Part shown: one piece after another, positions 1-64,000 of the stretch | Layout of the letters: every line of letters starts with the position of its first letter | Numbering within the stretch: position 1 is the first letter of the stretch | Position numbers and translations under genes: made by a program | Assembly (NCBI GenBank): GCA_963663965.2 | Contig: CAXXFK010000033.1 | Location: 253,181 to 317,180, forward strand | Length of the DNA stretch: 64,000 nucleotides | DNA from: Sedimentisphaerales bacterium | GTDB taxonomy: Bacteria; Planctomycetota; Phycisphaerae; Sedimentisphaerales; SM23-30 | Direction: 5' to 3' | The notes under the pieces: generated by a model | The model's input: the letters and a program-made list of their open reading frames with translations, nothing else | What the model was told of the DNA's origin: nothing | Database searches by the model: none

Positions 1-202
1 TCATATCACAGGCAAAAATACCTTTTTTGGCTTTCCCACCCAAAAAATGGAACAAGAGCCAATCCGGTTATACCCATCGGGTAAGGAAATGTCCGATCGT
101 TCGCAAGCTAAGATTTTGCTCGTAAAAGAGTTATTTCACGGCCCAGGTATATTATCCATCGTTAAGGGTATAAATGATGCGAATCGGCTGGCTATGGCCT
201 GT

Positions 203-739
203 TTATACGGTATTCTCATCCGGGGAATCAGTATCCGGCAATGATGCTGTTTCGTCGCCGGCGTTTGCATTCTGGCCGCCGGCTTTGCTGATGATTTCAT
301 CCAGCAGCAGGCCGAGTTTGTCGTAGTGTTTATCGGAAAATTTCAAAGCTCTTTCCGAACCGTTTTCCTGAAAGAACAGGATGAAATACCCTTTTTCCTG
401 GAAATTCCGTTTGTCCAGTTTGGTAATGGCTGAATAGGGAATAGCTGTTTTGCCATCGATTTGGAGCCCATTGTCATCGGCCACTATTTTTCTTTTTTTT
501 AATAATGCCATGCTGACAAAACAGTAAATGGCGAACGCGCCGGTTAAGAATGGGGTGGCCCGGTTGATTTTCAGATCAAGCGTGGGCTGACCTTCGCCTT
601 TTTCCATTTCTTTTTTATAATAATTGCTGTTGGGGTTGTAGCCGTCATTGATGAACCAGACCGAGACCCCAAGCAGAATAAAACCAAAAATGAGGAAGTT
701 TTTAATTGAATAATTGCTGGATGGAATTTCAAGCGCCAT
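203..739 (-). CDS. Hypothetical membrane protein (2 TM helices plus soluble C-terminal domain)
   Basis: 178-aa ORF with GAAAAGGA RBS upstream; hydrophobic stretches FLIFGFILLGVSVWFI and FLTGAFAIYCFVSMALL. Confidence 0.75.
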   Translation of the reverse strand: MALEIPSSNYSIKNFLIFGFILLGVSVWFINDGYNPNSNYYKKEMEKGEGQPTLDLKINRATPFLTGAFAIYCFVSMALLKKRKIVADDNGLQIDGKTAIPYSAITKLDKRNFQEKGYFILFFQENGSERALKFSDKHYDKLGLLLDEIISKAGGQNANAGDETASLPDTDSPDENTV

Positions 740-993
740 TATATCATCCTTTTCAGAATTCGATCATCAAGATATCTGTCAGTATATATAATCATCGACA
801 TAATACGAGTATTAAATAGAGGCTATTGTAATAAAAAAAGTATATTGTTACCTAAATTAATAAGAGTTTAATGTTATCCGGGCCTTTAAAACTGTTTATT
901 TTCCGCTAACTTTTCATTTCTGATCCAGGCAATAAATAAAATACGATTCATTTTATATTAATACGTTAATCCAGTGAATCTGGTCAACAGAAT

Positions 994-1022
994 TTGCCTT
1001 TTGTGGAAATATATGTTAGAAT
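994..1022 (+). promoter_or_regulatory. Sigma70-type promoter with extended -10
   Basis: TTGCCT (994-999), 17-nt spacer, TAGAAT (1017-1022) preceded by TGn. Confidence 0.6.
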
Positions 1023-1028
1023 ATTCAT

Positions 1029-1314
1029 GGTGAAGTTAAACCGTGTTCAGGATATATCCGGCACGCTAACTTATATAAGTCGGCTGTGAAGCACGTCTTC
1101 GCAGCCGGAAAATAAGCGCTTGAAAGGGCGATGAATATATCAAGACAATTCAAACAGGGCCTCGGGCCCATTTATCGAGGATGCGATCCGTCGCACCCCC
1201 TAATTAAAGCAGTTAGCAAACTGCTGGCGTTTCTTGCCTGAGCATCAGGTAAAAGAAAGCCAACCCCGAAACGAGCAGGTCATGGTGATCAAACGTCATG
1301 CCTGCTACTTTTTT
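1029..1314 (+). ncRNA. Candidate structured small RNA of unknown family (may include a 36-aa sORF at 1131-1241)
   Basis: Bounded by a promoter and an intrinsic terminator; about 8 consecutive hairpins in a GC-richer patch after an AT-rich spacer; no long credible ORF on this strand. Confidence 0.5.
1274..1314 (+). terminator. Intrinsic terminator
   Basis: AGCAGG-T-CATG / CATG-CCTGCT stem followed by ACTTTTTT. Confidence 0.65.
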
Positions 1315-1373
1315 GCGCGTACCAAACGACAAGGCACGACTCAGCGTGCCTTATCGTTATGGGGGAGGTATAT

Positions 1374-2813
1374 TTATTTATCGAAGGATAGAATCTTAAT
1401 GTTGCGATACCAGACCGGCGCGCCGTGATCCTGGAAGCACAGGTGTCCAATCCGGGGCAGGTCTTTGTAGGCGACATCGAATTTATTGGGGGTGCCATCG
1501 GGGTTTTTGTGGGCTTCTGTCCATTTATTGAGGTCCATATCGATGGTGGTCTGGCCGTTGAGCATCACCAGAACACGATTGTCGATAGCGGTGATGGTCA
1601 GGCGATTCCATTCGCCGGCGGGTTTGTTGGCATTGACTGAGGGCGCCAGGATGTCAAAGATACCGGCGCAACTGTGGATATTAACGGCTTTGCCATAGTC
1701 GTTCTGGATCTGGACTTCGATCCAGGGCAGCCAGTTTTTGGTATCACCGGTACGCAGGAACACACCGCTATTGGTGTTGTCGGCGACTTTGAAACTGCAA
1801 TCGAGCACGAAGTTGCCGTATTGTTCTTTGGTCCAGATATCGCCATCGCCATTGCGGGTGAGCAGGCCGTCGTTGAAAGACCAACTGCCTTCTTTAAGAA
1901 TAGCGTTACTGAGGTCATTTTTGAACAGAGATTTCCAGCCGCCGGGTTTGAGTTTGGCGCTGTAGCTGTCGAAGAACTCAACACATTTGCGGATTTCGGG
2001 CATGGAAGTCGTCCAGTTATATTCGTATTCGATCGAGAAGGTGCCGGTGAATTTCTGGCGATTGAGTTCATCGAGGATGCGCGGAACATTGCCCAGGCCC
2101 TGGCCCCAGATGGTATCGTGTTGTTGATCGGTATTGTTATAAAGCTCTTTAAGGTGAATTGTCTTGACGCGTCCCTGGAGTTTTTTGAGGCATTCGACGG
2201 GATCGAAACCGGAGCGAACCCAGTGGCCGGTATCACAACAGGCGCCCAGATATTGGCTGCGGCCTTTGAGTTGGTCCAGGACGATCTGTGGATCCCAGTA
2301 GCGAGTGGGTTTGGGATGGTTATGGATGGCGACGTTGATTTTGTATTCTTTGGCGAGTTTGTCGATGGTGTCGTAGGCTTCAAAGGCCGGTTCGGTGACG
2401 ATGGTCCGTATCCCCATGTCTTTGGCGAAGTCGAACACTTTGCGATCCTGTTCTTCGTTGCCGGATAGCCCGGTAACACCAAAATTGACCAGCGAGATGC
2501 CGGTTTGCTGAAGTTTCAGTTTGATTTTCTGACGCGTTTCATCGGACATGGAAGGTTCAAATTTGGCATCTGAGCCTTTTTCGATGGTCTGGCCGGGGTA
2601 AGCTTCGATCCAGGACAGGCCCAGGTCAGCGGTTTTATCAACGGCTTCCATAAAGGTATATTGGTTAAATGACCAGCATTGGATGGCCAGTTTCCAACCG
2701 GGAGCCGCATCAGTAGGGGGATGGACGGCATTGGGAACACCAGCCGCTGACAGGAAAGCGACGCAAGAGAGCAGGATGACTAATCCTGATAAAAGCCATT
2801 TTGAATTCAACAT
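1374..2813 (-). CDS. Secreted fusion of a sugar-phosphate isomerase/epimerase (xylose-isomerase-like TIM barrel) and a DUF1080 (3-keto-disaccharide hydrolase family) domain
   Basis: Signal peptide; TIM-barrel motifs AIHNH, DTGHW, HLKE, SIEYE; DUF1080 motifs NSGVFLR, EVQI, GEWN, QDHG..VWYRNIKI; ATG at 2813 follows GAAAGGA RBS. Confidence 0.85.
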   Translation of the reverse strand: MLNSKWLLSGLVILLSCVAFLSAAGVPNAVHPPTDAAPGWKLAIQCWSFNQYTFMEAVDKTADLGLSWIEAYPGQTIEKGSDAKFEPSMSDETRQKIKLKLQQTGISLVNFGVTGLSGNEEQDRKVFDFAKDMGIRTIVTEPAFEAYDTIDKLAKEYKINVAIHNHPKPTRYWDPQIVLDQLKGRSQYLGACCDTGHWVRSGFDPVECLKKLQGRVKTIHLKELYNNTDQQHDTIWGQGLGNVPRILDELNRQKFTGTFSIEYEYNWTTSMPEIRKCVEFFDSYSAKLKPGGWKSLFKNDLSNAILKEGSWSFNDGLLTRNGDGDIWTKEQYGNFVLDCSFKVADNTNSGVFLRTGDTKNWLPWIEVQIQNDYGKAVNIHSCAGIFDILAPSVNANKPAGEWNRLTITAIDNRVLVMLNGQTTIDMDLNKWTEAHKNPDGTPNKFDVAYKDLPRIGHLCFQDHGAPVWYRNIKILSFDK

Positions 2814-3366
2814 GTCAGATCCTTTCAATAAAATCGGGTTATCCATATGATGTCAGACTGTTAGAGTATTATATGGTATTGATACCAGGATCGACCAGCC
2901 CGATCGGACAGACGGATCGATAAGATCGATAGGGGTATTCATTTTTTAAATGTTAATATGAGTTGGCTTACCGGTTCGAAGTTAGATTATTGTAACTACT
3001 TTAAATAAAAGTATTTATGATATTTATTTCTAGCAAGCCAAGTCAGTTTTTTCCACTGGTGATCGAGATTCGGTCTGGTAATAATATAATGGGTAGTACA
3101 GGGATATTATTGCATCAATAAAGAGAAGTAATGCCTGGGGATTTTGATTGTAATCGGGTGTGTTAAGTTAAGCTGTGGGAAACAGTAAGCATCGGTTAGG
3201 ATATTTTAGTGGGATGGATGTAAGGGTTGTTTCTGAATACGGGCTGGTAATTTGACGCTTAATGGGCTGCCCAGCAATTGGCTTGTTATTGAATGATTAT
3301 AGAGTTTGTTTGTGACGTAAAATTATTCAAATTGGCTGATGTTTATGCGTTCAGCGTATAAAATAA

Positions 3367-4691
3367 GGCTCATCCGGTTAATGAGTAGTTTTGGTTATGG
3401 ATATGATGGATCCGGAGATAGAAGTATTCCTGATCGCGGTAGCCATGAGCCATTCGTTGCAGGAGGCCGATTTTACGGTTATTGACTTCGACTTTGCTGG
3501 TGCTGATGGGATGGTCATACCAATTGAGCAGGAAGGGTTTCCAGAGTTGCAGTTGTTTGGCGGCATCCAGCAGGATCCGAATCCCGCTGGTTTGCGCCTG
3601 GCTGATCCAGCGTTTAAGTTCCTGTTCAGCCAGCGGAGCCGTGATCGCATCAAAAAGGAGACGGAGCCGTTCTTTCATGTAATAGGCGGTGGCCAGCGGC
3701 TGGTTGAGTTGCAGAGCCTCCTGCAACCGGTGCCGTTCATCTTTGGCGCTATCGGCATGGGATTTAAGGTTCTCCGGCGCTTTGAGCAGCAGCCAGCGGC
3801 TGCCTTTAAGTACCGCTTTGCCCATGGTATCGGCCTCCCGGTACAAATCCCGGCGTAAACTGGTCAGTTTGTCGTTAAACCATTTGACCAGATGAAAATG
3901 GTCCAGCACCAGTTTGGCTTGCGGCAGTTCTTTCAGGACACTGGTCATAAAACCACTGGCCATATCGGTAGCCACCGCGGCAATCACCGCCCGGCTGCGT
4001 CGGACACGCCCCCAGAATCCCACCAGGGCCTCTTGGCCTTTGCCCTGGCCGATATGCAAGATTTGTCCGCTTTCCAGGTCGGTTACCAGCGAGATGTATT
4101 TGCTTTTCCTGCCCAGATACAATTCGTCAATCCCCAGATAACGAACCTTTTTCAGGGAAATCTTTCGGTACCGTCGACCTAGCCAGGACTTATGAATCGA
4201 TTTGATGGTATCCCAGCTTAAGCCGGTCCGTCGGGCCACCTCTTGCAGGGAAGCCGCCTGACATAAATCGATGACATACCGTTCCAACGCATGGGTGTAA
4301 TGCTTCTTGGGGTCGGCAAATGGCAGATGAGGCTGACGAATGGCCCCGCACGCCAGACATTTCAATCGGGGAATAGTGACAAGCAACTCCATTTGACGCA
4401 GACCGGCGGGTACCATGGCAAACCTCCGGGCCTTGTGACCGAAGTAAATGAAATTACGGGAGTTACAACAAGGGCAACGCAGACTATCCGCCGGCAAGAT
4501 GCCGTGAATCACGCTCTTGCCCGCAAAAATATTCTGTCTTTTGGTATTGAACACCTCGAACACCAAAAGTATGATACAACATACTTGTGGACATGACTTT
4601 AGCTCCTAATATGAGGTTTTATTTTTTTCCTCAAACAGTAAAGTCATGTCTCTCTTTTTGCAACATTAACTACTCATTTTTCGGAAGAACC
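3367..4691 (-). mobile_element. ISL3-family insertion sequence, 1325 bp, both ends intact
   Basis: Imperfect 24-bp terminal IRs GGCTCATCCGGTTAATGAGTAGTT / GGTTCTTCCGAAAAATGAGTAGTT; 8-bp direct repeat TAAAATAA at 3359-3366 and 4692-4699. Confidence 0.93.
3370..4594 (-). CDS. ISL3-family transposase with one apparent frameshift near the 5' end
   Basis: Zn-finger CPCC...CLAC, GIDE, ATDM, LDHFH, VEVNNRKI..GYR motifs; ATG at 4594 (MSTSMLYHTFGVRG) with AGGAG RBS joins the main frame only if one T is removed from the run at 4525-4529. Confidence 0.88.
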
Positions 4692-4905
4692 TAAAATAAT
4701 CCCTTCCGACCGCTGGCGATTAAATGTTTTGTGTGATATTCTGGCTGAATTAGGGCGGGTGTTTAGAATATTCATGAACATTATCATAACGAATGCCTTA
4801 ATGAAGAGATATCTTGCCAGTTTGAAATGAATCCGGTATTATGACAAGCAAATAGAGGATCGAATGATAGTTTATGAACGCTTAAACAGGAGATCTCAAT
4901 AAGAC

Positions 4906-6345
4906 ATGTCTACGAATAAGCTGTCTCGTCGTGGTTTTTTGCGGATGTCTGCCGGAATGCTGGCCGGTTCGGCCTGGATGACCGCAAATGCCCAGAATGC
5001 CAATCCTCTATCGGCCTCAAAACCCAATATTCTGATCATCATGGCGGATGATTGTACGCATACGGAACTGTCGGTCTATGGCGGTCAGAATGCCAGGACC
5101 CCAACCATTGACAAACTGGCCCGGGACGGCCTGGTTTTCAATCGTGCTTATCTCAGTTCGGCCATGTGTCAGCCGTGCCGCGCCGAACTCTATAGTGGGC
5201 AATATCCGGTGCGTAATGGTTGCAGCTATAATCATTCGGCGTCGCGTCCCGAAACGCAGAGCCTGCCGCATTATCTGACGCCGGCCGGTTATCGTGTCGG
5301 TATCGCCGGTAAAGTCCATGTACTGCCGCAGAAGGCCTTTCCTTTTGAGAATGTGCCGGGATTTGATGACAACTGTGTACGCAACCCTACCCTGCCGCAC
5401 GATCTGAACGGTATCCGGCAGTTTATGTCACGTGAGGATACACCTTTCTGCCTGGTAGTGGCGTTGGTGGAACCGCATGTGCCGTGGGTAATGGGGGATG
5501 CCTCGGCGTATCCGCCCCGGTCGTTGAAGATGGCGCCCAATATGGCGGATACCCCGCGAACCCGCAAGGATTATTCAGCGTATCTGGCCGAGATTACCTA
5601 CATGGATAACCAGGTGAATGATATCTTGCAGACCCTGGAAAAAACCGGCAAAGCGGACAACACACTGGTGTTGTTTACCTCGGAACAGGGCGCCCAGTTT
5701 CCGGGCTGTAAATGGACCAACTGGGACAGCGGCCTGCATACGGCCTTGATCGCGCGCTGGCCGGGGCACGTACCTGTTGGCAAACGAACCGATGCCATTG
5801 TTCAGTATACCGATGTGGCGCCGACGCTGATGGAACTGGCCGGGACCGATGTGAAAAAGCACGCGGATAAGCTGGATGGCAGCAGTTTCGCGGCAGTTTT
5901 GAGCGGCCGGAGTCAGGCCCATCGCACCTATGCGTATGGCGTGCATAACAATGTTCCGGAAGGGCCGCCTTATCCGATCCGCACGGTGACCAATGGGGAA
6001 TATCGTTATATCCGCAATCTATCACCCGAACGGATTTATATTGAACGGCATTTGATGGGACCCGAAAACCAGTACTGGCCGTCCTGGGTCGCCCAGGCTT
6101 CCGATCACGAGGATATCTACAAACTGGTCCAGCGGTATCTGACGCGTCCGGCCGAGCAGCTTTATCATACCAAAACCGATCCGTTTGAGTTGACTAATCT
6201 GGCTGACGATCCCAGGTACGCCGATATCAAAAAGCAATTGTCGGCCGAGTTGGATCGCTGGATGGCTCAACAGAAAGATCCGGGCGCCGCGATGGATACG
6301 CCTGAAGTACACCAGGCCGCTAAACAGGGGAAACATATTTATTAA
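4906..6345 (+). CDS. Tat-exported formylglycine-dependent sulfatase (heparan N-sulfatase-like)
   Basis: Twin-arginine signal SRRGFLR; PNILIIMADD; CxPxR motif CQPCR; GKVH; AGGAG RBS. Confidence 0.92.
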   Translation: MSTNKLSRRGFLRMSAGMLAGSAWMTANAQNANPLSASKPNILIIMADDCTHTELSVYGGQNARTPTIDKLARDGLVFNRAYLSSAMCQPCRAELYSGQYPVRNGCSYNHSASRPETQSLPHYLTPAGYRVGIAGKVHVLPQKAFPFENVPGFDDNCVRNPTLPHDLNGIRQFMSREDTPFCLVVALVEPHVPWVMGDASAYPPRSLKMAPNMADTPRTRKDYSAYLAEITYMDNQVNDILQTLEKTGKADNTLVLFTSEQGAQFPGCKWTNWDSGLHTALIARWPGHVPVGKRTDAIVQYTDVAPTLMELAGTDVKKHADKLDGSSFAAVLSGRSQAHRTYAYGVHNNVPEGPPYPIRTVTNGEYRYIRNLSPERIYIERHLMGPENQYWPSWVAQASDHEDIYKLVQRYLTRPAEQLYHTKTDPFELTNLADDPRYADIKKQLSAELDRWMAQQKDPGAAMDTPEVHQAAKQGKHIY

Positions 6346-6358
6346 TTGAGCCAATAAA

Positions 6359-6400
6359 CGCTGATGGGGTGATTCTCTAAAAGAAGATACCCCATCAGCG
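6359..6400. terminator. Hairpin terminator between convergent genes
   Basis: 12-bp perfect stem CGCTGATGGGGT / ACCCCATCAGCG, followed by a T-rich run on the minus strand. Confidence 0.65.
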
Positions 6401-6543
6401 ATTACCTGCTGCGTGATATTCTGATATTCTTTTTCTATTCAATCTCGATTGGCTTGGTTTCTGCATTCGAATCCGGCTTGGGATGGTAATCGGATGAAAG
6501 CTGTATGCGTATTGTCACACTGATCCAGATAACAGGAAGGTAA

Positions 6544-9045
6544 TTAAAGGGGGTGGGCATCCAGAACCAGAACTTCAAAGGGCGAGAGTGTGAACTGGTG
6601 GGGGCGGTTGGTTTGAATAGTGAATGGATCCTGATTCTGTTGGTTGCGTTGCGGGCTGGTTAATCGGTAGCGGAAGGGTTTATTGCCTGGGATTTCAAAG
6701 GCTTTGTTGAGGTCCAGTGAGATTGTCTGCTCATGATCGGATGGATTACGCAGAGCCATAATGCCTTTTGAGTCTGACCAGGAGGCGTAGCCGTAGATTT
6801 CGGCCCGGGCGGGATCGCCGCCGATCCAGTGGGTATCCACCAGGATATTCTGATTGTCCCGGGCCCACCGGGCTGCCCGGGCAATTGTATCCCAGTTTCT
6901 TTGAGTCAGCAGTTCCGGGGTGATATACAATTCCAGCAGATTGGCGCCACAGGCGAACATCATCCATATCTCATGGTCGATTAATAATGGATCGCGTTCC
7001 ATTTTGCCGGGATCGAAGCGGTCGCCTACCACTAAACCGTGCGGCATCAGGGAACTGAGTGGATATAATGGTCCGGCCTTGACGACGTGGCTGTGAACGA
7101 ACCTGTCGCGATACGTTATCCATTGTTCCCGCATGGGGCCGGTGCCGTGAAATCCGGTATCACCGCCTTGCCGCCAGATGTTGTCGGCGTGGAACAGGAA
7201 CCAGGGTGAGGCCCAGGTGCCGGTGGTGGCGCTGATATAAACAGCAGGATTTTCATGGCGCAGTTCCGCGATCAATCTTAACATGGCATCCACATCTTCG
7301 GCCAGTTTGTCTCCTGCCTGTAAACCGCTGAAGGTATTGCCGCCGCCGACACCGTCGAATTTGAAAAAGTTGACACCGTAATCCCGCATCATTTGCAGGC
7401 ATCGGTCGCGAAAACAGGCGTAATAGACCGGTCCGGCCAGAGAGAATCCGCTCTGGTTCATTTCATAGCCATGGTTTTTCCCATATTCCAGTCGAAGTTG
7501 TCTGGCCTGACCATACCCGCCAAAGGGTGACAGCCAGACTCCGGTATGACAGTGGTACTTAGCAGCCAGCTGGGCCATTCTGGTAAATCCCTGAGGGAAT
7601 CCTTCCTGGAAATCCCAGAGCGAGTTGAAATTATCCCAACCATCATCCCAGACAAAGCCATCCAGCACCACACCGCGTTTTTCGACCAGTTCGCGGCCGA
7701 CATACTCAATGGTATCCAGACATTCCTTTTCCACCATCCGGTTGGTTTCGGTCCGGCCAATATTCAGGTGATACCACGAATTGTAATGCAGATACTGATG
7801 ATAGGGCCGAGCCCGTTCACGTTCCAGGTAATAAAGAAAACCCCGGCGGAGCTGACCCTCTGGAACAACGCCCAGTACCGAAGATTGCTGCAGAAACTGA
7901 CCTGGAGCGAGAGTGGTATTCCGGTCCATAAAACAATTCAGACGCTTTGGTTCTTGCTGCCGGTCGGGATCTGGCGGCGCGAACGCCTCCAGTTCGACAA
8001 TATGTCCGCCCAAGGCGTTGCCTTCTGAGTTATGGGTGATCGTTACCCTGAGATATCGAGTCTGGACAGGAGAAAACGTATGAACATATCCCGCGGCAGT
8101 AGCCGGTGTTTGATTCCCGGTGGCATCGACAATTTCTGTCCATTTTTGCCGGTCGGGTGAGGCTTCGATACGGTAGCCGTAAAATCGTTTACCGTTATAA
8201 TAGGTGACCAGGCGAATGCGATCCAGAATTTGTGGTTGTTCCAGATCCACCATCAACCAGACAGGCAGGTTGGCACAACCCCAGTGGCTGTTGGGACCGG
8301 GTGACCGGCCATCCACGGCGTATTCAGCCGCCAATGATCCATAGACACCGCTGGGGGATACTGGCTTGCATAATGCCAGGTTGACAGGCTGGGTTGGATC
8401 CCAGACGGTATTATTGGCAATAGGGTGCTCATAAGCCACAAACATGTTACCTGAGACGATCGGTGATCCGCTGACGACTCCGACTACCTCAGCCTGAGGA
8501 GCAGGCAGTGAGAGAAAACGAATTGACGCAATAGTGATTGGGCTATGAGCCGCTTCGGCCCGTATCGACTGGCGGATAGCGTTGGAGTCATCTCGCAATT
8601 CAAGGTTCCAGTTCACCCGAACGGTTTTGTCTGGAGATAGCAGTTCCGCTGAAATCCGGTATCCGCCATACTGTCCGGCTAGTCGACCGGCGCTTGCATC
8701 AGGTGTCAGGGAGTCTATCTGACATCCTTTTTGCTCCTCAATAGACATTTCGGAACATAAAATGACCCGTTGGTCAGCCAGAGTGATCGTGAAAAATTCA
8801 CTTTGGGGATCCTGGTCGAAAGCTTCACCGTTAATCAGATTTTGAAATTGCCCAAAACGGATGTAGCCCCCCGCCTGAGTAAACCGCAATTTAAGCACCT
8901 GATTAGTTAAAACGATTTGATCGCCTTCTGTGTTGGCGATCGCCTTGCCAGGTTGAACTGAATCGGGAAAATCCAGGGCAAACAGGGCGGCTGGAAACCC
9001 AGCTATCAGGCATATTCCCATCAGTTTTTTGATTACATCGGCCAT
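6544..9045 (-). CDS. Secreted alpha-galactosidase-like glycoside hydrolase (GH27/GH36-related) with an inserted F5/8 type C (discoidin) domain
   Basis: Signal peptide; LHYNSWY, FVWDDGWD, GVWLSP, FFKFDG motifs; discoidin segment NLAL..AVDG..WLMVDLE..RYLRVTIT..IVELEAF. Confidence 0.75.
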   Translation of the reverse strand: MADVIKKLMGICLIAGFPAALFALDFPDSVQPGKAIANTEGDQIVLTNQVLKLRFTQAGGYIRFGQFQNLINGEAFDQDPQSEFFTITLADQRVILCSEMSIEEQKGCQIDSLTPDASAGRLAGQYGGYRISAELLSPDKTVRVNWNLELRDDSNAIRQSIRAEAAHSPITIASIRFLSLPAPQAEVVGVVSGSPIVSGNMFVAYEHPIANNTVWDPTQPVNLALCKPVSPSGVYGSLAAEYAVDGRSPGPNSHWGCANLPVWLMVDLEQPQILDRIRLVTYYNGKRFYGYRIEASPDRQKWTEIVDATGNQTPATAAGYVHTFSPVQTRYLRVTITHNSEGNALGGHIVELEAFAPPDPDRQQEPKRLNCFMDRNTTLAPGQFLQQSSVLGVVPEGQLRRGFLYYLERERARPYHQYLHYNSWYHLNIGRTETNRMVEKECLDTIEYVGRELVEKRGVVLDGFVWDDGWDNFNSLWDFQEGFPQGFTRMAQLAAKYHCHTGVWLSPFGGYGQARQLRLEYGKNHGYEMNQSGFSLAGPVYYACFRDRCLQMMRDYGVNFFKFDGVGGGNTFSGLQAGDKLAEDVDAMLRLIAELRHENPAVYISATTGTWASPWFLFHADNIWRQGGDTGFHGTGPMREQWITYRDRFVHSHVVKAGPLYPLSSLMPHGLVVGDRFDPGKMERDPLLIDHEIWMMFACGANLLELYITPELLTQRNWDTIARAARWARDNQNILVDTHWIGGDPARAEIYGYASWSDSKGIMALRNPSDHEQTISLDLNKAFEIPGNKPFRYRLTSPQRNQQNQDPFTIQTNRPHQFTLSPFEVLVLDAHPL

Positions 9046-9073
9046 GATTCACTCCATGATTTTAAATGAGCAA

Positions 9074-10207
9074 TTAACCGGAAAATTTCTCGCAAAGTTC
9101 CACCATGACTTCATAGTTTCTGAGAGTCAAGGCCGGTAATTCCCGACTGATCGGACTGGCGCCGGGCATCAGGACAAAACCCCGTCCCGGTCCCTGGGTG
9201 CCCTGTACGAGCGCCTGCCTGACTTTTTCGGCAAACTGTTCTGTTGGCAGATTTTCCAGGTCTACCAGTTCCAGATTGCCGAACAGGACCAGATGTTGAC
9301 CATATTTTCGGCGTACGTAATCCAGTTCCACATCACCTTGAGGTGGCGGCTCGATTGGATCCAGTCCCATGCAGCCGGTCGCGATAATGTCATCCAGTAC
9401 GGCCTGAAGTCTGCCATGGGAGTGAATACGGGCAAATCCACCCTGCCGGTGTATGATCTCTATCAAAGGGGTGTCATAGGTCACTACGAATTCCCGGAAC
9501 AGGGCCGGAGGCAGATATGGAGGGGCGGCGTATTCCGGGCCGTAGATACGCCAGAGCCGGCCGGGAAGCATTTGGGCAATGCAGGCCACCTGTTTCTGGA
9601 TTGCCCGGGCGAAACGTTGAAGTAATTGATGAAAGAGCTCTGTCTCTGTCATGGCGATAATCAGATAGGTTTGCATGTCAAACATTTCTGCCGCCAGACA
9701 GAGCGGATCGGCCAGGTCGATCATCACGATACCGCTGTCACCCAGGGTTGCTTCCGCGGCCAAAATATCTGAGACATCCGGCTGTTCATGCTTTTCGGAT
9801 TCGGGCAGTGTCAGCCAGCGTTTCAAATCGTCAACGTTTTTGAGCCAGTGTTCCAGGCGCCAGATTGTATCGATATCCCGATCACGGCGACTATGGCATC
9901 GAAATTCACCGCTTGCCGTTATCAACTTGTTTATGGTATGCCGGTTGCCATTGTCATCCAGAAATGTCTCTGTCTGGCAATTCTCCGGTAATGAGGGCGG
10001 CCTAAACGGCATTTTACGCATCACAATCCGGTCTGTCCTGTTTATGGTCAGATCCAGCAGGGGTTTCCAGAAAGGGTGACTGTAAACATGAAAGGGATCG
10101 TCGCCGGCCGGAGTCTGATCGAGACCATTCAATTCGTAAAAGCAGACCGGAGGCCGATCGACTGTCTGACCTTGTAAGGTTGCCATTAAGCGTTCTTTAC
10201 GATTCAT
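9074..10207 (-). CDS. Uroporphyrinogen decarboxylase (URO-D)/MtaA-CmuA superfamily protein
   Basis: N-terminal MNRKERLMATLQGQTVDRPPV; IHSHG; LDPIEPPPQGD; LVLFGN; GFVLMP. Confidence 0.8.
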   Translation of the reverse strand: MNRKERLMATLQGQTVDRPPVCFYELNGLDQTPAGDDPFHVYSHPFWKPLLDLTINRTDRIVMRKMPFRPPSLPENCQTETFLDDNGNRHTINKLITASGEFRCHSRRDRDIDTIWRLEHWLKNVDDLKRWLTLPESEKHEQPDVSDILAAEATLGDSGIVMIDLADPLCLAAEMFDMQTYLIIAMTETELFHQLLQRFARAIQKQVACIAQMLPGRLWRIYGPEYAAPPYLPPALFREFVVTYDTPLIEIIHRQGGFARIHSHGRLQAVLDDIIATGCMGLDPIEPPPQGDVELDYVRRKYGQHLVLFGNLELVDLENLPTEQFAEKVRQALVQGTQGPGRGFVLMPGASPISRELPALTLRNYEVMVELCEKFSG

Positions 10208-10621
10208 TTAAGATCCCTTGCCGACTGGAAGTCATAATTATATATCTCATTAACTTTGTGCTATCCGATATATCAGGCACTAATGTTGAAATCCATAACA
10301 ATCAGTCATTGTGCATTTCATTATCTTCATTGTGCTAACACTAATCCAGAAAAAACCGATTAGCAGGGTATCCAGTTTATTCGTTGCTATGAAACAATAA
10401 TCAAGTCAGGGAACTGTTGATGACCAAGCCAAGCCGACAGAATTCTAATCAGAAACTGACAAAAAAGCAGGTGACGGGTGGATAAAATTTATTATAATAA
10501 GGGGAGATAGTGTCTGCGGTATCGTTTTTGAACGCAGGAGTATAACAGATATAAAAGGCCGTAATTGTGGTTACTTTACAGATGGCCTGAATTGGCGGCC
10601 TGAATTTTACAGGAGAGTCCC

Positions 10622-13321
10622 ATGTCGAACTTGTGGATGTTGAATGCCGGGCGGGGATTAAGCAGGGATATTTTGTCAATAGGGGTCGTTTTTATGATGA
10701 TGGGAGTGGTTTCGTGCCGGACGCGGGATTATTCCACCCAGGCGCTGGTAGGCGAGTTGGTTACGGGGGGGTATGTGACTTCTAACCATCAGATATTGAC
10801 CCCGGCGGGTGTTCAGGTGGATTTGCCGGGGATGCGGCCGCAGGCGCTGGCACTGAGTCCTGATGGGCAGCTGCTGGTCACGGCGGGAAAGACCTCAGAA
10901 CTGGTCGTGATCAATCCAGTCAATGGTGAGATCAAGCAGCGGGTTGAACTCCCTTCGAGTAAGCAGCAATCGCCTTCGAATGTTTCTACACATATTCTGG
11001 AACCGGATAAGTCAGGACAGGTCAGCTATACGGGACTGGTGTTCAGTCCGGATGGCTCGCGGCTGTATCTATCCAATGTCAATGGCGATATCAAAGTGTT
11101 TGGCGTTGACGATGGCAAGGTGGCCGGACTGTTTTCCATTGCCCTGCCGCAGGCTGATGCGCCCCGGCGCAAGCAGGCGATTCCGGCGGGGCTGGCCTTG
11201 TCGGAGGATGGGCGGCGGTTGTATGTGGCGCTGAACCTGTCGAACCGGCTGGGTGAAATCGATACCGATACCGGGACTGTGCTGCGGACCTGGGATGTGG
11301 GGGTGGCGCCTTATGATGTGGTGCTGGCGGGCAGTAAGGCCTATGTGAGTAACTGGGGCGGACGGAGGCCGGAGGACGACAGTCTGACGGGGCCGGCGGG
11401 CCGGGGAACCCTGGTGCGGGTAGATCCGGTGCGGCATATCGCCAGCGAAGGATCGGTTTCGGTGATTTCGCTGGATTCGCAAGCGACAGTCCAGACGATT
11501 ATGGCCGGATTACATGCCTCGGCGCTGGCATTATCACCCAATGGCCGGTATCTGGTGGTTGCCAATTCCGGTAGTGATACGTTGAGTGTAATTGATACAC
11601 GGACGGATCAGGTAATAGAGACGATCTGGGCCCGGATAAATCCGGCCGATCTGCTGGGTGCGACGCCCAACGCGCTGGTGTTTAATCCCAAAGGGGATAT
11701 TCTTTATGTTGCCAATGGAACCCAGAACTCCGTGGCCGCGATACGGTTCCGGCCGGGTGAATCCAGATTGCTGGGTTTGATTCCAACCGGATGGTTTCCG
11801 GGGGCAGTGGTTTATGATAAACGCAGACAACATCTGTACGTAGCCAATATTAAAGGAGTGGGTTTGAATTTGAACCTGCGGCATCCGGAACGGCAGGATA
11901 ACAACACCCATCAATATCGTGGGACGCTGTCGCTGATTCCGATACCGTCCAAACGGGAGTTGGCGGCGCTGACTGCGGTGGTGCTGGACAATTATCGCCA
12001 GCCACTCTTGAAAGAGGCGCGGCGGCCGGCGCGAGCGAATCAGCCGGCACGGCCCGTGCCTGAACGGGTGGGTGAGCCGTCGGTATTTGAGCATGTGGTG
12101 TATATCATTAAAGAGAACCGGACCTATGACCAGGTGTTTGGCGATATGGCCGAAGGGAATGGCGAGCCGTCGCTTTGCGTGTTTGGTGATAAGATCACGC
12201 CGAATCAGCATAAGATGGTACGGGAGTTTGTATTGCTGGATAATACCTATTGCTCGAGTATATTGAGCGCGGATGGGCATCAGTGGACGGATTCCGCTTT
12301 TGCCACGGATTATATGGAAAAATCGTTCGCGGGTTTTCCGCGCAGTTATCCGGATGGGATGGAAGATGATGATGTGGACGCGCTGGCTTACGCACCGAGC
12401 GGATTTATCTGGGATAATGCCATTGCCCGGAATAAGACGTTGCGGGTGTATGGCGAGTTTGCGATAACTGAGGCCCGCTGGAAAGATGGCAATCGTAAAG
12501 GGCGGCCCGCTTTTCTGGATTATTACCATGATTTTGTTAATAAAACGAATCTGATCGATATCTCCAGCCGGCCGGCGATTGAATCATTGCGACCTTATCT
12601 GAATATGGAAACGGTGGGCTGGGATATGAATATCCCGGATGTATTCCGGGCGGACCAGTTTATTAAGGAACTGCGAGAATATGAAGCAAAGGGAGAATTT
12701 CCCAATCTGGTGATTATCTGCCTGCCGAACGATCATACCTCGGGCACGCGCGAAGGTTCGCCGACGCCGGCGGCGCAGGTGGCGGATAACGATCTGGCGT
12801 TCGGTCAGATCGTCGAGGCGATCAGTCACAGCAGTTTCTGGAATAAGACCTGTATCTTTGGGATCGAAGATGATCCGCAGGCGGGGTGGGATCATGTCAG
12901 CGGGTATCGCACAACCGCTTATGTGATCAGTCCTTACACCCGTCGAGGGGCGGTGGTGAGCACGCAGTATAATCAGGCGAGTATTCTGCGGACGATGGAA
13001 CTGATGCTGGGAATGCCGCCGATGAATCAATTTGACGCGACGGCCACGCCGATGAGCGAATGTTTTGTCGCTGAAGCGGATTTAACGCCGTTTAATGCGG
13101 TGCCGACCAATATCCCACTGGATCAGATGAATCCGGGTCCGAAGAAGATTTCAGATCCGATCTTACGCAAGGATGCGCTCGTGTCGGCAAAACTGCCTTT
13201 GCATGAAGTGGATCGGTGCCCGGAAGATGTATTCAACCGGATACTCTGGCGGGCAATGAAAGGATCGCAGGCACCATACCCGCTCTGGGCCGTGGCGGAT
13301 GTGGAGGATGACGATGATTGA
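10622..13321 (+). CDS. YVTN beta-propeller plus alkaline-phosphatase-superfamily phosphoesterase, probably a lipoprotein
   Basis: Repeated blades (LYVANG, LVVANSGSDTLSVIDT); HVVYIIKENRTYDQVFGD, SADGHQW, LPNDHT, EDDPQAGWDHV; lipobox-like VVSC. Confidence 0.85.
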   Translation: MSNLWMLNAGRGLSRDILSIGVVFMMMGVVSCRTRDYSTQALVGELVTGGYVTSNHQILTPAGVQVDLPGMRPQALALSPDGQLLVTAGKTSELVVINPVNGEIKQRVELPSSKQQSPSNVSTHILEPDKSGQVSYTGLVFSPDGSRLYLSNVNGDIKVFGVDDGKVAGLFSIALPQADAPRRKQAIPAGLALSEDGRRLYVALNLSNRLGEIDTDTGTVLRTWDVGVAPYDVVLAGSKAYVSNWGGRRPEDDSLTGPAGRGTLVRVDPVRHIASEGSVSVISLDSQATVQTIMAGLHASALALSPNGRYLVVANSGSDTLSVIDTRTDQVIETIWARINPADLLGATPNALVFNPKGDILYVANGTQNSVAAIRFRPGESRLLGLIPTGWFPGAVVYDKRRQHLYVANIKGVGLNLNLRHPERQDNNTHQYRGTLSLIPIPSKRELAALTAVVLDNYRQPLLKEARRPARANQPARPVPERVGEPSVFEHVVYIIKENRTYDQVFGDMAEGNGEPSLCVFGDKITPNQHKMVREFVLLDNTYCSSILSADGHQWTDSAFATDYMEKSFAGFPRSYPDGMEDDDVDALAYAPSGFIWDNAIARNKTLRVYGEFAITEARWKDGNRKGRPAFLDYYHDFVNKTNLIDISSRPAIESLRPYLNMETVGWDMNIPDVFRADQFIKELREYEAKGEFPNLVIICLPNDHTSGTREGSPTPAAQVADNDLAFGQIVEAISHSSFWNKTCIFGIEDDPQAGWDHVSGYRTTAYVISPYTRRGAVVSTQYNQASILRTMELMLGMPPMNQFDATATPMSECFVAEADLTPFNAVPTNIPLDQMNPGPKKISDPILRKDALVSAKLPLHEVDRCPEDVFNRILWRAMKGSQAPYPLWAVADVEDDDD

Positions 13322-13596
13322 GGATTCATTAAGAAGGAGGTATTTAACGGATAAGTGCGGAAAGTGACAGAGCCTATCGCAAGGTCGCTGCTTTACGATT
13401 GTCCCTGTTTCTATGGAGGGGTAAATTGGTTTAGATGTTATCGGTCGGTGGCAAGGTATGGGGTCTGGTTTTATCCGGAAAAATAGTTAAACCGGGGCGT
13501 TAAAAGGCCGATTAAAGGTAATACCATTACAGAAGTTATAAAACGCAAAGGCTGACCCATTGGACTGATGTGTCCGATAATAATGAGAGGTAGCTT

Positions 13597-14049
13597 ATGG
13601 AAGTGGCACCGGGCGATTTATTTGATCGCTTATCAATAGTAAAACTGAAATCCGAGCGGCTGGACAGCCGGCTGGTTGAGGATGAATTGCAGGAATTGAC
13701 CGAGGCATTTGAACAAACTTGCCGGGACCATGAGGCGTTAGCGGTGAGTTGCGCGGATATGGTGGAGCTCTTGCAGATACTAAACGGTCAGATATGGGAC
13801 CTGGAGGCGGATATCCGTAAAGGGAAAGAGGGCGAGCTGGGTCTGGAAGAGGTGGGACGGCGCGCGATCGCGATTCGCAACCTGAATGGGATCCGGGTCT
13901 GGGTGAAGAATCTGATCACCCGAACGACCGGGAAAGGGGCGATCGATTATAAGAAGGATCACGCCTCGACCGTGGCAGCGCAGGGCAGCGGGCGGCTGTT
14001 GGATAAAATGCACTTTCCCGGGAAAACACCCGTTGGAGTAACGGATTAG
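13597..14049 (+). CDS. DUF6165-like hypothetical protein
   Basis: GDLFDRLSIVKLKSERL...NGQIWDLEADIR..LNGIR..VKNLI pattern; GAGAGG RBS. Confidence 0.6.
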   Translation: MEVAPGDLFDRLSIVKLKSERLDSRLVEDELQELTEAFEQTCRDHEALAVSCADMVELLQILNGQIWDLEADIRKGKEGELGLEEVGRRAIAIRNLNGIRVWVKNLITRTTGKGAIDYKKDHASTVAAQGSGRLLDKMHFPGKTPVGVTD

Positions 14050-14142
14050 ATTCTATAAGTGATGGCCGGGTTGAACCGGTATTTTAAGATTGAAGAGAAG
14101 AGACAAGCGGACGCTTGTCTTGTTTTTTAACGACGCCAACCT

Positions 14143-15291
14143 ATGAATATCAGTTACGATCTGCGATTCGCTCATTTGCCCTGCGGCAGCTGGCCTTATG
14201 TTTATAATGCCATCAAGCTGATGAGCGCGGCGCATCCGGCTGATCACTGGCGGGTCTATTACAATGATTACGATCAGCCGCAATTGCGGATCGTTGGCCT
14301 GTTGCGAGAGCAGGAACAGGCGAAGCCGGAACTGGCCGGTCGATATGAATTTGTGCCGGTGAAGCATACCTGTCTGAGCTGGCAGCATCATCTGGAATTT
14401 GGCCGGGTATCCGATCCCAGCGAGGTCTATCACTATCTGCATTTCGATATGCCGCTGGGGATGAAAGGGCCGGCGCTGGTGGTGACGGTGCATGATCTGT
14501 ATCCGCTGGTGCTGCCGAATTATTGTTCAAAATGGAAGCAGGCCATCTTCCGGTATATTGCCGGGACCAATATGAAACGGGCCCGCCGGGTGATTACGGT
14601 GTCGGAGAATACCCGTAAGGATATTATGGAGCAGTTCGGAATCGAACCGGAGAAAATCACTGTGATCAACCAGGGGTATTCGCCGGAATTCCGCAAGATC
14701 GATGATTCGAGCTTACTGGACGGGTTGAAAGAGAAATATCATCTTCCGGAGAATTATGTATTATATACCGGCAATCATAAATCTCATAAGAATCTGGAAC
14801 GGCTGGTGCAGGCGTACGCGCAATTGAAACCGGCATTGCGCGAGCAATTTGCACTGGCGCTGACCGGCCCGGTGTCCGAAGAGACCGAAGCGCTGCAACG
14901 CCTGATTATCGCCCTGGGTGTGGAGCGTCAGGTACGGTTCCTGGGGCTGGTCGATTTTGAGGATTTGCCGGGTCTGTATAATCTGGCGAGTTTATATGTA
15001 TTGCCCAGTCTGTACGAGGGATTCGGGATCCCGTTAGTGGAAGCGATGGCCTGCGGAACACCGGTGGTCTGTTCGGCGCGGGGGGCGATGCCGGAAGTGG
15101 TGGGAGGCGAAGCCAGGATGTTCGATCCCTACGATATCGGGCAGATGGCGGAGGTGTTGACGAAAGCGCTGGACCAGGATGTTGACGACCAGAGGCTTAT
15201 CGGGCGGATTATGGCGCGGGCCGCCAATTTTACCTGGCAACGGAACGCGGAAAAGACCTATCAGGTGTATCAGGAAGCGGCCGGACAATAA
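14143..15291 (+). CDS. Glycosyltransferase family 4 (GT-B)
   Basis: VTVHDL, HKNLERL, PSLYEGFGIPLVEAMACGTPVV. Confidence 0.92.
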   Translation: MNISYDLRFAHLPCGSWPYVYNAIKLMSAAHPADHWRVYYNDYDQPQLRIVGLLREQEQAKPELAGRYEFVPVKHTCLSWQHHLEFGRVSDPSEVYHYLHFDMPLGMKGPALVVTVHDLYPLVLPNYCSKWKQAIFRYIAGTNMKRARRVITVSENTRKDIMEQFGIEPEKITVINQGYSPEFRKIDDSSLLDGLKEKYHLPENYVLYTGNHKSHKNLERLVQAYAQLKPALREQFALALTGPVSEETEALQRLIIALGVERQVRFLGLVDFEDLPGLYNLASLYVLPSLYEGFGIPLVEAMACGTPVVCSARGAMPEVVGGEARMFDPYDIGQMAEVLTKALDQDVDDQRLIGRIMARAANFTWQRNAEKTYQVYQEAAGQ

Positions 15292-15313
15292 AAAAGGCGT
15301 CACAAGGACGCCT
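15290..15313 (-). terminator. Intrinsic terminator downstream of hisG
   Basis: Minus strand AGGCGTC-CTTGT-GACGCCT followed by TTTTT. Confidence 0.7.
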
Positions 15314-15345
15314 CGAATTATTTGCGTTTAACCGGCCGATGAAAA

Positions 15346-16218
15346 TCAGGGGATAACCTGGTTAAGTGAGTAAGTAAAGATACCGGAAGCGCCGGCTTTT
15401 TTCAATTTGGGTATGACAATGCGGGCGGTATCTTCTTCAAGAATGACTTCAACCGCGACATATTCTTTATCGGCCAGCGGGCTGACAGTGGGGGATTTTT
15501 CCGAGGGGAGGATGTCCAGAACCGCCGGCAGGGAAGCGGTGGGGATATTGGCTTTGAGCCCCACCTTTTCACGGCCTTCGATTGCCCCCATCAGCAGTAA
15601 TGCGATGTCTTTTATTTTTTCGCGTTTGAAGGAATCTTCCCAGGCCTGTTTGTTGGCGATCAGGCGGGTGGTGCTGGTCATCAGAGTGTCGATGATTCTC
15701 AGGTTATTGGCTCGGAGGCTGGAACCGGTTTCAGTAATTTCGACGATACCATCCAGCAGGCGGGCTTTGACTTCGGTGGCGCCCCAGGAGAACTCCACTT
15801 TGACGTTTATGCCTTTGTTTTTGAAATATTCACGGGTGAAATTGACCAGTTCCGTGGCGATAATACCGCCTTCCAGGTCTTCGGGCTTTTCGATATCGCT
15901 TTCGCCGGGGACGGCCAGTACCCATTGCGCCGGTCGTGAGGTGGCTTTGGAATAAACCAGTTCACAGACCTCGACGACGTCAGAACCGTTTTCGCAAATC
16001 CAGTCTTTGCCGGTCAGGCCGACATCAATCACGCCATCTTCAACATAGCGGCTCATTTCCTGGGCGCGAAACATGATCGCTTCAAGTTCCGGGTCGTTAA
16101 TCGTCGGGAAATAACTGCGGCTGGCAACGGTCACATTGAATCCGGCGCGTTTAAAGAGATCGAAAGTGGCATCCTGTAAGCTGCCTTTGGGCAAGCCGAT
16201 TTTCAATTTATTATTCAA
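15346..16218 (-). CDS. hisG: ATP phosphoribosyltransferase, long form
   Basis: [36 protein letters not shown]-terminal regulatory domain SPTVSPL; TTG start after GGAG. Confidence 0.95.
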
Positions 16219-16277
16219 GAGAATTCTCCAATCGTAAAAACAAGAAACAAAATGTCATATTAAATAAAACGGCCCGG

Positions 16278-17006
16278 TTATTTGGGGGACGATTTTTTTT
16301 GAGTGGTTTTTTTCTGCCTGGGCTCGGTGGTTTTGGTTTTGGGGCTTGTTTTTTTTGTTTTGGTTTTTGGGGCGCCGTTAACAGGTTTGACGTTTTTTTC
16401 GCCGTGATCACAATAGTGCCGCAAAAGCGTAAACGATTCGATCAGTTCGGTGGCGTTGATCTGGCGTTCCAGAAAACCCTGTACGTCATGGACATCGGAT
16501 TTGGGATTAATGGCCTCCTCGGCAAGCAAAACATCGACCATCTTCTGGTTGACGGGAAAGGAGTGGCCTCCCAGGCAGGTCATCATGATCCAGGCGACCA
16601 GATACGGGTTCATGCCGTCGATCTCTTCCAGGGCCGCTTTGGCATCCCGTTTCCCCATTTCGGCCAGATGATCCAGATTCAGTTGATCGTAACTGTCGTA
16701 AATGCTATTGAGCAGTTTTTTGATTGTGACGGCAATGGCGCGGGATTCAGGAAACGATTTGCCGAGAATCTGGTCAATTTCGAAAATTCTCGCCACGCGC
16801 AGCTCGTTGAAGTCGACAAAATGAGAGCGGATCTTTTTCAGCGCGGTGAGGGCTTTGCTTTCCGTGGCATCCGTGGAAAGGCAACCCAGGATCAGGGCTT
16901 CGATCGGGTCGGTACTGAGCGGTGTGGGCGCCAGGTCTTTGTAATTTTTTTTGATGCGATTCAACAATTTTTTTATACGGGAGGCATATTCAGCGCTATT
17001 TTTCAT
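16278..17006 (-). CDS. HhH-GPD/endonuclease III-fold protein, apparently non-catalytic, with a Lys/Thr-rich tail
   Basis: DPIEALIL..LS, FVDFNELRV, LDHL...A...LEEIDGM, LGGHSFPVN; overlaps the rbfA stop codon. Confidence 0.65.
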   Translation of the reverse strand: MKNSAEYASRIKKLLNRIKKNYKDLAPTPLSTDPIEALILGCLSTDATESKALTALKKIRSHFVDFNELRVARIFEIDQILGKSFPESRAIAVTIKKLLNSIYDSYDQLNLDHLAEMGKRDAKAALEEIDGMNPYLVAWIMMTCLGGHSFPVNQKMVDVLLAEEAINPKSDVHDVQGFLERQINATELIESFTLLRHYCDHGEKNVKPVNGAPKTKTKKTSPKTKTTEPRQKKTTQKKSSPK

Positions 17007-17397
17007 CGGAATTCTCCGCGGGTGTTACGGAAGGGGGCTGATCGACGGTTTGTTCCTGGGCGATCTGATCCAGCAGCCGTTCGATCTCCCGGCCTTTCTG
17101 GATTGACTCGTCATGATAGAAAACTAATGCCGGGCAGATACGCGTCTTTAGAGAACCGGCCAGGCGGGTGCGTACGAATCCGGTGGCGTTGTTAATGGCC
17201 TGCAGGCACAGGTCGCGTTTGGTCCCGGCAGGATCGAACATACTGAGATAGATTTTGGCCAGACTGAGGTCGGGCGCCAGTTCAACCCGGGTGACGCTGG
17301 TCAATGCCAGAATCCGCGGGTCAGAGAGATGGTTCTGAATGGTATCGCTGACGATATCGCGTATGGTGCGAGTCAGTTTTTCTATTCGTCTTGACAT
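16996..17397 (-). CDS. rbfA: Ribosome-binding factor A
   Basis: SRRIEK, LSDPRI, SVTRVELAPDLSLAKIY, RICPALVFYHDESI; position after infB. Confidence 0.93.
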   Translation of the reverse strand: MSRRIEKLTRTIRDIVSDTIQNHLSDPRILALTSVTRVELAPDLSLAKIYLSMFDPAGTKRDLCLQAINNATGFVRTRLAGSLKTRICPALVFYHDESIQKGREIERLLDQIAQEQTVDQPPSVTPAENSDEK

Positions 17398-17406
17398 ATA
17401 ATCGGG

Positions 17407-17685
17407 TTAAATTTCAATTTCGTAATCGAGCAGGGTTACATTGTGAAATACACGGATAAAATCAACCACCTGCGTCAGAGTTGATTCTATAAAACGTCTG
17501 TCGTTGGCGACCGCGGCAACGCCGATAACCGCTTTGCGATGCATCTCGTTACAATCAACTTCGGCGATGGAGACATTAAAGCGATTCCGTATTCTGTCTT
17601 TGAGACTGAGAACGATTCTGCGTTTGTCTTTCAGGTTCATCGCTTCAAAAAGGGCCAGTTCCACTCGCAGTGAGCCAATAATCAT
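17407..17685 (-). CDS. DUF503 (YlxP-like) protein
   Basis: NLKDKRRIVLSLKDRIRNRFNVSIAEV; canonical position between infB and rbfA. Confidence 0.9.
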   Translation of the reverse strand: MIIGSLRVELALFEAMNLKDKRRIVLSLKDRIRNRFNVSIAEVDCNEMHRKAVIGVAAVANDRRFIESTLTQVVDFIRVFHNVTLLDYEIEI

Positions 17686-17705
17686 ATGGTTTGTCGATAA
17701 ATCGC

Positions 17706-20510
17706 TCAGTTTGTTGTTTTGCTGGATGATTCCAGGGTCCGGCTGATCTCGATATATTCATAAGCTTCGATAATGTCGCCTTCTTTGATGTCGTCAAAAC
17801 CGGCCAGCTTAATGCCGCATTCGAAACCGCTACGGACTTCATTGGTGTCATCTTTATGCCGCTTGAGGGTCTGAATGTCATTGCCGTCTCGAATAATCAC
17901 GCCATCACGAACAATGCGAACCTTATCATGGCGATTGATCACCCCGTCATTGACAAAGCAACCCGCAATGGTTCCCACGCGAGATACTTTGAAGGTCTTG
18001 CGAACTTCGGCGCGGCCTTTGGATTTTTCTTCGATTTTCGGGGCCAGCATGCCTTCCAGGGCGAGTTTCAGATCGTCGGTAATCTTATAGATGACGCGAT
18101 ACAGCCGTATTTCCACCTTATTCCGTTCCGCCATTTCGCGCGCGCGGTCATCGGCTACCACCTGGAAACCAATGATAATCGCGTTGGACGCGGCGGCCAG
18201 CACAACATCGTTTTCGGAAATGCCGCCGACAGCAGTATGAAGAATTTTAACGGCGACTTCAGAAGTATTCAACTCGAGGATCGAATTGCGTAAAACGTCA
18301 ATGGAGCCTTGAACATCGGCTTTGACGATAACATTCAATTCCCTGACTTCGCCAGCGGCGATTTCGCTGAACAGGTTGTCCAGGGTGATCTGGCGCCGGC
18401 GCGCCAGGGTGTTCTCCCGCATATTCTGTTCATGTTCGTTGGCAATCTGGGCGGCTTCGGAGATATCGCTGACCACATAGAAAGGATCGCCGGCAGTCGG
18501 AACCGCATTCAGTCCGGTCACTTCGATCGGCGTGGAGGGACCGGCTTCTTGCAGGATAGCGCCATAGGCATCGTGAATAGTACGGATACGGCCATAGCAG
18601 GCGCCGGAGACCACGGCGTCTCCCGGTTTGAGAGAGCCGGATTTGACCAGCAAACGGGCCAGGGCGCCACGGGCGGTGGACATTTCCGCTTCGACGATCC
18701 AGCCGGAAGCGGGACCCGTCTGTCGCGCCTTGAGATTATTCAATTCGGCGACATAATCCAGGTATTCAACCAGTTCGTCGATCCCCTGACCGGTGGCGGC
18801 GCTGGTCTGGACGATTTCCGTGTCGCCACCCCATTCCGTGGGGATCAGCCCTTTTTCGGACAGTTGTCCCAGGGCGCGGTTGATATCGGCATTGGGCAGG
18901 TCAACTTTATTCAGGGCGACTACGATCGGCACATTGGCGGCCCGGGCGTGGTTGATCGCTTCTTCGGTCTGGGGCATGACACCGTCATCGGCGGCAACGA
19001 CCAGAACGACAATGTCGGTCATATTCGCGCCGCGCGCGCGCATTTCAGTAAAAGCCTTATGGCCCGGGGTATCCAGAAACGTCACCCGGCGTTTGCCGTC
19101 GTCATAGAGATAAGAGCCAATATGCTGAGTAATTCCGCCCGCTTCGCCCGAGGCGACTTTCGCCCGGCGAATCTGATCCAGCAACGAGGTTTTCCCATGG
19201 TCGACATGCCCCAGAAAGGCCACAACCGGTGGTCTCGAGTGCCGTTCAGAGTCTTGAGTCAGACTGTCAAATTGTTCTTTCAATTCGTCAAACCGCAATT
19301 TTTTCTTTTCAATTCTAATTTCGATATCGTATTCCAGTCCGAGCGTTTCGGCCGCTTCAGTATCCAGCGACTGGTTCACATTGGCCATGATTCCGTGCGC
19401 CATTAATTTGGCAATGATTTCATTGACGCGGACACCGATCGCCGCACTGAGGTCTTTGACCGTGATGGGTTCTTTCAAGGTGACTTCAGTAATGGCTTTC
19501 TGTTGTGCCGCCAATGAATACAGGTCTTTTCCTGCCATGCGTTCGCGCCGGTGCAACGACCGGCCGGACGCAGACGCGAGCCGCTCCTGACGTTCCTGCA
19601 GATCACGATCACCGTAACTGGTGGAAATATCCACACGTTTTTGCCGCTTGTTGGTCAGGCGGCTTTTGCGTTTGGCATCGGTTTCTGTGACATCTTCCAG
19701 GGTAACAGAACGGGTTTTTTTGGCTTTTTTACTTCCTTTGACTGATTTGGCCGGCGTCGTTTCCGCCGCGGCCTGGTCAATTTGAACCACCCGTTCGCGA
19801 CGAGGAGGACGAGGCGTCGGCACAGGAACGAAATCCGGCCGTTCAGTCCGGATGACTTTGGGGCCTTCCAGCACTGCCGGTTTGGGAATGTACTGGACCG
19901 GTTTTACGGATTCTTTAACAGGGGGGTGTTTAACCGGAACCGGAACCGGCCTGGGTCGTGCCGGCTCGGCAGTTTCGGGAGCTTCTTCAATGTTCGGTGT
20001 GGTCAGGGCGGCGATTTCAGTTTCCGGGACCGCCGGCTCGCTGATGGGGGCCGGTTCCTGTTCCGGCGCAGGAGCAGTGATGATTTCCTGTTCCTGCTTT
20101 TGCATCTCAGCCGGGCTGATCCGGTGTGGTTTTTCGCGTCCGCCCAATTCGACCGTCACGAGATGGTCATCCACCTTGGGCGGCATCTCCGAGACGGGTG
20201 TTTCCGTGATCATGGTTGCGACCGGCGCGACCGGCGCTTCATCCGTGGCCATTTCCAGATCGATATCCGTAGAAGCATCGCTTCTGTCCGGTTTGGTTTT
20301 AACTTTTTCGAGATCGACTTTGGCGGTGGTTTCGACCGTATTATGGGTATTGGTATTGCTGAACCATTCGCGGATAGTCGCTTCCAGTCCGGCTGAAACG
20401 GTCGATTGGTGACCTTTGACCGCGGTCAAACCTTCAGCCTGGCATTTATCGACTATCGCTGTGCTTTTCACGCCGAGAGCTTTAGCGAGTTGGTGTATTC
20501 TGGTAGCCAA
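17706..20510 (-). CDS. infB: Translation initiation factor IF-2
   Basis: [50 protein letters not shown]. Confidence 0.98.
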
Positions 20511-20532
20511 TCATTATCTCCAAGGATTCAAA

Positions 20533-21852
20533 TTATTCGCCTGGCGGAGGAGAGGAACTCTTGTCCTGTTCATCATCCTGAGCCGGTAAATTAATCGGTT
20601 CGGATGATAGCAGGTTGGACAATTTATCGCTTTTGCGATTACGGGTTCCCAGGCCGCTCAGTTCTCCGGCCAGGACTTGTTGAGCAGCGGTTTTCTGCGG
20701 TTGATTTTCACTCAGTAACTGGGCTTTGTTGTTGCAATAATTAACAATACGCAAGGCCATGGTCAGGTCGATATCCAGCGTTTCAATCAGTGGGTCGGTT
20801 CCAATTTCTTCGAGGTCCATCACTGAAATAATCCCCATGGCGCAGATTTTATCGATTAACGGATCCGTTATGCCGTCGATTTCCCGCAAGGTATTGACCA
20901 GTGTATCCATATTGGAGGCGAATTCCTGCGGGGTCAGGATGTCAATGTCCCAATCAGTTAACCGGGCGGCCAGCCGGACATTCTGTCCGCGCTTGCCGAT
21001 TGCCAGCGAGAGCTGATCATCATTGACAACGACGGTAGCCCGGTTCAGTTCGAAACAAAGAGCCGTTTCACGAATCTCAGCCGGTCGCAACGCGTTTCCG
21101 ATGAAGATTTGTGATGATTCATTCCAGCGGACAATATCGATTTTTTCGCCGCTGAGTTCATCGACGATATTTTTAATACGGCTGCCGCGTACGCCGACGC
21201 ATGCGCCCACCGCGTCTACTTTATTGTCGTGACTGACCACCGCCACTTTGGAACGGTAGCCCGCTTCACGGGAAAGCGCTTTGATTTCGATGATGCCATC
21301 GGAGACTTCCGGAACTTCCTGTTCGAAAAGTTTACGAATGAAATCAGGATGGGTGCGTGACAGGGTGATTTTGATCTGGTTGGGCGATTCCTTCACTTCA
21401 TAAATTACCGCGCGCACCCGTTCGCCCGGATGCTGCGATTCACCCGGAATCTGTTCACTTTTTGGTAATATCGCCTCAGTGCGCCCCAGGTTCACTATGG
21501 TCACCCCGCCTTCATAGCGCGCAACGGAACCGGAGACAATTTCACCCACACGATCTTGATACTCGGTAAAGATACTGCCCCGCTCATCTTCCCGGATTTT
21601 CTGGATCATGACCTGCTTAACCGTTTGAGCAGGAATACGCCCCAGGTCTTTGATGTCGATTTGCTGACCGTTCAGATAAGCGGTGATATCGCCGGAATGT
21701 CGATCAATCTGGACAATAATATCCTGATCCTGTCCGAAATGTTTGCGCGCCCCCGATATCATCGCTGATTCTATATCGGTGAAGATACTTTCTTTATCGA
21801 TGTTCTTATCCTTGGCGATACCGTCAATGATTCTAATTAATTCCTGGTTCAT
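20533..21852 (-). CDS. nusA: Transcription termination/antitermination factor NusA
   Basis: GRIPAQTVKQV, LFEQEVPEV, VGACVGVRGSRI, SLAIGKRGQNVRLAARLT; ATG at 21852 (MNQELIRII) preferred over the ORF-track start at 21945. Confidence 0.96.
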   Translation of the reverse strand: MNQELIRIIDGIAKDKNIDKESIFTDIESAMISGARKHFGQDQDIIVQIDRHSGDITAYLNGQQIDIKDLGRIPAQTVKQVMIQKIREDERGSIFTEYQDRVGEIVSGSVARYEGGVTIVNLGRTEAILPKSEQIPGESQHPGERVRAVIYEVKESPNQIKITLSRTHPDFIRKLFEQEVPEVSDGIIEIKALSREAGYRSKVAVVSHDNKVDAVGACVGVRGSRIKNIVDELSGEKIDIVRWNESSQIFIGNALRPAEIRETALCFELNRATVVVNDDQLSLAIGKRGQNVRLAARLTDWDIDILTPQEFASNMDTLVNTLREIDGITDPLIDKICAMGIISVMDLEEIGTDPLIETLDIDLTMALRIVNYCNNKAQLLSENQPQKTAAQQVLAGELSGLGTRNRKSDKLSNLLSSEPINLPAQDDEQDKSSSPPPGE

Positions 21853-21865
21853 TATTCGCTGCCTT

Positions 21866-21917
21866 AAAAAATAAAAAAAGCGGAACAGTGTCAGAACCCA
21901 CTTCGAATGCCGCTTTT
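21866..21917 (-). promoter_or_regulatory. Terminator-like leader hairpin upstream of nusA (candidate attenuator)
   Basis: Minus strand AAAAGCGG...CCGCTTTTTTTATTTTT ends about 15 nt before the ATG; loop contains AAGTGGG. Confidence 0.5.
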
Positions 21918-22779
21918 CGTCAGCCTCCGGGCCATTAAAACCCACAATAATAAGGCTAAAATTTCTCCTGATTGTTGCTGATACACGTTACATAAACAAT
22001 CCTCTTGCGTGGGTTGTTTTCGTTCCTCAAGGTCTAACTATATTACAAGCAATACTTAATATAAAAGATATTGCCAGAATTTCAATTAAATACTTGGAAA
22101 ATTATCGGCGTTTCCTGATAAAATCTTGGCCAAGGCTCCGTTTTTTGATGCAAATCGATCCGGAATCGATAGTGGTATTTCTTATAAGTATATATATTGC
22201 AATAAGATATATCTTGTATGGTGTCGGATTATGATCCATGCTCGATGTATATTACAGTTGAATGATGCCATCATGGATCGTGGGAATATAATTATAATTT
22301 AATATTGTGCCTTGAACCGTTTAGCCATGATGGGGGGCTGTAATTGATAACGTTCTGTCAAATCGTATAGTTATGATAAATATGGCCTGTTGATTTGAGA
22401 GTTTTTAGACGTAAAGAAACAAAAAAGGGGAAACAATGATATATGGGCGGCCCAGAGTATGCCAGTATTAAGTCATCAAAGAAAAGTTTTAATTAACTTC
22501 CTGAATGAGAACGCACTATTATTTTTGGTAGATTCAGGTAAACTGAAATGACTGAAATAGTATACCCATCAATCATTGCGGCTATCAATGACTGAGACTA
22601 TGTTATGCTATCCGGCTTTTCAGGAAATCAGGATTATTTCAGACTTATACCCAATGGGTATGAAAATTCCCGATCGCTTGCAAGATAAGTATTTAACCGA
22701 GTAAAACTTATATCACGGCCCAGCAGGCATTACCAATTGTAAGCAGTATACAATCGTACACAATCAGGATCATTCAACG

Positions 22780-23967
22780 ATGCAGTATAGACGATTTGGC
22801 AGGACAGAGATCAACCTACCAGTGATCAGTGTGGGAGGGATGCGTTATCAGACATCCTGGAAACGGGAGGATGCGGTTAAAGCTGAGTCGGTAACCAATC
22901 TGCAACAGATTGTCGCCAGGGCGATGGAGAATGGATTGAATCATTTTGAAACAGCCCATGGCTATGGTACCAGTGAGGAGGAATTGGGACAGGTCCTTCG
23001 AGACTATGACAGGGATCAATTGATTTTGCAGACCAAAGGGGGTCCCAAAGAAGATGTCCGGGAGTTCTTGAAAAACCTGGAGAGTTCGCTGACATGTTTA
23101 CAGACAGACCGTCTGGATCTGTTTGCCGTCCATGGTATCAATAATGACGCCATTATGCAGCAGGCCCTGGTTAAAGGCGGGGTGGTTGAGGCGGCGCTCA
23201 AGCTCAAAGAAGAAGGGGTGATAGGGCATCTTGGCTTTTCAACCCATGGCCCCCTGGAAACGATCTTACCGACGATTCAAACCGGATTATTTGATTATGT
23301 TAATTTATGGTATTTTTATATCAACCAGTGGAACTGGCCTGCCATTGAGGCGGCCACCCAACGGGATATGGGTGTTTTTATTATCTCACCCAATGACAAA
23401 GGAGGGAAACTTTATGATCCACCGCAGAAATGGCGTGATCTGACTGCGCCATTGCATCCGATGGCGTTTAATGATCTGTTTCTTTTGAGTCACCCGCAAA
23501 TTCATACGCTTTCCTGCGGCGTGGCGCGGGCTGAAGACTTTGATATCCATTTAGAAGCAGTAAACCAGATGGCTGTCTGGCAGGATGCGATAAAAAAGAT
23601 ACAGGCCCGGCTGGATGCGGAACTGGCCGGTGTATTGGATGATGACTGGCCGGAACATTATCGAGATGGATTGCCGGCCTGGGAAGCGACTCCCGGTGGA
23701 TTAAATATCCCGGTGATCTTGTGGCTTTGGAATCTGGTTCGGGCTTTTGATATGACCGAGTATGCCAGAATGAGATATAATCTAATGGGCAATGCCGAGC
23801 ATTGGTTTCCGGGCGCCAGACCGGATTCTTATGGCTCAGTCGACCGAAACGCTTTACGTCTCGCATTGGAGCGCTCTCCTTATCGTGACCGGATTATGAC
23901 CATACTGGATGAAGCGCATCAGATGCTGTATACCGGCGCTATGAAACGATTAAGCGAAAGCGAATGA
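22780..23967 (+). CDS. Aldo/keto reductase family oxidoreductase
   Basis: MQYRRFGRT, GGMR, HFETAHGYGTSE, LQTK, LDLFAVHG, GFSTHG. Confidence 0.9.
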   Translation: MQYRRFGRTEINLPVISVGGMRYQTSWKREDAVKAESVTNLQQIVARAMENGLNHFETAHGYGTSEEELGQVLRDYDRDQLILQTKGGPKEDVREFLKNLESSLTCLQTDRLDLFAVHGINNDAIMQQALVKGGVVEAALKLKEEGVIGHLGFSTHGPLETILPTIQTGLFDYVNLWYFYINQWNWPAIEAATQRDMGVFIISPNDKGGKLYDPPQKWRDLTAPLHPMAFNDLFLLSHPQIHTLSCGVARAEDFDIHLEAVNQMAVWQDAIKKIQARLDAELAGVLDDDWPEHYRDGLPAWEATPGGLNIPVILWLWNLVRAFDMTEYARMRYNLMGNAEHWFPGARPDSYGSVDRNALRLALERSPYRDRIMTILDEAHQMLYTGAMKRLSESE

Positions 23968-24068
23968 CTATCCCATTTGTACTTTTTAGTTCCAGCAAGT
24001 ATCATCCTGCTGGCATAGTGATATCAGGTCCCTGTAGATAATTAAATTTCTAGCCTTCTGGAGATGTT

Positions 24069-25619
<1,551 letters not shown>

Positions 25620-25671
25620 CGAATATTTTTCAATTTGGCCGGCAAGTTTTTAAATAGCTTATTTTCGTCCA

Positions 25672-25840
25672 AGGGACCGTAAATAAATAACAGCTTCATT
25701 TCTCATTTCATCTTGCCGCCATTTTCAGCCGCTTCTCCATCGCGAAATCCTCGACATAGCACAGCACTGCCTGCGGTTTCGCTCAATCGGCGCGACTGAA
25801 TCTGACGACAAGCCGGGCGATAAATGCAGCATTTATTTAT
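25672..25840. repeat. ~170-bp long imperfect palindrome (MITE/REP-like element)
   Basis: Nested inverted arms TAAATAAAT/ATTTATTTA, CTTGCCGCCA/TGACGACAAG, TTCAGCCGC/GCGACTGAA, GCGAAATC/GGTTTCGC. Confidence 0.55.
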
Positions 25841-26628
25841 TTTTCAGATTTAATTGCTTTGGCATCTGAACGGCCGAGAAAGCGAATTAAGCCGTCCAGA
25901 ATCGTCAGTGGATGGGGAGGGCAGCCGGGTATATAGAGGTCAACCGGCACGACGGTGTCCGCTCCGTTTTTTACCTGTTCATGGTCGATATAGGGGCCGC
26001 CTGATATGGCGCAGGCCCCTACCGCGATGACAATTTTCGGTTCGGGGACGGCATCGTATGTTTTTTTCAGCGCCAGATACATATTCTGCGTAACCGGTCC
26101 TGTAATCAAAAGCCCGTCGGCATGCCGGGGAGAGGCAACGAACTGGATGCCAAAACGACCCAGGTCCCAGGCCAGGGTATTCAGTACATTGGTATCGGCC
26201 TCACACGCATTGCAACCGCCAGCACTGACCTGACGCAGTTTTAAGGAACGGCCAAACAGTGTCATCAGATTCTTATCCATCACAACATCGTTGCGCCGGA
26301 CGGACTGATGATTCACCGCAAGCATCTGTTGACGCTGACGAGCAGCAAGACAATAGTTATCGGAAAATTTAATGCTTTGCTGCGAACAGACTTTGGCGCA
26401 ATCGGCACAAAAGAGACATTTGCCCATATCGATGCAGGGTTGATTATCGTTCAACACGATAGCGCCTGTCGGGCAGACCCGGACACAGGCATCGCAATCC
26501 GCAGGACACCGGGTCGCGTCTATCATCGGCCATCCACGGAATCGGTCCGGCAATTTCGGCGGCGGTTCGTCAGGGTACTTGAACGTTTGGTGCCCCTGCT
26601 GCAATCGGGCGAGAATTATTTTAAGCAT
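25837..26628 (-). CDS. ehrS: Ehr small subunit: 2x[4Fe-4S] ferredoxin fused to a NuoB/HycG/HyfI-like domain
   Basis: CPADCDACVRVCP, CLFCADCAKVC; GGCNACE, SPRHAD, GACA, PGCPP. Confidence 0.88.
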   Translation of the reverse strand: MLKIILARLQQGHQTFKYPDEPPPKLPDRFRGWPMIDATRCPADCDACVRVCPTGAIVLNDNQPCIDMGKCLFCADCAKVCSQQSIKFSDNYCLAARQRQQMLAVNHQSVRRNDVVMDKNLMTLFGRSLKLRQVSAGGCNACEADTNVLNTLAWDLGRFGIQFVASPRHADGLLITGPVTQNMYLALKKTYDAVPEPKIVIAVGACAISGGPYIDHEQVKNGADTVVPVDLYIPGCPPHPLTILDGLIRFLGRSDAKAIKSEK

Positions 26629-26669
26629 CGTTTTTCCTTATCTCATGCAAGAGATTCGTCATATAACCA

Positions 26670-28196
26670 TCACAGGTCATGTCCGCAATAGGACAAATTA
26701 AAACTCTTATTACACAACGGAAAGTCTGAAATCTCCTGTCCACGTAAGACATAGGCCAACGCCGGCCAGTTGTGAAACGACGGGTCCACTATTTTATACC
26801 GGGCGAAACGGCCCTGTTCATTGGTAATGGCGACATGGCAAACCTCCCCGCGCCATCCTTCGTTGAGGGTAACGGCAAAACTTTCGGGGGCAAGGATACC
26901 GACGGATGTCAACGGTGACCCGACGGGGATCGTTTCAACCTGTTCCCGGATGAATTTTATGGATTGCTGAATCTCAAGCCAGCGAACAAATGCCCGGCTA
27001 AAAACATCGCCTGTCTCACAGGTAGAAACGAGGAGATGTGAAAACCGAAAAATACCAGACGGCTGGTCATGCCGGATGTCGCGTACCAGACCCGAAGCGC
27101 GAGCTGCCGGACCGACAATACCCAGTTCGACGGCAATTTGCCGCGGCAGCAGTCCCGTGTTTTCAAACCGTGCCATCACCGACGGCGTATCCCAGAGCAA
27201 ATTGACGGCGACAGCGGTATCTTTTTCTATCTTATCCAGACGACGCAATAATTCAGATGCCCGGCGGTCATCAATGTCAAAATCGACTCCGCCCGGTCGA
27301 ATCATTCCCCGGCCAAACCGGCTGCCGCATAACAGAGCTGTCATATTAAGAAAATCGCCGCGAATACGGCCGCAATAACTAGCAGTAGGCAAAAATCCCA
27401 CATCATTGGATAATGCTCCCAGGTCACCGACATGATTGGCCAGGCGCTCCAATTCCAGGGAAACGCCGCGGAGCATCTGGGCACGGGCGGTTTTCTGGCA
27501 GCGGGCGAACGCCTCAATCAACTGGCAATATGCCATGGTATGAGCAATCGTCGTATCGCCTGCCAAGGTCTGTGCGTAATGGATCGAACGGTTGTCCGGG
27601 CCGCCAGTCATCACCTGTTCCACTCCGCGATGTTGATAGCCCAGTGCGATTTCCAGGTGAAACACCAGTTCGCCGTGACACTGGAAGCGAAAATGGCCCG
27701 GCTCAATAATTCCGGCGTGTACCGGGCCGACTGCCACCTCATGTACCTCATCACCTTCGACACGGAAAAAGTCGCCCACGGCAGGCTGGATCGGCTGATC
27801 CAAGGGCCGGTCCCAGGCATCCCGACCCGTTTTTGAGTGATGGTAACGTACGGGCTTGAACCAGGGATGACCAACCGGCTTTAATCCAAACTGCTCGGCA
27901 ATTTCACGTTCAAACAGGTGTACCTGCGGGCAATGCGGCGTAAGCGACTCAAATTGATAGCCTTCAATTTGAGTCCGGCCTGCATAAAGCTGATTTTGCT
28001 CATCATCAGCCATGACAACGTAAAGCTGTATGACATCTGGCTGAATGGTTGAATGACCAAACATCGCCGACACACGCCGGCCTGCGGCAACCCCATTAAG
28101 GATTGCCTGACGGAAGCCGTCAAACGCAAGCAACGGGACCGTATCAAGCGGAACAGCCTGACCGTTTGTTAGTTTTGAAAACTGAGAAAAATTCAT
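26670..28196 (-). CDS. ehrL: Ehr large subunit (NuoC/D-, HycE/HyfG-like) lacking NiFe-binding CxxC motifs
   Basis: FEREIAEQFG..GHP, VGPVHAGIIEPGHFRF, GYQHRG, ELERLANH, EGWRGE; AQTLAGDT and DFPLCNKSFNLSYCGHDL replace the L1 and L2 motifs. Confidence 0.88.
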   Translation of the reverse strand: MNFSQFSKLTNGQAVPLDTVPLLAFDGFRQAILNGVAAGRRVSAMFGHSTIQPDVIQLYVVMADDEQNQLYAGRTQIEGYQFESLTPHCPQVHLFEREIAEQFGLKPVGHPWFKPVRYHHSKTGRDAWDRPLDQPIQPAVGDFFRVEGDEVHEVAVGPVHAGIIEPGHFRFQCHGELVFHLEIALGYQHRGVEQVMTGGPDNRSIHYAQTLAGDTTIAHTMAYCQLIEAFARCQKTARAQMLRGVSLELERLANHVGDLGALSNDVGFLPTASYCGRIRGDFLNMTALLCGSRFGRGMIRPGGVDFDIDDRRASELLRRLDKIEKDTAVAVNLLWDTPSVMARFENTGLLPRQIAVELGIVGPAARASGLVRDIRHDQPSGIFRFSHLLVSTCETGDVFSRAFVRWLEIQQSIKFIREQVETIPVGSPLTSVGILAPESFAVTLNEGWRGEVCHVAITNEQGRFARYKIVDPSFHNWPALAYVLRGQEISDFPLCNKSFNLSYCGHDL

Positions 28197-29626
28197 GGAC
28201 GGCCCTCCAGAAAACGAACCGCATCATTAAGCAAATTGCTTAACGGGGCAGGAATCGATAAACCAAGCAGTAAAACCAATCCCATCAGAATAACCACGGG
28301 CGCGGCGGTCAACAGGCCGTCGCGATACGGTGTACTGCACGCCTCGGCCGGAACGCTGCCCTGAACAACCTGCAGCACCGTTTTTCCCATACCGATAAAA
28401 ACAACCAGCAGTAGAAACAGGAACAGCCCCGCCGTGCAAAACCGCCCCGCATCAAATGCGCCATTGAGAATGGCAAATTCGCTGATAAATGGACCGAACG
28501 GAGGTGACCCTGTAATCGCCAGAAATCCGGCAAGGAATAAAGTTCCTGACAACGGCAGACGACGTATTGCTCCGCGAACCATATCCGTACTCTTGCTGTC
28601 ATAGGCGCGGTGGATATTGCCGGATGAAAGGAAAAGCACGCCCTTGGTTAAACCATTTGTCATAATATGAAGTAATGTACCAAACAGAGCTGGACCCCCA
28701 ATGCCAAGACCTAGTACGAGAATGCCCATGTGCTCAACGCTGGAGTAGGCGAGCGTCCTCTTGAAATCTCGCTGGTTGACCATAAACAAACCGGCAACCG
28801 TCATCGAAAACAGCCCGATAAATAACAGCAGCCGTGAAATATACGCCTGTTCTCCAGCCGCTAAACAAATCTGATAGATACGCAGAACCGCCAAAAATGC
28901 ACAACTGGTAACACCGCCGGCAAATATCGCCCCAATCACACCCGGCACCTCTCCATAAACTTCCGGTTTCCATGTGTGCATGGGCGCCAGCCCCATTTTT
29001 GTGCCATAGCCCACCAACAGCAGAATAAAGGCGGCATGAAGCCAGGGTTTGGACAACAGGGCGGCATTTTGCAGAACATCTTCAAAAGCCAGAGTGGATT
29101 CGAGTCCGGCCTGCACCGATGCGTACGCAAGAAAAAAAGTCCCCAGCAGCGCCAACGCAATACCCACCGAGCCAATCATCAGATATTTCCAGGTTGCCTC
29201 AATACTGCGAGGTGTCCGGTTGAAGTAAATCAGCGGCGCCGTCACCAGTGTCGTGCCCTCGATAGCCACCCACATCAAACCCAGATGATGCGACCAGACC
29301 ACGATACTCATGACACCCAGAAAGCCAAGAAGGCACGCGCAGAAAACACGATTGGAGCGTTCTTTCCGGTATTGCAGGTATCCCACCGTGTAAAATGAAC
29401 AGAATAAAAACAACGTGCTGACAACCAACAGAACGATGCGGCCGGGAGGGTCTAATACAAGCCATTCGGCCGTCATCATCAGGTCCGGACGCGTCAGCAC
29501 AAACACCGTCGTAGCAAAAAATACAACGGCGGTCAGCGGCAAAAGCCAGGGTCGCAGGCGATTGGACGGGACTGCCGCGGCAATCGCCGCCATCAAAAAC
29601 GGGAAAAATATCATTGCAAACGCCAT
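28193..29626 (-). CDS. ehrD: Ehr antiporter-like membrane subunit (HyfF-like)
   Basis: WVAIEGTT, EATWKY, GYGTKMGLAPMHTWKP, AYSSVEHMG. Confidence 0.85.
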   Translation of the reverse strand: MAFAMIFFPFLMAAIAAAVPSNRLRPWLLPLTAVVFFATTVFVLTRPDLMMTAEWLVLDPPGRIVLLVVSTLFLFCSFYTVGYLQYRKERSNRVFCACLLGFLGVMSIVVWSHHLGLMWVAIEGTTLVTAPLIYFNRTPRSIEATWKYLMIGSVGIALALLGTFFLAYASVQAGLESTLAFEDVLQNAALLSKPWLHAAFILLLVGYGTKMGLAPMHTWKPEVYGEVPGVIGAIFAGGVTSCAFLAVLRIYQICLAAGEQAYISRLLLFIGLFSMTVAGLFMVNQRDFKRTLAYSSVEHMGILVLGLGIGGPALFGTLLHIMTNGLTKGVLFLSSGNIHRAYDSKSTDMVRGAIRRLPLSGTLFLAGFLAITGSPPFGPFISEFAILNGAFDAGRFCTAGLFLFLLLVVFIGMGKTVLQVVQGSVPAEACSTPYRDGLLTAAPVVILMGLVLLLGLSIPAPLSNLLNDAVRFLEGRP

Positions 29627-29629
29627 ACA

Positions 29630-30271
29630 TTATTCCTTCAGTGAGACCAGCATACGCGTATCCATCGAGGAGAACGCCTGGTTAATATGATTGATAATAA
29701 TACAGGTTACGAAAATACCAACAAAGAGGTCGAGCATAACCCCCATTTCAACGATGACCGGCATCGCCTCAATCAATAACATACTGAAGATAAAAATACC
29801 GTTTTCCAAAATGAGATACCCGATCACCTGACTGATAGCCTTGTAGCGGGAGATCAGGAAAATAAATCCGACCATAACCGTTGCAATGGAAGTCGGGACA
29901 AGCAACGTACCGTAATGCTGCCCGGCAAGCGGAAGCTGACCCGCAATCAGCAGCGCAAAGGCCGTTGCCATGGCACCAAGAATGATTGACGGCAGATAAC
30001 CGATCAACGGCTCAATTTCACGTTTTATCTGGGCATCACGAAGGGCACGCATCATGATTGAGGGAATAACCGAACCTTTGATGACGATCGCCACAATAAT
30101 CATCATCGCCACTGGAATCGTCAAATGTTTATGTGCCAATAATGGAATCACACCCAGCAGTATGCCTTGTGCCGACACCGTACGGATGACCGCTCTAATC
30201 CGGCTGGTGCCGAGGGCAAACAGGTTCATGACCAGTATGATTACCAGAACCGCATTTAATAAATCCGTCAT
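29630..30271 (-). CDS. ehrC: Ehr membrane subunit (HyfE-like)
   Basis: Multi-TM; IKGSVIP, QVIGYLILENGI, VEMGVMLD. Confidence 0.85.
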   Translation of the reverse strand: MTDLLNAVLVIILVMNLFALGTSRIRAVIRTVSAQGILLGVIPLLAHKHLTIPVAMMIIVAIVIKGSVIPSIMMRALRDAQIKREIEPLIGYLPSIILGAMATAFALLIAGQLPLAGQHYGTLLVPTSIATVMVGFIFLISRYKAISQVIGYLILENGIFIFSMLLIEAMPVIVEMGVMLDLFVGIFVTCIIINHINQAFSSMDTRMLVSLKE

Positions 30272-31185
30272 TGACTATACCTCATTAAAAGAATAAAGCC
30301 GAATCCGCAAAACAGCAAAGCCGCTATCAGCAGACCAGGGATATGACACATCCTGAGCCTGGCCATGATGGATTCTACCATGCCTATCACGATTGCCAGC
30401 CCCACAATTTCTATCATGAACAGCGGCCAATTCATCCATAGGATCCCCGCCTGGAAAGGCAGGACAATGTGCAGCAGAACGGAACCGAGAACAAACAGTT
30501 TCATGGATGCAGCATAGAGTATGATTCCAAACAGCGGGCCGCTGTGATCAAGGACCATCACCTCGTGAATCATGGTCAGTTCAAGGTGTGTGTTGGGGTC
30601 GTCCACGGGAATACGGCTGCTTTCCGCCAGCAGCACGACAAATAGCCCTATCGAAACCAGAATCAGCGGCGCAACCATCGCCGAGGAGAACCTGCCTGCC
30701 GGACCGTGGAGCATGTGAGTCAGTATCAGTGAGCCAGACAGTCTGGCCAACACAAGAAAAGCGAAGAACAGCGCAGGCTCTGAAAGACAGGCAAACGTCA
30801 CTTCTCGGGCTGCTCCCATTCCCTCGAAAGGTGAACCGGTATCCATCGCCGCGGCTGTCGTAAAAAACCGTGCCAGCCCGAAGAGATAAGCAAAAAGAAC
30901 TAAATCACCCGCAAACGCAATCGGCGCGTTAAATCCGCTGATTGGTATGAGCATGCCGGCCAGGAGAACCGCCCCAAGCGTCACAACCGGACCGGCAATA
31001 AAAATCCATGTTGTGGTGGTGCTGATGACCATCCCCTTACGCATCAGTTTAAACAGGTCGTAATAAAGCTGAAGTACAGGCGGGCCATTCCGGCCCGCAA
31101 ACCACGCTTTCGTTTTGTTAATAACCCCCAGTAAAAGCGGTGGCATCATGACCAAAAGTAATATATGAATTATTTTGTCCGTCAT
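30268..31185 (-). CDS. ehrB: Ehr membrane subunit (NuoH/HycD/HyfC-like)
   Basis: GRNGPPVLQLYYDLFKLMRK, DTGSPFEGMGAARE, RIPVDDPNTHLELTMIHE, ESIMARLR. Confidence 0.88.
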   Translation of the reverse strand: MTDKIIHILLLVMMPPLLLGVINKTKAWFAGRNGPPVLQLYYDLFKLMRKGMVISTTTTWIFIAGPVVTLGAVLLAGMLIPISGFNAPIAFAGDLVLFAYLFGLARFFTTAAAMDTGSPFEGMGAAREVTFACLSEPALFFAFLVLARLSGSLILTHMLHGPAGRFSSAMVAPLILVSIGLFVVLLAESSRIPVDDPNTHLELTMIHEVMVLDHSGPLFGIILYAASMKLFVLGSVLLHIVLPFQAGILWMNWPLFMIEIVGLAIVIGMVESIMARLRMCHIPGLLIAALLFCGFGFILLMRYSQ

Positions 31186-33212
31186 CGTGAAACTCCAATA
31201 CTGCTGAATATCAACAGAAAGATTACAATCACCAGAATATACAGCACATAAAGATGGGTCTGGCCGCGCTGCAAAACACGAAGCATCGGAAGATATTTGC
31301 CGAGGATGCCGAACAGCGGCATGACCAACCTGTCAAGGAACGTATCCGGAACCATGCTCTTAAAGTGTGCGGTATCGGGAAAGAGCCGGCCGGTCGAAGG
31401 CCGAGTTGTTTTAGGCCAGAGGATAAAAGCAAACAGTCCCACAAGCATTTGTCCAAGTGATGAACCGGTATACTGAATTCTTGCCGTTGGCCGTGCGTAG
31501 CCGCAATCCCATGTTCCGGCTTTGCTGGCAATTTTGGTTTGCATCAGTTTTTTCAACGCGAGCACAATTATTCCGACAAACACAATAAAAACGAGTCCCA
31601 TGACGGTCATCCACTTCAGCGGCGCCGCGGTTGTAATCGGAGCCGTATGCCCGGGCAGTAACGCCCATGTCTTTACCGCGTTATCAAGCGAGGTCGAGGC
31701 TATCATTGGAAAGAGCCCAATACAACTGCAACCCAGCGCCAGAACCGCCATTGGGATTACCATGCTTGCCGGTGGCTGGTATTGATGATTACCCCTTTCA
31801 TCGCGAGGAGCGCCAAGGAACACCGCGCCAAACAGCTTCACAAAACACGCAACCGCCAGCGCTCCAGTCATGGCCAATGGGACTGCCGTTATCGCCGCGG
31901 CGGGGAATCCGGCCGCACCGTTAAGACCGATCGCGTTGAATAGTCCGCTGTAAATCAGCCATTCACTGGCAAAGCCGTTCAATGGCGGCAAGGCACAGAT
32001 GGCAACCGCCCCGATGACAAACAAAATCATGGTCAGCGGCATTTGTTTGGCCAATCCGCCCATCCGATCGATATTTCGCGTGTGACAGGCATGGATGATT
32101 GCTCCGGCATTCAGGAACAGCAACGATTTAAAAAGGCTGTGATTCCATATATGCAGCAGCGAACCGCCCAGCCCAAGGATAACCCATATCGGCTGGTTCT
32201 GCGACCGTCCGAGCAGCGCCAAACCCAGGCCAATCATAATGATTCCAATATTTTCTATGCTGCTGTATGCCAGGATTCGTTTGATGTCACTCTGGCCGAT
32301 GGCAAATGCAATTCCCGCTACACCGGTGACGGCTCCTGCAGTCAATGCCGTCACGCCCCACCAGTCCGCCGTTACGGGGAGCAGGGCCGTCATGCGTATG
32401 ATGCCGTATACACCCATTTTGAGCATCACGCCGGACATGATCGCCGATACATGACTTGGCGCGTTCGCATGAGCTCCGGGCAGCCATACATGCAGAGGCA
32501 TGATGCCCGCCTTGAATCCGAATCCGATAAATGACAAGACAAAGATAGTCCCGGCTAATTTCGTCGAAATGCCTTGCGCCGATGTCAATACCAATGAACC
32601 TGTTGTATGCTTCCAAAGTGCAAACATGGCAATCAGGCATAATGTGCCGACGTGCGTTGCGATCAAATAAATCCAGCCGGCCCGGCAAACTTCCGGGTTG
32701 TCATTTTCAGCCGTCGCCGCAAAAAAGGCGGAAACCGCCATCGTTTCCCATGCAATCAAAAATAAAACGGCATCATGTGCAATAACGACAAGCGCCATGG
32801 AACCGGCCAGCAAACCATAGAAGAAGGCCAGCGATCGTCCATTTTCCGGATGTTCCGACTGCTTCCAGTATCTCAATCCATAAATCGAGCCAAGCGCCGG
32901 CACCAAAAACACCGGCATCAAAAACACGATGCTGACAGCATCGACGGTTACGGCAAACTGTCCCCACGGCAAAAACCATGGCACAGACAATGCCGGCAAA
33001 TCCGCCTGTTTGAACGATACCGCTATCCCGCCGAATCCCGCCACACTGCCCAGAAGCATCAAACAGGAGGCTAGGCGTTGCCCTGTCATCGAACGCGATG
33101 AAAACAGGTAACCCGGAAGACCGCTGAAACCTAATAGAATTACCGCCAAAAGTATCAACTGAATGCTTAACATACTATTATTTTTCTGATTGTCCGCAAG
33201 GGACCGCATCAC
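31182..33212 (-). CDS. ehrA: Ehr antiporter-like subunit, second paralog (HyfB/HycC-like); true start may be 33209 or 33173
   Basis: [69 protein letters not shown]. Confidence 0.85.
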
Positions 33213-35215
33213 CTTGCGAACAATCGCATCATAACCTCCTTAAAAGGTATCATCGTGCTCAGCATCAGGATTACCGCAATCAGAATATAGAGCAAATAGT
33301 GTTGTGTAATTCCCTGCTGGAATCGGCGGAACCAGCCAAATCCTTTCTCAACCGTTCGGCAGGCCGGCCATATGATTCGATCCAGAATCATGTCACTCAC
33401 ATGACTGAACATCTTTGCCGACTTCGGAAACAATCCACCGATAAGCGGATAATGAATATGCGGGCCAAGCACCCAGCGGAACATGGCCACGATCATCTGT
33501 GCAAACGAAGAGGCGGTGTACTGTATTCGATTCGTCGGACAGGCATAGCCACAGTCCCAGGTGCCGACACAACGGGAAAACCGGCGGCAAAACCGCAGAA
33601 AGACCGTTATTGAGATAACTGGAATAACAAAGGATACCGCTAAAAAGCTAACCGTTTTCAAGGGGACAAGCTCGCTGATGCTTGTTATCGGCAAATCGGA
33701 CTCAACCGTCCAGTTTGATATGACGGTATCAAGAATCGGGGCCAGCAATACAGGCGTCAATCCAATCGCAAAGCAAGCGGCGGCCAGAACCATCATCGGC
33801 ACACGCATACTCATGGGTGATTCGTGGGCGTGAACCGTTGCTTCCGTACGCGGATTTCCAAGAAATACCGCACTGTAAACCTTCACGAAACAAGCGACCG
33901 CCAGTGCGCCAATCATGGCCAGAACCGGCACAACCATCACAGCGGCTGAGCCCATCGCTCCGTCAGTTATTATCGTTCTGAGCAAACCCAAATAAACAAA
34001 CAGTTCGCTCACAAATCCGTTCAGTGGAGGCAAACCACAGATAGCCACCGCGCCGACAGCAAACATCGCAGCCGTCCATGGCATCGTTTTGGCAAGTCCA
34101 CCCAGAGAATCGATATTCCGCGTATGCACATTGTGCACTACCGAGCCGGCGCTTAGAAACAGCAATGACTTGAACAAGCTGTGATTCCATGTATGTAACA
34201 GGCAGCCGGCCATCCCCAGTACAATCCATCCCGGCTGACCGGCCGAACATCCCAGCATGGCCAGCCCAAGCCCCATCAGGATAATGCCGATGTTCTCGAC
34301 ACTGTGATACGCAAGCAGCCGTTTTAAATCATGCTGACCAATCGCGAATACGACCCCCAAAAGTCCGCTGATTGCGCCCAGCAGGAGAATCAGGCCACCC
34401 CACAAATATGGCGGATTCGGCAGCAGCGACAGGATTCGCACAAGACCATAGATACCCATTTTCAACACCACACCGGAAAGCATCGCGGAGACATGGCTTG
34501 GGGCATTGGCGTGCGCACCAGGCAGCCAAAAATGTAACGGCATGATACCTGCCTTCACGCCAAATCCTAAAAGCGACAGAAAAAATAAAACGTTCATGAC
34601 ACAGAGACTGATTGCGTCTTCGGGAATCGGCTTTAAATCATAAGAACCTGTTGCCCATCGCCAAAGGGCGAACATTGCAAACAGGGTTAAGGTGCCCAGA
34701 TGTGTTGCGATGAGATAAATCCAGCCGGCCCTCCGACACTCTTCTTTATGATCTTCCGCCGCAATTAAAAAGAATGCCGATAAAGCCATTGCTTCCCACC
34801 CGAACAGAAACGCCATGGCATGCCTGCTGATGACCAGCAGCGACATCCCGGCGACCAACAACCCCCAGAACAATCGAAGTTTGCTGCCGTCTTTTAGATG
34901 ATGAAGCTGCGGCCAGTATCCAATTCCGTAGATGGAGCCAAGCCCGCCCATCAGGAATATGGGAAGAAGAAAAAATGCGCTCAAGCTGTCAATCCCGACA
35001 ACTGAATTACCCATGGCAGGCCAGGGAAAGCTCATAACGTGCAAGGAATGAACTCCCAATGAAACTCCTCCGCCAATCAACCCAAGTATTGAACTGCTGC
35101 CCATCATCCAAACCGCGATACGCTGGCCCCAGAGGGTTCTTCGTGGCAGACATACTCCGCTCAGCCCACTGGCTGCTGCCAAAATAACAGCAACGATGAT
35201 AAGATCAAGGGACAT
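33209..35215 (-). CDS. ehrA: Ehr antiporter-like subunit, first paralog (HyfB/HycC-like)
   Basis: [53 protein letters not shown]. Confidence 0.85.
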
Positions 35216-35260
35216 CAGTAAATCCGGTGGTGTGGATGAACTAAATATTTTATGTTATCA

Positions 35261-35977
35261 TTAACGGGCATTGACAGGATTTTCATTGCCGGCGGTGTTT
35301 AATGCAGGAAGTGCCGCTTCAGCACGAGACAACGATTCCATCAAGTCCTCACGTGAGGCCTGCCGCCTAAGCGCCGTTTTAAATTCCTGGTTTTGCAGAA
35401 CAAACCCAAGACGGGACAAGATATGCAAATGTGCCCGAACGGTTGGGCTGATAAGTGTAAATAAGGTGCTGACCGACTGGCCATCAATGGCTTTAAAATC
35501 GATCGGATGATCCAAAAAGCATAATGTGATACTGGGTTTGGAAACATGCAGCACAACCGGGTTTCGGACATGCGGAATTGCAATACCGTCACCAATTCCC
35601 GTCGATCCCAGCGTCTCACGGGCCATCAACACCTGATACAGGAATTCCCGATCCACCTCTTCCGGCAGATTCAGGAGGTCAACAACCGAACGCAACACAG
35701 ACGCCTTGTCTTTGCCCCCGATTCGATAAGAAATACCGCCGGCTTTTAAGGCATCAGAAAGACTGGGCAACGGGCTTTTGCTTTGCTCTGTTTCTTGAAA
35801 GATTTCAGGAGAAATCTGGATGCGGCGAGACGTCGCCCAATCCAGTAATTCAGCTCGATTAAACCGGTATTGCTCATTAATCCGGTAGGCCGGAACAATC
35901 TGCTGCTTAATCCAGCGATAAATCGTTTTCTCTGAAACATTCAGAATTTTAGCCGTCTCTTTGACTGAAAGTTGCAT
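35261..35977 (-). CDS. Excisionase-like HTH (HTH_17) fused to a PTS EIIA (Fru/Ntr-type) domain
   Basis: LSVKETAKILNVSEKTIYRW...QYRFNRAEL..W; RETLGSTGIGDGIAIPH with the phospho-acceptor His; FKAIDG, HLHILSRL. Confidence 0.9.
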   Translation of the reverse strand: MQLSVKETAKILNVSEKTIYRWIKQQIVPAYRINEQYRFNRAELLDWATSRRIQISPEIFQETEQSKSPLPSLSDALKAGGISYRIGGKDKASVLRSVVDLLNLPEEVDREFLYQVLMARETLGSTGIGDGIAIPHVRNPVVLHVSKPSITLCFLDHPIDFKAIDGQSVSTLFTLISPTVRAHLHILSRLGFVLQNQEFKTALRRQASREDLMESLSRAEAALPALNTAGNENPVNAR

Positions 35978-36011
35978 TCCTATATCCTATTAGACGTTTT
36001 TGTATATATTA

Positions 36012-36054
36012 TGACAATCAAGGACATTATAAAAAATATGTCCTAAAATGTCAA
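36012..36054 (-). promoter_or_regulatory. Perfect sigma70 promoter overlapped by a 42-bp palindromic operator
   Basis: Minus strand TTGACA (36054-36049), 17 nt, TATAAT (36031-36026); plus strand TGACA-N4-AGGACAT-N10-ATGTCCT-N4-TGTCA. Confidence 0.8.
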
Positions 36055-36243
36055 ATAAAATATCAAGACCAGTCATCTTTCATGACTTTTTCGTAAAAAG
36101 ATATAACGTGTTTTTAATTAAATATTTACCATGGTATTTCGTATAATAATAAACTACTTTTTATAACAAATCCAGGAAACTACCTGGTTTTAATTTGGAG
36201 ATAAAGATACGCTTATCTGTCGCACAAATATGGCGAACGGGCC

Positions 36244-36573
36244 ATGCTTTATGAAATAAACGGACCGTTCTTTTTCGGCGCGGCCCATAAACTGGTAGAT
36301 GTCACAGGTAAGGTGGGCATGAATACGCGGCTGGTCATCATTAAAATGCGCGAAGTGCCGACGATCGATACCACCGGTTTGCATCATTTGCGTACTTTGT
36401 TAAAACCCTGCCGTCGTCATGGCGTGATTTTATACCGGACGGAAGTCAGGCCGGTGTTGCTGGCAGTACTGGAAAAAAGCGGTCTGGCGGATGAACTGGG
36501 AAACGCGTGTATCTGCAAAGATATCCAGACAGCGCTACGTCATTTCCAGGCATCCACGGCAAACCATCTTTGA
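36244..36573 (+). pseudogene. STAS domain of SulP-transporter type, probably a truncated sulP remnant
   Basis: YEINGPFFFGAA..VIIKMREVPTIDTTGL matches the SulP C-terminus; no TM region upstream; a short out-of-frame linker-like segment (GDKDTLICRTNMANG) precedes it. Confidence 0.6.
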
Positions 36574-36582
36574 CGGCGGCAA

Positions 36583-37164
36583 CTATAAAATTGAAATATT
36601 TTCTGATACACATTCAATGAAATTCGTTAAGGTAAATGGTTCAGGCAGGCAATCGTCAAATCCCAGGGCCTTGATGGCATCGATTTCTCCCGGACGCAAT
36701 GGCGGGATAACGGCAATGATGCGGGTATTGGCGAACTGGTCGATTCGATGAATATCCTGGCAGAGTGATTTAATGTCGGCGTCTTCCAGCGTGATATTGA
36801 TAAAGATCAGATTTGGGTTGAATCCGCTGGATGCAATGCCGGCTTCAAACAATGATTCGGCAGTGCGAATCAGATACATGCCATCGTTGCCAAGGGACTG
36901 GACGATATACTCATTGCGGTGTTGATCGCTATCGATGATCAATATCCGCAGTAATCCGGTACTGAGGTGGCTGACCGGCATGTTGTTCTGGCGCAGGAAT
37001 CGAATCAGTTGCGATAACGGAATACGCCGATCCCGGCTGCCGGGTATGAGATACCCGCGCAGCTGTCCGGAATCAAACCACTTGGTAACCGTTCTGGGAG
37101 CGACGTTGCATAGCCGTGAGACATCGCCGGTCGTTAACACATCTTTGGGCTTGGTCGTTGTCAT
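36583..37164 (-). CDS. Planctomycete-type HTH_17 plus pseudo-receiver regulator, paralog 2
   Basis: VLTTGDVSRLCNVAPRTVTKWFDSGQLRGYLIPGSRDRRIP; degenerate REC domain; ATG at 37164 is 8 nt after GAAAGGA. Confidence 0.85.
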   Translation of the reverse strand: MTTTKPKDVLTTGDVSRLCNVAPRTVTKWFDSGQLRGYLIPGSRDRRIPLSQLIRFLRQNNMPVSHLSTGLLRILIIDSDQHRNEYIVQSLGNDGMYLIRTAESLFEAGIASSGFNPNLIFINITLEDADIKSLCQDIHRIDQFANTRIIAVIPPLRPGEIDAIKALGFDDCLPEPFTLTNFIECVSENISIL

Positions 37165-37177
37165 AGGACTCATCCTT

Positions 37178-37759
37178 TCAATGTTCGAAAAGAGTAAATT
37201 TTTGAATAGTGGCTTTGATCTGATCAGAAGTAAATGGACGGCGCAGAATGCCGTCAAAACCGTTTTGAATCAACGCCTGGACTTCTCCGTCGCTCAGGTC
37301 AGGGCAAATCGCCACGATCCGGGTATATTGAAATTGCCGGTGATCGTGAATCGTACGGCAGATTTGTGTCGGGATCAGTGAGTCATCATTCATATCGATG
37401 AATACCACATGCGGACAGAATTCTTCGATCGTCAGCCCTGCGTTAAATAAAGAGTCTCGATGGGCCACGGCATAGCCCGGCCAGTTATTCAGATGATGCT
37501 GAAGGGTTTGAAACGCATCGCCGTTCTTTCCCAATAACAGGATCTTGCGGCAATCGCCTTCGATGGTGATGGTTGGTATTCCATTGGCGCGCATAAATCG
37601 CAACAGGTCAGAAAGCACGACTCGCCGGTCACGACTACCGGGAATACGATAACCGGTCAGGCGGCCGCTATCCACCCATTTGGAAACCGTTTTGGGAACC
37701 ACACGGCAGATTTCAGAAACCTGTCCGGTTGTTAAAATGGTGTCTTTCGAAAATTTCAT
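37178..37759 (-). CDS. Planctomycete-type HTH_17 plus pseudo-receiver regulator, paralog 1
   Basis: ILTTGQVSEICRVVPKTVSKWVDSGRLTGYRIPGSRDRRV; degenerate REC domain; GAGG RBS. Confidence 0.85.
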   Translation of the reverse strand: MKFSKDTILTTGQVSEICRVVPKTVSKWVDSGRLTGYRIPGSRDRRVVLSDLLRFMRANGIPTITIEGDCRKILLLGKNGDAFQTLQHHLNNWPGYAVAHRDSLFNAGLTIEEFCPHVVFIDMNDDSLIPTQICRTIHDHRQFQYTRIVAICPDLSDGEVQALIQNGFDGILRRPFTSDQIKATIQKFTLFEH

Positions 37760-37774
37760 GAGTGCCTCGCTTTC

Positions 37775-38047
37775 TTATTCGTGACTTTGAGAATGATCCG
37801 TTGTCTCAGGCGTTTCCGTGGTATGGTGGTTGAAAGCCTCAGGGCCGAACAGGATGAGTTTGATTTGATCATCCAGGTCATAGAGCCTCTGAATATGTTT
37901 GCGCAACAGATTCAGATCATTTTGGCATTGAGCGATCTGGCGTGCCACTTCGGCCTGTTCCTGTAACAAGGCGGCGACATTGCGTGATGGCGGGATACGA
38001 AGGGGCCAGTTGGCGCGAGACAGCATATTTTTCTGATATTGATTCAT
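37775..38047 (-). CDS. Small hypothetical coiled-coil protein
   Basis: 90-aa ORF with AGGA RBS and heptad-like helix LLQEQAEVARQIAQCQNDLNLLRKHIQRL; 15 bp from the next gene. Confidence 0.55.
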   Translation of the reverse strand: MNQYQKNMLSRANWPLRIPPSRNVAALLQEQAEVARQIAQCQNDLNLLRKHIQRLYDLDDQIKLILFGPEAFNHHTTETPETTDHSQSHE

Positions 38048-38286
38048 TTTTTATTTTCCTGTGTCAGGTGTTAATTTCTGCGGGTTACTGGCGCGTCCGC
38101 CATTGATATTCTCATCGATGTTCTGTGCATAGTTTCGACCGATGCGATCTGTCAATTAACTGGAATAAGACCGGGTGTGGCGGGTTTATTTCTGAATCAA
38201 CGAAGAAGAAATCAGTGGTATCTGGGGGTGTTTATGAGAAGTGTTTAGTGGCTGCCGGAGTATGGCTGGCAAAGCCCGGAGTTTTC

Positions 38287-38335
38287 AAAAAAAAACCGCA
38301 TGGTCCCGTCACGAAGAAAGGGATAGCGGTTTTTT
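38287..38335. terminator. Bidirectional terminator-like hairpin
   Basis: A-run-CCGC...TCCC...GGGA..GCGG-T-run, downstream of the FixJ-like gene. Confidence 0.55.
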
Positions 38336-38394
38336 GACGGCCAGGTGCCGGGTGATCTTTGCGGTGTTCCTGGGTGGCCTGGTAAAATGCCGGG

Positions 38395-39045
38395 TTATAC
38401 TGCGTGTTTGACCGGGGTAAACCGGGGCGTTGGCCTGGGGGAAGGAGAAAGAAACATCCGGGTCAATTCGATCAATGAATCAACATGCATCTTACGCAAG
38501 ATATTCGCGCGATGATAATCAACGGTTTTGGGACTGATATTCAAGTCGTTTGCGATAATTTTATTGTTTTTACCGGTTAACAGATGGGTAAGAATCTCCT
38601 TTTCGCGTCCTGTCAGGGTATCCAGTTTGCGGTCCAACTGCACTTTCTCTTCCTCCCGGTCGCGATTCAATTCATCTTCTTTAACGGCGCGTTGAATGCT
38701 GTCCAGCAGAACCTGGGAGCGAAAGGGTTTTTCAATAAAGTTGAAGGCGCCCCGTTTGATCGTTTCAACGGCCATGGGGACATCGCCATGGCCGGTAATA
38801 AAGATGATCGGGACGTGGATATTGTTCTGGGTCAGATATTCCTGAATTTCCAGGCCGCTCATCTCCGGAATGCGGACATCCAGTACCAGACAACTGGGGC
38901 GGGTGGTTTCAATTTGTTTGAGCAGTTCGGCCGGTCGATAAAAAGTTATGGCTTGCAGTCCGACGGTTTCCAGCATGGATTTTACTGAAATACAAATATC
39001 CTCATTATCGTCGAGAATGAAAACGACGGGTTGATAATGGTTCAT
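38395..39045 (-). CDS. FixJ/LuxR-family response regulator with no adjacent kinase
   Basis: VFILDDN, CLVLDVRIPEMSGL, IFITGHGDVPMAV, EKPF, LTGREKEIL..NKIIANDLNISPKTVDYHR. Confidence 0.92.
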   Translation of the reverse strand: MNHYQPVVFILDDNEDICISVKSMLETVGLQAITFYRPAELLKQIETTRPSCLVLDVRIPEMSGLEIQEYLTQNNIHVPIIFITGHGDVPMAVETIKRGAFNFIEKPFRSQVLLDSIQRAVKEDELNRDREEEKVQLDRKLDTLTGREKEILTHLLTGKNNKIIANDLNISPKTVDYHRANILRKMHVDSLIELTRMFLSPSPRPTPRFTPVKHAV

Positions 39046-39447
39046 AGAACACCTCTTTTTAGAAAAATATAATAATAGAAAACCTTGCTAAGTTCTTGAT
39101 GCGGGCGCAAAAAATCCCCGCGGGCAAATCGATTTAGCCTTAATGTCCCCAGAATAAAACTCAAATTCCTACCATTCGCTCAGCGCATAAACGAATCCAT
39201 ATCTTTCGATACCTCGTGATTTGCGATGAACAATGGTATGGACCAATCCCAATTTTACTTTATAGAAAATTTAATAAAATCTTATTCATTGTTTTTCCAC
39301 CTCAAGGATTCAATGAATACCTTCGTCAAACGACAAAAGCGTCGGGACAATTGGTATTAAACTTCACAGGAAACCAAACCCACTAAATGAGCTAGTATTC
39401 CATCCATGTTGTACGTCAAGCATCCAGTGCATTCACTCATTATAAAA

Positions 39448-39537
39448 CGGAGAGGGCGGGATTCGAACCCGCGGTACGAGTAATCCCCGTACGACGGTTT
39501 AGCAAACCGTTGCCTTAAGCCGCTCGGCCACCTCTCC
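39448..39537 (-). tRNA. tRNA-Ser(GCT), CCA not encoded
   Basis: GGAGAGGTGGCCGAGCGGCTTAAGGC-ACGGT-TT-GCT-AA-ACCGT, long variable arm, GGTTCGAATCC, CCTCTCCG. Confidence 0.97.
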
Positions 39538-39727
39538 AACTGGCTTACGCCAGAGAGAAGCTATCATTAAACCGAAATCTCCAGGGCTTTGCAAGATAAA
39601 ACCCTGGTTTGTTTTCAAATATTGCGATAAAGTTAGCTCGATCTGGCAGGGATAAATGTCCAATCAGGGCCAATGCTTTGTAAGTATTTTATTTGAATAT
39701 AGTTAAGAGTTGTAATTTGAGGGGTTT

Positions 39728-40546
39728 TTATTCCCAGAATTTTGCTGGGTCACGCAGGTGGATTTCCGGGAACAATGCTTTAAAGCGATCTATAATCAGT
39801 GAACAATTTAAAGGGCGGTTTTTACCGTCGGATATATTGCCGGCAATGAGAGACGGATCAATGCCTTGCCAGTTGGCAAAGTATTCCAGTTCTTCATAAC
39901 GAGAAATATAGCGCGGACCGGCAATATGAAGCCGGCCGGTATAATCGGACAATGACGAGGTGATGATGCCCCTGGAGAGATCTACAATATGGACAGGATT
40001 GCGAATTTCATTGGTGTAAAAGGTTACAATGTGTCCCTGTCGGAGTTTTTCCAGTTCATTCAGCCAGCGTGGCGGGATTGGATCTTTTCCGCTGATCAAA
40101 CTGGTCCGAATAATTAAATGGTTGGAACAATTAGCGGTTACGATTCGTTCTGCCTGGTATTTCGCCTGGCCATAGGCCGTATTAGGATTGGGCGAGGCAG
40201 TTTCATCGTAGGGGCCGTTATTCCCATCGAAGACAAAATCGGTCGAAATGAAGATAAAGCGGATCATCCGAGCGGCATGTGCTAGGGATTCCGTCCCTTT
40301 AATAATGACAGAATCAAAAAATTCCGGACGCTTGTCATACGCAGTATGAATAATTATATCCGGTCTTATGGTGTTTAACGTATTTGAAACAGATTCAGGA
40401 TCGCTAAGGTCAATAGGGCATGGGCGACCGTATCGGGTTTGATTACAGTGATATCCTGCATACAATTCGATATAGGGTAATTGTGATAGTTGTTTGCTAA
40501 TCTCAGTGCCCAGATATCCGCTGGCGCCAGTAACCAGAATCTTCAT
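39728..40546 (-). CDS. dTDP-4-dehydrorhamnose reductase (RmlD)-like extended SDR
   Basis: ILVTGASGYLG, ISTDFVFDG, YGQAK, IIRTS. Confidence 0.85.
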   Translation of the reverse strand: MKILVTGASGYLGTEISKQLSQLPYIELYAGYHCNQTRYGRPCPIDLSDPESVSNTLNTIRPDIIIHTAYDKRPEFFDSVIIKGTESLAHAARMIRFIFISTDFVFDGNNGPYDETASPNPNTAYGQAKYQAERIVTANCSNHLIIRTSLISGKDPIPPRWLNELEKLRQGHIVTFYTNEIRNPVHIVDLSRGIITSSLSDYTGRLHIAGPRYISRYEELEYFANWQGIDPSLIAGNISDGKNRPLNCSLIIDRFKALFPEIHLRDPAKFWE

Positions 40547-40859
40547 AGTTTGATCTCGTCATTTGAAAATAGGATTCAATTTATCAATATCGACGATAAG
40601 CGAGTACAGGCAATTATCCCTGCTGATGATAACACAATAAGCGTTAAGGTCTGCCCAACAAGACATATTAACAGAGTGTCTGTGAGCATTTTAAATCAGG
40701 TTAATACGTATAACTGTTTATATCATAATAACATATGAATATCAATGCTCTCAAGGGATAATAGGCCTGACCAAACAAAAATTTTTTTCTTGTGTTGATT
40801 AAAAAAAAGGATTAAAAACAGGCAGTAAAATAAGTTACAAGAAATCTGGAGCAAGTTGG

Positions 40860-41870
40860 ATGTCCGAAAAAATTGCCATCATTGGCGATGGGGCAATGGG
40901 CACAGTGTGTGCGATTACCCTGGCGAATAAAGGTTATCGTGTTTCCCTGTGGGGATACAACGATGAACAGATCCAATTTATTTGCGCAAATCGCGAGAAC
41001 AAGCGGTTTTTGCCGGGCTTTCGGATTCCTCTTTCAGTTGAAATTACTTCTGACGATCAATCTGTTTTTGAAAACGCCGGCATTATCCTGTCAGCGGTTC
41101 CTTGCGCGTTTATGCGTCAGGTCTGGACCCGGCTGAAACCCAATGTCCCTGACCATACTCCGGTTGTTTCAGTAACCAAAGGGATAGAAAACGAAACTTT
41201 ATACCGGCCTACCCAAATAATCAGTGAAATTGTAGGCGTTCGTCAGCTTGCGGTCTTTTCCGGTCCCAATATTGCTGATGAATTGGCACGGGCGTTACCG
41301 GCTTCTGCGACAGCTGCGAGTAAAGATCCGACTCTGGCCCGTCAAGTTCAGAAAATGATGAGTACAGGTTGGTTTCGGATCTATACCCATACGGATGTAA
41401 TTGGTGTCGAACTGGCTGGTGCGACCAAAAATGTGGTTGCCATTGCCGCGGGGATTATCGATGGCCTGCAGGCCGGCGATAACGCCAAGGCCGCCTTGTT
41501 AACCCGGGGTCTGGTAGAGATCAGCCGTCTGGGAGTTTCGATCGGGGCCAAACCTGAAACGTTTGCCGGATTGAGCGGAATGGGGGATTTGATTACCACC
41601 TGTATCAGCCCCAAAGGACGTAACCGAACTTTCGGTGAGATGATAGGCAGTGGAAAAACCGTTGAGGAGGCCCTGGATCTGATACCAGGACAAGTGGAAG
41701 GCGTCAATACCTGTCGCAGCCTGATTAAGCTGGCAGACAAGTATCAGGTGGAAATGCCTATCACACAAAGCGTTTATGAGGTTATTTTCGAGGCCAAACC
41801 GGTTCGGCAGGCGATCATCGAATTAATGACCAGGGAGTTAAAGTCTGAAGTGGTGGTTCAGGATGATTGA
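40860..41870 (+). CDS. gpsA: NAD(P)H-dependent glycerol-3-phosphate dehydrogenase
   Basis: GDGAMGT, TKGIE, SGPNIADE, GVELAGATKNVVAIAAG, GMGDLITTC.S..GRN. Confidence 0.95.
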   Translation: MSEKIAIIGDGAMGTVCAITLANKGYRVSLWGYNDEQIQFICANRENKRFLPGFRIPLSVEITSDDQSVFENAGIILSAVPCAFMRQVWTRLKPNVPDHTPVVSVTKGIENETLYRPTQIISEIVGVRQLAVFSGPNIADELARALPASATAASKDPTLARQVQKMMSTGWFRIYTHTDVIGVELAGATKNVVAIAAGIIDGLQAGDNAKAALLTRGLVEISRLGVSIGAKPETFAGLSGMGDLITTCISPKGRNRTFGEMIGSGKTVEEALDLIPGQVEGVNTCRSLIKLADKYQVEMPITQSVYEVIFEAKPVRQAIIELMTRELKSEVVVQDD

Positions 41871-41987
41871 CGCGAATGGATGGTTTGATTTAACGCGGAT
41901 TGAGAAATAATTAGGTACTGGAGTTGGGCAAGAGGGATGGATTGGGTGACAACGATCAACTGAAACCGTATAAACAGGGGAGATGTT

Positions 41988-42749
41988 ATGATCTATGAGT
42001 CTTTACGGGATCGCCGGGTTCTGGTGACGGGCGGCAGTAGCGGTATCGGGGCTGTTACGGCGGAATTGTTCGCCCGTCAGGGATGTTTTGTCGGGGTTCA
42101 TTATTTCCGGACGGAAACCGGAGGGCAGAAAACGCTCGATAATGTCAATCAATATTCCCGTGGATGTTTGCTCAAGGCAGATATGCGTAATGAAGATGCA
42201 GTGGGTGGTTTGATTGCAGCTTTTGTGGAACAGGCGGGGGGGCTCGATATTCTGGTTAATAACGCCGGTACCTTGATCGAAAGGGCTGATATTGAAACTA
42301 TGTCACTGGCTTTGTATGAAGATCTGTTTGCCACCAATACCCGTAGTGTGTTTCTGGCGACCCGGGCGGCCCTGCCCCATTTAAAAATGAGTCAGGGTTG
42401 TGTGATTAATGTTGGTTCGATCGCAGGACATACAGGCGGCGGGGGAGGGTCGGGGGTGTATGCTGCCGCCAAAGCCGCCGTGGCAACTCTGACGATTGCC
42501 ATGGCCCGTGAATTCGGTAAATATCGTATCCGGGTCAATTCGGTTTTACCGGGTTTAATCGAAACACGATTCCACGAACAATTCAGCACTCCGGAACGGC
42601 GCGCCAAAGTCGCAAAAGACACTCCTCTGGGTCGGAATGGCGCGGCGTTGGATGTCGCGCGCGCGATTGTGTTTCTGGCCAGTGATCAGGCAGAATTTAT
42701 TAATGGGGAATATCTGGCCGTTAACGGCGGACAATATATGCGGGCCTGA
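41988..42749 (+). CDS. Short-chain dehydrogenase/reductase
   Basis: VTGGSSGIG, LVNNAG, YAAAK, RVNSVLPG, INGEYLAVNGG. Confidence 0.92.
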   Translation: MIYESLRDRRVLVTGGSSGIGAVTAELFARQGCFVGVHYFRTETGGQKTLDNVNQYSRGCLLKADMRNEDAVGGLIAAFVEQAGGLDILVNNAGTLIERADIETMSLALYEDLFATNTRSVFLATRAALPHLKMSQGCVINVGSIAGHTGGGGGSGVYAAAKAAVATLTIAMAREFGKYRIRVNSVLPGLIETRFHEQFSTPERRAKVAKDTPLGRNGAALDVARAIVFLASDQAEFINGEYLAVNGGQYMRA

Positions 42750-42785
42750 TAGAGATTGATGATGGGCTGTTAAGTCCATCGCTTT

Positions 42786-44588
42786 TTAGAATAGCCCTTT
42801 GACTTTGCCGGTTTTGGTGTTGACATCGATGCGTCGATAGGCCGGATCGGAACCGGTTCCCGGCATCAGTTTGATATCACCCGCCACCGGTACCACAAAT
42901 CCTGCGCCGCGATAAAGCAGAAATTCCCTGACCGGTAAAATCCAATCGGTGGGCCGGCCTTTCTGGTCCGGATCGTGCGATAAACTTAAATGGGTTTTAA
43001 CCATGCATGTTCCCAGTTTGAGCATTTCCGGATCGGTGTCATATTTTTCCAGCCAGGCTAGGGCCGCGTCACTATAGCTTACCCCCTGGGCGCCATAAAT
43101 TTGCGTGGCAATGGTCTCGATCCGTTTAGAGATGGGCGTATCCAGATCATACAGATATTCGAATTCGTTGGTTTCACTACAGGCTCGCATGACCGTTTCA
43201 GCCAGTTCAATAGCGCCTTCACCGCCTTTGAGCCAGTGTTGAGATAACGCGGCATAAGCACCGTTCTCTTCAGAAATCTTTCGAACCAGTTGGATTTCAG
43301 CTTCGGTATCGGTATAGAAATGATTAATACAGACTACCGGACGGACGCCGCTGCGCTTGACGGTTTCAATATGAGCAATTAGATTGGCACACCCTTTTTT
43401 CAGTAATTCCAGATTCTCCCGGGTATAGGCGGCCTCCAGTGGTTTACCGGGTTTGACCGGCGGGCCGCCGCCGTGCATTTTCAGGGCGCGTATGGTGGCG
43501 ACAATGACCACGGCATCGGGTTTGAGTCCTGAAAATCGGCATTTCAGGTTCCAGAATTTTTCGAAGCCGATATCGGCGCCAAAACCGCTTTCCGTGACGA
43601 CATAGTCGGCCAGTTTCAGGGCAACCTGGTCGGCGATAATAGAGCTTTGTCCGATTGCGATATTGGCGAAAGGACCGGCATGGACCAGGACCGGTTGGCC
43701 TTCCACTGTCTGCATCAGGTTGGGCTTCAGCGCTTCTACCAGCCAGGCCGTCATGGCGCCATCTACCTCCAGATCACCGGCAGTAACTTCGTTTCCCTTT
43801 TTATCCAGCGCCAAGACCATCTTGCCAATACGTTGGCGCATATCTGCCAAAGAGGTCGAAACCGCCAGGATCGCCATGAGTTCACTGGCGACTGAAATGG
43901 CAAAACCCGATTCCATTTCGAAACCATCCATTTTCCCGCCTTTTCCAATGGTTATATTTCTTAACGCCTGTGCACAGAAGTCGATCGCCCATTTTACCTG
44001 TACCCTTTGGGGGTCGATATCCAACCGGCGTAAGCCGCGTTGGGCCAGGGTTTCATCGTCATAATTATTTTCATGCTGCATCCGGGCGGTCAGCGCCACC
44101 ATGCCCAGATTGTGGGCATTCGTCAGTTTATCGATATCGCCAGTCAATCCCAGGGACAGGGGTGTCAGCGGAATGCATTGGGCCAGACCGCCTCCTGAAG
44201 CGGAGCCTTTGATATTAAAGGTTGGGCCGCCGCTGGGTTGGCGTACTGTACCAATAACGGATTGCCCCAACGCGCCCAAACCTTCCACCAAACCCATGGT
44301 CGTCGTCGTTTTCCCCTCACCCAACGGCGTTGGGGTAATGGCAGTGATATCGACATATTTGCCATTTTTTCGGCCTGCCAGGCGCTCTGTTATTTTTTTA
44401 TAATCGAGTTTGGCCAGATAATGACCAAATGGGATGATCTCTTCCGTTTCCAATCCAAGCGCTTCGCCCAGTTGCCAGACAGTTTTCATTGAACTTTCGG
44501 CCGCTTCGGCAATTTCCCAGTCGGACATTTTGGTCGGATCCAGTTTTTGCTTGGTCTTATTGCAATTTACCGGTTGAGCGGTCGTCAT
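42786..44588 (-). CDS. fhs: Formate--tetrahydrofolate ligase
   Basis: [51 protein letters not shown] at 44588 follows AAGGAG. Confidence 0.95.
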
Positions 44589-44707
44589 GACGATTCTCCT
44601 TTGGGTTTCAAAGTATTTGAGATCCATGGTTCATGATCGTGATACAGGTTGATGCCAACTTGATGCTATTTCCAGTTGGATCGGTTCGCCGATACAAAAC
44701 TAAAATA

Positions 44708-46924
44708 CTACCATACTATGCTGACGGTCTGTTTCTGATCAATTTTCGGTGACTCGAAGAATAGCGTTTTGCTCTTGGGATGCCAGGTATAATTAGTGAA
44801 TACCTGGTTATCAATAATCATTTTTTGGGGTTCTTCCGGCAAACGGATCCGGGAGACAATGGGAACCCCTTCGGTACCAGTCAGTTCGAATTCAACGCCG
44901 TTATCGATTGCTTTCCAGGTTTCGAATCTTGCTGCTGAAGCGATGGGTTCAGCCTGATTTTTTGAGAGTTTGTTCAGATCCATCAGCCAGGCGCGTTGTC
45001 CGGGTTTAAGAGTGACTTTTTCTAAAACGCTCAGTCTGGCGTCAAAAATATCCACGAACAAGCCATTTAACTCAAAATCCCGGTTGTTAATGGATTCTTC
45101 CAGACAGGCGGCAATTATATATGGCCCACGATTCAGACACAGAAAATTATGTTCCTTATAATTAAGTCCGGCGGTATCGGCGGCACGACGAATCGTGGCC
45201 AGATACTCCCCGGCCGCTTTTTCCGAGCGGGTATAATAGGCGGGATGTTTTCTCTCCACAAAGATATGACCTTTACCATAGGTATATTCACCATTTTTAG
45301 TTGTCCGGCTCAGGCCCATCGATTCAAACAGATGCTCAGCCGGCGACGCATAGATGTTTTCGCCGCTGTTCCACCAGTGTGACACCTGGTTGAATGGATC
45401 GGTATCCGCGCCCACATAAACGAGTGTGCCCCCATTGGACACCCATCCGGCCACTGCCTGATTAATGGCTGGTACCTGTGGTTTCATAAATTCATAACTC
45501 AAAACCAATACCTTATAATCACTCAGGTAATTCGCAAACCGGATGGTATTATCCAGTTGCACCGGCTGTACTGGAATTCCGTGTTTTACCAGCGGCAGAC
45601 TCATGCCGTAAAACGCGGAAAAATGGCGGATATCCGATGCTTCGGCCCGGGTGGGATCCTCTCCATTGGGTGCCGCCAGTCTGAACGCCGGTTCCGCCCG
45701 CTGGAACATCCCGGAATCCGCAATCAGTACACCGATACCATGGGTCTCATTTACCCATTCAACTTCCGATTGTTTCATATCCCGGAATTGATTGAAGACC
45801 GTACAGAGGATGGTGGCATAGTCCGCGGGTATCCCGGTCGCGTTGGGGGAGTTGGCCGGATATTTTCCATTCATTACCCGTGATGGCCAGGGGCAGATTT
45901 CATAATGCCACACCTTCGGATGCAGTAAAGAGGCAATCAGTGTGGCCTTATAGTTATATCGATAGTCATCCCAGTCATGGCGGGGGTTGTCTTCGATCGG
46001 ATCGTTTAAAAACCACATTCGCCGGTTGGTATTACGTACCAGTTCCTGCATCACTCCATATTCCAGAAATGCGGTCTCGAATGTCCGCTCCATCCGTTTC
46101 CCCTGATAGACATTTTCTGTTCTCGAGGTTCCGGTCCAGACCTGCGCGATGCATCCGTCAATGACATCCGAATCGATCAGGGATGATTGCGGCGACACAA
46201 TATTCCAGTGGGTATAATTAACCAGGCTATGGGTCGGCACATACAATCTGACCTTGCGATTGTATTTCTGTAAGGCATATTCTTTGCAGGCTTCCGCGAC
46301 CCGGCGCAGGGTGCGGCTGTAAAGATAATATTTTAACCGACTGGCTTTATACTGGGCATCCGGCGAAACATCCGGGCGAACAAATGGCTCATCATAATAT
46401 AGCTGCCATTCGCTTTCAAACGCTTTGGAAAATCCGGTATAGGCCCAGAACTCCGGTTCTTCCAGATGAATGGCTACCACGCCGGCGTCGATGATCGGCT
46501 TCAGTTTCTCGGTCATATAATCGGCGAATTCAATGGAAGGAACAATGTATGGGGTTAAATGCCCATGCCCTTTCTCGGCTCCGCTGGCTTCAACCTGAAT
46601 CAGGGACATGACCCCGTTGCCCTTGAGATCCTTGAAATCCGCATAACGGCCCCAGGCAATCCCCGTCATTAAATGGGGTACATAATCTTTATCAACCCAG
46701 GATTGAAGATATTCCGGCAGCCTGGGGTTATCCGCTCCATAGACCATGGCGAAATCATTACGGAAGTCACAACCCGCACTATACGGCCGGACATCCTGAA
46801 AACCGGTCAATTCCAGGCTGCGGTCAGTTACCAGTCTTACTGAATGTTCACCGTCAGCAGTCACAACGGCCCAAACTGACATAATAAAAAAAACAACCAG
46901 CATAAATCCATTTATCCGTTTCAT
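44708..46924 (-). CDS. Secreted hypothetical protein, possibly glycoside-hydrolase-like (TIM barrel plus class I GATase-like domain)
   Basis: 738-aa ORF with signal peptide and AAGGA RBS; IHLEEPEFW; YKVLVLSY...WVSNGGTLVYVG resembles GH42-type trimerisation domains. Confidence 0.55.
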   Translation of the reverse strand: MKRINGFMLVVFFIMSVWAVVTADGEHSVRLVTDRSLELTGFQDVRPYSAGCDFRNDFAMVYGADNPRLPEYLQSWVDKDYVPHLMTGIAWGRYADFKDLKGNGVMSLIQVEASGAEKGHGHLTPYIVPSIEFADYMTEKLKPIIDAGVVAIHLEEPEFWAYTGFSKAFESEWQLYYDEPFVRPDVSPDAQYKASRLKYYLYSRTLRRVAEACKEYALQKYNRKVRLYVPTHSLVNYTHWNIVSPQSSLIDSDVIDGCIAQVWTGTSRTENVYQGKRMERTFETAFLEYGVMQELVRNTNRRMWFLNDPIEDNPRHDWDDYRYNYKATLIASLLHPKVWHYEICPWPSRVMNGKYPANSPNATGIPADYATILCTVFNQFRDMKQSEVEWVNETHGIGVLIADSGMFQRAEPAFRLAAPNGEDPTRAEASDIRHFSAFYGMSLPLVKHGIPVQPVQLDNTIRFANYLSDYKVLVLSYEFMKPQVPAINQAVAGWVSNGGTLVYVGADTDPFNQVSHWWNSGENIYASPAEHLFESMGLSRTTKNGEYTYGKGHIFVERKHPAYYTRSEKAAGEYLATIRRAADTAGLNYKEHNFLCLNRGPYIIAACLEESINNRDFELNGLFVDIFDARLSVLEKVTLKPGQRAWLMDLNKLSKNQAEPIASAARFETWKAIDNGVEFELTGTEGVPIVSRIRLPEEPQKMIIDNQVFTNYTWHPKSKTLFFESPKIDQKQTVSIVW

Positions 46925-47056
46925 TTCATTTCCTTACAGTTGAATACTTGATAAACTGATTTTATCCATAAAATCGTTTAGATAAACTAGTTACAATTAC
47001 GGAATCTAAAGTTTATCAGACAATAGCTGATAAACCATATAGTAGCAATCTGATTT

Positions 47057-47072
47057 TGTGATTATCGTCACA
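47057..47072. promoter_or_regulatory. CRP-type operator TGTGA-N6-TCACA
   Basis: TGTGA-TTATCG-TCACA with A/T flanks, between a divergent secreted gene and a Crp/Fnr regulator. Confidence 0.75.
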
Positions 47073-47138
47073 AATGTCTGGATTGTTCTGCATATTAAGT
47101 ATTTACGTTCATATTACAGCATGCTAGAATGAGATAGC

Positions 47139-47849
47139 ATGATCCGGAAGAAGCTCACAACTGAACATATAGAAGAATTTATCCGGCATCTCAGGGTATT
47201 TGAGTTGCTGGATTCCGGCTATATTGCTCAATTAGCGCGGTTGGTCAAGGTTAGGCAATATAACAAAGGTGAGATTTTATGGTTGCAGGGTCAGCAGGTG
47301 GAAGAATTCAGTATCGTTTACAAGGGACGTTTGCGATCGGTGAGGGGGTCGGTTAGCGGCAGCGAAAAGCTCGTAGCGATGTTGCCCGTCGGCTATCATT
47401 TTGGTCTGGCTGAAATGGTAACCTCTGCGGTAAGTGCCGTTACTCTGCTGGCAGACACGGATAGCATTATTTTGCAAATTGACAATAAGTCATTGGAAAA
47501 TATGTTGTTAAGTAATGCTGATATCTGTTATGCTTTTATGCAGACGATGGCGCGAACCATCTTTGCATTGACCCAGGAGTTGGAAAGGGCCAGTTTTGAA
47601 ACGGTTCAAACCCGACTGGCGCGGCTTCTGCTACGAACCTGTCCGGATCAACGTCATTCCACGGATCCGGATTATCGGTCACCCACCCATATTCAGCTTG
47701 CCATGAGGCTTGGAGTCAGCCGGGAAACCATAACACGGGTGTTGGCTGATTTTAAGAAAAAGAAACTCATTGATACGGCTTACCGCAGTATTATCATTCT
47801 CGATCGTGACAGGTTGATGGAATTGATCGAAGATTTTGATCAGTGGTAA
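47139..47849 (+). CDS. Crp/Fnr-family transcriptional regulator
   Basis: cNMP-binding fold (KGEILWLQG, GYHFGLAEM); HTH THIQLAMRLGVSRETITRVL. Confidence 0.92.
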   Translation: MIRKKLTTEHIEEFIRHLRVFELLDSGYIAQLARLVKVRQYNKGEILWLQGQQVEEFSIVYKGRLRSVRGSVSGSEKLVAMLPVGYHFGLAEMVTSAVSAVTLLADTDSIILQIDNKSLENMLLSNADICYAFMQTMARTIFALTQELERASFETVQTRLARLLLRTCPDQRHSTDPDYRSPTHIQLAMRLGVSRETITRVLADFKKKKLIDTAYRSIIILDRDRLMELIEDFDQW

Positions 47850-48415
47850 CTTGTCTGGGTGGACCAGATAACTTTTTAAGACATTTCCTGTCGGGAAATT
47901 TCTGCTTATAAATAATAAGCCATTTCCAGTCTGGAATATTCTTTTTGTTGAAATTCAGTAGTATAAGGTCCAATAATTAATGACAGTCATCAAGTTCAAA
48001 TTTTTTTTGATGAACCGGTGAATTGTGGAAATAAATGTTTGAATTTAACTTTATATAAACAAATAAATTATAGAATAAAATCGAAATGGCGACAAACGTG
48101 TTGTGAAATAAGTAACGGTATTTTTAAATTTATTAAAATTGCTATTGCCTCATGATGAGACCTGCTTTATAGTATTGAAAATCAGTTTGAATTAACTGAT
48201 TGAATAACACTGGCTGCTTATAATCAGCATAATCGCTGCAAAGTAATGGATTACGATATGTTGAAAAAAAAGGACATATTACCTGTTTTAACTAAATTAA
48301 TACACGGTTGGTTGTCGAGTGATATAGCAACGATAAATCGTTCTGGAAGACGGTTTGGACTTACCGCCGTCGTTCCTGCCAGATAGATCCTGAAATATGA
48401 ATTGTTTGATGGAGA

Positions 48416-49045
48416 GTGAATATGGCCGACACAATTGAATCATTTGTCTCCCAACTCAAGACGGATGGCATCGAAGCAGGTCGTCAACAGGCAGATGAAA
48501 TCCGAAAGGCGGCACAGCAGGAAGCGGATCGGATCATCGCTGATGCAAAAGCGGCGTCCGATAAAATGATTGCCGACGCTAAGACGGAAGCCGGCAATAT
48601 TGTCGCGCGCGGCAAAACCGAACTGGAACTGGCTGCTCGCGATGCCGTTCTGAAACTCCGTGAAGCCCTGGGACGCGGATTGCAGGCCATTGTCGCCGGT
48701 CCGGTGGTCGACACATTGAATGATGCCGATTTCCTGAGAGATATCATCCAGGAAATCGTCATGAAGTATGTTGACGCGGAAATTGCCAGTAAAGGCACCG
48801 TTAAGGTCGATCTGACACCTGAAATGCACAAAAAGCTGGCCGACTGGGCGATTAAATTTATCCAGAAACATATCCGTTCCGGAGTTCATCTGGACATGAA
48901 AGAAACGCTGCATCAGGCAGGCTTTGAATACAGTCTGGGGGATTCGACGGTCGAGATTACCGCTGACAGCATTGTCTCGGTTTTAATGGATATGGTGGGC
49001 CCCAGCCTGAAAGACGTGTTAACCACCGCCATGGCGAAAGCGTAA
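48416..49045 (+). CDS. ntpE: V/A-type ATP synthase subunit E
   Basis: LKTDGIEAGRQQADEI..A..EA..IIADAK helical N-terminus, ELAARD, AGF; first gene of the operon (start 48416 or 48422). Confidence 0.8.
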   Translation: MNMADTIESFVSQLKTDGIEAGRQQADEIRKAAQQEADRIIADAKAASDKMIADAKTEAGNIVARGKTELELAARDAVLKLREALGRGLQAIVAGPVVDTLNDADFLRDIIQEIVMKYVDAEIASKGTVKVDLTPEMHKKLADWAIKFIQKHIRSGVHLDMKETLHQAGFEYSLGDSTVEITADSIVSVLMDMVGPSLKDVLTTAMAKA

Positions 49046-49057
49046 GCAGGTAGTATT

Positions 49058-49753
49058 ATGGCAGGTCGAAATTATTATTTACTGTCATTTCTTCCCGGAT
49101 TGGATGATCTGGGGTCTGCTCCGCCCATGAGCCCGTCCGAAATGCTGGGGTGTGTGGGGGAGAGTGATCAGACTTTAAAAGAGTTGCTCGAAATTCTTTT
49201 CTTGAGCGATGATATCATGCAATACCAGGCGGTTCAAGCCGGCGAAATTGAAGAGCCGGTCACAACCGTGTTGACCTCAATGCAGATCAATGGTCAAGAG
49301 CCACTGCCGGAATGGTTGCTCGTCGAATCGCACGAATCCAGGTCTACATATGACCGGGGTTGGGAGAACTTTTTTTACTTTGCGGATCGGCTCGCGCGCC
49401 GTTCCGGCAGTGTTTTTCTGCAACGTTGGGTTGCGTTCGAAGTGTCCTTGCGCAACGCGCTGGTTGAAGCCCGCGCCAAGGCTTTGAATCTGGAGGCGAC
49501 GGAATATGTCATTGCCGCCGATTTGACCGGCGATGTTGATCTGACCGCAATCATTAATGAATGGACGGCCGCGGCCAACCCCATGCAGGGATTGCGTGTT
49601 CTGGATGAAGCGCGCTGGAATTGGATCGCGCAAAATGAGCGCTATTTCAGTTTTGATAACGATGAGTTGCTAGCCTGGGCCACCCGCCTGATGCTCCTGC
49701 AACGCTGGCATCGTCTGGGTGCCAAAGGGCAGGCCGCGCCGGCTGGCGCCTGA
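49058..49753 (+). CDS. DUF2764 family protein (V-ATPase subunit C-like)
   Basis: YYLLSFLP.L, FL..WVAFE..LRNAL...RA, LDEARW, YFSFD, LLQRW; sits between E and A. Confidence 0.75.
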   Translation: MAGRNYYLLSFLPGLDDLGSAPPMSPSEMLGCVGESDQTLKELLEILFLSDDIMQYQAVQAGEIEEPVTTVLTSMQINGQEPLPEWLLVESHESRSTYDRGWENFFYFADRLARRSGSVFLQRWVAFEVSLRNALVEARAKALNLEATEYVIAADLTGDVDLTAIINEWTAAANPMQGLRVLDEARWNWIAQNERYFSFDNDELLAWATRLMLLQRWHRLGAKGQAAPAGA

Positions 49754-49794
49754 TTTATAAATGTCGATATGAACCTTTTTGAGAGGGACAGCCA

Positions 49795-51519
49795 GTGAAT
49801 GGTAGAATAGTAGCTGTATCCGGAAACCTGGTAATTGTCGAAACCGCCGGGCGAGTTGTACAGAACTCGACGGGCTATTGCCTGCGTCAGGATGGCGCCC
49901 GGCTGCTGAGCGAAGTGATTCGTGTACGCGGTCGCGTCGCTGATTTACAGGTATTCGAAGAGACGCGCGGCTTGCGCGTGGGTGATCCGGTAGAATTTCG
50001 GGAAGACATGTTGTCCGTTACCCTGGGACCGGGTCTGCTGGGTCAGATATACGATGGTTTGCAGAATCCTTTGCCGCAGTTGGCCGAAAAGATCGGTTTC
50101 TTCCTGAAGCCGGGAAATTACCTGCCGGGTCTCGAAACCACTCCCGAATGGGACTATACGCCCGTTGCCAAAGTCGGTGATGTCGTGACGGCCGGCGATA
50201 CGATCGGCACGGTACCTGAAGGAATTTTCACTCACCGGATTATGGCGCCATTCGGCTTAAAAGGCCAGTGGACAATTGATCGTGTCGCTGATCCGGGTTC
50301 TTATACGGTGGAAAAGGAAGTGGCTGTTCTCAAGAACAAAGACGGTCAGACCCTCTCCGTCACCATGCAGCAGAACTGGCCGGTCAAACGCGCCTTGAAT
50401 GTCTGTAAACAGCGCCTCATGCCGGTCGTGCCGATGGTCACTCAGCAGCGTATCATCGATACCATGTTCCCGGTTGTGCTGGGCGGTACTTTCTGTGTGC
50501 CGGGTCCGTTTGGCGCCGGTAAAACAGTTTTGCAGCAGATGATCTCGCGTTATGCCCAGGTGGATATCGTGATTGTGGCGGCTTGCGGCGAACGCGCCGG
50601 TGAAGTGGTCGAGACGTTGCGTGAGTTCCCCGAACTGACCGACCCGCGTACCGGCAAGGCCCTGATGGAACGAACCATTATTATCTGTAATACCTCGGCG
50701 ATGCCTGTGGCGGCTCGTGAAGCGTCGGTTTATACTGCTGCTACCCTCGGCGAATACTATCGCCAGATGGGACTCAATGTCCTGTTGCTGGCCGATTCCA
50801 CTTCCCGCTGGGCTCAGGCCATGCGTGAAGTGTCCGGCCGTCTCGAAGAAATTCCGGGCGAAGAAGCCTTCCCGGCCTATCTGGAAAGCCGTATTGCCAA
50901 CTTCTATGAACGCGCCGCGATTGTCGAATTAAAGTCCGGCGAAAAAGGCTCGCTGACCATTGGTGGTACTGTCAGTCCCGCCGGCGGTAACTTCGAAGAG
51001 CCCGTGACTCAGGGTACCCTCAAAGTGGTCGGTGCTTTCCACGGCCTCAGCCGCGCCCGGTCCGATGCCCGTCGATTCCCGGCGATCGATCCGCTCGATT
51101 CCTGGAGTAAATACAAAGGCATTATCGAGATGGAAAAATGTACGCTGGCGCAAAGTATTCTCCGTCGTGGTAACGAAATCAAACAGATGATGACCGTGGT
51201 GGGTGAAGAAGGCACTTCGCCGTCTGACTTTACCGTCATGCTCAAGGCCGAATTTTTCGATAACGTCTATCTCCAGCAAAACGCTTTCGATGCCGTGGAT
51301 GCCGCCGCTTCAGCCGACCGGCAAAAATTTGTTTTCGACAAGGTCCTCCAGGTCATGACCCTTGATTTCGGTTTTGATGATAAAGACTTCGCCCGTCGAA
51401 CCATGGTTCACTGCACCGATTTGTTCCGCAACTGGAACTACGCCGCGCCTGATAGTGATGAATACCAGAAAATCCTCGCCGACATCGAATCCTTCATCGA
51501 GAAAAAAGGGCGAGTGTAA
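49795..51519 (+). CDS. ntpA: V/A-type ATP synthase subunit A
   Basis: LGPGLLGQIYDGLQNPL, Walker A PGPFGAGKTV, CGERAGE, ADSTSRWAQA, EEAFPAYL. Confidence 0.96.
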   Translation: MNGRIVAVSGNLVIVETAGRVVQNSTGYCLRQDGARLLSEVIRVRGRVADLQVFEETRGLRVGDPVEFREDMLSVTLGPGLLGQIYDGLQNPLPQLAEKIGFFLKPGNYLPGLETTPEWDYTPVAKVGDVVTAGDTIGTVPEGIFTHRIMAPFGLKGQWTIDRVADPGSYTVEKEVAVLKNKDGQTLSVTMQQNWPVKRALNVCKQRLMPVVPMVTQQRIIDTMFPVVLGGTFCVPGPFGAGKTVLQQMISRYAQVDIVIVAACGERAGEVVETLREFPELTDPRTGKALMERTIIICNTSAMPVAAREASVYTAATLGEYYRQMGLNVLLLADSTSRWAQAMREVSGRLEEIPGEEAFPAYLESRIANFYERAAIVELKSGEKGSLTIGGTVSPAGGNFEEPVTQGTLKVVGAFHGLSRARSDARRFPAIDPLDSWSKYKGIIEMEKCTLAQSILRRGNEIKQMMTVVGEEGTSPSDFTVMLKAEFFDNVYLQQNAFDAVDAAASADRQKFVFDKVLQVMTLDFGFDDKDFARRTMVHCTDLFRNWNYAAPDSDEYQKILADIESFIEKKGRV

Positions 51520-51574
51520 CTAACAGATAAAATAGGCAATGCTAACCAAGCATGATACTTTGATTTAAGGGATT

Positions 51575-52894
51575 TTGAGTATGCGAAAATATTACGACGA
51601 AATCACACGTATCGCAGGTAACGTCGTGACGGTAACCGCCACCGGCGTTGGCTACGAAGAACTCGCCGTTATTACTACTCCAACAACATCTTCGCTGGCG
51701 CAGGTTATTCACATTGAAGGTGACCACGTCAGCTTGCAGGTGTTTGCCGGTACTCAGGGTGTATCCACCGGTGATCGTGTCCGGTTTCTGGGCCATCCCA
51801 TGCGAGTGCCGTTCAGTGACGACCTGATGGGCCGTATCTTCGATGGTTCCGGTTGCCCCCGTGATAATCGTCCGGAAGTGCAAGCCGAGGAGATCGAAAT
51901 CGGTTCCCCTGCGGTCAATCCGGTCAAGCGTCGTATGCCCGACCAGATGGTGCATACTGGTATCCCGATGATCGATGTGTTTAATTCGCTGGTTGAATCG
52001 CAGAAACTTCCCATTTTCTCGGTGGCTGGCGAACCCTACAACGAACTGCTGGCCCGCGTTGGACTCCAGGCCCAGGCCGATGTCATTATTCTTGGCGGAA
52101 TCGGTCTGCGGCACGATGACTATCTGACCTTCCGGAACGCCTTCGAAGAAGGCGGTGTACTTGGCCGTTCCATCATGTTTGTTCATACCGCGGCCGACCC
52201 GGTGGTGGAAGGATTGCTGGTGCCGGACCTGTGTCTGGCCGTTGGCGAAAGTTTCGCGCTCCAGGGCAAAAAAGTACTGGTGCTGCTGACCGACATGACG
52301 GCTTTTGCCGATGCCCTCAAAGAAATCGCGATTATTATGGAGCAGATTCCCTCCAACCGTGGTTATCCTGGCGATCTTTACAGCCAGTTGGCCCGCCGCT
52401 ATGAAAAGGCAGTTGACTTCGAAGGCGCCGGGTCCATGACCTTACTGACCGTGACCACCATGCCCGGCGACGACGTCACCCATCCGGTGCCGGATAATAC
52501 CGGTTATATTACCGAAGGCCAGTTCTACCTGCGTAATGGCCGTATCGAACCGTTCGGTTCGCTCAGCCGTCTCAAACAGCAAGTCAACGGTAAATCCCGG
52601 GATGACCACCGCGCCATTATGGATGGCTGCCTCCAGCTATACGCCCAGTGCCGAGAATCCCGTGAAAAACGTGATATGGGTTTTGAAATGAGTCGCTGGG
52701 ACAACGCCCTGCTCAAATACGGCGAATTTTTCGAGAAGCGCGTCATGGACCTGTCGGTCAATATTCCGCTTTTTGAGGCCCTGGATCTCTGCTGGGAAAT
52801 TCTCGCTGAGTGCTTCGAGCCGGCCGAAACCGGTATCCGCCGTACCATTATCGAAAAACACTGGCCCAAAGAATTGCAGAAAGAATCCGCCTGA
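51575..52894 (+). CDS. ntpB: V/A-type ATP synthase subunit B
   Basis: [53 protein letters not shown] (ATG at 51581 is an alternative start). Confidence 0.96.
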
Positions 52895-52931
52895 TCGCCG
52901 GGCGGTTCAATGCTGAACGGAACGATTCGTT

Positions 52932-53592
52932 ATGGCAATAAAAATCAAACTTACCCGACCTGAACTGAAACGGCAGCGCGATACGCTGAGCCGGTTCCGC
53001 CGCTATCTGCCCATGCTCAAACTCAAGCAGCAGCAGTTGCAGCTGACCATCCCGGCAGATCGGCCAGGCTTATCGTCAGGGCCGGCAGGAATACCAGCAG
53101 GCGCTTGCCATCTTTGAAGCTTATCAGACGATTCTCAAGGAGGTTTCCGGCGTGGATGTTCAGGCGCTGTCCCGTCCCGCTGAAGTCAAAACGTCCACCA
53201 GCAATATTGCCGGTGTCAATATTCCGGTTTTTGTGGATGTTACATTCCGAAACCCAACTATAGTCTGTTTGCGACGCCACCCTGGATTGACCGTACCATT
53301 GCCGACCTGCGTCAGGTGAACCTGTGTGAAGCCAAATTGAAAGTGCTTGAAGAACAGGTCCGTTTGCTGCAGAAAGAACTGACAAAAATCATCCAGCGTG
53401 TCAACCTGTTTGAAAAAGTCAAAATCCCCGAGGCCCGCGAAATCATCCGCAGGATTCGTATTCAGCTTAGCGATGAAATGGCCGCCGCCGTAGGCCGTGC
53501 CAAGATTGCCAAAGCCAAACTCACTGAAAACCGAAAGTTCCTGCGATTGCCCTCCTGATGAGTCCGAACCAGTCATGGCCGCAGGCGCCTGA
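52932..53592 (+). pseudogene. ntpD: V/A-type ATP synthase subunit D with apparent frameshifts (~53051, ~53245, ~53528); probably an intact gene with sequencing indels
   Basis: RYLPMLKLKQQQL, NIAGVNIPVF, YSLFATPPW, QRVNLFEKVKIPE, AKIAK in shifting frames. Confidence 0.8.
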
Positions 53593-53604
53593 GGAACGAA
53601 ACCT

Positions 53605-55468
53605 ATGATTGCAGAAATGCTCAAAATAAATCTAGTAGTACGCCAGGCTGATCGCGAGCGATTGCTCGATAAGCTGGCGGATATGGGTGTGATTCACATC
53701 CAGCCAGTCGATCCGGCCCGGGCGATTGCCGATGAAAAGCTGACCGCCCAGATGGAAAAAGTCAATAAGGCGTTGCAGACGATATCGGCCTGCGAAGCCG
53801 CCGGAGATAAACCGCAGCTTGAGATCGAAGCGGCCATCGAAGAGATCGTTTCCCTGCAACGGGCCGAGGCCGAACGTGACAGCCGGCTCAACGCCCTGTA
53901 TCGCCTGCTCGATCAGCAAAAAATCTGGGAAGGCGTTCATCGCGCCGATCTCCAGACAATCGCCGACGCCGTATCAACGTCGCTTTTTACCTGGCCGCTC
54001 CCGGTCAGATCGCCGAATTTAAAGCAGACCGGGTCATCCCACTTAACGAACTCAGCTCAAAAACCGTAATCGCGGTCATCGGCGATAATCCAGAAGTGCC
54101 CGCCACGCAGAGTTGTTGCAGGTTCCTCATCAGGATAATTTTGAAATCCGCGAAGAAGCGGCTCAAATCGATCAGCAACGCAAAACCGTGAGCCAGCGAT
54201 TACAGCAATTGGCAGCCTTAAAAGTCGAAATTGAAAAATTTAAAATCCAATTGCTGGACCAGCTTAATTTCAGCGTTGCCCAGCGCGGCGCGATCAACGA
54301 CGATCAACTGTTCGCCGTTCAGGGCTGGATTCTGAAAGAGCGTTCCGGTCAGCTTGTCGCCGATCTAAATAAAGTCAATGTTCACGCGGGAATACGGTTT
54401 TTGCCACCCTCAGAAGAGGATGTTCCCGCCCACCCGCATCGATTATGCCAACTGGGCCAAGCCGATCAAAGGACTATTCGATATTCTCAATACTTTTCCG
54501 GGTTATCGTGAAATCGATCTGTCCAGCTTTTTTATGGTGGCCATGCCCATCTTTGCCGCGATGCTCATTGGCGATACCGGATATGGCCTGATCTTTGCGT
54601 TACCGACTTTTATCTGGTACGACAAAATGGTCAAGGCGGCCGGTAAAGAAGCGACCAATCTTCTGAGAATCGTTGGTATTGCGACGATTGTCTGGGGCGT
54701 TCCTCACCGCCAATTTCTTTGGTATAACACCCGAAAACGTTCGCTCTGGCCGGTGGGTATGTCACCGAACAGGGCTTACCCGATTTTAACGCCCTGCGTG
54801 AAGGCTCCGGTCTGGGTGTGGTTATCGCCAAACTCATGATGGCCTTTGGTCTGTTCTGGCGTGAAGACGGTGAAGCCGCCCGGCAATTACTGATCAAAAT
54901 CAGTTTTCTGCTGGGCAGCGCCTCACCTGATCGTCGCCCATATCCGCAAGGCGCTGGATCACTGGCCCAATATTGTCGCTTATAGCGAAATTGGCTGGGC
55001 CGTGGTTTTGTTTGGTATGCTCCAGCTGATCTGGTTGCTATTCTTTGAAGCCGCCTTTGTCCCGCTGATCTACCTTTGTCTGGTAGTGGGTCTGGGTATG
55101 GTCTTCTGGTTTACCGCACCCTCACCCAATATCGGCAAAAGGCTCGGTATCGGTTTTGCCTCGGCGCCTGCTGCCTCTGATCGGCACCTTTGGCGATACC
55201 ATGAGTTAAATCCGTTTAATGGCGGTTGGGCTCGCCAGTTACTATATCGCTGTTGCTTTCAAACAGCTTGGGGGCAACCGTAGCCGGAGCGGCCGGCTGG
55301 CTGGTCGCTTCCCCGGTAATTATTTTCGGCCACGCGCTCAATATTGCGCTGGCAGTCATCGCGATCTTCGCACATGGTGTGCGTTTAAATATGTTAGAAT
55401 TCTCAAACAATGCTGGTGTGCAATGGGCCGGTTACGCTTTTACGCCTTTTGCAAGATTAAGTAAGTAA
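53605..55468 (+). pseudogene. ntpI: V/A-type ATP synthase subunit I with multiple frameshifts and one in-frame TAA; probably sequencing errors
   Basis: GVIHI, FAVQGW, PT...PGYREID, FAAMLIGDTGYG, GDTMS*IRLMAVGLAS, HGVRLNMLEF...W.G..F.PF in different frames. Confidence 0.8.
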
Positions 55469-55481
55469 GGAGAGACATCTT

Positions 55482-55971
55482 ATGGACACAAGCGTATTCT
55501 TTGGACAATTGGGACTCGGTTTGGCACTCGGTATGGCCGCAACTGGCAGCGCGCTGGGTATTGGCGCGGCCGGTCAGGCTGCCGCCGGCGCCTGGGGTAA
55601 AGAGGCCAAAGCCGGTAAACCCCTCAATTTTGCCTATATTATTCTTACTGGTATGCCCCTGTCCCAGACCATCTATGCCTTTGTATTGATGTTCGTAGGA
55701 CTGAAAGCCGGTATCATTGGCGATAACGCCGGCGCGGTTACTCCCGTACTGGCTGTTCACGGCGGTACCTTTTTCGGTATTGGCCTGGCTTGCGGGCTTT
55801 GCGAACTGTTCAGACGCCTGGTATCAAGGTAAAATCGGCGCCGCGGCTTGTCGCGCCATTTCCGAAGGCGAAGGCAAAGGGCTGGTCAATATGATTATCG
55901 CTATGGGTATCGTCGAAACCGTCGGTTTGTTCGGTTTTGTCTTCCTGTTGCTGATGGTTCCCAAGGTATAA
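55482..55971 (+). pseudogene. ntpK: V/A-type ATP synthase subunit K (4-TM proteolipid) with one frameshift at ~55813
   Basis: GSALGIGAAGQAAAGAW, MPLSQTIY, then shifted AWYQGKIGAA...MGIVETVGLF; AAGGAG RBS. Confidence 0.85.
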
Positions 55972-56048
55972 GACCTGGCATTAACCGGCATGCCATAAAG
56001 GTGCAGACGCTACGGTTTCAGCCCGTTGCGAACACCACCAGATAATTA

Positions 56049-56094
56049 AAAGCCGACGGGGTATTACGAATAGCATACCTCGTCGGCTTTCTTT
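56049..56094 (+). terminator. Intrinsic terminator of the V-ATPase operon
   Basis: AAAGCCGACGGGGTAT / ATACCTCGTCGGCTTT stem followed by CTTT. Confidence 0.75.
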
Positions 56095-56153
56095 GCGCCT
56101 GACCGGCGCGGATTTTCAAGGCATTATCGCTGGTTCCAGCCTATAATCCGGCC

Positions 56154-56415
56154 ATGAATATTCTGGAATTATTCCTGGATTTTTTATTCGATCTGGTCGC
56201 AAATGTTTTCCTGTACGCGACGGGAAAAAAACCTGTTTATTATCTTTACGCTTGGTCGCGATCTCAAAAAACACCCGTTCCGGATAATCAGTCGCAAAAA
56301 ACGGCTGGCGCTCATTCGTAAACACGAAAAAGTCCGGCAAATGAATACCCGCCGTTACACTTCACTTGGATTCATGTTCTGGATGATTATTGTTGTAATT
56401 GCATGGCTCAGATAG
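56154..56415 (+). CDS. Small membrane protein, possibly leaderless, with an apparent frameshift in an A7 run
   Basis: TATAAT (56142-56147) 6 nt before ATG; MNILELFLDFLFDLVANVFLYATG joins KNLFIIFTLGR...LGFMFWMIIVVIAWLR if one A is removed at 56225-56231. Confidence 0.4.
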
Positions 56416-56588
56416 CCTGATTGATTACTTCGTAAGAGTAATGCGTGATCAAATCCCCTTACGCTGTAAAACAGCGAATGAGAATACGCATTTGTTGTTT
56501 CCCCTGGGCTTTCATCCGAAGCAAGATCGTTTTCTTTAAATATATAATGAAGCCAATCCTGATAATTCATTTCAAAATATAATCAATT

Positions 56589-59024
56589 CTATTTGCATTT
56601 CAGTTCCAGTGTTTGGTCTGGCAGGCTGTCTGCAACAGCTTTAATGGTCACTTTTCCCTGGTTTCTTGTGCTACGCACCACCAGCAAACATTTTCCCTGG
56701 AAAGTCGTTTTTTGCGATGCGACCCACGGTTCGTCGCTGAAAATATCGCTGTTGGCGACCCCGGCCAATATACCTTCGCCCTCAACGGAAAAGGTCACCA
56801 GCCGGTCGGCATTGGGGACCATCACACCATTTTTGTCGATCAGACTGACGGCAATATAAGCCAGGTCAAGACCGTTTGCCTTCAGGCTGTTGACATCGGA
56901 TTCCAGTTTGATGGCGACCGGATCGCTGGCTGTAGTTAAGATTTGTTCCGCGACGATCTTGCCATTATTTCTTGCCACAGCCTTCAAGGCGCCTTTCTGG
57001 TACGATACTTGCCAGTCGCAGTACGGCTGCTGGATAATGGTCAGATCACGGGTACCGAGCGATTGACCATTCAGCAGCAATTCCACTTCATCGGCATTTG
57101 TAATTGTCTGAACCGTTACCAATGGGTTTTCCCAGTTCCAGTGCTGGCTCATAGGATACCAGTTCCATCGCTTATTATCCATCTTATCGAACCATTCTTT
57201 TAATGGCCCGGTTTGTTCATAGACCCATAGATGCACCATGGGTGTATCATCGTAAAAGCTCTGGTACAAAGAACCAATCGGTGTGAGGGTATCGGTAATG
57301 TCAAAGAAGGCCCGGCCCCAGACTTTGCTGGGCCATCTTGATTCGCCCAGGTAATCCGTGGCCGTCCAGTAATAATGTCCGATGACCTTGGCCAGATCCA
57401 GTTCCAGCCAGGACAGTTTACGGGTGCCGAAATTCAGATTGGTGCTGCTTTCCGAAGCGATAAACATCAACTGAGGAAATCGTTTGTGATCGAGGGCAAA
57501 CATGTTTTCGGTATAGTTCCAACTGACCACATCGCCATAAAAGGCCATCTCGGCCGGATTGGAGTCGATAAAGGTCTGATAGTCATTCCAATGCTCCCAC
57601 TCGACCATGAATTTCTCCCGGGCCGGAAACAGGCCAACCGTCACTTTTCGAGATGGGTCCAGCGTGTGAGTCAGTTCAACCATCCGTTTAAAGAGTCCAA
57701 CGCCATAGTCTGCCCCCGCCTCCGGCGTTTCAAATTTTGGTTCGTGTTTACCGCTTTGTTTGTAAACTTCGTTGCCCATACTCCAGATATACACCGAAGG
57801 ATGGTTACGGTCTCTTTTGATAAAGGTCGTCAGGTCCTCAGGCCAGTTGTCTTCAAACGATTCCAACCCGCCATAGTATTGGGACGTCCATTTGTCATAC
57901 ACCTCATTGAAGACAAGAATCCCCAGCTGGTCCGCCAGATCCAGCAGGACCGGCGCATGTGGATTATGGCTCAAACGAATGGAATTGCAGCCCATGGATT
58001 TGAGCAGAAGCAATTTGCGTTCATACCCTTTCTCCAGAGCCGCGCTGCCCAGACAGCCCAGATCATGGTGCATATCACCACCTTTGGCGATAACCTTTTC
58101 GCCGTTCAGCAGCAATCCCTGATCCGGGGTCATCCGGATTTCACGGATGCCAAATACAGTTTCATAATCATCAACGGGCTTCTCGCCATCATAAATTTTT
58201 GTCACAGCCCGATAGAGATAAGGCTGTTCACAGGACCATCGTTGCGGGGATGGCACTTCGATTTCCTGGGTAAATTCAAAATTTTCACCCGAACGGATTG
58301 GGGCGGCGGCCACTGCTTCAGATACTTTTTTACCGTTCGGATCGTAAATTTCAGTAACCAGTCGAACCCGTTTGCCTTTATCGTAGTCATTGACAACACA
58401 GGTTTGTATCCGGACCAGGGCTTGTTCACTGCTGACCACGGGAGTGGTAAGATAGGTGCCATATTGAGGAATATGAAGTTGATCCGTAATAACCAGCCTG
58501 ACATCACGGTAAATGCCTTCGCCGGTATACCAGCGGGAAGTATCTTTGGTGCTATTATCGTAATGGACAAGCAGGATATTGTGCCGTCCGAATTTTAAAT
58601 ATTGAGATATATCATGTTCAAAACCCAGGTAACCATTCAGGTGTCGACCAAGATGAATTCCATTGATGTAAACCTCGGCATCCCGGTACACGCCATCAAA
58701 TTGAACAAATATCTTTTTATCGCTATAACCCTGATCCAGGGTAAATTGTTTCCGGTACCAGCCTTGCCCATAGGGCAGCCAGCCGTTAGCGCCGGTTGAG
58801 TTGTCACGGCTGAACTTGCCGCTGATGGCGGCGTCATGAGGCAACTGAACCTTTATCCAGTCGCTATCCTCCAGTTGATCCAGTGAATCGGGACGCTGAT
58901 TTCCCTGAATAAACTGCCAGTCAAAATTAAAGTTCTGCACCTCTCGTATTCGGGATTCCGCCATAACAGTCAACTGCAATAAAAAGCTTATCAGTAATCC
59001 CGATAGTATACAGAGAGTTCTCAT
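56589..59024 (-). CDS. Secreted glycoside hydrolase family 2 (beta-galactosidase-like)
   Basis: Signal peptide; FNFDWQF, LPHD, GWYRK, FDGVY, SRWYTGEGIYRDV, IRLSHNP, RDRNHPSVYIWSMGNE. Confidence 0.92.
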   Translation of the reverse strand: MRTLCILSGLLISFLLQLTVMAESRIREVQNFNFDWQFIQGNQRPDSLDQLEDSDWIKVQLPHDAAISGKFSRDNSTGANGWLPYGQGWYRKQFTLDQGYSDKKIFVQFDGVYRDAEVYINGIHLGRHLNGYLGFEHDISQYLKFGRHNILLVHYDNSTKDTSRWYTGEGIYRDVRLVITDQLHIPQYGTYLTTPVVSSEQALVRIQTCVVNDYDKGKRVRLVTEIYDPNGKKVSEAVAAAPIRSGENFEFTQEIEVPSPQRWSCEQPYLYRAVTKIYDGEKPVDDYETVFGIREIRMTPDQGLLLNGEKVIAKGGDMHHDLGCLGSAALEKGYERKLLLLKSMGCNSIRLSHNPHAPVLLDLADQLGILVFNEVYDKWTSQYYGGLESFEDNWPEDLTTFIKRDRNHPSVYIWSMGNEVYKQSGKHEPKFETPEAGADYGVGLFKRMVELTHTLDPSRKVTVGLFPAREKFMVEWEHWNDYQTFIDSNPAEMAFYGDVVSWNYTENMFALDHKRFPQLMFIASESSTNLNFGTRKLSWLELDLAKVIGHYYWTATDYLGESRWPSKVWGRAFFDITDTLTPIGSLYQSFYDDTPMVHLWVYEQTGPLKEWFDKMDNKRWNWYPMSQHWNWENPLVTVQTITNADEVELLLNGQSLGTRDLTIIQQPYCDWQVSYQKGALKAVARNNGKIVAEQILTTASDPVAIKLESDVNSLKANGLDLAYIAVSLIDKNGVMVPNADRLVTFSVEGEGILAGVANSDIFSDEPWVASQKTTFQGKCLLVVRSTRNQGKVTIKAVADSLPDQTLELKCK

Positions 59025-59621
59025 TTTTTTATCCTGAATAAATATCTAGTGAAATATAATTTAATGGATTACAGGCATAATATTGCCGGCAGGTTTGCAA
59101 GTCAATTTGTAACAGTATATAAACTATGATTGCAGCGAATATATCCATGGTGTATTTTCATCTCTAACTAACTGTATTATAATCTGTATGGGCGGCCCAG
59201 ATAGTAAGATGTAAAGATAACGCCTGGTACCAAACAAAGCCAACATAGGGATCTACGATGATTGTGCGTAAAATAATTCCATTATTATCAAATGATTGCG
59301 TTGCCAGACTAAACAAACCCAATTTTACGGACTTTGAAACATCTCGTAAAGTAATATTTATAGTCAGATATTGAGCCGGGGCAGTTCAATCCATCTGACG
59401 CTATACGAACCCAGCAGGAACAATGATTAATCTGAAAACGTAAGTGTTTGAACCTTCTTGGTTAACCAGGCCATAAGGCATTGAATAACAACAAGATATC
59501 GATTATTATCAATTCTCTTGTATTTTATCTCCATTTTCGATACACTCTTATTTCTCATGAGGTGAGAAATTTGATTTTACCGGGCTGTAATCTTCATTAG
59601 TTCCGCTGGAGAATCCTATAA

Positions 59622-61939
<2,318 letters not shown>

Positions 61940-61983
61940 ATGACAGTAAAACTCTACTTGACCGGCGGTACTGTTTAGCCGAT

Positions 61984-62307
61984 ATGGTCAATATGAAGAG
62001 TGAAACAAAAATTAACCTGATTTCATGTTATTGGAATGATCCGGATCTGATAGAAGTGGCGGATGTGTTTTTATCGGACCTGACGCAATCGCTCCAAAAG
62101 CTTCAGAATGCCCTGAAAAAAGAGAACTGGGAGGATATAGGCCAAGTCGCTCATTATATCAAAGGCGGGGCGGCAAGTGCGGGCTTTTCGGATTATGCCG
62201 GCTTGTGTGCTGATTTACAGTTATCTGCTCAAAAGGGTGATATGAATCAAATGCTACCACTTGCTGATGATGTAATATCTTTGGGCAGGCAGCTTCGGTC
62301 TTGCTGA
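61984..62307 (+). CDS. Stand-alone Hpt (histidine phosphotransfer) domain protein
   Basis: DPDLIEVADVFL..L...AHYIKGGAASAGF (HxxKG motif). Confidence 0.82.
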   Translation: MVNMKSETKINLISCYWNDPDLIEVADVFLSDLTQSLQKLQNALKKENWEDIGQVAHYIKGGAASAGFSDYAGLCADLQLSAQKGDMNQMLPLADDVISLGRQLRSC

Positions 62308-62403
62308 ATTAGTGTGGCAACTATAATTATGGGATGAAATTAACTTTTAATTTTTCGGGTATCTGGCATAATAGGAAACATTGATACAACATCTGCTTGA
62401 AAT

Positions 62404-63387
62404 TTGTCTATGAACAAACAAAAAATTAATATACTGATAACCTGTATTGGCCGGCGCGTCAGCCTGATGCGCTCATTTTGCCAGGCTGCCAGACGGTTGG
62501 GTTTGGATTGCCGGATTGTCGCCACCGATACAACAGACTTATCGCCGGCGTTGCAATGTTCCGATAAATATTACTTGGTGGAGCCAACCCGTTCTGACAA
62601 TTATCTGAATCAGATCGAACAAATTGTCCAGGATGAAAAAATCGATCTACTGGTTCCCACGATCGATCTGGACCTGGCCGGTCTGGCCGGTATTCGTGAT
62701 CAACTACGTCAACAGAATTGTCTGGCTTTAATATCTGCGCCAGAAGTCATTGAGATTTGTCAGGATAAACGTAAAACATATCAATTCCTGAAGGATCATG
62801 GATTCGTTACCCCCCAGATCTATTCTCCGCAAGAGTTATTGGAAAGCACTCAATTGACTTTTCCCTATTTTCTTAAGCCCTGGGATGGTCATGCCAGTCG
62901 TAAGAATCGAACCGTGAGAGATCGAGAAGAACTGGCATTCTATTCGAGCCGGGTACCCAATTGCATGGCTCAGAATTTTATTGTGGGGCAGGAGCATACC
63001 ATTGATATTCTGGTTGATCTTGAAGGGAAAGTCCGCTGTGCGGTCCCGAGGCGTCGTTTACAGGTACGAGATGGCGAAGTAATTAAAAGTGTTACAGTCA
63101 AAAATTATAGGATTATTGATCAGGCCGTTCGGGTGGTCGAATTATTGAAGGCTGGCCCCGGAGTTATTACGATCCAGTGTTTTTTGACGGAGGAAAATAC
63201 GGTGGCTTTTATTGAAATCAATCCACGCTTTGGTGGGGGGGTTCCGCTTTCGATAGAAGCCGGCGCTGATTTCCCCAAATGGATCATCCAGTTCTGGCTG
63301 GGACAGAACCCCAGAATCGAACTGGATGGCTGGAAGGGAAATCTCTATATGCTACGTTATGATGATGCCGTCTGGATGCAGAAATGA
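62404..63387 (+). CDS. ATP-grasp protein (carbamoyl-phosphate-synthase-like, polysaccharide-locus type)
   Basis: NILITCIGRRV, LVPTID, CQDK..TY, KPWDGHAS, EHTID, IEINPRFGGG. Confidence 0.85.
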   Translation: MSMNKQKINILITCIGRRVSLMRSFCQAARRLGLDCRIVATDTTDLSPALQCSDKYYLVEPTRSDNYLNQIEQIVQDEKIDLLVPTIDLDLAGLAGIRDQLRQQNCLALISAPEVIEICQDKRKTYQFLKDHGFVTPQIYSPQELLESTQLTFPYFLKPWDGHASRKNRTVRDREELAFYSSRVPNCMAQNFIVGQEHTIDILVDLEGKVRCAVPRRRLQVRDGEVIKSVTVKNYRIIDQAVRVVELLKAGPGVITIQCFLTEENTVAFIEINPRFGGGVPLSIEAGADFPKWIIQFWLGQNPRIELDGWKGNLYMLRYDDAVWMQK

Positions 63388-63424
63388 CACGATTAATCCC
63401 TGTGATAGAAATCTTTAGCAGGTT

Positions 63425-64000
63425 ATGAAAATGTTCTCGAATTTCTTTTCTGATACTTATCCGCTCGAAAACGTCATTGCAACCTATTGGTATATTTTAC
63501 CCGTTGCGTTTGTTGTCAGTTTGATAGCGACCCCAATCTGCCGTATGATCGCTTTAAAAACCGGAATTATCGATATGCCGGATAATACCGTGAAAACGCA
63601 CAAAAAACCAACGGCTTATCTGGGAGGACTGGGTATTCTGGCGGGCTTGCTGGCAGGGGTGGTTGTGGGTTATTTTATACTCAAGCATGATACTCCCCAT
63701 ATTAATGGAAAAGTCCAATCCATTAATAATATTAATATGCTCACCGGTGTCGCGCTAGGAGCGATTATTGCAACGATAGTTGGCTTAATCGATGATATTT
63801 ATGATATAAAACCGATTCAGAAGTTTTTGGGGCAGGCATTGGCTGCTTTGGTGTTGATTCTCGTTGGAGTACGACCCGATTTGCAAACTCCCGCCAGGTT
63901 AATTTTCAATATTTATATCTCAAATGAGATGGAAATGATATTGAGCGCTCCAATTGTCCTTTTTTTTATTTTAGGCGCGACAAACAGCCTGAACCTGCTT
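63425..64000 (+). CDS. Undecaprenyl-phosphate GlcNAc-1-phosphate transferase (WecA/TagO, MraY family), 5' part only
   Basis: Manual translation: IIDMPDNTVKTHKKPTAYLGGLGI, GLIDD..DIKP..KFLGQ, GATNSLNLL; open to the window end and absent from the ORF track. Confidence 0.85.
   Translation, partial: MKMFSNFFSDTYPLENVIATYWYILPVAFVVSLIATPICRMIALKTGIIDMPDNTVKTHKKPTAYLGGLGILAGLLAGVVVGYFILKHDTPHINGKVQSINNINMLTGVALGAIIATIVGLIDDIYDIKPIQKFLGQALAALVLILVGVRPDLQTPARLIFNIYISNEMEMILSAPIVLFFILGATNSLNLL

Follow-up and report, generated by a model that had tools for sequence, protein, structure and literature searches.

The window that we analysed is a 64,000-nucleotide stretch of the genome of a Sedimentisphaerales bacterium, in which positions 994-1314 lie between two reading frames of the minus strand and carry a chain of hairpins that an earlier note had read as an independently transcribed RNA. 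Is this interval an RNA gene, does it belong to a known RNA family, and what might its product do? The promoter boxes, seven hairpins and terminator of the earlier note were all present at their positions when the coordinates were rechecked, and both flanking frames (203-739 and 1374-2846) are indeed on the minus strand. We conclude that 994-1314 very probably encodes a structured non-coding RNA with no match among catalogued RNA families, and, judging from the sequence, we hold with high confidence that it is transcribed from the plus strand as an independent RNA. The features of the locus are as follows.

203-739, minus strand: divergent neighbour, encoding a 178-aa conserved hypothetical protein of no Pfam family; synteny anchor, outside the RNA gene
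994-1022, plus strand: sigma-70-type promoter, with -35 box TTGCCT (994-999), 17-nt spacer and TG-extended -10 box TAGAAT (1017-1022)
1029-1314, plus strand: predicted non-coding RNA of about 286 nt, its start placed 6 nt past the -10 box and its end at the T-run
1033-1072, plus strand: 5' hairpin, loosely corresponding to one that stands ahead of P0 in long homologs
1081-1107, plus strand: P0, a GGCUG/CAGCC hairpin preceded by an AU-rich linker; optional 5' module
1117-1130, plus strand: small hairpin with GAAA loop, with no evident homolog counterpart
1144-1150, plus strand: conserved motif (G)ACA(UA/AU)(U/A), here GACAAUU, predicted to be mostly single-stranded
1157-1169, plus strand: P1 hairpin (covariation tests)
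1177-1200, plus strand: P2 hairpin, whose second pair is an A-C mismatch (covariation tests)
1201-1208, plus strand: P2-P3 linker, A-rich and of near-fixed length (homolog alignments)
1209-1224, plus strand: P3 hairpin, consensus GCAGC/GCUGC, next to P4 (within the hairpin of the earlier note located at 1208-1225)
1226-1261, plus strand: P4 hairpin, with conserved base and variable apex (covariation tests)
1274-1314, plus strand: P5, intrinsic terminator, with stem at 1274-1306 and T-run at 1309-1314; the stem base is conserved in sequence
1374-2846, minus strand: convergent neighbour of 490 aa, with a xylose-isomerase-like TIM barrel and a 3-keto-disaccharide hydrolase domain

The seven hairpins proposed earlier are thus all in place in the window; compared by eye with homologs, the one at 1117-1130 is without counterpart and that at 1033-1072 has only a loose one. 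The region 1025-1320 folds at -104.8 kcal/mol (z = -4.66), none of 200 shuffled sequences being as stable, and the element is single-copy in its own 7.2-Mb genome, where we found neither a second copy nor a repeat family. A separate hairpin at 1331-1352, just past the RNA terminator, is probably the terminator of the convergent gene. Further along, the window encodes an ISL3-family transposase (3370-4566, minus strand) and a sulfatase (4906-6345, plus strand).

Taken by itself, the promoter match does not exceed chance (4 sites against 2.8 expected in a simple scan), and the terminator at 1274-1314 was not called by the same scan; both become convincing only because they are conserved in homologs. 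The claim that the RNA has its own promoter and terminator was borne out in all 28 homologs, in which a TTG-hexamer, a 16-17-nt spacer and a TG-type extended -10 box stand 245-526 nt ahead of a U-run, as found with a search pattern tuned after an earlier round of analysis, and two pairs of the terminator stem are invariant in 28/28. With a promoter matrix built from 18 relatives, the window being left out, the window promoter ranks first of the 162 sites above 12 bits in the 7.2-Mb genome and the rnpB promoter 13th; the first rank therefore makes it look like a strong housekeeping promoter under selection. We additionally compared a 178-nt contig of a close relative (depth below 5, from four contig sets of sequencing runs that also contained the probable source contig, five of the nine differing letters being listed), which differs from 957-1028 by four bases and two indels, none of them within the hexamers, and from 1029-1134 solely at the bulged base 1066.

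The homologs (n = 28) were found by synteny and by RNA models: R1, a covariance model from four relatives with the window excluded; R2, a model of P2-P3; and R3, a sequence-only model of all 28. They comprise one copy each in 24 of the 25 genomes of the host's family, within the order Sedimentisphaerales, and in four metagenome contigs; the sole family genome without the RNA (G018) is 62% complete and also lacks both anchor genes. The description of the RNA as an orphan therefore holds for Rfam only, its gene being family-wide. R1 gives the element in the window a score of 42.5 bits and brought in two further genomes, and R3 yields one strong match (E below 1e-7) per genome in 24 genomes, which is partly so by construction. 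BLASTN of 980-1340 against 60 relatives returned no match, a misleading result: both BLASTN and filtered covariance-model searches overlook true members, which synteny recovers. Three genomes of genus g5, for instance, were missed by the filtered searches, and carry the RNA between tsaD and alr, like their congener.

Outside the family, the best R3 matches reached E-values of 3.5e-4 in the order's other families (125 genomes) and 3.5e-5 in a class sample, no R2 match in the 148 other genomes of a phylum sample fell below E 0.004, and the tsaD neighbourhoods in 30 genomes of other families yielded no copy of the RNA. A pattern scan of metagenomes gave 16 matches, of which four were true homologs beside the same neighbours; the GTDB scan gave 97, of which 80 were scored, six being true (with scores equal to those of known members) and the other scored ones chance; and none of the five matches in IMG/VR was scored by R1. 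Weak matches were inspected in three rounds, of seven loci (two true), 12 loci (none true) and 10 loci (none true), and those inspected outside the family proved to be terminators or stretches of coding DNA lacking the promoter. Since the first searches overlooked true members, family-restricted here means not found elsewhere at this sensitivity. Genus g44 has a bidirectional terminator (L214, L216-L218, L220) with a stem closely resembling P2, which we treated as chance.

All homologs share a 3' core of about 170 nt, made up of the ACA(UA/AU)U motif, four helices and the terminator, in the order motif, P1, P2, a 7-8-nt linker, P3 beside P4, a 10-13-nt linker and the terminator. The motif, in the form (G)ACA(UA/AU)(U/A), was recognised in 25 of the 28, between 155 and 200 nt before the 3' end (probability by chance 0.08 for each sequence). 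The P2-P3 linker measures 8 nt in 25 homologs and 7 nt in three in the model-fitted alignment, and its constancy is visible in the MAFFT-only alignment too. Upstream of the core the homologs vary, and their total lengths fall into two classes, of 245-292 nt (nine) and 412-526 nt (19). The P0 hairpin, following its AU-rich linker, is found in 18 of the 28, namely 17 of the 19 long forms and the window. GGCUG-type helices show an 18-fold excess over intergenic DNA, a figure that is circular because the pattern was drawn from these RNAs.

The earlier suggestion that the transcript might be a dual-function RNA found no support. An SD-led ORF of at least 10 codons is absent in 13 of 21 homologs, the window included, and the ORFs of the eight others look unrelated; a conserved small ORF with its ribosome-binding site, the mark of a dual-function sRNA, was accordingly not found among these 21 of the 28 homologs.

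We investigated whether the predicted stems covary. In the model-fitted alignment 93.4% of 936 cells pair, against 75.4% in shuffled and at most 43% in slid controls, with two-sided changes in 30 of 34 pairs; P3 has 99% of its cells paired and two-sided changes in 5/5 pairs in this same alignment, and it was structure-fitted alignments that gave the strongest pair counts. When 25 sequences were put through a home-made tree-aware test, its top 12 column pairs were all predicted stems, five of which exceed all 60 null sets (one in P1, one in P2, two in P4 and one in P5), while P3 has no individually significant pair there (best E 1.8). No pseudoknot or long-range pair stood out in this test, in whose alignment the motif is poorly registered. 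In a MAFFT-only alignment of P2-P3, covering 18 of 21 sequences (the misaligned L038, L041 and L045 were excluded), pairing extends to 87% of cells and two-sided cells number 13 against 3.9; pair types, in contrast, were no more numerous than in shuffles (139 of 500), and a slide of +3 reached 6 pairs, with a score of 0.155 against 0.214. Among four close pairs of sequences, 41 of 410 paired and 59 of 297 unpaired core positions had changed, and of the changed pairs 15 were kept and 19 broken when read on single-sequence unconstrained MFE structures. Overall, the stems are conserved and covary in relatives, which supports the earlier reading of the element as a structured RNA. The element shows what is generally expected of an independently transcribed bacterial structured ncRNA: a promoter, a terminator, covarying stems and no ORF.

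Folding does not fix the strand, the plus-strand z-score being the stronger in 13 of 21 homologs, and the assignment to the plus strand rests on the polarity of the promoter and the U-run. This bears on the possibility that there is no trans-acting RNA at all, the interval being instead a leader on the minus strand, a 3' element of the neighbours or a cluster of palindromes acting at the DNA level, which we consider the least probable of the readings weighed here. Such an element would agree with the equal stability of the minus-strand fold, with its position between two minus-strand genes in most genomes, and with the second pair of P2, which is A-C in 19 of 28 homologs and so reads G-U on the minus strand (it is C-A in one, G-C, A-U or G-U in seven and a gap in one). 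The promoter and U-run, by contrast, point along the plus strand in 28/28, and the wobble pairs other than that of P2 read G-U 48 times and A-C 14 times on this strand, in a fitted alignment and hence with bias. The element is moreover single-copy, and in several relatives the 178-aa gene has, by eye, a promoter-like site of its own near its start.

Synteny argues in the same direction. The 178-aa neighbour gene is single-copy in 59 of 60 relatives, and in 18 of 24 relatives of the same family a promoter and a chain of hairpins can be recognised in its divergent intergenic region; in other families a coding gene stands directly upstream of it at the 14 loci examined. The RNA adjoins the 178-aa gene in the window and in 18 relatives, and lies between tsaD and alr in four, with its own promoter and terminator at both kinds of locus, the whole promoter-to-terminator unit having moved to the tsaD/alr site in one genus. 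The convergent neighbour at 1374-2846 is not conserved beside the RNA; the gene 3' of the RNA varies, and is convergent at most loci and on the same strand at least at the alr loci and at L055. The varying, mostly convergent downstream gene and the movement of the unit in one genus thus indicate that the RNA is not a leader, in agreement with the earlier note, which had excluded a leader of the flanking genes; these differ between genera. Nor did we find the arrangement of a riboswitch or cis-leader, upstream of a functionally related gene on the same strand.

The 178-aa protein has two hydrophobic stretches, as judged by eye, and a weak bPH-like lead. A conserved planctomycete hypothetical protein of about 251 aa, with a weak TIGR04255-like lead, is encoded at L013:2661-3413 (minus strand). 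The genes for these two proteins are adjacent in many genomes of the order's other families, and in many members of the host's family the RNA gene lies between them, on the opposite strand. At L285 (G081:C28:1-701), upstream of tsaD, several degenerate GC-rich hairpin repeats are followed by AGAATAAT and a second hairpin; the repeats look like a REP- or MITE-like array.

We next consider whether the RNA belongs to a known family. An Rfam search of the window gave no match over the element and one unrelated match at 230-293 (E 3.8), and the Rfam 15 covariance models, run on 28 regions (window positions 1-3000 and 27 homolog loci), gave no match on the strand of the RNA. The sole overlapping match, to GcvB on the opposite strand of L038, was rejected at 30.9 bits against a cut-off of 42. 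The earlier note had found no likeness to tmRNA, RNase P or SRP RNA, and the true copies of these were located on contigs C31, C18 and C29, with no match at the element. It had likewise set 6S RNA aside, rightly so, as the element has no RF00013 match and forms no long rod with a central bubble.

An RNA that binds RNA polymerase or a sigma factor in the manner of Ms1 or of a further 6S, (UU)GACA mimicking the -35 box, is improbable. 6S RNA (RF00013) and Ms1 are, like this RNA, single-copy, of a similar size range and under a strong housekeeping promoter, and the lengths of 245-526 nt and the G that precedes the motif in 17 of 25 homologs would suit this role, as would the fact that no 6S RNA was found in the window's own genome (94.6% complete). 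This RNA is a chain of local hairpins, not a rod with a central bubble; a separate 6S gene is present in 19 of 22 relatives, and the full UUGACA occurs in only a minority of homologs. 6S RNA is present in 92 of 101 genomes of the order sample, and the failure to find it in the window's genome may reflect an assembly gap or a divergent copy.

CsrB/CsrC and RsmY/RsmZ are protein-sponge RNAs with many GGA motifs in loops or single strands. They share with this RNA a stand-alone, multi-hairpin build of 250-500 nt, a promoter and a terminator of their own, recurrent modules and a length that varies; this RNA, in contrast, is conserved in stems rather than loops and has no Rfam match. CsrA is encoded in the host and in 47 of 49 genomes of the order. 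A sponge of this type was rejected, since GGA is not enriched (98 against 112 expected, and 126 against 186 in a second count). A bacterial Y RNA was rejected as well, as no Ro60/TROVE protein was found in the window's genome and no Y RNA model matched.

OLE, raiA, ROOL and GOLLD RNAs are lineage-restricted, covarying and independently encoded, and in this, as in having no assigned function, they are like the RNA described here. They are presented as large orphan structured ncRNAs (PMC12286853). The present RNA has no Rfam match and is a simple chain of hairpins, in which no long-range or pseudoknot pair was seen to covary, with a shorter conserved core, in a different phylum. The Rhodopirellula-1 motif, also of planctomycetes, is annotated as cis-regulatory, about 90-110 nt long and without an Rfam number in the table of its paper (PMC2864571), and its consensus there, compared by eye, differs from ours. 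We found no description of this RNA in the literature, where a record in the supplement of a large motif screen is possible. Taken together, the RNA appears from these comparisons to resemble a stand-alone bacterial regulatory or scaffold ncRNA, and belongs to no family tested.

RNA regulation in planctomycetes is almost unexplored, a review table listing eight annotated sRNAs for the whole PVC group (PMC9029176). What is new here is a covarying, family-wide ncRNA whose ends can be predicted, whose core is defined and whose natural deletion variants span 245-526 nt, in a host in which neither Hfq nor ProQ was detected. It is ready for curation as a new RNA family, and offers a good bait for learning how these bacteria deal with regulatory RNA.

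We consider this to be a stand-alone, single-copy ncRNA gene of one Sedimentisphaerales family, from which RNA polymerase with the housekeeping sigma factor would make a plus-strand RNA of 245-526 nt that presumably acts in trans. Among possible mechanisms we favour, tentatively and at somewhat less than an even chance, an abundant protein-binding decoy or scaffold RNA. The partner protein would read the GC-rich helices of GGCUG/CAGCC type with their adjacent AU-rich single strands, as well as the fixed geometry of P2, linker and P3/P4; short forms would present the core alone, and long forms would add a second module of AU-rich linker and GGCUG hairpin. We favour protein binding for three reasons: sequence is kept in the stem bases and the linker has a fixed length, whereas the loops are variable; a single helix type returns at P0, P1, P2 and P4; and the long forms add a module.

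Base pairing with mRNA has a different claim on the same core. An Hfq-independent sRNA, in which ACAWWU and the U/A-rich bases that follow would form the seed for mRNA start regions and the helices would stabilise the molecule, is unlikely but deserves weight. The motif is conserved and more often unpaired than the rest (mean unpaired probability 0.59 against about 0.4 overall, in 22 sequences), hairpins and a terminator come after it, an arrangement found in many sRNAs, and ACAUAU, by direct reading, is complementary to a start context of AU-AUG-U. It is nevertheless only 6-7 nt long, has two main forms (ACAUAU in 12, ACAAUU in 11) and has variable flanks, and the conservation of stem sequence and linker length exceeds what a seed mechanism needs. 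Five single-stranded segments of the window's RNA had no excess of long complements over shuffles in 2832 crude translation-start windows, a comparison of low power in one genome. This lack of a seed-target excess, the missing ORF, and the negative searches for Hfq and ProQ in the genome of the window, which is 94.6% complete, would further speak for protein binding.

A variable 5' region joined to a fixed 3' scaffold that ends in a sequence-conserved terminator stem is also what might be seen in an orphan scaffold, guide or template RNA, serving an unlinked enzyme (a domesticated OMEGA- or tracr-like system, or a reverse transcriptase) and having its 5' part cut off at ACAWWU. We regard this as very improbable, even with nine proteins with reverse-transcriptase domains encoded in the window's genome: the 5' part is long and structured, unlike a spacer, there is no Rfam match, and no reverse-transcriptase or nuclease gene of retron, DRT or OMEGA systems was seen among the identified neighbours, few neighbouring ORFs having been scanned for families. 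The nine comprise five equally scoring genes of 580-583 codons (L235-L239; G000 C2, C6, C21, C25 and C28), which probably represent a recently spread group II intron, and four others.

It is conceivable, but quite unlikely on the sequence data, that the RNA forms part of a housekeeping ribonucleoprotein, of a new class gained by the ancestor of the family and kept single-copy in every well-assembled genome. The core (ACAWWU, P1-P4 and the terminator stem) would then be the fixed-geometry scaffold of an essential complex, possibly freed from the variable 5' leader by processing, and the partner would be of a type not yet linked to RNA. The probability left over from the readings given above belongs to mechanisms that are not listed.

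For the favoured protein-binding decoy or scaffold, the partner is probably not CsrA, Hfq, ProQ or Ro60. SpoVG, which 43 of 49 genomes of the order encode, is at hand as a candidate, though an unspecific one; both SpoVG and CsrA are order-wide whereas the RNA is family-restricted, which counts against either. SpoVG is described as binding the abundant ncRNA Rli31 of Listeria in vitro (PMC4959528). As described there, Rli31, like this RNA, is stand-alone, ends in a terminator and belongs to a SpoVG-encoding host, yet it is built from a single long 5' hairpin, whose apical loop is C-rich, and a terminator, whereas this RNA has four to six helices with variable loops. The SpoVG gene of the window's genome (G000:C29:178942-179295) has a Pfam match of about 118 codons to a model of 82 positions, suggesting an internal insertion of about 35 residues.
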